Shown: positions 1 to 29,679, numbered from the stretch's first letter. The stretch is 29,679 nt of DNA from Desulfurivibrionaceae bacterium (GCA_041556375.1 JBFFIS010000001.1:1-29679), one strand, 5' to 3'. Translations and numbers: made by a program. Notes: a model not told the origin generated them from the letters alone.

Positions 1-271
1 ACACCCGGTTCCAGGCCTTGGAGGTTTTTGACTCCACCCAGAGAAAGGGGGCGCCGGTGTCGCTGCCGCGCTTATGGCAACTCTGGCACAGGCTCTTGAA
101 TGTCTTGCCGCCCTGGCCCCAGGAGCTGCTCGCCCATTCCAGGGGGCCATCGCCAATGACCCTGCAGGTCTTGGTGGTTTCATCATAACGGGTTTCAGGG
201 CGGGCCTGGGCCTGGGTGGCGAGCCCTACTATCAATAAAACAACCAGTGCTATTGCTGCTCCCTGCTTCAT
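1..271 (-). CDS. Secreted c-type cytochrome (partial; 3' end runs off the window start)
   Basis: Not in the ORF track; translated by hand. GGAGG RBS, then ATG at 271: MKQGAAIALVVLLIVGLATQAQA|RPETRYDETTKTCRVIGDGPLEWASSSWGQGGKTFKSLCQSCHKRGSDTGAPFLWVESKTSKAWNRV. It has a signal peptide (AQA) and a CxxCH motif (CQSCH), with no stop before base 1. Confidence 0.82.
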   Translation of the reverse strand, partial: MKQGAAIALVVLLIVGLATQAQARPETRYDETTKTCRVIGDGPLEWASSSWGQGGKTFKSLCQSCHKRGSDTGAPFLWVESKTSKAWNRV

Positions 272-335
272 GGTTACCTCCTCTCGTGCCGTTGGCATAA
301 GAGTACCCCGTGGCCCCTTGCTGACGACAAAAATA

Positions 336-355
336 ATTGTACTAATCAGTACAAT
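336..355. promoter_or_regulatory. Palindromic operator, probable TetR binding site
   Basis: ATTGTACT-aatc-AGTACAAT is a perfect 8-bp inverted repeat in the AT-rich spacer between the divergent cytochrome and TetR genes. Confidence 0.7.
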
Positions 356-388
356 AAGATAACCTCGGCAAAGAGGGAGTCAAGTTTT

Positions 389-406
389 TTGTAATGATCG
401 GTAAAG
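389..406. promoter_or_regulatory. Degenerate second copy of the TetR operator
   Basis: TTGTAATGATCGGTAAAG matches TTGTACTAATCAGTACAA at 13/18 positions and lies about 20 nt upstream of the TetR start. Confidence 0.5.
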
Positions 407-425
407 AATGAGGGTTGGGTCAGCA

Positions 426-1013
426 ATGGGTAGAGCAAGACAGTTTGATGAAGATACGGCCCTGGCGGCGGCCATGCATCTCTTTTGGGCCAAGGGCTAT
501 GCCGCTACCTCCCTGCAGGATCTGGAAGAGGCCACCGGCCTGAAGCGCACCAGTATCTACAACACCTTTGGCAATAAGCGCCGCATCTTTCAAAAGACCC
601 TGGCCCTCTACCGCCTCCAGGTGGAAGAGTTGCTGACCACCATCATGGCTGAGGCCCCGACCTGCAAGGAGGCCATGGCGCGCTGGTTTGCGGCGGTTAT
701 CGATATGCATTTTAGCAAGGAAAAGCCAGGGGGCTGCCTGATGATTCTCTCTGTGTTGGAGGGTGGTCAGCACGATCAGCAAACCAAGGATATGGCCGCT
801 GCCCTCTTTCACAAGGAGCGCGATCTGGTAGAGGCCCGTCTGCAGAGGGGGGTTGCTGAGGGTGAACTTGCCGAGGATTTTGACTGCCGGGCCGTGGCCG
901 CTACCATTGCCGCGGCTAGCTCAGGCATCATGGTTCTGGCCATGGCCGACTATCCACGGGAAGCCCTGGAAGGCATTGGTCGCACCAGCCTCGGGCTCCT
1001 GGGTCAGGACTGA
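426..1013 (+). CDS. TetR/AcrR family transcriptional regulator (NemR/ComR-like subgroup)
   Basis: N-terminal MGRARQFDEDTAL...FWAKGYAATSLQDLEEATGLKRTSIYNTFGNKRRIF HTH and the conserved GCL motif in the C-terminal domain. The ATG at 426 is preferred over 408. Confidence 0.93.
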   Translation: MGRARQFDEDTALAAAMHLFWAKGYAATSLQDLEEATGLKRTSIYNTFGNKRRIFQKTLALYRLQVEELLTTIMAEAPTCKEAMARWFAAVIDMHFSKEKPGGCLMILSVLEGGQHDQQTKDMAAALFHKERDLVEARLQRGVAEGELAEDFDCRAVAATIAAASSGIMVLAMADYPREALEGIGRTSLGLLGQD

Positions 1014-1163
1014 GGCCTTCCGGGCTAAGGCGAGGAAATTATTTCACTTTTCGATCGCCAATAGAATATACTGGTCCGCATACTAAGAGTAGGTCCGGGC
1101 TCGGCCAAAGAACAATCCTCCGGCCGCGACCACCCCTTTGCCAATCCTCAAGCGGAGTAGCCC

Positions 1164-1613
1164 ATGCCCCTTTCACCGCAGCTTATCTGGTTTCTTGTCG
1201 GCGTCGCCTTTCTGATAGGCGAAATGGCCTTACCCGGCTTCATCCTCATCTTTTTTACCGCCGGTAGCTGGATTACCGCCCTCGTCACCTTGACGACCAA
1301 TATCAGCGTTACCGGCCAGGTCATCGTCTTTGTTGTTAATTCACTCATTTTGCTCTTTGCCCTGCGGAGATACAGCCTCAAGACCTTTAAGGGCACGACC
1401 CGCGATGATGTTGATGATCGCTATATGGACGCGAAAATAGGTCAGACGGCCCAGGTTACCAAGGCCATCAGCCCCCATGTGGCCGGCGAGATCAAGGCCA
1501 TGGGCAGTTTCTGGCGGGCCGTTGCCGACGAGGATATTGCCGAGGGCAGCGCCGTTATCATTGACAGCCAGGCCTCGGAAGATAGCCTCACCTTCAAAGT
1601 AAAACCTTTATAA
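1164..1613 (+). CDS. Short NfeD family membrane protein (YbbJ-like, no protease domain)
   Basis: Hydrophobic N-terminus (WFLVGVAFLIGEMALPGFILIFF) and an OB-like C-terminus (GEIKAMGSFWRA...I.EG..V.I); directly upstream of an SPFH gene. Confidence 0.9.
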   Translation: MPLSPQLIWFLVGVAFLIGEMALPGFILIFFTAGSWITALVTLTTNISVTGQVIVFVVNSLILLFALRRYSLKTFKGTTRDDVDDRYMDAKIGQTAQVTKAISPHVAGEIKAMGSFWRAVADEDIAEGSAVIIDSQASEDSLTFKVKPL

Positions 1614-1634
1614 TAAAGAACTAAGGAGAGAAAG

Positions 1635-2576
1635 ATGGGAGAATCATTAGTTGTTGTTGGTGTCATTGCGGTCATCATTATTGTCCTGCTGATCAAAACC
1701 GCCATTATTGTGCCCCAGCGCTCCGAGTTCATTGTCGAGCGCCTCGGTAAGTACAGCAAGACGCTGGGGGCCGGATTTCATATCCTCATCCCCTTTCTTG
1801 ATAATGTCGCCTACCGGCGCTCCCTCAAGGAACAGGTGGTCGACATTCCCTCCCAGGATTGTATCACCACCGATAATGTCTCGGTGTCGGTGGATGGTGT
1901 CCTCTACCTCCAGGTCATGGACAGCAAGCGCTCGGCCTATGGCATTGACGACTATCATTTCGCTGCCAGCCAACTGGCCCAGACCTCGCTGCGCTCGGTG
2001 ATCGGCAAGATTGAGCTTGATCGCACCTTTGAGGAGCGTGAGACCCTGAACCAGAAGGTGGTCAGCGCCATTGACGAGGCCGCTCAGAACTGGGGTATTA
2101 AGGTGCTGCGTTACGAGATTAAGGACATTACCCCGCCCCGCAGCGTTATGGATGCCATGGAAAAACAGATGAAGGCCGAGCGCGAAAAGCGGGCCACCAT
2201 TGCCACCTCCGAGGGTGACAGGCAGTCGCGCATCAACCGGGCTGAGGGCCTGAAGCGCGAGGCCATTGCCGTTTCTGAGGGTGAGAAGGAGAAGAGGATC
2301 AACGAGGCCGAGGGCCAGGCCAAAGAAATTGAACTGGTGGCCCAGGCCACAGCCGAAGGTATCAGGAAAATTGCCGAAACCTTGACCCTCTCAGGCGGTG
2401 AAACCGCGGCCAATCTCCGCGTCGCCGAAAAGTATATCGCTGAATTCGGTAACCTGGCCAAGCAGAATAATACCATGATCATTCCCTCCAACCTTGGCGA
2501 TGTCGCCGGCATGGTGGCCACCGCCATGTCTGTTCTCGGCCAGGGTAAACAGGCCGAACAGACCGTGCAGCTCTAA
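1635..2576 (+). CDS. SPFH/band 7/stomatin-like protein (QmcA-like)
   Basis: IVPQ...IVERLGKY..TL.AGFHILIPFLD, QD.ITTDNVSVSVDGVLY, AQTSLRSVIG, WGIKVLRYEIKDI..P motifs, a coiled-coil region and a band_7_C tail. Confidence 0.95.
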   Translation: MGESLVVVGVIAVIIIVLLIKTAIIVPQRSEFIVERLGKYSKTLGAGFHILIPFLDNVAYRRSLKEQVVDIPSQDCITTDNVSVSVDGVLYLQVMDSKRSAYGIDDYHFAASQLAQTSLRSVIGKIELDRTFEERETLNQKVVSAIDEAAQNWGIKVLRYEIKDITPPRSVMDAMEKQMKAEREKRATIATSEGDRQSRINRAEGLKREAIAVSEGEKEKRINEAEGQAKEIELVAQATAEGIRKIAETLTLSGGETAANLRVAEKYIAEFGNLAKQNNTMIIPSNLGDVAGMVATAMSVLGQGKQAEQTVQL

Positions 2577-2602
2577 GGTGGAAGGGTAGGCGGGCTCAGC
2601 TA

Positions 2603-2642
2603 GAGCAGCCACGAGGGGCAGATAGCCTCCTTTTGGCTGCTC
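2603..2642. terminator. GC-rich hairpin after the nfeD-SPFH operon (possible terminator or stabiliser)
   Basis: GAGCAGCCA...TGGCTGCTC 9-bp arms with inner GAGG/CCTC pairing; no U-tract after the stem. Confidence 0.35.
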
Positions 2643-2741
2643 CGTGGACGCCTCAACAACCACCAGAGGCCTTTATAGTCACCTGACAAAAACATGTATC
2701 TGTGCGGTGTCGATAACGGCAAGGGGCTTTTCATTACCGAC

Positions 2742-2771
2742 TTGACAGCCATGTCGGCCACGACATAGGCT
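2742..2771 (+). promoter_or_regulatory. Candidate sigma70 promoter with a palindrome across the spacer
   Basis: TTGACA-N18-TAGGCT, with ATGTCG-gcca-CGACAT at 2751-2766. Confidence 0.4.
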
Positions 2772-2822
2772 GGAAAAAGAGGGGCCGGGTGCCAAGATCA
2801 ATTTGAACCAGGCATGGAAGAT

Positions 2823-3677
2823 ATGAAGAAGTTTCTTGTTGTTTTTTTGATAAGCTTCAGTGTGCTCAGCTGGTTACCGGCGGCGCAAAAAGCCTGGGCC
2901 CACGAGCCCGTCAACGTCATCAAGTTTGGGGTCTTTCCCTATAAATCACCGCGGACCATTGTCAAGCTCTTCTCACCTATTGCCAAACGGCTGGAAAAGG
3001 CTCTCGGCTTGAAGGTGCAGCTGGTCACCGCCCCTGATTTCCAGACCTATGTTGCCCGGGGTAAACTTGGTGACTATGACCTGGCCCTGCCCTGCGTTAA
3101 TTGTTTTTTTCAGATTCAGGCCAGCGGCTATACGGTCATTGCCAAGGGTGAACCATCTTTCCATGGCGGCACCCTGGTCCGCAAAGACAGCGGTATCGAT
3201 TCCCTTGAGCAACTCAAGGGTAAAAAAATTGCCTCCATCGGCAAGCATTCCTATGCCGGCTACCTGTTTATGGTTGAACAGCTTCATGCAAGGGGTATTG
3301 TCGCCAAGGACGAGGTGGAGTTTCATTTTCTTGGCAAGCTGGACACCGTTATCTACGGTGTTCTCAATAAAAAATATGATGCGGGCACGGTACGCCGCGA
3401 TGCCTTGGAGAGCCCGATTTTTAAGGATCTGCAAGAGGACCTCACGTTCATTTCCACCTCCGCGCCCATCCCCCAGTTCCCCTTTGTGGTCAAAAAAGAT
3501 ATGGCGCCTGACCTGGTTGCCAAAATTCGCCAGGTTCTCACCTCTTTCAGCATGGATAATGCCGACGACAAAAAGGTCTTGCAGAGTTTGCGTCTCACCC
3601 ACATAGGCCCGGCAGTGGACGGCGATTATGCTGCCTTTCGGGTCAAGTTGCACCAGACCCAGGAGCTTTTACGTTAA
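2823..3677 (+). CDS. Phosphate/phosphite/phosphonate-type (PhnD-like) periplasmic substrate-binding protein, stand-alone
   Basis: Signal peptide ending AWA; FGVFPYKSP, PL..LEKALG..V.L, LV.KDSGI.SL.QLKGKKIA, GYL, V.N..YDAG, P.FPFVV motifs. Alternative start at 2814. Confidence 0.85.
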   Translation: MKKFLVVFLISFSVLSWLPAAQKAWAHEPVNVIKFGVFPYKSPRTIVKLFSPIAKRLEKALGLKVQLVTAPDFQTYVARGKLGDYDLALPCVNCFFQIQASGYTVIAKGEPSFHGGTLVRKDSGIDSLEQLKGKKIASIGKHSYAGYLFMVEQLHARGIVAKDEVEFHFLGKLDTVIYGVLNKKYDAGTVRRDALESPIFKDLQEDLTFISTSAPIPQFPFVVKKDMAPDLVAKIRQVLTSFSMDNADDKKVLQSLRLTHIGPAVDGDYAAFRVKLHQTQELLR

Positions 3678-3679
3678 CC

Positions 3680-6319
3680 ATGTCCTTTCGCCTTCGTTAT
3701 CATCTCGTCCTCTATGTCTCTATTCTTACCTTTTTGCTCACTGCGGCAATTGTCAGTCTCTATACCAATCGTCTTAAGGAGCACGCCCTCAAGGGGCTTA
3801 CCCAATACGCCCGTACCATTACGGTCAATACGTCGTTTTCCCTTGCCGACCACCTCTTTGCTGAAAATTATGCGCCCTTGCAGGAGTTTGTTCAGGAGTT
3901 TTCGTCGCGGGTGAATGTTGAGGCCATTGAGATAAGTGATATGCACGGCACTATTCTCGCCGCCTCTGATATTGCCAAGCTGGCCACTCATATGGGGCCG
4001 GATCATGATAATACCTGTCTGCCTGTGGAGCAGGATGATATCTGTGTCTACCTCGCCACCGACATGGAGCAACTGGTAGTGACCGCGCCTATAGCTATTG
4101 AGGATGTTCAGCTCGGCCGGGTACGGGTCTATCTGACCACGAAAGATATGCTGGCCTATGTTGCCGATGTTCAGCGCCAAGGTATTTTAACCGGCTTTTT
4201 GTGTTGGCTTTTTGCCATGCTTCTCGGCTTTTTTACCCTGGAAAGGCTGACCAAGCCGATGCGCAACTTTGTCAAGGTCACCGAGAGCATCAGCCGTGGC
4301 GAGTTTGATGTCGAGCTGCCGAAAACAAAGTGGGTCCTGGAGCTCGACAAATTTTCAGAGGCCTTGGGGGTGATGGCCAAAGCCATTGCCCACCGCGAAC
4401 AGGAGTTGATGAAATCCGAAGAAAAGTTTCGCCACCTCTTTGAGCGGGCCTTGGAAGGGTTTTTTGTCGCTGACAGTGGCGGGGCGATTTTGGATGTCAA
4501 TCCGGCCTGTGTTGCCATGCTGGGCGCCGATAGGGAAGAGGAGCTGCTGGGCTGTAATCTTTTTGAAGACCTCTTTCTTGACAACGACCATGTCCGTGCC
4601 TTTCAGGAAAAGATCGCCAGTCAGGGTTTTGTCAAAGGCTTTGAGCTCTTTATGCAGAAGATCAACGGCGAGGCCATCATCGTCTCTCTTTCCTGCCATG
4701 CCGTAGAAGGGGGGGAGGCCTCAACTATCACCTATGAGGGGATGGTGCGGGATATTACGGCCCAGAAGGAGGCCGAGCAGGAGGTGGTGCGGATAGGTAA
4801 CTACCTCAACAATATAATTGAATCTATGCCCTCCATGCTCATTGCCGTGGACGAGAACAGCATTATCACCCAGTGGAATTCCGCCGCCTATCAGCTCTCG
4901 GGAATAGCCTCTGCCCAGGCCATTGGCCGGCGGATCTGGGATATTGTCCCCTTTTTCCAAAAGTACAGCGACCATTTCGCCGAGATAAGCAGATGCCGCC
5001 AGCCAGTAAAACTGCCGCGCGAACAGATGAGCGACGGCAGCGAACGTATCTACAATATGACCCTCTTTCCCCTGGTTGCCAACGGCACCAGCGGCATTGC
5101 CATCCGCCTTGACGATATCACCGAGCTCGAGTCCAAGGAGCAGCAGCTCCGCCAGGCCCAGAAGATGGAGTCCATCGGCACCCTGGCCGGCGGCCTGGCC
5201 CACGACTTCAATAATGTCTTGGGGGGTATCCTCGGTAACCTTTCGCTCATGCAGTTTCGGTTGGATGCCGGCGAAGAGATCAACAGCGATAAGCTCCAGG
5301 AATATCTGGATAGAATGACCGTGGCCGGCAATCGGGCTGCGGACATGGTTCGCCAGCTCTTGACCCTTTCCCGCCAGCAGAAGATCGACCTGGTACCGGT
5401 CAACCTCAACCTGTCCATCAAGCATGTCAGGAAGATCTGTGAAAATACCTTTGATAAATCGGTGGAAATTGTCTGCCATCCGGCCCAACAGGAGGCGCGG
5501 GTGCTCGCCGATCCCACCCAGATTGAGCAGGTGGTTCTCAACCTCTGCATAAATGCCGGCCATGCCATGACCCTCATGCGCGACAACGAGCCCTGGGGCG
5601 GCACGCTCACCATGGGCCTGGAGTTGATTGAGGTCGATGACGCCTTTCGCAAAACCCATCAGGAGGCCAGTGCTGACAGCTACTGGCGGTTGTCGGTGAG
5701 CGATACCGGCGTGGGCATGAGCACCAAGACTGTCTCGAAGATATTCGATCCCTTTTTCACCACCAAAGAGCAAGGCAAGGGCACGGGCCTTGGCCTGGCC
5801 ATGGCCTATAATATCATCAAGCAGCTGGGAGGCTTTATCGATGTCTACTCCGAGGTCGGCCTTGGCTCAACCTTTGTTGTCTATTTGCCGCTTCTGACTC
5901 AAGACCTGAAGCCGGTTGAGGTCGGCCATCAAGAGGCGACGGCAGCAGGGCAGGGCGTTGTGCTGGTGGTTGATGATGATGACCTGATGCGGGAAACGGC
6001 CACCGAGATTCTCGAGTCGGTGGGCTATACGGTGCTGACCGCCAAGAACGGGCAGGAGGCTGTTGAGCTCTACCGGGAGCAGCAGGAGAGTATTGACGTT
6101 GTCATCCTTGATATGGTGATGCCTGTCTTGTCAGGCAGAGAGGCGTATCTGGAGATGTGCAAGATCAACAGTATGGTCAAGGTGGTACTGGTTTCCGGCT
6201 TCCGGCGTGATAGCCGTATCGAGGAGATTCTACAGCTTGGCGTTAAGAGTTTCCTGCAAAAACCCTATACCATGCAACGGCTGGCCAAGGCAGTTCAGGA
6301 GATCATCACCTCTTCGTAA
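3680..6319 (+). CDS. Hybrid sensor histidine kinase (TM-periplasmic-TM-HAMP-PAS-PAS-HisKA-HATPase-REC)
   Basis: H-box LAGGLAHDFNN, QIEQVVLNLCINA, DTGVGM, IFDPFFTTK, GTGLGL; receiver VLVVDDD...DMVMP..SG...KP. Confidence 0.95.
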   Translation: MSFRLRYHLVLYVSILTFLLTAAIVSLYTNRLKEHALKGLTQYARTITVNTSFSLADHLFAENYAPLQEFVQEFSSRVNVEAIEISDMHGTILAASDIAKLATHMGPDHDNTCLPVEQDDICVYLATDMEQLVVTAPIAIEDVQLGRVRVYLTTKDMLAYVADVQRQGILTGFLCWLFAMLLGFFTLERLTKPMRNFVKVTESISRGEFDVELPKTKWVLELDKFSEALGVMAKAIAHREQELMKSEEKFRHLFERALEGFFVADSGGAILDVNPACVAMLGADREEELLGCNLFEDLFLDNDHVRAFQEKIASQGFVKGFELFMQKINGEAIIVSLSCHAVEGGEASTITYEGMVRDITAQKEAEQEVVRIGNYLNNIIESMPSMLIAVDENSIITQWNSAAYQLSGIASAQAIGRRIWDIVPFFQKYSDHFAEISRCRQPVKLPREQMSDGSERIYNMTLFPLVANGTSGIAIRLDDITELESKEQQLRQAQKMESIGTLAGGLAHDFNNVLGGILGNLSLMQFRLDAGEEINSDKLQEYLDRMTVAGNRAADMVRQLLTLSRQQKIDLVPVNLNLSIKHVRKICENTFDKSVEIVCHPAQQEARVLADPTQIEQVVLNLCINAGHAMTLMRDNEPWGGTLTMGLELIEVDDAFRKTHQEASADSYWRLSVSDTGVGMSTKTVSKIFDPFFTTKEQGKGTGLGLAMAYNIIKQLGGFIDVYSEVGLGSTFVVYLPLLTQDLKPVEVGHQEATAAGQGVVLVVDDDDLMRETATEILESVGYTVLTAKNGQEAVELYREQQESIDVVILDMVMPVLSGREAYLEMCKINSMVKVVLVSGFRRDSRIEEILQLGVKSFLQKPYTMQRLAKAVQEIITSS

Positions 6320-6402
6320 ATGAAGGACGATGGCCTGGCCAAGCGTACTCTGCTTTCTTCCCCAAAAAACACAGACGAGAAATGGCCGCCAGGCCGCGCT
6401 GT

Positions 6403-7602
6403 TCACCGGCTCTTTCGGGCCCAGGCCAGGGTTTTGATGAGGATGATGATGGTCAGCATCAGCAGGGTGGAGACGCCGGCTAGGCCTTGATAGACGGCGG
6501 GGAAACCCCAGGATGTCTGGACCAGGCCTACCATTTTGACGCTAAGCGCCCCCACCCCGAAGGTAAGGATGAACTTCATGCCATAGGCCGAGCTCAGGAA
6601 GTTGGCCGGGGTCAGGCGGGCCACCAGGGTGTTTTCCAGGGGCTGCATGCCGAGCAGGAAAAAGCCGTGGATCATGGCAAAGAAGACCAGCATGCCGTTG
6701 GCGCTAGCAGCCATGGCCAGGGCCATGGGAATGGTGAGCACATGAAAAAGCAGGTAGCCGCTGGTCAGCCGAAAGCGTTCGCCCACCCAGCCACCGGTGT
6801 ACTGGCCGGCCATACCGACGAAGTAGATGAGCGAGGTTAGAAGAGTGGCCACCACATTGGCCGAGCCCAGGCCGCCGGTGAGGTTGGTCAGAGAGTGGTA
6901 GAGATCGCTGTTTTGTAGTTCAAAATAGGCGGGTAGGGTCACCGAGGTGCCGCGGTAGACAATGCCGCCCAGGGTCATGGCCAGCAGCAGGACGACAAAG
7001 GCGGCCAGAGAGTTGCCCTGGTTCTTTTTGGTGTTTGCCACGGCGCCTCCGGACTCGGCGCTGCTTAAGGCCAGGAGAATAAGACCGAGAAGGTTCATGA
7101 AGCCGAGCACCACATAGACCATGCGGGTGCCCCAGAAATAGTTGACCGTGCCTGCCAACAGCGGCGCAATGGCCAGGCCGAGGTTGCCGAACATGCCGTT
7201 ATAGGCCATGCCGCGGCTGGTGTTTTTTACCTCTTTGGCAATCCAGCCCAGGCCGGCCGGATGATAGATTCCAGAAAAAAGGCCGATACCGGCCAGGGCC
7301 AGCCAGAGCACATCAGGGTTGCCGATATTGGCAGCAGCCCAGAAGCCGCAAAGGCCGGCGCCCAGGTGGAAAATGCCGAGCAAACGGCGGGGCCCGAAAC
7401 GGTCGGCGGCCAGGCCCCAAGGCAGGGCAGAGAGGCCAAAGAGCAGGTACATCCAGAACGACAGGGCCAGGGTGGTGGTCAGGGAGTATTGCAGAGAACC
7501 GGCCAGGGGCAGGAGCACGGCTGGAAAGACCAGCATATTAAAATGGCTCATGAAATGACCAAAGCAGGTCACGCCAAGGATTGACTGTTCGCGGCTGTTC
7601 AT
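6403..7602 (-). CDS. MFS transporter (Fsr-like)
   Basis: About 12 hydrophobic segments; motif A GLAADRFGPRR; GIYHPAG; GNLG. Confidence 0.9.
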   Translation of the reverse strand: MNSREQSILGVTCFGHFMSHFNMLVFPAVLLPLAGSLQYSLTTTLALSFWMYLLFGLSALPWGLAADRFGPRRLLGIFHLGAGLCGFWAAANIGNPDVLWLALAGIGLFSGIYHPAGLGWIAKEVKNTSRGMAYNGMFGNLGLAIAPLLAGTVNYFWGTRMVYVVLGFMNLLGLILLALSSAESGGAVANTKKNQGNSLAAFVVLLLAMTLGGIVYRGTSVTLPAYFELQNSDLYHSLTNLTGGLGSANVVATLLTSLIYFVGMAGQYTGGWVGERFRLTSGYLLFHVLTIPMALAMAASANGMLVFFAMIHGFFLLGMQPLENTLVARLTPANFLSSAYGMKFILTFGVGALSVKMVGLVQTSWGFPAVYQGLAGVSTLLMLTIIILIKTLAWARKSR

Positions 7603-7745
7603 GGCTGCTCACTTAACCTCAAAGTCCCTGGTTGTCCATAATTTTGTTGGTGACCCGGCGGCCAAGAACTGGCATTATAATGGCCCCTTTGCCTGTGGGC
7701 TCTGTAGGATTTTTTAAACATCATGACGATTATGTTCGACGCCAA

Positions 7746-8823
7746 ATGACCTCTTCTGTTCCCTGTAAAATCGATCTTAAAAACCTCACCCTGCCACAAC
7801 TCGGCGATTTTCTTGCAAGTCTCGACCTGCCTGCCAGCCGTGGCCGCCATATCTTGGCCTGGCTGATGCGGCCCGGTAACCATGATCTCAGCGCTATGGC
7901 CGAGGTCAAAAAAGAGATTCGCGACCGCCTCAGGGCCACGGCGACAATCAGCCGCTTGACGCCGATGACGGTGGAGGTCTCGGCGGACGGCACTCGGAAG
8001 TATGCCTTTGCCCTTGCGGATGGCGAAATCATTGAAAGCGTCCTTATTCCCGAAGGCGATCGCCACACCCTCTGCGTCTCCTCCCAGGTGGGCTGCGCCA
8101 TGGCTTGTGCCTTTTGTCTCACCGGTCGTCTGGGATTTAAGCGCAACCTTCTGCCGGCTGAGATTGTCAATCAGGTACTGGCGGTCATAGAGGACATGGT
8201 GGCCCGGGGCCTTGAGCGTGGCACCCATCGTGAGTTTATCAACAACCTGGTCTTTATGGGGATGGGCGAACCCCTGGCCAATTACGACAATCTGATCACC
8301 GCCTTGACCATCCTCATGGCCGAGGAGGGCCTCGGCTTTACGGCGCGGCGGGTGACTGTTTCCACCTGTGGCATTGCCCCGCGGATTGTTGACTTGGGCC
8401 GCGATGCCCGGGTCAATCTGGCCATCTCCCTGCATGCCGCTGATGATGGCATCCGCAGCGAGCTGATGCCGGTGAACAGGACCTATGGCCTTGATACGCT
8501 GCTGGCTGCCTGCCGCGAGTATCCCCTGGGAAAAAAAGGGCGTCATTTTGGTGGAGTATATTCTCATTAAGGATGTTAATGATTCCCTGGCCCAGGCCCA
8601 GGAGCTTGCCGTCAAGCTGGCGGATATGCCCTGTCGGATAAATCTGTTGCCCTATAACGAGAGTGACGACTTGGCCTTTGCTCGGCCTGAAGAACAAACG
8701 ATCCTGGCCTTTCAGAAGGTGCTGCGCGATGCCGGTTTTACCACCCTGGTGCGCCAGAGCCGCGGCAGCGATATCTCCGCCGCCTGTGGTCAGCTCGCTG
8801 GCAAGGCAGATCTGCAGAAATAA
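7746..8823 (+). pseudogene. rlmN: Dual-specificity 23S rRNA/tRNA methyltransferase RlmN, split by a +1 insertion at A7 (8531-8537); real lesion or sequence error
   Basis: Frame 1 has DGTRKY, IESV, CVSSQVGCAMACAFC (CxxxCxxC), FMGMGEP, VSTCG and SLHA. The next frame carries EYILIKDVNDS, NLLPYN and RQSRGSDISAACGQL. Removing one A joins them as YPLGKKGVILVEY. Confidence 0.92.
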
Positions 8824-8908
8824 CCATGATGTGAACGGAAAATCAGGCATGGAAGGCACGGAAAAGTAAAAAAACGTGGCTGAAAAGAAGAGAAAATAAG
8901 GAGTACGA

Positions 8909-9604
8909 ATGGCTGTAAAGAAAAAATTCTACGCCATTGCTGCCGGCCGTAAGCCCGGTATCTATACAAAATGGCCGGATGCCCAGGCCCAAGTCATGGG
9001 GTTTGCCGGAGCCAAATATCAGGGCTTTGCCACCGAGGCCGAGGCTGAGGCCTGGCTCAAAAATCCGGTTTATGCAGCCTCAACCGCCAAGAGCAGCAAG
9101 GGCTCGACAAAATCTGCCCCTCCTAAGGCCGCCAAAGAGGGGGAAATTGTTATCTATACCGATGGCGGCGCCCGCTTTAACCCCGGGCCCGGGGGCTACG
9201 GCGTTGTTATGATGGAAGGCGACAAACGCCTGGAGTTTACCGGCGGCTACCGGCTCACCACCAATAATCGTATGGAGCTTATGGGCTGCATCGTTGCTCT
9301 GCGCCAGGTGAAAAAGCGGCAGAAGTCGGTAACCCTCTACTCCGATTCCCAGTATGTGGTCAACGGGATCACCAAAGGCTGGGCCAGGGGCTGGCGGAAA
9401 AGGGGCTGGATCAAGTCGGACAAGCAGCCCGCCGTCAATCCTGACCTCTGGGCCGAACTGCTTGAGCTGGCCGAAGGGCTGACGGTTGATTTTAGATGGG
9501 TGAAGGGGCACGCCGGCAACGAGTTTAATGAGCGTTGCGATGAGCTGGCCGTGAGCTCGGCCGCCCAGAGTGATCTCCCCGAAGACAAGGGCTATAAGGG
9601 CTGA
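8909..9604 (+). CDS. rnhA: Ribonuclease HI with N-terminal hybrid-binding (caulimovirus viroplasmin-like) domain
   Basis: KFYAIAAGRKPGIYTKW...GF.GAKYQGF.T..EA (HBD), then a Ser/Lys/Ala linker, then YTDGG..NPGPGGYG, TTNNRMEL, DSQYV, NPDLW, WVKGHAG..NERCDELA. Confidence 0.95.
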   Translation: MAVKKKFYAIAAGRKPGIYTKWPDAQAQVMGFAGAKYQGFATEAEAEAWLKNPVYAASTAKSSKGSTKSAPPKAAKEGEIVIYTDGGARFNPGPGGYGVVMMEGDKRLEFTGGYRLTTNNRMELMGCIVALRQVKKRQKSVTLYSDSQYVVNGITKGWARGWRKRGWIKSDKQPAVNPDLWAELLELAEGLTVDFRWVKGHAGNEFNERCDELAVSSAAQSDLPEDKGYKG

Positions 9605-9652
9605 AACGGATCATGTCGCAGGTAACATTCTGTAAGCGCCATTTTGATCGTT

Positions 9653-9680
9653 CCGTAGCCGCCTCAAAAGGCGGCCACGG
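9653..9680. terminator. Hairpin between the convergent rnhA and rubredoxin genes
   Basis: CCGT-a-GCCGCCT-caaa-AGGCGGC-c-ACGG; no clear U-tract. Confidence 0.45.
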
Positions 9681-9701
9681 CGCGTTAGGGGCTCTTCAAC
9701 A

Positions 9702-9863
9702 TCAGTCCGTAGGCTCAAAGGCGCCTTTACCGGCACCACACAGGGGGCAGACCCAGCTGTCTGGCAGGTCTTCAAAGGCGGTGCCTGGTTCGATACCGGC
9801 GTTTTCATCACCAACTTCAGGATCATAGACATAACCACAGGCTGTACAGACGTATTTTTGCAT
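9702..9863 (-). CDS. Rubredoxin (53 aa)
   Basis: [19 protein letters not shown]...[20 protein letters not shown] with two CxxCG knuckles. GGAGA RBS supports the start at 9863 rather than 9929. Confidence 0.97.
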
Positions 9864-9937
9864 GATGATCTCCTTTGGTAGAGGTTGTGAAGCGTGTTTA
9901 CTATGGCAGCGGTTCTTTGTGCAAAACAAAAGAACGC

Positions 9938-10141
9938 TTATTCAATCTCTTGCTGTTCGCCGATTGAGCTAAGGACATTGTCGCGGAAGTTTTCATCTTG
10001 AATGAGCTTCATGGCCAGGGCCTTACAGATTTGGCCGGCAAGGCCCTCTTCGCCGTCATAGGCAATATCCACCTCAATATCACCTTCATCGGCAGTGAGG
10101 ATCACCGCAGCCTGATTTGGTGCCAGGGTTATTTCAGCCAT
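9938..10141 (-). CDS. Small acidic hypothetical protein (67 aa)
   Basis: AGGA RBS and ATG; it fills the gap between the YqaA-type gene and rubredoxin on the same strand, with protein-like composition. Confidence 0.7.
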
Positions 10142-10191
10142 GTTATGTCCTTATTTACGTTGGGATGATTGGGGTCGTCAGTTTAAAAAAT

Positions 10192-10638
10192 TCAGGCCAT
10201 GCTGGTGACGGTCACAGAGGCAACGAGGGCATAGCGCGCCAGTTTGCCGCTGAAGGCCAACAGGGAAAAGAGGAAAAAGTTGAGGCGCAGAGAGCCGCCC
10301 ACCAGGCAGAGGGGATCACCGATCACCGGCAGCCATGACAGCAGTATAGACCATGATCCATATTTTTGGTAGAGGCGGGTTGCCCGGCCCATCTGCTCTG
10401 AGTCGATACGCAGGATCTTTTCCATGATAAAGGCCGAACCCCAGGCCCCGATGCCATAGGTGGTGCAGGCCCCGAGGAAGTTGCCCAGGGTGGCCACGGC
10501 CACGACACTCTCGACATTATGGGCCTGGAGAATGAGGGCCACCAACAACCACTCCGAGCCCAGGGGCAGGATGGTGGCGGCCAGGAAGCTGACCACAAAA
10601 AGGGCCGGCAGGCCATTATGGAGAAGGAGTTCATGCAT
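10192..10638 (-). CDS. YqaA/DedA-family (VTT domain) membrane protein
   Basis: LFVVSFLAATILPLGSE, VATLGN.LG..TTY.IG, YQKYG.WS.LLSWLPVIGDPL...G.LR, GK.ARY. Start set at MHELL (10638). Confidence 0.9.
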   Translation of the reverse strand: MHELLLHNGLPALFVVSFLAATILPLGSEWLLVALILQAHNVESVVAVATLGNFLGACTTYGIGAWGSAFIMEKILRIDSEQMGRATRLYQKYGSWSILLSWLPVIGDPLCLVGGSLRLNFFLFSLLAFSGKLARYALVASVTVTSMA

Positions 10639-10776
10639 GGTTTTTTTGTAATGCGAAGCTCTTTGGGCCACAGGTGCCTGGGACGTTCAACCTTGGCAGC
10701 AAAAAAACATCTTGGCCCTTTCCTGCAAAGAAATCAATGGCTTCCCGGTCGGTGAGCGGTATCGCTTAAGTTTTAT

Positions 10777-10805
10777 TTGTTAAACTTTATGGCAGTGATT
10801 ATAAT
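10777..10805 (+). promoter_or_regulatory. Candidate sigma70 promoter of the orphan flgE
   Basis: TTGTTA-N17-TATAAT in an AT-rich tract about 70 nt upstream of the ATG at 10875. Confidence 0.55.
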
Positions 10806-10874
10806 AACTAATTGAGAATGTGATATTTTTCATGTTTTGTTTTGCGGGCTTTGCTGCTCGGGGAGGGGTGCATA

Positions 10875-12320
10875 ATGATTTCAGGGATCAACTCGTCAGT
10901 TTCTGCCCTGCAGAGCCTGTCTAAAAAGGCCGAGTCCACGGCCAATAATGTTGCCAATATCAACACCCCGGCCTACAAGGCCAGCCGCGTCACCCTCCAG
11001 GATGCCGGCAGTCAAGCTATCTCAACCGCCTCTGGTTCCCGCCAGGTGGGCAGTGGCGTCACCGTCAGTACCGTCGATCGCGTCAACACCCAGGGAGCCC
11101 TTGAGGGCACGCAAAGCCCCTCTGATTTCGGGATCAGCGGTCAGGGCTACTTCCTCCTGCGCGATACCGGCTCCACCGTTGCCGACCAGTACAGCCGTAC
11201 CGGTAATTTTCAGTATGACCAAGAGGGCTATTTGGTCAGCCCCAGCGGTTCCCTGGTTCAGGGCTGGCAGCTCGATGGGGCAAGCGGCGACCGCCAAGGT
11301 ACCATCGGCGATATCCAGATTCCCCAAACCACCGCCCCTGTGGCCACCCAGCAGGTCACCCAGATCGTCAACCTCGATGCCCGGACAGCGCCGGAGGACA
11401 GCGCCACCAGTCTTTCCCTCTTTGACGCCTATGACGGCCGCAATGTTGCCGGCGGCCAGTCTGGAGAGCCTGTCGCGCCAGCAAACTATGAGTACAAGTC
11501 CTCCATTGCCATCTATGACAGTCAGGGGACCAAGCAGAATGTTGATATCTACTACGACACCACGGCCGCCAATAACCAGTGGGAGTTTCTGGTGGCAGTC
11601 GACCCTCTGGCCGACCAGCGGCCCGGTGTTGACCCCAGCCAGAAAGGGGCCGGGGCCCTGATGTATGGCACCATCAACTTCAGCACCTCTGGCGAGATTG
11701 CCAGCATCGAGGCCTATAATGTCCCGGCTGATGGCCAGGTCAATCCCAGCCTGCCTGATAACCGCATTACTCTGGCCAACACCGATACCACCTACAGCTT
11801 TGCCGCCAACTTCACCGGCGCCAGCCAAAACCAAGAAATCGCCCTTGATTTCGGCGCCCGCTACAGCGGTACAGGCACGGATTTTCGCCCCCAGTCCTTG
11901 GCCTCGACCCAGTATGCCAACTCCTCCACCACCATCACCCAGAACCAGGACGGTTACGGCGCTGGCTTTCTGCAAACGGTGGCTACCGACAGCGAGGGGG
12001 TGATCTCGGCGAGCTATTCCAACGGCCAGGTGCTTGAACAGGCCCAGGTCTCCCTGGCCAGTTTTGGCAATCCGGACGGCCTGCGCAGCGATGGCGGCGG
12101 CGTGTTCCGGGAGACCACGGCCTCAGGGGCGGCGACCACCGGCGCACCCGGCACCACTGGTCTCGGCGGTCTGGCCCCCAACTCCCTGGAGATCTCCAAT
12201 GTCGACCTGGCCGAGGAACTGGTCTCCATGATGATCACCAAGACCAGCTTCAAGGCCAACGTCAAGATGATCCAGGCCGGCGACGAGATGATCGGCAGCC
12301 TGCTCGATATCAAGACCTGA
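10875..12320 (+). CDS. flgE: Flagellar hook protein FlgE-like (stand-alone, divergent paralogue)
   Basis: ANNVANINT, QGALE.T.SP.DFGISGQGYF, YSRTGNFQYDQEGYLV...G..VQGW, YDSQG, QDGYGAG.L, G...ASYSNG, LASF.NPDGL, LE.SNVDLAEE...ANVK.I...DEM. GGAGG RBS before ATG 10875. Confidence 0.88.
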   Translation: MISGINSSVSALQSLSKKAESTANNVANINTPAYKASRVTLQDAGSQAISTASGSRQVGSGVTVSTVDRVNTQGALEGTQSPSDFGISGQGYFLLRDTGSTVADQYSRTGNFQYDQEGYLVSPSGSLVQGWQLDGASGDRQGTIGDIQIPQTTAPVATQQVTQIVNLDARTAPEDSATSLSLFDAYDGRNVAGGQSGEPVAPANYEYKSSIAIYDSQGTKQNVDIYYDTTAANNQWEFLVAVDPLADQRPGVDPSQKGAGALMYGTINFSTSGEIASIEAYNVPADGQVNPSLPDNRITLANTDTTYSFAANFTGASQNQEIALDFGARYSGTGTDFRPQSLASTQYANSSTTITQNQDGYGAGFLQTVATDSEGVISASYSNGQVLEQAQVSLASFGNPDGLRSDGGGVFRETTASGAATTGAPGTTGLGGLAPNSLEISNVDLAEELVSMMITKTSFKANVKMIQAGDEMIGSLLDIKT

Positions 12321-12345
12321 TCACCTTTTAGGTCGGTGCCCATAC

Positions 12346-12387
12346 AAAAGGCGGTGGATGCTTTCAGGCACCCACCGCCTTTTTTTT
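12346..12387. terminator. Bidirectional rho-independent terminator
   Basis: AAAA-GGCGGTGGATGC-tttcag-GCACCCACCGCC-TTTTTTTT between the convergent flgE and VOC genes. Confidence 0.85.
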
Positions 12388-12459
12388 GTCATCTGCTTAG
12401 CCTCACAAACAGGTGCCGAGTCCTGTAAAAGCGCTGTCGCCGGCGAAAGACGCCTTGTG

Positions 12460-12855
12460 TTACTCCTTATAATAGCGTCTAAATTCCTCTGATGGCTCGC
12501 GGTCGGCGTAGACGTAGACAGCATTGCCAAGGGGGTCGATGACTGAAAAACCGCGATCTCCCCAGGGGTGATCTTCCAGGGGCATGGCGGTCTGCAGCCC
12601 GGCTGCCATCAGCCGTTTATGTTCGCTGTCAACATCATCAACCTTGAGGTTGAGCATCACCCCGGCGCCGCCAAATGTCGGGCTATCATCTTGGGGTTGC
12701 ATGAACTCGACAGAAGGGCCGTCGCCGCCAATGCGGAGGTTGAGATACCAGCCGCAGTCAAAAACCACCTTGGCGGCGAAATAGCGCTGATAGAATTTCC
12801 GGCAGGCCTCAACATCATGGGTAGCAAAGCAAGTTGATAATTCTTTAATTCTCAT
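12460..12855 (-). CDS. VOC/glyoxalase family protein
   Basis: DV....FY...F....FDCGWY..L, LN.KVDDVD.E..RL..AG, PLEDHPWGDRGF...DPLGN. Confidence 0.9.
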   Translation of the reverse strand: MRIKELSTCFATHDVEACRKFYQRYFAAKVVFDCGWYLNLRIGGDGPSVEFMQPQDDSPTFGGAGVMLNLKVDDVDSEHKRLMAAGLQTAMPLEDHPWGDRGFSVIDPLGNAVYVYADREPSEEFRRYYKE

Positions 12856-12893
12856 GACATTCTTCGGGGGAGTTGCTGGCGCAACGCGTCCCG

Positions 12894-13469
12894 CTACTCC
12901 TTGCTCTGGATGGAGATCTTTTTGACCTTGGAGGTTGGTAAGGCCTTGCGGGGAATGGTCAGCCTCAGGACGCCTTGTTTAAAGGTGGCCTTGATCTTGT
13001 CTTGCTCGGCATCCTCCGGCAGGGAGAGAACGCGTTGAAAGGAGCCGTAGGAGCGCTCCACCCGGTAGAAGTTTTTGTCCTTCTCCTCCTTCTCCTGCTT
13101 TTTTTCACCCGTGATGGTCAGGTTATTGTTGACCACCTCGATTTTGACGTCCTTTTCGGTAACACCCGGCACCTCGACACTGATTGTATACTCTTTGTCC
13201 GAGGAGCTGATGTCCAGGGTCGGCTTGAGCACGCCTTCAGCCATGCCCGGCAGGCGTAGTGAGGGGATATTGCCGAAGCCGGCAAAGGGTGGCGAAAAGC
13301 CGCGAAAAAAGTTGTTGAACATCCGGTCAATTTCACCTTGCAGCTGCTGTAGGGGCTGCAAGGGCATACCGGGGATGTGTTGTTCGCTGTGCTGGATAGG
13401 GATAATCTTGCCCTCCCCGCCCTCCTCATCGGCAAACCAGTTCCAAGGCACCAATTTTTTAAAATCCAT
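12894..13469 (-). CDS. Hsp20/alpha-crystallin small heat shock protein
   Basis: P.LDI...DKEY.I.VEVPGV..KDV.IE..NN.LTI.GEKKQEKEEKDKNFYRVERSYGSFQR.L.LP......I.A.FK.GVL.L.IP; GGAGG RBS. Confidence 0.96.
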   Translation of the reverse strand: MDFKKLVPWNWFADEEGGEGKIIPIQHSEQHIPGMPLQPLQQLQGEIDRMFNNFFRGFSPPFAGFGNIPSLRLPGMAEGVLKPTLDISSSDKEYTISVEVPGVTEKDVKIEVVNNNLTITGEKKQEKEEKDKNFYRVERSYGSFQRVLSLPEDAEQDKIKATFKQGVLRLTIPRKALPTSKVKKISIQSKE

Positions 13470-13719
13470 ACCGCACCTCCATGTGAAAATTTATTATTCA
13501 TGGCCCTGACGACAGGCATTGTTGATGCGAATTTTTTACCGATCTCTCTTATTAATTTCTATCACAGGGAAGGAGTGCGGCAAAAATTTTTTTCAACCGT
13601 TTTTCGGGGCTGAAAAGCCTTTGCTAATTAATTCGCTTCCTTGGTTCACTATTAATTTTGAAAAAGGTACACTGGTTTAAACGAAACTGTTTGGCGATGG
13701 TTGCTTTTAAGGGGGAGGT

Positions 13720-14217
13720 ATGGCCAAAAAACTGATTGGTTTGGGGCTGGTTGTCGTTCTTGCCCTGGGGGGCTGGCTGGCCCATTATTTTTCCGATAAA
13801 GAGGTGATTAAACGCCAGCTCACGGTGCTCGCCGTTGAACTCAGCAAAGAGGGCAAGGAGACTCCGGTGCAGATGGGTCTCAAGCTCGGCAAGGTCAAAA
13901 AGATGCTGGCCCCCAGTTGTCAGGTGACAATTGCCGACATGGACCATGTCGAGGATGTCGAGCGCGATCTGGTTATCCACTACCTCATCTACTACCGTCA
14001 GCGCTACAGAGCTTTCACCATTGCCCTTGAGGACATGGCCATCGATATTCCAGTCAAGGGTGAGGCCACAGTCAAGGCCATGGTCAACCTGATCAGAATG
14101 AAGAAGGCCGATGAAAAGGGCCGTGCCGAGCAGCACCCGGTTGACCTTGTCATGAGGAAGGGGGAGGACAACTGGCTGATCCATGCCGTGATTATGCCGG
14201 ATGCCCTGACGAAGTAG
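13720..14217 (+). CDS. Hypothetical membrane-anchored protein (possibly NTF2/SnoaL-like fold)
   Basis: GGAGG RBS, an N-terminal TM/signal anchor, and a C-terminal strand pattern (V.LVMRKGEDNWLI) reminiscent of NTF2-like proteins. The fold call is tentative. Confidence 0.7.
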   Translation: MAKKLIGLGLVVVLALGGWLAHYFSDKEVIKRQLTVLAVELSKEGKETPVQMGLKLGKVKKMLAPSCQVTIADMDHVEDVERDLVIHYLIYYRQRYRAFTIALEDMAIDIPVKGEATVKAMVNLIRMKKADEKGRAEQHPVDLVMRKGEDNWLIHAVIMPDALTK

Positions 14218-14221
14218 AGCA

Positions 14222-14698
14222 ATGGATACCTTCAGCCATACCCTCTGGGGATACGGTCTTTTTGGTCAGAAACGGCCATGGTTGGCCATGGTTATGGGTG
14301 CCATGCCCGATCTGGTCAGCTTCGGGGCCTTTGCCGTTATCCGCCTGGTGAACGGCAATTATGTGGCTGGCAAGCCACCCTTAGAGATCATTCCGGCCTG
14401 GTGTTTTGTCCTCTATGATATCAGCCACAGTCTGCTCATTGCCCTCCTGGCCTGTGGGCTCATATTCTGGAAGATCCCTGAGCTCGGCTTTGCCACCCTG
14501 GCCTGGCCCTTTCACATCCTCCTCGATATCCCCTTTCATACCAGGCATTACTTCCCCACCAAGTTTTTCTACCCCCTCAGCGATTTTTTTTACGACGGCA
14601 TTGCCTGGAGCAGGCCCGAGGTCTGGTTGCCTAATATCGCCGGCGTGCTGGTGGTGGTGGGGTGGCGGTTGTGGAGGAGGAGAACGGCACAATGTTGA
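14222..14698 (+). CDS. Putative membrane-bound metal-dependent hydrolase (YdjM-like)
   Basis: MDTFSH, GAMPDL, SHSLL and HILLD metal-ligand-like motifs in a hydrophobic protein; 4 nt after the upstream stop. Confidence 0.75.
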   Translation: MDTFSHTLWGYGLFGQKRPWLAMVMGAMPDLVSFGAFAVIRLVNGNYVAGKPPLEIIPAWCFVLYDISHSLLIALLACGLIFWKIPELGFATLAWPFHILLDIPFHTRHYFPTKFFYPLSDFFYDGIAWSRPEVWLPNIAGVLVVVGWRLWRRRTAQC

Positions 14699-14902
14699 AC
14701 AGGTAGGAGAGCCTGGGCGACTCCGGAGAACAATGAAGCGCGGAAGGCCGCAGAGTGTGCCCTACAACCTTGGCCATCCCTGGGCGGCAGTTGATTTTCA
14801 ACTCAGGCGCGGCGGATGTGCTCGGCCTGGGCTGGCCTGGCAAAGGGGCGAAGGAAGCAAGCGGTTTAACTTTGCATTTTACTGCCAGCGGCGATGAGTC
14901 AT

Positions 14903-14943
14903 AAAAAAAGGGGGGCAGAGAATTCATCTCTGCCCCCTTTTTT
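14903..14943. terminator. Bidirectional rho-independent terminator
   Basis: A7, then a 10-bp stem GGGGGCAGAG/CTCTGCCCCC, then T6, between convergent genes. Confidence 0.9.
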
Positions 14944-14963
14944 AATTTGAGAACGAAATCTAC

Positions 14964-15464
14964 TTAGTTGATCTGCTCAAAGATGTGGGCCTTGGCGCCG
15001 CAGATAGGGCAGCGTTCCGGCGCAGCGCCTAACTCGATGTGGCCGCAGACGGGACAGAGGTAGAAGTCGGCGGTATCAAGATCAACGCCGTTTTTCACGG
15101 CCTCCATGGCCTTGGCGTAGAGCTGGGCATGGACGGCTTCGGCCTTGGTGGCAAATTTGAACATCACCTTGGCCTTGTGGCCTTCCTCTTCGGCCTGGGT
15201 AACCATGGGCGGATACATGTCTTCAAACTCATGGGTCTCGCCGTCAATGGCGGCCTGGAGGTTTTCGGCAGTGGAGCCGACCATATCCAGGGCCTTGAGG
15301 TGGCCTTCGGCGTGGATGCGCTCGGCCTCGGCCGTGGTGCGGAAGAGCTTGGCGACATTGCTGAAGCCCTCTTTCTCGGCTTTCTTGGCAAAGGCGCGGT
15401 ATTTCTGGTTGGCTTGGCTCTCGCCGGCAAAGGCACCCTGGAGATTCTCAGTGGTAGATGGCAT
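14964..15464 (-). CDS. rbr: Rubrerythrin
   Basis: AFAGESQA..KY..FA..A..EG, AE.E..HA, A..GE..E...MYP, AE..H, and a C-terminal CPVCG...CPICG rubredoxin domain. Confidence 0.96.
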   Translation of the reverse strand: MPSTTENLQGAFAGESQANQKYRAFAKKAEKEGFSNVAKLFRTTAEAERIHAEGHLKALDMVGSTAENLQAAIDGETHEFEDMYPPMVTQAEEEGHKAKVMFKFATKAEAVHAQLYAKAMEAVKNGVDLDTADFYLCPVCGHIELGAAPERCPICGAKAHIFEQIN

Positions 15465-15510
15465 GCTATCCTCCTTGTATTTGAATAAGAAATAGAAAAG
15501 AAAGGTTCTT

Positions 15511-15531
15511 TATCAGTAATAATTATCGTTT
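15511..15531. promoter_or_regulatory. Candidate PerR/Fur-family box upstream of rubrerythrin
   Basis: TATCAGTAAT-A-ATTATCGTTT is an imperfect palindrome (GTAAT-n-ATTA core) about 47 nt upstream of rbr. It resembles the deltaproteobacterial PerR motif as I recall it; not verified. Confidence 0.5.
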
Positions 15532-15791
15532 ACATATAACAGATCCATTTCAAAACTCAACAGTTAAAATACAAATAAAAGTATCCGGTGGTCAAAGGCC
15601 TTCTCCCCCTTTCGGGCCGGGCCGGGAAATGGTAAGAAGAATGGACGGTACGGAGAGGGTTTTTTCCCTCCTCCTGTGGCCATTACTGCCAAGCTGGGAA
15701 TCTAGAGTTACAGTTTTTGGGGAGCCCTGTGGCGGTAATGCCCCATATAATACGCTGACAATCGAACAATAGGGATACGAAGGGTAGGAAA

Positions 15792-17564
15792 ATGTCTGAG
15801 CAAATGAACAAGGATCTTGGCAGTGCAGATGTCCTCTGGAATCTTGGCGACCTCTACGAAGGTCTGGATGACGAGTTGATCAAGGATGATATTGATCTCT
15901 GCGAGCAGGAGGCCGCCCTTCTCAAGGAGTTTAGCGGTACACTGGCCGAGCTGGAGCCAGCCAAGTTTGCCCGGGTGGTCAGGCGCCTGGAGCGCATTGC
16001 CACCAACCTTGGGCGGGTGGCAACCTATGCCTATCTCAACTTCGCCACCCAGGTTACCAATGCCGAGGCCGGCGCTTTTTTGCAGGAGATCAAGGAGGCC
16101 GCCAGCCGCATCAGCCGGGATACCGTCTTTTTCGACCTGGAATGGTCGAAGATGGATGCCGAGGCGGCCCGGATTTTTCTTGAGGCCGAAGATACCGCCC
16201 CCTACCATCATTATCTGGCCAATGTCAGGCGCTATGCCGATCATCTCCTCTCCCAGGTGGAGGAGACCCTGCTCATCGAGATGAGCCCGGTGGCCGCCTC
16301 AAGCTGGACCAGCCTCTTTACCAAGGTCATGGGCCACCTTAAATTCGGCGCACAGATGCGTAGTCAGGAGGAGGTGTTGGCCGATCTCTACAGCCCGGAG
16401 CGCCAGGTCCGTAGCCAGGCGGCCCAGGATCTGACCCAGGGACTGCAAAGCCAGCTCCACGTCTTCAGCCATATCTTCAACACCCTGTTGGCCGACAAGA
16501 TGATTGATGACCGGCTGCGCAGCTATGAAAGCTGGGTGAGTTCCCGTAACCTCTCCAATGAGCTTGACGATGAAACAGTGACGGCCCTGGTTGATGCCAC
16601 CACCGGCCGCTATGATATTGTCCAACGCTATTACGGCCTGAAGAAAAAGCTGCTGGGGCTTGACGAGCTCTACGATTACGATCGATACGCCCCCCTGCCC
16701 AGCCTGCCCGACAAAAAGCTGAGCTGGCAGGAATGCCGGCAGATGGTGGTCAGCGGCTTTGCTGAGTTTTCGCCGCAGATGGCCGACATTGCCGAGCTCT
16801 TTTTCGACCAGAACTGGATCCACGCCCCGGTTATCGAAGGCAAACAGGGCGGAGCCTTTGCCCATCCCTGTGTGCCTGACGCCCATCCTTACGTGTTGGT
16901 CAATTACACCGGCAACCTGCGCGACGTCTCCACCGTGGCCCATGAGCTTGGCCATGGCGTCCACCAGTACCTGGCCCGTGATAAGGGTTATTTTAACGCC
17001 AACACCCCTTTGGTCCTGGCCGAGACCGCTTCGGTCTTTGCCGAACTCCTCATCTTCCACAAGCAACTCGACCTTCTTGATGATCCGGCCCAGCGCCGGG
17101 CCTTCATCTGCCAGAAGCTGGAGTCGATTTTTGCCACCGTCTTTAGGCAGATCTCCATGAATCGCTTTGAGGATATGATCCACAACAGCCGCCGTCAGGA
17201 GGGCGAGCTCTCCAGCGACAAGCTCTCCGAGTTTTGGCTCCAGAGCCAAGGCGCCATGTTCGGCGATTCGGTGACCTTAAGTGAAGATTATGGCATCTGG
17301 TGGTCCTACATCCCCCATTTCCTGCGGACCCCAGGCTATGTTTACGCCTATGCCTTTGGCGAGTTATTGGTGCTGGCCCTTTATAAACTCTATCAGCAGC
17401 AGGGCGAGGCCTTTGTCCCCACCTACCTGGAGCTGTTAAGCCAGGGGGGCAGCCAGTCGCCCTACGAGCTTCTCAAGCCCTTTGCCATTGATCTCAGCGA
17501 CCCGGCCTTCTGGCAGGGGGGGCTGACGGTCATTGACGACATGCTGTGCCAGGTGGAAGAGTAA
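15792..17564 (+). CDS. pepF: M3 family oligoendopeptidase F
   Basis: WNLGDLY, K.GGAF, PYVL.NY, STVAHELGH..H (HExxH), LAETAS.F.E, W..IPHF...P.YVYAYAFG. Confidence 0.95.
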   Translation: MSEQMNKDLGSADVLWNLGDLYEGLDDELIKDDIDLCEQEAALLKEFSGTLAELEPAKFARVVRRLERIATNLGRVATYAYLNFATQVTNAEAGAFLQEIKEAASRISRDTVFFDLEWSKMDAEAARIFLEAEDTAPYHHYLANVRRYADHLLSQVEETLLIEMSPVAASSWTSLFTKVMGHLKFGAQMRSQEEVLADLYSPERQVRSQAAQDLTQGLQSQLHVFSHIFNTLLADKMIDDRLRSYESWVSSRNLSNELDDETVTALVDATTGRYDIVQRYYGLKKKLLGLDELYDYDRYAPLPSLPDKKLSWQECRQMVVSGFAEFSPQMADIAELFFDQNWIHAPVIEGKQGGAFAHPCVPDAHPYVLVNYTGNLRDVSTVAHELGHGVHQYLARDKGYFNANTPLVLAETASVFAELLIFHKQLDLLDDPAQRRAFICQKLESIFATVFRQISMNRFEDMIHNSRRQEGELSSDKLSEFWLQSQGAMFGDSVTLSEDYGIWWSYIPHFLRTPGYVYAYAFGELLVLALYKLYQQQGEAFVPTYLELLSQGGSQSPYELLKPFAIDLSDPAFWQGGLTVIDDMLCQVEE

Positions 17565-17641
17565 CCAGGGCAAGGGTGGTACCTTTTGACAGCGAAGTGT
17601 GAGGTCAGCAGGAATTTTGAGCCTCAGAAGTTTTGCCCTGG
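17565..17641. repeat. 77-bp inverted-repeat-bounded element starting right after the pepF stop
   Basis: CCAGGGCAA (17565-17573) pairs with TTGCCCTGG (17633-17641), enclosing an inner TGAGG/CCTCA stem. Confidence 0.4.
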
Positions 17642-17716
17642 GTTCGTGGCGAGCGCCTGCGCTCTGCGACATTTATTTCCGCCATCACCCCCTGCTCCTG
17701 GCCGGGTTCGAGCCTT

Positions 17717-18385
17717 TCACTTAGAATCTCCATCTTCGGGAGATTTTGTTTTGCTGGCCTTGGCTGGCTCCGGCAGGAGGGTGTAGTCTGCCGGCAGGCT
17801 AAAATGGTCATTCTGGCGGGGGCTGAGCTTGGCCTCTAGCCATTCCACTGTGATCTGATACTCCGGGTCCACCCATTTCAAGGGGTAGCCCGGCAAATCA
17901 ACGGCCTCCCAGAGCTGGCCGTCATAGGGGCGCTCAACCCCAGGAACTCTGACCTCCGCTTCATATTTGACGGCCTTGCGGCCGGCTATGACCTCCTCGG
18001 CCACCCGTTTTTTGGTGATCGTGACATTGGGTTGAAAGAAATGGGGGACGCTGCGTCCCATGACCGCCACTGACATCTCCTTGTACTGTTTCGCACTGGG
18101 CGCCATGAGCCAGAGAACCTTGGTGTCATAATCGGCGATGACGGTGGAAAAGGTGCGGCCGCCAAGGACCTGGATGCGCAGATGGGGGCCGTTGGCGACG
18201 ATTTTAGCCATGGAGGTCCGGTGGTCGGCGACTGTGGTTTTCATTTTGGCTTCAAAGCTCAGATTGGCGGCATGGATCATTCCCGGGGCGCCGATGATGA
18301 GGACGGCCGGTAAGAGCCAGGCGAGACTGGTGGCCAATTTTCTCTTTGTTTGGCTGCCCTCTTGTCCTAAATAACGTGTTTTCAT
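17717..18385 (-). CDS. Secreted hypothetical protein (DUF4412-like)
   Basis: GAGG RBS; signal-like segment ending IHA; I..DYD.K.LW.M.PS.K.Y.EM, E.I.G.K..KY.., F.LP.DY pattern. Confidence 0.75.
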   Translation of the reverse strand: MKTRYLGQEGSQTKRKLATSLAWLLPAVLIIGAPGMIHAANLSFEAKMKTTVADHRTSMAKIVANGPHLRIQVLGGRTFSTVIADYDTKVLWLMAPSAKQYKEMSVAVMGRSVPHFFQPNVTITKKRVAEEVIAGRKAVKYEAEVRVPGVERPYDGQLWEAVDLPGYPLKWVDPEYQITVEWLEAKLSPRQNDHFSLPADYTLLPEPAKASKTKSPEDGDSK

Positions 18386-18466
18386 GCAATACCTCGCTGC
18401 TTAAACAAGGGGCATCGGCCTCACATGGAGACCGTTGCCCAGCGCTTTTTAAGCGGGAAAAAGTTT

Positions 18467-20113
18467 TTATCGTATAGCAACCGGCACGGTCACCGCACTG
18501 CCCAGTTCAGAGATGATCGTTACATTGTCAACATAGGTGACGCCGGGCAGGCCGATTTTGAAGATATCATTGGCCGCATCATAGACCATGGCCCTGGTAA
18601 CACCATCGTAGATGATGGCCAGATTGGCGATTTCGCCGGCATCGCTGGTGGCCTCGACCTTGAGGACAGCCTGGGCCGAGATGAACTCGGCCTGGGTGAC
18701 GGTGATCAGGTCAATATCGCCGCCGGTGGGCGGGGTGTCGTCACCGCTATAGGCCGGGTCTTCCCACTCGATGATGAGCTGGGCGTCCATGATATCCGTG
18801 CCGCTGTACTCGCCCTTGATGTAGAGCATCAGGTCAAGATCCGCCGACAGGGGGCAGCCCTCATAGGAGATACCGTCCTTAACGGTGTCGGTGGGGTCAA
18901 AGGGGTTAAGGTCGTTATTGTCGTTCCAGCCCGCAGACGAGGTAAGCGGCGAAGGGAAGTTGGGGTCAACCACCTTGGTGATCTCATCACGATAGCCCCA
19001 GGCCAAAAGGTCGATGGTGGTGGTGGCGAGCTGGCCTGCCACATAGGCCGGAATCTCGACGCCGGGAATGTCCTGGCCATACTTACTTGACTTCAGGCGA
19101 TAACGGGGGTTGTCGCCGCCAAAGGGATCGCGGTCCATACTGGTGTACCAGGCGTTGGTGTAGCCGTACCACAGGTCAACGGCGTCAGCACTGACATCGG
19201 CCAGGGCCGGATCTTTGAGAACCGTGCCCGCCGGGATGAAATCGCCGTCACCCTCAAAGGCGTCCTTGTCGGAAAGCCAGCGACCCGAGGCGTCGACGGT
19301 GTAGCCGGGCTTGATGCCGGAGGCCCACTCATTTTCATAATCCTCAGGACGGATCTGGTCATTGGGGCTGGTTGTGATGCGGTGGGTGATGGTGAGCTTG
19401 GCCGATTTAACCACATAGTCGGCACCGCTAACCTTCCAGGCCTCGGGCACCGGCATCTGCTTGTAAAGACGAAGCTGGGTGGGACGCTTCTTGTAATTAC
19501 CCCACTGGTAGAGGATCTTGCCGTCATCCTTCCAGCGCGTCGTGTAATCGCCGAGGTTCATTAACTCATCCGTGACGGGATCACGTTGGATTTCCACCAG
19601 GGGTGGCATCCAGGGGGCATTCATAATGTGCTCCATGACACAGTACTTTTCTGTGCCCGCCTTAACGGCAAGACCGCCTAAGCCCGCCATGATTTCTCCC
19701 TTCATCATGCCGGTGAGGTAGCCCGGGGTCTCATCGTTTTTGACCGTAACACCGATGACATTGCCGCCGGTATCGGTGATCTCGGCAATATAGCCCTCGC
19801 TATAGATGCCGTCCATGGGCCGGTTTTCGGCGGCCACAGTGGGGTCGAAATCCATGACGTCAAAGCCGTAGGCCGAATCAATGGCGTAATGCGTCAGGGT
19901 GTCTTTAAAGAAATCGAGGTCGACCAAGGGGTTGGCCGTGTCCAGGCAGGCGGTGCCACGCAGAGTCGAATCGCACTGGACATCGTCAATGGTAAACGGC
20001 ATCTTGGGACTGACATAGACCCGGGTACCGGCTTCGACAGCGCTGCCGGCCAGCAGGCAGGCGGCGGTAATACAAGCTGCACTGTAAATCTTCCTTCTTG
20101 CTCTCTCCTTCAT
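18467..20113 (-). CDS. Secreted/cell-surface acidic protein of unknown function (548 aa) with a C-terminal beta-rich module
   Basis: GGAGGA RBS before ATG 20113; signal peptide MKERARRKIYSAACITAACLLAGSAVEA; Asp/Gly/Tyr-rich body. The extension to 20395 in the track runs through promoter DNA and is not supported. Confidence 0.85.
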   Translation of the reverse strand: MKERARRKIYSAACITAACLLAGSAVEAGTRVYVSPKMPFTIDDVQCDSTLRGTACLDTANPLVDLDFFKDTLTHYAIDSAYGFDVMDFDPTVAAENRPMDGIYSEGYIAEITDTGGNVIGVTVKNDETPGYLTGMMKGEIMAGLGGLAVKAGTEKYCVMEHIMNAPWMPPLVEIQRDPVTDELMNLGDYTTRWKDDGKILYQWGNYKKRPTQLRLYKQMPVPEAWKVSGADYVVKSAKLTITHRITTSPNDQIRPEDYENEWASGIKPGYTVDASGRWLSDKDAFEGDGDFIPAGTVLKDPALADVSADAVDLWYGYTNAWYTSMDRDPFGGDNPRYRLKSSKYGQDIPGVEIPAYVAGQLATTTIDLLAWGYRDEITKVVDPNFPSPLTSSAGWNDNNDLNPFDPTDTVKDGISYEGCPLSADLDLMLYIKGEYSGTDIMDAQLIIEWEDPAYSGDDTPPTGGDIDLITVTQAEFISAQAVLKVEATSDAGEIANLAIIYDGVTRAMVYDAANDIFKIGLPGVTYVDNVTIISELGSAVTVPVAIR

Positions 20114-20210
20114 TTGAACTTCCTCCACTTCAAGCAGGGGAGAAAGATCTGCTCTCTCGCCTGCTGGGATGTTCTCCTCCTTAGAAAGAACCCTTCCCTG
20201 AAATGGGAAA

Positions 20211-20227
20211 AGCAATTCACATGCCTT
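20211..20227 (-). promoter_or_regulatory. Sigma54 (-24/-12) promoter for the secreted protein gene
   Basis: The minus strand reads AAGGCATGTGAATTGCT: GG-N10-GC with the TTGC element, matching TGGCACG-N4-TTGC, about 100 nt upstream of the ATG. Confidence 0.72.
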
Positions 20228-20294
20228 AAATCCGACACAACTGTGGCAAAAAGAGGCTGGCGGGTGTAAGCTGGGTAGTTTTACCGATACGGAT

Positions 20295-20315
20295 GGTGCG
20301 GTAAATTGTCGCACC
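20295..20315. promoter_or_regulatory. Inverted repeat, candidate enhancer (bEBP UAS)
   Basis: GGTGCG-N9-CGCACC, about 70-90 bp upstream of the -24 element. Confidence 0.4.
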
Positions 20316-20672
20316 GGGGTTGTCTGTCTGGTAGGGTGACATGAAAAAATCTTTGTTAACAACCGGTTGCGATGGGTGGTTAAGGGGTTGGTCAACGGGA
20401 ATGTTGATCCGTGAAAATAAGTATTCTTGGACGGCGAAGGCCTGTTTGTCAGCGGTCAGGTGGTTTGTTTCTGGTCAGTAATCAGCCATGGAGTGGCTAG
20501 AAAATGATTTTGCAGCGCTTGGTGTAAAAGCGAAAAGACCATGAAGTTGGTCCGCTTGATCAGGTACAGATAAAGAAAGGAGTTAGGAACTCTGCTTCCG
20601 CTGGCCAGGCATCGTTTCGTTTTTTGTCGGAGTTGTGATGAGGCCCTATGTTGTATGCAGAGGTGTGACAGT

Positions 20673-22979
20673 ATGAACTATATAAAAACCAAAGATCCGA
20701 AGTACTCACGGATCGAGCTTATCGCCTACGGCCAGGTAATCGGCCTTACCCTGCTGCTTGTTTTTACCTTTCTGGCCGGGCAGCGAAATAGCCAGGAAAA
20801 CATCAAAAAACTGGCTGAAACGAATGCCCGTACCCACTCCCAGAAAGATTCCAGCTATCGACAACTGTTTATCGCCAGTGGCGGCGCCTATATAACACTC
20901 GGTAAGGAAATTCTTCCAGACGAGACCTTGTCCCACCGGCACGACCGCGATATTGTGACCCGGGATGGCAAAGTGGCCACGCTGGTCAGTCCGAAAAATC
21001 TTTTACATCTTGCCAATGATCTCCTGCCAGCAGATGGCCATGGGCACCGGATTGTTTCTGTCATAAAGACCTTGCATCCCTTGAGTCAGGAAGACACGCC
21101 GGACGAATGGGAAGCTCAGGCCTTGCGCGGGCTGCAACAGGGTAGGGCTGAAGTCAGCGAGGTGATGGACAGGGATGGTCGCAAGTTTCTACGCTATATG
21201 TACCCTGTTTTGGCTACCCGGGGATGCCTAAAAAACAGGCCGGATAATGATCTTAAGGTGGGTGACCTGCTTGGGGGGCTCAGTGTCACCGTGCCCATGG
21301 ATCTTTTTGATTATCTTCGTCAAGAACATACCCGCCACTCTTTCTATCTTCACTTCATTCTCTGGCTTCTGGGTGTTGCCGGTATCTTTTGGAGTTTCCG
21401 TAAGGTTCAAAAACGGGATGCTGAAATTCTTGCGGCCCAGAAGGCCCAGAGAGATGCCTATGAAGAGCTGGAAAAGACCTTTGACGCCATCGACGGCATC
21501 ATCACCATCCAAGACCAGGATATGCGGATCACCAGGGTAAACAGGGCTACCTGTGAGACTTTTAACGCCACCATGGCAGATTTGATCGGCAAGTACTGTT
21601 ATGAGGTGTTTCGTGGTACCACTAAGCCCTGCGAGGGCTGTCCGGAAATCAAGTCCTTGCAAGATGGTATCTTGCACCACAGTGAGATAGAGCATACAAA
21701 CCTGCAGAAAATCTTTGCTGTCTCCGCTGCTCCTATTGTTAATGACAGTGGTGAGACCACCAAACTTGTCCATTATGCTAAGGACATTACTGAAAGCCGC
21801 CGTCAGGAAAAGCAGCTGCGCCAGGCCCAGAAAATGGAAGCTGTCGGGACTCTAGCCGGTGGTATTGCTCATGATTTTAATAACATCCTTACGGCCATTA
21901 TCGGTTTTTCCGAGCTGGTGTTGATGCGTTCGAGCCTTAATGACGAGATCGGCCAAGATGTTAACCAGATCCATCAAGCCGGTCTCCGGGCCAAGGATCT
22001 TGTGCAACAGATCCTTACCTTCAGTCGTAAGGGCGAGCAGGACTTTCAGCCCCTTCAGGTTCAGCCAGTTGTGAAGGAGGCCTTGAAGCTTCTGCGTGCC
22101 AGTATTCCAGCAACCATTGCCTTTAAGGGTGATATTGCGGAAGGGAGTGCTTTGGTAATTGCCGACCCATCACAGGTGCATCAGGTTGTTATGAACCTTT
22201 GCACCAATGCCTATCATGCCATGCGTGATCTTGGCGGCATACTGACGGTCACTCTCAAATCGGTGGAATTAGGCGAAGAGGATGTGCGAGAAAAGAGGGG
22301 GGTCAAGCCGGGTTCTTACCAGCTTTTGACCGTTGCTGATACGGGAAAGGGGATCAAAAAAGAGCTGCACGATAGAATCTTTGAGCCCTATTTCACAACC
22401 AAGGAAAAAGGTGATGGAACCGGTTTGGGCCTGTCGTTGGTGCATGGCATTGTGCGTTCCATGGGTGGGGCTATTGCCGTGGAGAGTGAGGAGGGCCAAG
22501 GAACCACTTTTTGTGTTTACCTGCCGGTCGTTTCTGACTCGGAGGTGGCTAAGAAGAATGAAGCAGCATGGCAGGGCCGGATGCCCATCGGCAGCGAGCG
22601 CATTCTTCTCGTTGACGATGAGGAAAGTATTATTACCATGGAAAGGCGCACCTTGGAGAGCCTGGGGTATAAGGTTACAGCCTTCTATGATCCTCTTGAG
22701 GCCAGAGAAGTTTTTATGGCTGAGCCAGAAAACTTCGACCTGGTGATTAGCGATATGAATATGCCTCACTTGTCAGGGCTTGATTTGGTCGAGTTTATGA
22801 AAGGCCTACGCCCGGATCTGCCAATTATTATAAGTACCGGTTTCAGTGATCAGATTGACACCAAGACGGCGCAAAAATATGGGGTGACAACGGTTATGAT
22901 GAAACCTGTGTTGTTGCATGAACTGGCCCAAGAAGTTCGCCTTGCCCTTGACGTTTTTAAGGCAAGCAAGGAGTCATAG
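20673..22979 (+). CDS. Hybrid sensor histidine kinase (TM-DUF3365/Tll0287-like-TM-PAS-HisKA-HATPase-REC)
   Basis: KD..YR....GG.Y, PD.WE..AL, RYMYP....CLK...KVGD..GGLSV.VP (DUF3365); LAGGIAHDFNN; HQVVMNLCTNA; IFEPYFTTK; GTGLGL; ILLVDDE..SDMNMP..KP. GAGG RBS favours 20673 over 20655. Confidence 0.93.
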   Translation: MNYIKTKDPKYSRIELIAYGQVIGLTLLLVFTFLAGQRNSQENIKKLAETNARTHSQKDSSYRQLFIASGGAYITLGKEILPDETLSHRHDRDIVTRDGKVATLVSPKNLLHLANDLLPADGHGHRIVSVIKTLHPLSQEDTPDEWEAQALRGLQQGRAEVSEVMDRDGRKFLRYMYPVLATRGCLKNRPDNDLKVGDLLGGLSVTVPMDLFDYLRQEHTRHSFYLHFILWLLGVAGIFWSFRKVQKRDAEILAAQKAQRDAYEELEKTFDAIDGIITIQDQDMRITRVNRATCETFNATMADLIGKYCYEVFRGTTKPCEGCPEIKSLQDGILHHSEIEHTNLQKIFAVSAAPIVNDSGETTKLVHYAKDITESRRQEKQLRQAQKMEAVGTLAGGIAHDFNNILTAIIGFSELVLMRSSLNDEIGQDVNQIHQAGLRAKDLVQQILTFSRKGEQDFQPLQVQPVVKEALKLLRASIPATIAFKGDIAEGSALVIADPSQVHQVVMNLCTNAYHAMRDLGGILTVTLKSVELGEEDVREKRGVKPGSYQLLTVADTGKGIKKELHDRIFEPYFTTKEKGDGTGLGLSLVHGIVRSMGGAIAVESEEGQGTTFCVYLPVVSDSEVAKKNEAAWQGRMPIGSERILLVDDEESIITMERRTLESLGYKVTAFYDPLEAREVFMAEPENFDLVISDMNMPHLSGLDLVEFMKGLRPDLPIIISTGFSDQIDTKTAQKYGVTTVMMKPVLLHELAQEVRLALDVFKASKES

Positions 22980-23002
22980 TGATACCCTTCTGGTTTTCGT
23001 TT

Positions 23003-23031
23003 TTGATATCAAGGTGAAAATGCGCTAGGCT
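23003..23031 (+). promoter_or_regulatory. Candidate sigma70 promoter of the TIM-like gene
   Basis: TTGATA-N17-TAGGCT, 36 nt upstream of the ATG. Confidence 0.5.
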
Positions 23032-23067
23032 TTACCTGTATAACTCTTTCTAACACAGGTATAAGCT

Positions 23068-23757
23068 ATGAATCGATATGTGGTGGCAAACTGGAAATCA
23101 AACAACACCCTAGCCGAGGGTCGGCAGTGGCTCAGCCATTTCCTTGGTCATTACCGTCCCCATCCAGACCTTACGGTCATTATTGCCCCGGCTTTTCCCT
23201 TTCTTGTGCCCCTCAAAGAACTGCTTGTTGACAGCAAAAGCGGCGTTCTGCTCGCTGCGCAGGATGTCTCACCCTTTCCTCTGGGTTCCTATACCGGGGC
23301 GGTGGCGGCTGAAATGCTCAATGGTATGGCAGACTATGTTCTGGTCGGCCATTCTGAGAGGCGTCGCTGGTTTCATGAAAGTAATCAAGAGGTGGCCAAC
23401 AAGGTCCACGAGGCAGTGACCATGGGCATCACCCCCATTCTCTGTGTTGATCAACCCTATGCCCGCGCCCAGTTTGCCGCCCTTTCCAACCATGAGCTGG
23501 CCAGCAGTATCATCGGCTATGGCCCGGTGGAGGCAGTTGGTGTTGATAGTGCCCCTTCACCAGAGCGGGTCAGCGCCGCTGTCAGCCAGTTGCAGGCCAT
23601 GGCCCCTGACAGCCCCATTCTGTACGGCGGCTCAGTCAGTGCTGAAAATGCCGGCGACTATATGCAGATTCGCGGCCTCGCTGGTCTGATGACGGCCACG
23701 GCCAGCCTCGACCCCCAGGAGTTTGCCGCCATCTGCCAGCTGGTTGCTGAAAGCTGA
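23068..23757 (+). CDS. Triosephosphate isomerase-like protein lacking the catalytic Glu (probable pseudo-enzyme)
   Basis: ANWK, AQDVS, G.YTG, VLVGHSERR, PILCV and ILYGGSV are present; AYEPVWAIG reads GYGPVEAVG and GGASL reads ATASL; it is shortened after CV. Confidence 0.9.
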   Translation: MNRYVVANWKSNNTLAEGRQWLSHFLGHYRPHPDLTVIIAPAFPFLVPLKELLVDSKSGVLLAAQDVSPFPLGSYTGAVAAEMLNGMADYVLVGHSERRRWFHESNQEVANKVHEAVTMGITPILCVDQPYARAQFAALSNHELASSIIGYGPVEAVGVDSAPSPERVSAAVSQLQAMAPDSPILYGGSVSAENAGDYMQIRGLAGLMTATASLDPQEFAAICQLVAES

Positions 23758-23896
23758 CAAGACGAGGTGCTGACATTCACCAAGGCACCATTATGTCTTG
23801 AATTCCCAATCGTAAAATAATTTCGAACTGTAGATGTTTTTCGGGGATGTTTGCCCACCAAAGAAGAAAATGCATTGTGGAAAGGAGGAAGATGCC

Positions 23897-25774
23897 GTGG
23901 CAAAGGAGAGAAAAACCATTGAGGACAAATCTATCTGGGATGACGCCCGCCAGATGCTGGCCAAAGCCGAAAAGGATGGTGTGGAAACGGCCTGGGATCG
24001 CCTTGATCAGCAAAGCCCCCATTGCCAGTTCGGTGAAAGCGGTGTCTGTTGCCGGCTCTGCACCATGGGTCCGTGTCGGGTTGGCAAGAAGGCGGCGCGC
24101 GGCGTCTGCGGCGCTGATGGTGATGTCATCGTGGCTCGAAATTTCGGCCGTTTTGTCGCTGGTGGATCGGCAGGCCATTCCGACCACGGCCGTGACTGTA
24201 TTGAGGCCTTGTATGATGTGGCCCACGGCAAGACCAAGGATTATAGCATCAAGGACGAGGCCAAAATGCGCCGTATTGCTGTAGAGCTTGGTATTACTGA
24301 ACAGGGCCGGGACACCCTGGAGGTGGCCAAGGATCTGGCTGATGAGTTTTACAGCAACTACGGCAGCAGGCGTGATGAGCTCTCCTTTCTGTGCCGAGTA
24401 CCACAGAAACGCAGGGATATCTGGAAAAACTTAGGGATGACGCCACGCGGTGTCGACCGGGAGATTGCCGAGATGATGCATCGCACCCATATGGGTTGCG
24501 ATAATGATGCCGTTAACACCATGGTCCATAGTGCCCGCACCTGTCTGGCCGACGGCTGGGCCGGCTCGATGATCGCCACCGAGATTTCCGATATCCTCTT
24601 TGGCACGCCAACACCACGCACCTCCATGGCCAATCTCGGCGTCATCAGGGAGGACCAGGTCAATATTTTGGTTCATGGCCACAACCCCATTGTCTCTGAA
24701 AAGATTGTTGAGGCGGTGAATGATCCAGAGCTTATTGCCCTGGCCAAGGAGAAGGGGGCCAGCGGCATTAATCTCGCCGGCCTGTGCTGCACCGGTAACG
24801 AACTCATGATGCGCCAAGGCGTCCCCATGGCCGGCAACCATCTGATGACCGAACTTGCCATTGTCACCGGGGCCGTGGAGCTTATTGTTGTTGATTATCA
24901 ATGTATCATGCCCAGCCTGGTCACTGTCGGTAACTGCTATCACACCAAGATGGTGACCACCGCCGACAAGGCCCGGTTCAGCGGTGCCGAACATGTCAAG
25001 TTTGGGATGGACAATGGTCGGGCCCAGGCCCGAAAGGTGGTGGAGATGGCCATTGACCGCTTTGCCCTGCGCGATAAGGGCCGGGTGCAGATCCCGGAAG
25101 GACCGGTGGAGCTGATGACCGGCTTTTCCAACGAGGCCCTGCTTGCCGCCCTGGGCGGCAGCCTGACCCCCCTCATTGAGGCCATCAAGGCCGGCAAGAT
25201 TCGCGGTGCAGTGGCCATTGTCGGTTGTAATAATCCCAAATATCAGCAGGATTACTGCAACGTCAATCTGGCCAAGGAGTTGATTAAAAGGGATATCCTG
25301 GTCTTGGTCACCGGGTGCGTGACCACGGCCACCGGCAAGGCCGGTTTGTTGGTGCCCGAGGCCATCAGCCAGGCTGGCCCCGGCCTCCAGGAGATCTGCG
25401 GTGCCCTCGGCATCCCGCCGGTAGTTCATATGGGCAGCTGTGTTGATAACGCCCGGATTATCCAGCTTGCCGCCTTGCTTGCCAACGAGCTGGGGGTCGA
25501 CATCTCGGATCTGCCCCTGGCCGGCTCTTCGCCTGAATGGTACTCGGAAAAGGCGGCTGCCATCGGCACCTATTGCGTGGCCTCGGGTATCTACACCCAT
25601 CTGGGCCATCCGCCCAATATCACCGGTTCGGAGCTGGTAACCAACCTGGCCCTGCAGGGACTTGACGATCTGGTGGGAGCCTGTTTTGTCATTGAGCCCG
25701 ATCCCTTCAAGGCAGCGGCGCTCATTGACGAGCGAATCAAGCAGAAGCGCACAGGCTTGGGGCTCAGTGCCTGA
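23897..25774 (+). CDS. cooS: Anaerobic Ni,Fe carbon monoxide dehydrogenase catalytic subunit
   Basis: C-x7-CC-x2-C-x4-C...GVCG (D/B clusters); GHSDHG; C-cluster ligands HGHNP, LCCTG, DYQCI, GCNN, GCV, GSCVDN; SEKA. AGGAGG 8 nt before GTG 23897. Confidence 0.97.
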   Translation: MAKERKTIEDKSIWDDARQMLAKAEKDGVETAWDRLDQQSPHCQFGESGVCCRLCTMGPCRVGKKAARGVCGADGDVIVARNFGRFVAGGSAGHSDHGRDCIEALYDVAHGKTKDYSIKDEAKMRRIAVELGITEQGRDTLEVAKDLADEFYSNYGSRRDELSFLCRVPQKRRDIWKNLGMTPRGVDREIAEMMHRTHMGCDNDAVNTMVHSARTCLADGWAGSMIATEISDILFGTPTPRTSMANLGVIREDQVNILVHGHNPIVSEKIVEAVNDPELIALAKEKGASGINLAGLCCTGNELMMRQGVPMAGNHLMTELAIVTGAVELIVVDYQCIMPSLVTVGNCYHTKMVTTADKARFSGAEHVKFGMDNGRAQARKVVEMAIDRFALRDKGRVQIPEGPVELMTGFSNEALLAALGGSLTPLIEAIKAGKIRGAVAIVGCNNPKYQQDYCNVNLAKELIKRDILVLVTGCVTTATGKAGLLVPEAISQAGPGLQEICGALGIPPVVHMGSCVDNARIIQLAALLANELGVDISDLPLAGSSPEWYSEKAAAIGTYCVASGIYTHLGHPPNITGSELVTNLALQGLDDLVGACFVIEPDPFKAAALIDERIKQKRTGLGLSA

Positions 25775-25804
25775 TCCTTAGCCCCGTCTGACCTGGAGTG
25801 TTTC

Positions 25805-25837
25805 AGCCCCCTGCCATGTAGGCAGGGGGCTTTTTTT
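25805..25837 (+). terminator. Rho-independent terminator of cooS
   Basis: AGCCCCCTGCC-atgta-GGCAGGGGGCT followed by a T-run that overlaps the stop codon of the convergent gene. Confidence 0.9.
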
Positions 25838-28766
25838 ATGGTCCTTGGAAGCTGGCAAGAAAGGCGGCGGCCGCGCTGCTGGGCAGGGGTTTGCTGAACA
25901 GATAGCCCTGGCCGATATCGCATCCTAGCTTTTGGAGATAATCGAGCTGCTCTTGGGTTTCTATACCCTCGGCCACCACCTTGAGGTCGAGACGCTGGGC
26001 CATGGCAATAATGGTTTCAACGATCTGACCGCTGCTGGAATCCGTTGTCAGGTCGGCAATAAAGGTCTTGTCGATTTTCAGGGTGGAGACGGGAAAATGC
26101 TTGAGGTAGAAGAGTGAGGAGTAGCCGGTGCCAAAATCATCAATGGCAATGCTGATGCCCATATCGGCTATGGAGTGGAGAATCCTCAAGGAGCGCTCCG
26201 GATCAGACATCAGCAGACTTTCGGTGATCTCGAACTCAAGATTCTCGGCCTTGATGCCGCTGTCGGCCATTACCTTTTTGATATCGGCGATGAGGTTTTC
26301 ATGCTGCAGCTGCTTGATGGAGATGTTGATGGCGATATGCAGTGGCGCTTCCGGCCTGCTGGCAATGAGTTCCATGCCCTTGCGGCAGGAGGTCTGGAGG
26401 ATGTGATGGCCCAGGGGGACAATGAGGCCGGCCTCCTCGCAGATCGGAATGAAGGTGGCCGGGCTGACCAGGCCTCGGCCGGGATTCTCCCAGCGAGCCA
26501 GGGCCTCGACACCGACGACCTCCATGGTGGCCAGGTCGATTTTCGGCTGCAGGTGGACGGTGAAGTCGTCACTGCCCATGGCGGCGCGGATTTCTTCCTC
26601 CAGGGCCAGGCGCTCCAGGGCGGCATCGTTCATGCCGGCCGTGAAGAGTTGGATGGTATTCTTACCCTTGCCCTTGGCCTGGTACATGGCCAGGTCGGCG
26701 TGCTTGATCAGGGTGTCACTGTCCTCACCGTCATCCGGGAAAAAGGCCATGCCCAGGCTGGCGCTGATAAAGAGGTTGCGGCCCTTGATGGTAAAAGCGG
26801 TGGTGAGTTCTTGCTGGATGCGTTTGGCCACCGCCCGCACCCCATCTTTGGCCTCGAGATTGTCGACCAGGACAACGAACTCGTCACCGCCCATCCGGCA
26901 GACCGTATCACCGGGCCGTACCACCTTTATCAGGCGGGAGGCCACTTCCCGAAGGAGCAGATCGCCGTGGTCATGGCCCAGGCTGTCATTGATGGTCTTA
27001 AAATTGTCAAGATCAAGGAAGATAACCGCCAGCTTCTCATTGCTGCGTTCGGCATGGGAAATGGCAACGTCCATCCGGTCAGTAAGGAGAAGACGATTGG
27101 GGAGCTCGGTAAGCGGATCATGGAGGGCCTGATGCTGGATAATCTCCGCCTGGTTTTTGAGTTCGCTGATGTCGTGAAAGATGGCGATAAAGCCGGTGGC
27201 AAGATTGTTCTCATCGCGCATGGTGGACAGTGAAAGCCAGACGGCAAGGATCTCCTTGTCCTGGCGCTGGATCCAGACTTCACCGTCCCACGAACCTTGA
27301 TTCACAAGGGTTTGGCGAATTTTGTCATAGGGCAGGAGGTCATGCTCATCTGTTTCCAGCAGGCGGCTGTCATTGCCGATGGCCTCCTGTTCTGTATAGC
27401 CGGTCAAAGTGGTGAAGGAGGGGTTGACCTTGAGGATCTTGCCGTTTGTGTCAAGGATGATAATACCTTCCAGGGAGTGCTCAAAGACCTCACCCATGAG
27501 TTGCAGCTGTTCGTTGGCGGCAGACAGGTCGGCTGTTCTCTCCTGGACCCGCTCACCAAGCTCAATATGAGAGAGGGCCAACTGCATCTTGCTGACCCTG
27601 AGTTGTTCCAGGTTTTTAAGGAGTTCCGCCTCTTTGCCGGACAAGGTTTCGGCCATGGTGTTGAAGGATTCAGCCAGGGTACCGAGGTGGTCCTTACTCA
27701 GGATCTCCAGGCGATAATCAAAATCACCCCTGGCAATTTTTTTGGTGCCTTTCACCAGTTTCTTGATTCTGCTGGTGAAGATATTGCGCAACAGCACCGC
27801 TATAATCAAGGCGGCGGCAATGCTTACAATGGCCAGGCCGAAAAAATGAAGGCGTTTCTCGATGATCATGGCCCGTAATTTCTGCCTGGACCTGTCAATA
27901 CTGCTTTCCTGATAAGTTCGCAGGTCGGCCAGGGCATAAATCATCTGGTCCCAGGTTGCGGCAAGTGAGTCGAGACTCTCTACGGCCAGGGAGATCTGGG
28001 GGTCAAAGTCGTGGCCGTAATAGGCTGCCGGCAGATTACTGCGTAGGATGGTGAGCAGGGACTCCAAGAGGCGGATTTTTTCCACGGCAATGGCGTCAAC
28101 CTCGGTGGCGGAAAGTCGAAGCATCTGCAGGCTGGACTCTGCCTGGGACAGCATGTGGATGAGGGCGCTGATGTCGAGGGGGTCCTGGTCAAGATAGCTC
28201 TGCAGGTTGTTGTTGAATTGGCGAAGGGCTTCACCGGCCTTATGGAGGGCCTGCAGTCTGTCGCCAGTTTGTTTTTTCTGCCACCTGAGTTCCAGGTTGG
28301 TCAGTTCGTTCCTAAGCTCATGGGCGTGGTCCTGGACCTGCTCAACAAGATTGGCAAGATAGTCCAACGGCTCATTGCCCTGCTCGAGGATACTCAGTGT
28401 CCCTTGGCGCAGGATTTTGGTGTGATTGAGGCAGCGCTCAAGGACGTTTGTTTCTGCAGTCGGCGTTGTCTGCTTACGGATGACCAGGATTTTTCTGTCA
28501 AGATCAACAAGGGGTGTCAGGATTTCTTCATCACTGATTTGCATCCTGTTTTTGTCGAGCAAAAACAGGTAGTAGGCCTGGGTAAGGGCCTTGTCAATCT
28601 CCGTCAACTTTTTGGTGCGCGAGGTCTGGACACCGGTAAGGGTTTCCACAGTCTCTGTTGCTTGGCGTGCTAGTTCCAGGGCCTGCAGGGTCAGTACGAT
28701 TTGCAGGAGGACAAAGACAATGAGGCCCAGGGAGGCGATATAGGTAAATGAAAGTTTGGTCTTCAA
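25836..28766 (-). CDS. Membrane-bound diguanylate cyclase/phosphodiesterase (large periplasmic domain-HAMP-PAS-GGDEF-EAL)
   Basis: HDPLTELPNR, FLDLDNFK.INDSLGH..GD, RPGD (I-site RxxD) then RMGGDEF; VEALAR, EFEITE, IDDFGTGYSS, KIDK, VVAEGIE, QGYLFSKP. The start (TTG) is uncertain. Confidence 0.93.
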   Translation of the reverse strand: MKTKLSFTYIASLGLIVFVLLQIVLTLQALELARQATETVETLTGVQTSRTKKLTEIDKALTQAYYLFLLDKNRMQISDEEILTPLVDLDRKILVIRKQTTPTAETNVLERCLNHTKILRQGTLSILEQGNEPLDYLANLVEQVQDHAHELRNELTNLELRWQKKQTGDRLQALHKAGEALRQFNNNLQSYLDQDPLDISALIHMLSQAESSLQMLRLSATEVDAIAVEKIRLLESLLTILRSNLPAAYYGHDFDPQISLAVESLDSLAATWDQMIYALADLRTYQESSIDRSRQKLRAMIIEKRLHFFGLAIVSIAAALIIAVLLRNIFTSRIKKLVKGTKKIARGDFDYRLEILSKDHLGTLAESFNTMAETLSGKEAELLKNLEQLRVSKMQLALSHIELGERVQERTADLSAANEQLQLMGEVFEHSLEGIIILDTNGKILKVNPSFTTLTGYTEQEAIGNDSRLLETDEHDLLPYDKIRQTLVNQGSWDGEVWIQRQDKEILAVWLSLSTMRDENNLATGFIAIFHDISELKNQAEIIQHQALHDPLTELPNRLLLTDRMDVAISHAERSNEKLAVIFLDLDNFKTINDSLGHDHGDLLLREVASRLIKVVRPGDTVCRMGGDEFVVLVDNLEAKDGVRAVAKRIQQELTTAFTIKGRNLFISASLGMAFFPDDGEDSDTLIKHADLAMYQAKGKGKNTIQLFTAGMNDAALERLALEEEIRAAMGSDDFTVHLQPKIDLATMEVVGVEALARWENPGRGLVSPATFIPICEEAGLIVPLGHHILQTSCRKGMELIASRPEAPLHIAINISIKQLQHENLIADIKKVMADSGIKAENLEFEITESLLMSDPERSLRILHSIADMGISIAIDDFGTGYSSLFYLKHFPVSTLKIDKTFIADLTTDSSSGQIVETIIAMAQRLDLKVVAEGIETQEQLDYLQKLGCDIGQGYLFSKPLPSSAAAAFLASFQGP

Positions 28767-28826
28767 GATCTCAATAATATCAGCGTATTTTGGTGACGTT
28801 TCACGGGCATGAGAGGTGAGGCAGTT

Positions 28827-29678
28827 TCACTGCTTAAAGACGAGGTGGATGACATCGCCAACCTCACCTGCGCCGTAGAGGGGTTGTTGCGCCCCCGGCT
28901 CAGGGGAGCGGCCGGCAATTTCGTTGCGGGAAACGGCAAAGGGGTAGCGGCCATCCAGCTCAAACTGGATATCATCATCATGGCCGGTGTCCAGCTTACG
29001 GGAAAATTCAACGGTCCAGCGCCCTTCCTGCCAACGGCCCTTGGCTCTGATGTCGGCCCGGCTGCCCTCGGGCTGTCTCAGGCTGTACTTGGGGAGGCGT
29101 ACTGTTTGAAAGCCCGCTACCAGGGGAGTGGTGTAGGCGGCGCGGCCGGCGTCACCCTTTCTGGTCAGGTAAAAAAATTGGCCGTTTTGGGAGATCATGG
29201 TCTTCGATCTTTTCGATCTGGTGGCGCTGTATATGTGCATTTTGTCATCGGCAAAACCGGCATGGTCGGTACGCATGGCCTTCCAGAACCAGATATCGGC
29301 CGTATAGGGGATGTTTTCGTGGAGAGTGAGTGTGGTGGGGTAGCTCGCCATGCTCCATTTAAGAACCAAAACATCCTCCCGTTCCGGGCCGTTGTGATAG
29401 GCTTTGAGCTTTTTATCCCAGATCAGGGTGCGGTGCTGGCGATTTTCATCAGGGTCGGCAAAGGAGGCCAGGATGAAGATTTTGTCGCTATTATAGGCGG
29501 CCTTCAGGCTGATATCGATAGCAGCGATGGGATCCTGGACAATGACTGTCGTGGCCTCTGTCCACAGCTCTTCGTTAGCCACGCCATCAATAACAGGTTC
29601 AGTACCGGTCTTAACAGCGACAAGCTCTTGGCTGGCATGGGCCTGGCCGCCGAGGACGGCGCTTATCAACACCACCAT
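28827..29678 (-). CDS. Ethylbenzene-dehydrogenase-related (EB_dh, DOMON-like heme b-binding) secreted protein, probably 5'-partial
   Basis: Signal peptide ending AHA; P.IDG, LKAAY....IF.L..F.DP, ED...LKW, DIWFWKA.RT...G.ADD, A.G.W..GRWTVEF.R.L.TGH.DD..F. Confidence 0.8.
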   Translation of the reverse strand: MVVLISAVLGGQAHASQELVAVKTGTEPVIDGVANEELWTEATTVIVQDPIAAIDISLKAAYNSDKIFILASFADPDENRQHRTLIWDKKLKAYHNGPEREDVLVLKWSMASYPTTLTLHENIPYTADIWFWKAMRTDHAGFADDKMHIYSATRSKRSKTMISQNGQFFYLTRKGDAGRAAYTTPLVAGFQTVRLPKYSLRQPEGSRADIRAKGRWQEGRWTVEFSRKLDTGHDDDIQFELDGRYPFAVSRNEIAGRSPEPGAQQPLYGAGEVGDVIHLVFKQ

Positions 29679-29679
29679 C

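Follow-up and report, generated by a model that had tools for sequence, protein, structure and literature searches.

Textbooks present triose-phosphate isomerase (TIM) as the “perfect enzyme”, and few catalytic devices have been studied as thoroughly as its glutamate base and the lid that grips the phosphate. In the 29,679-nucleotide stretch of DNA analyzed here (the window; Desulfurivibrionaceae bacterium, GCA_041556375.1, JBFFIS010000001.1:1–29679), a gene for a TIM-like protein lacks the codon for that glutamate. This raises the question of whether such a gene is genuine and maintained and, if so, what a TIM barrel might do once its general base is gone. A preliminary description of the locus had proposed a pseudo-enzyme or a neofunctionalized TIM barrel, and this classification proved correct: the catalytic Glu has been lost, the loss has a single origin, the gene is under purifying selection, and it coexists with a canonical tpiA located elsewhere in the genome.

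The open reading frame at 23068–23757 (+), taken from the ORF listing of the window, is complete and, as had been claimed, clean: it begins with ATG and encodes 229 amino acids plus a stop codon with no interruption. Residues 4–225 matched the Pfam TIM family (PF00121) at 165–166 bits with an E value of 1.3e-48, far above the cut-off of 20.1, and this alignment, which the preliminary description had recommended, places the protein in the family at the level of the fold. The ORF scored below the curated cut-off in nine of nine NCBIfam TIM models; the TIGR00419 equivalog gave 91.4 bits against a cut-off of 130.6, and the best dedicated TIM equivalog model, NF011163, gave 120.9 against 298. An AF2 model built from a 50-sequence alignment contained eight β/α units at a mean pLDDT of 92.8, the block of lowest confidence being residues 151–160 (loop 6; pLDDT 67), and the top Foldseek matches of this model were all TIMs (TM 0.8–0.9).

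Much of the TIM active site can be read directly in the DNA. Asn8-Trp9-Lys10 (23089–23097, +) supplies the ligand-polarizing residues Asn10 and Lys12 of TIM; Asn8 and Lys10 are invariant in a family alignment of 50 sequences (A1), and Lys is present in 97% of a wider set. The GHSERR motif (23347–23364, +) keeps both His95 (CAT, 23350–23352) and Glu97 (GAG, 23356–23358), with Gly94, His95, Glu97, Arg98 and Arg99 invariant in A1. The dimer-interface loop 3, QDVSPFPLGSYTGA (23260–23301, +), includes GSYTGA, in which Thr76 corresponds to Thr75 of TIM. Gln65, Ser68, Pro71, Gly73, Tyr75 and Gly77 of this loop are invariant in A1, and Thr76 is conserved in at least 90% of the sequences. Loop 7 reads YGGS (23623–23634, +), Tyr186, Gly187 and Gly188 being 98–100% conserved and Ser189 relaxed across the clade, and loop 8, LMTATAS (23686–23706, +), is the counterpart of LVGGAS in long TIMs. 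Thus, of the residues that identify the enzyme, Asn10, Lys12 and His95 (together with Glu97) are present in the ORF, and the Glu of Y-E-P is not.

That residue is missing from the segment comprising the end of β6 and loop 6, GYGPVEAVGVDSA (23515–23553, +), which reads Gly-Tyr-Gly152-Pro-Val-Glu155-Ala-Val-Gly-Val-Asp. Gly152 (GGC, 23521–23523) stands in the place of the catalytic Glu and is two substitutions away from GAG or GAA; Glu155 is encoded by GAG at 23530–23532. The lid tip has changed from AIGTG to AVGVD, such that neither the Ile clamp nor the Gly-Thr-Gly tip is present, YGGS itself being in place. At the end of β5, Asp128 of CVD (GAT, 23449–23451, +) occupies the site of Gly in the CIGE of long TIMs, and alignment to the canonical TpiA of the same genome leaves a 15-residue gap after CVD. 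The DNA bears out the preliminary description on each of these motifs: NWK, His95 with HSERR, and the loop 7 YGGS are intact; AYEPVWAIG is replaced by GYGPVEAVG, with the two-substitution codon where it had been placed; and loop 6 E-A-V-G-V-D, loop 8 ATAS, loop 3 GSYTGA and the gap after CVD are all present.

The absence of a single catalytic residue could in principle reflect a decaying pseudogene or an error of assembly or sequencing, and the missing residue is the only observation that speaks for such an explanation. However, all of the best 120 homologs of the ORF, at 53–78% identity, carry G-Y-G-P, nearly all of them within G-Y-G-P-V-E-A, so that the retention of Y-E-P in close orthologs, which the preliminary description had named as refuting evidence, was not seen. 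The named sources of these homologs are Desulfurivibrionaceae, Desulfobulbaceae, Thermodesulfobacteriota metagenome-assembled genomes (MAGs) and Thiovibrio sp. JS02 (ortholog P0032). Contigs from three independent metagenome studies (marine and sediment) covered the gene with 6, 21 and 41 differences, and none of the differences listed (all but 12) fell within 23440–23552; the sequencing runs that contained the stretch were DNA metagenomes only. The agreement of homologs and independent contigs upholds the earlier view that Gly152 is not a single-base miscall.

The distribution of the gene was assessed in sampled genomes. Within the order of the window, ∼57 of 121 genomes carry the paralog (117–345 bits to the query), and in nearly all of these carriers it is accompanied by a canonical TIM (∼60–85 bits to the query). 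No paralog was found outside the order among 401 genomes sampled from the phylum; the best matches there, in genomes G255 and G260, were rejected as paralogs, being canonical TIMs with AYEPVWAIGTG. Among the genomes sampled, the clade was thus found only in the order of the window (source names Desulfobulbaceae, Desulfurivibrionaceae and Thiovibrio). Some genomes of the order hold two Glu-less copies besides a canonical tpiA, namely G106 (loci L055 and L056, 81% identical), G042, G051 and G115.

A whole-genome search, which had been proposed as a check, identified two TIM-family genes in the genome of the window: the ORF described above and a 254-residue gene on contig C425. The latter lies between pgk and secG, retains AYEPVWAIGTG, CIGE and YGGS, and is a canonical tpiA. 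Its product (EC 5.3.1.1) and the paralog have in common the TIM barrel, the Asn, Lys, His and Glu97 residues, the loop 3 Thr, YGGS and a match to PF00121. By contrast, the canonical protein is only ∼33% identical to the paralog, is 25 residues longer, has GGAA/GGAS in loop 8, scores 302 bits against Pfam where the paralog scores 165, and is encoded within a pgk-tpiA-secG cluster.

Selection on the paralog was estimated as pairwise NG86 dN/dS for pairs at dS 0.11–1.3. Values of 0.09–0.31 were obtained, including 0.19–0.21 for the window against two congeners; the loss of Glu is therefore fixed under purifying selection, as the preliminary description had suggested might be found, and the ratio is not near 1. 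In a control with the same genome pairs, tpiA gave 0.091, 0.143, 0.145 and 0.209, compared with 0.088, 0.110, 0.116 and 0.170 for the paralog. Given this match, recent constraint on the paralog equals that on a core glycolytic gene. Between families, the paralog is 33–36% identical and tpiA 59–62%, a deeper divergence that would fit subclades that are old or changes that came in bursts between them. The reading frame is intact in all genomes examined but one, an incomplete MAG in which one TAG interrupts it. The intact frames, the low dN/dS, the occurrence of the Glu-less state in more than 120 homolog clusters, its agreement with independent contigs and the confident AF2 model together make decay or error very improbable indeed.

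To establish where the Glu-less protein arose, 1.84 billion representatives were searched exhaustively with HMMER for relatives. The nearest were short TIMs of 215–240 amino acids and not long bacterial TIMs, and 130 full-length rows among them keep the Glu. Named members of this group belong to the Patescibacteria, and the contigs of the two closest Glu-retaining proteins look Patescibacteria-like in gene content. The best match of solved structure was PDB 7r9b (223 amino acids, 136 bits), with relatives 7r7m (Katanobacteria WWE3) and 7rgc (Absconditabacteria SR1). Both 7r9b, which was deposited as triosephosphate isomerase, and the Patescibacteria protein P0153 have Y-D-P, with Asp in the position of the catalytic Glu. 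Atlas neighbors of the paralog were clusters from Thermodesulfobacteriota and Collieribacteriota, named TIM family protein.

A maximum-likelihood tree was built from 193 rows and rooted with long TIMs. The 59 rows that lack Glu are all united in it as a single clade (SH-aLRT 98) inside the short-TIM radiation, and the nesting of this clade within a subgroup of short TIMs is supported by branch values of 95, 87 and 98. The rows that neighbor the clade carry C-L/V-D and A-Y-E-P-L-E/S-A-I-G-T-G. The tree requires one loss of Glu for the clade and one unrelated change from Glu to Asp, in a Patescibacteria protein. These relationships are consistent with the acquisition of a short TIM and the subsequent loss of its base.

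The 229-residue ORF has the length, the helix 5 deletion, the C-V/L-D motif and the tree placement of the short Patescibacteria-type TIMs. It has in common with these proteins the shortening around helix 5, C-V/L-D where β5 ends, Y-T-G-A in loop 3, Thr/Ser in loop 8 and, in many of them, a Glu three residues past the catalytic position. The short TIMs differ in that they keep the Glu (130 of 130 other rows, compared with none in the clade), Ser96, the A-I-G-T/S-G tip and the loop 7 Ser, all of which have been lost or relaxed in the clade. In addition, the short TIMs appear to be the sole TIM of their own genomes, whereas the Glu-less protein accompanies a long canonical TpiA as a second copy. 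A second TIM-family gene with a non-glycolytic role is also found in genomes that encode L-erythrulose-1-phosphate isomerase (EryH/TpiB), but those enzymes retain the catalytic Glu and are still isomerases. The present clade is set apart from them by the absence of Glu and by gene context, and no erythritol or sugar-catabolic genes were found near the TIM-like gene at the window or at the relatives' loci examined.

Comparison with the short TIMs also separates the changes that accompany the loss of Glu from those that do not. The CVD motif with its deletion, Y-T-G-A and the non-Gly residue of loop 8 had been listed as oddities alongside the loss, but all are found in Glu-retaining TIMs and therefore predate the loss and are not linked to it. 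For example, Ala78, which replaces Glu in loop 3, is also found in 37% of the Glu-retaining short TIMs. In loop 8, position 210 (Gly232 of TIM) is Gly in 75% and Ala in 20% of the clade, and position 211 (Gly233) is Thr/Ser in the clade, as it is in roughly half the short TIMs that keep Glu.

When the clade, thinned to less than 60% identity (28 rows), was compared with the 130 Glu-retaining short TIMs, only seven positions were clearly relaxed: Ser96, Glu152 (TIM 165), Ile157 (170), Gly158 (171), Thr159 (172), Gly160 (173) and Ser189 (211). The rest of the protein is conserved equally or more. Ser96 is present in 98% of the Glu-retaining proteins but in 59% of the clade, where it is otherwise Arg, Ala, Pro or Leu, the change to Arg occurring in one subclade; Ser189 falls from 99% to 64%. 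Position 152 is Glu in all 130 short TIMs, whereas among the 59 clade members it is Gly in the subclade of the window and Thr, Cys, Ser, Asn or Val in others. The tip of loop 6 is conserved inside subclades and differs among them, and no replacement residue common to the clade appeared at or near position 152 after the loss. From established TIM enzymology, we take the seven sites to be the general base, the Ser on which it rests when the lid is open, the hydrophobic clamp, the tip of the lid that grips the phosphate and the Ser in loop 7 by which the lid is latched; together they are the base-and-lid module. Judged from these alignments, the truly loss-specific changes (Ser96, Glu, the Ile/Gly/Thr/Gly tip and the loop 7 Ser) form a wider set than the one listed in the preliminary description.

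The lining of the site is otherwise invariant or nearly so at Asn8, Lys10, His95, Glu97, Thr76, Cys126, Tyr151, Pro153 and the loop 7 Tyr-Gly-Gly. At ∼33% identity, retention of Asn, Lys, His and Glu97 is stricter than in many pseudoenzymes, and fits either chemistry or binding. Conservation added specifically in the clade is found not in the pocket but on a single polar face of helix 4 (Tyr101, His103, Gln107, Asp108, Asn111 and Glu115). This pattern would suit a new interaction surface, a signal that may in part arise because the clade spans a narrower range of taxa (mean column entropy of 1.78 compared with 2.28).

Two Glu-less metagenome representatives, P0121 and P0129, have Glu in place of Lys10 (A-N-W-E); P0121 is also altered at Ser96 and Glu97, and P0129 at Arg98. 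Lys10 was lost in none of the 133 Glu-retaining rows of the tree. The changes in P0121 and P0129 suggest that in some lineages the site has eroded further, and the losses of Lys10, taken with the helix 4 pattern, lean weakly to the non-catalytic side; the strict retention of Asn, Lys, His and Glu97 leans the other way.

Removal of the catalytic Glu from TIM costs several orders of magnitude in kcat. Nevertheless, the paralog could still be a TIM, slow or specialized, in which Asp128 or Glu155 substitutes for the base. Such a proposal would draw on the presence of every substrate contact other than the base, on the acidic residues at positions 128 and 155, and on the Asp of 7r9b and P0153, which indicates that the catalytic position varies among proteins deposited as TIM. 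The preliminary description had offered Glu155, as one of two alternatives, as a relocated base for a different reaction. However, close orthologs have Met, Gln, Ala or Ser here, deeper subclades have Thr among other residues, and Glu is found at this position in 28% of the short TIMs that have the catalytic Glu; Glu155 is therefore rejected as a relocated base. Asp128 lies at the end of a neighboring strand and could in principle serve as a base. Position 128 is Asp in 90% and Glu in 8% of the clade, but given that Asp is already present in 52% of the Glu-retaining short TIMs, it is ancestral, and a compensatory gain of a migrated base at this site is likewise rejected. Both acidic residues thus coexist with Glu in short TIMs of the working type. 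Since the phosphate-gripping, base-clamping tip of the lid is gone as well and a canonical tpiA is already in the genome, retention of TIM activity appears quite improbable.

Gene neighborhood was considered as a further guide to function. In the window, the TIM-like gene begins 88 nt past a PAS/HisKA/HATPase/REC hybrid kinase and ends 76 nt ahead of a Ni-CODH. The sensor kinase (20655–22979, +) additionally contains a Tll0287-like periplasmic domain. The sigma70-like promoter reported earlier was not recovered by a consensus scan of the + strand of the 88-nt upstream gap; the ribosome-binding site reported with it is present, as AGG 8 nt 5′ of the ATG, but is weak. No convincing terminator was found around the TIM-like gene, and since none lies in the 88-nt gap, co-transcription with the kinase is possible. 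Elsewhere in the window, two reading frames at 18467–20392 (−; 641 amino acids) and 17717–18382 (−; 221 amino acids) had no Pfam match at E 1e-4.

The downstream gene (23834–25774, +) encodes a CooS-type Ni-CODH of the Prismane family (605 bits). Adjacency of the TIM-like gene to cooS occurs in only three genomes, all of the genus of the window (the window itself, L047 and L048), and is absent from 21 other loci of the subclade. A general functional pairing of the TIM-like protein with CODH was rejected, the adjacency being confined to one genus. Across the 24 loci of this subclade no conserved neighbor was found; histidine kinases recur, but at inconsistent positions.

A different arrangement is seen in the deeper, basal subclades, where 17 of 20 loci have a common co-directional cluster that ends in the TIM-like gene. 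Its order is HD-domain protein, holB, PSP1, metG, yggT, DivIVA (in some), yggU (DUF167) and the TIM-like gene (loci L017–L034, for example L024:12–6672 and L033:5995–7004), with dnaG next in some. In seven loci that were read, the distance between yggU and the TIM-like gene is 2–22 nt, or the two genes overlap by 4 nt. The yggT-yggU cluster of the deeper subclades indicates an ancestral housekeeping setting; in E. coli, the gene that comes after yggU is that of a house-cleaning enzyme, rdgB. In the genome of the window, yggU is on another contig and the TIM-like gene is not with it. A complex prediction for the TIM-like protein with the adjacent YggU/DUF167 protein of one basal-subclade genome scored 0.00, and the predictor gave no call for or against a complex.

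Taken together, these data are best explained by a TIM-derived ligand-binding protein from which isomerase activity is predicted to have gone, a reading to which we assign a probability of roughly 45%. The protein would be a functional, selected descendant of a short-type TIM that does not work as a TIM. At the origin of the clade, the module for proton transfer and lid closure (Glu, Ser96, the Ile clamp, the Gly-Thr-Gly tip and the loop 7 Ser) was dismantled, and the other half of the active site (Asn8, Lys10, His95, Glu97, Thr76, the loop 7 Tyr-Gly-Gly and loop 8) was kept almost invariant. The TIM barrel is presumably still formed, and probably the dimer also. A small phosphorylated hydroxy-carbonyl compound, or a similar anionic ligand, may be bound in the retained pocket but not isomerized; binding of this kind would imply a role in sensing, in sequestration or in regulation of a partner rather than as an isomerase. 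The ranking of this reading above the others follows from the clean, single removal of the base, the lack of a replacement residue, the retention of the ligand-binding half and the strength of selection.

The main rival is a neofunctionalized enzyme with another reaction or substrate, such as an isomerization, an elimination or the repair of a metabolite. In this proposal Asn, Lys, His and Glu97 would act together with proton transfer that is provided by Asp128 or by the substrate, or that is not needed. It would account for the clade-wide invariance, or near-invariance, of Asn8, Lys10, His95 and Glu97, for selection as strong as that on tpiA and for the Asp or Glu that 98% of members have at position 128. 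The pocket would also be widened where the Glu side chain had been by the Gly or Thr now at position 152; the housekeeping cluster and the proximity of yggU in the basal subclades point in the same direction, and the identity of 33–36% between families, compared with 59–62% for tpiA, is compatible with subclade-specific shifts in specificity. On the other hand, the pocket fixed no new residue when Glu was lost and Asp128 was inherited, position 152 and the tip of loop 6 vary among subclades, two members have lost Lys10, and no metabolic gene is found among the conserved neighbors. A new enzymatic activity is thus a serious possibility, but one that we do not favor.

A bolder reading, in which the TIM site minus its general base has given rise to either a new enzyme or a sensor dedicated to some metabolite, seems to us less likely than not. 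One possibility within it is a housekeeping activity in repair or homeostasis that would use Lys, His and Asn together with proton transfer by Asp128 or by the substrate. The ancestral association of the gene would then be with the yggT-yggU cluster for cell envelope and division.

Public annotation of these proteins is divided, with “triose-phosphate isomerase” used in some sources and “family protein” in others, and literature searches on TIM pseudoenzymes, Desulfobulb-named TIM paralogs, short-TIM structures and YggU/DUF167 returned nothing on the Glu-less clade. Here, one of the best-known catalytic devices has been removed once, with the remainder of the protein kept over an order-level span under selection of tpiA strength. 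For enzymologists the clade constitutes a natural dissection of the TIM active site, and for the pseudoenzyme field it offers a clean bacterial case with cultured hosts, since Thiovibrio sp. JS02 carries an ortholog. Should a new enzyme or sensor have arisen on this site, the clade would be a natural experiment showing which half of the textbook mechanism of TIM lends itself to other chemistry. The practical consequence is that the Glu-less genes should not be counted as TIM when the metabolism of sulfate reducers, sulfur disproportionators and related sediment bacteria is reconstructed.
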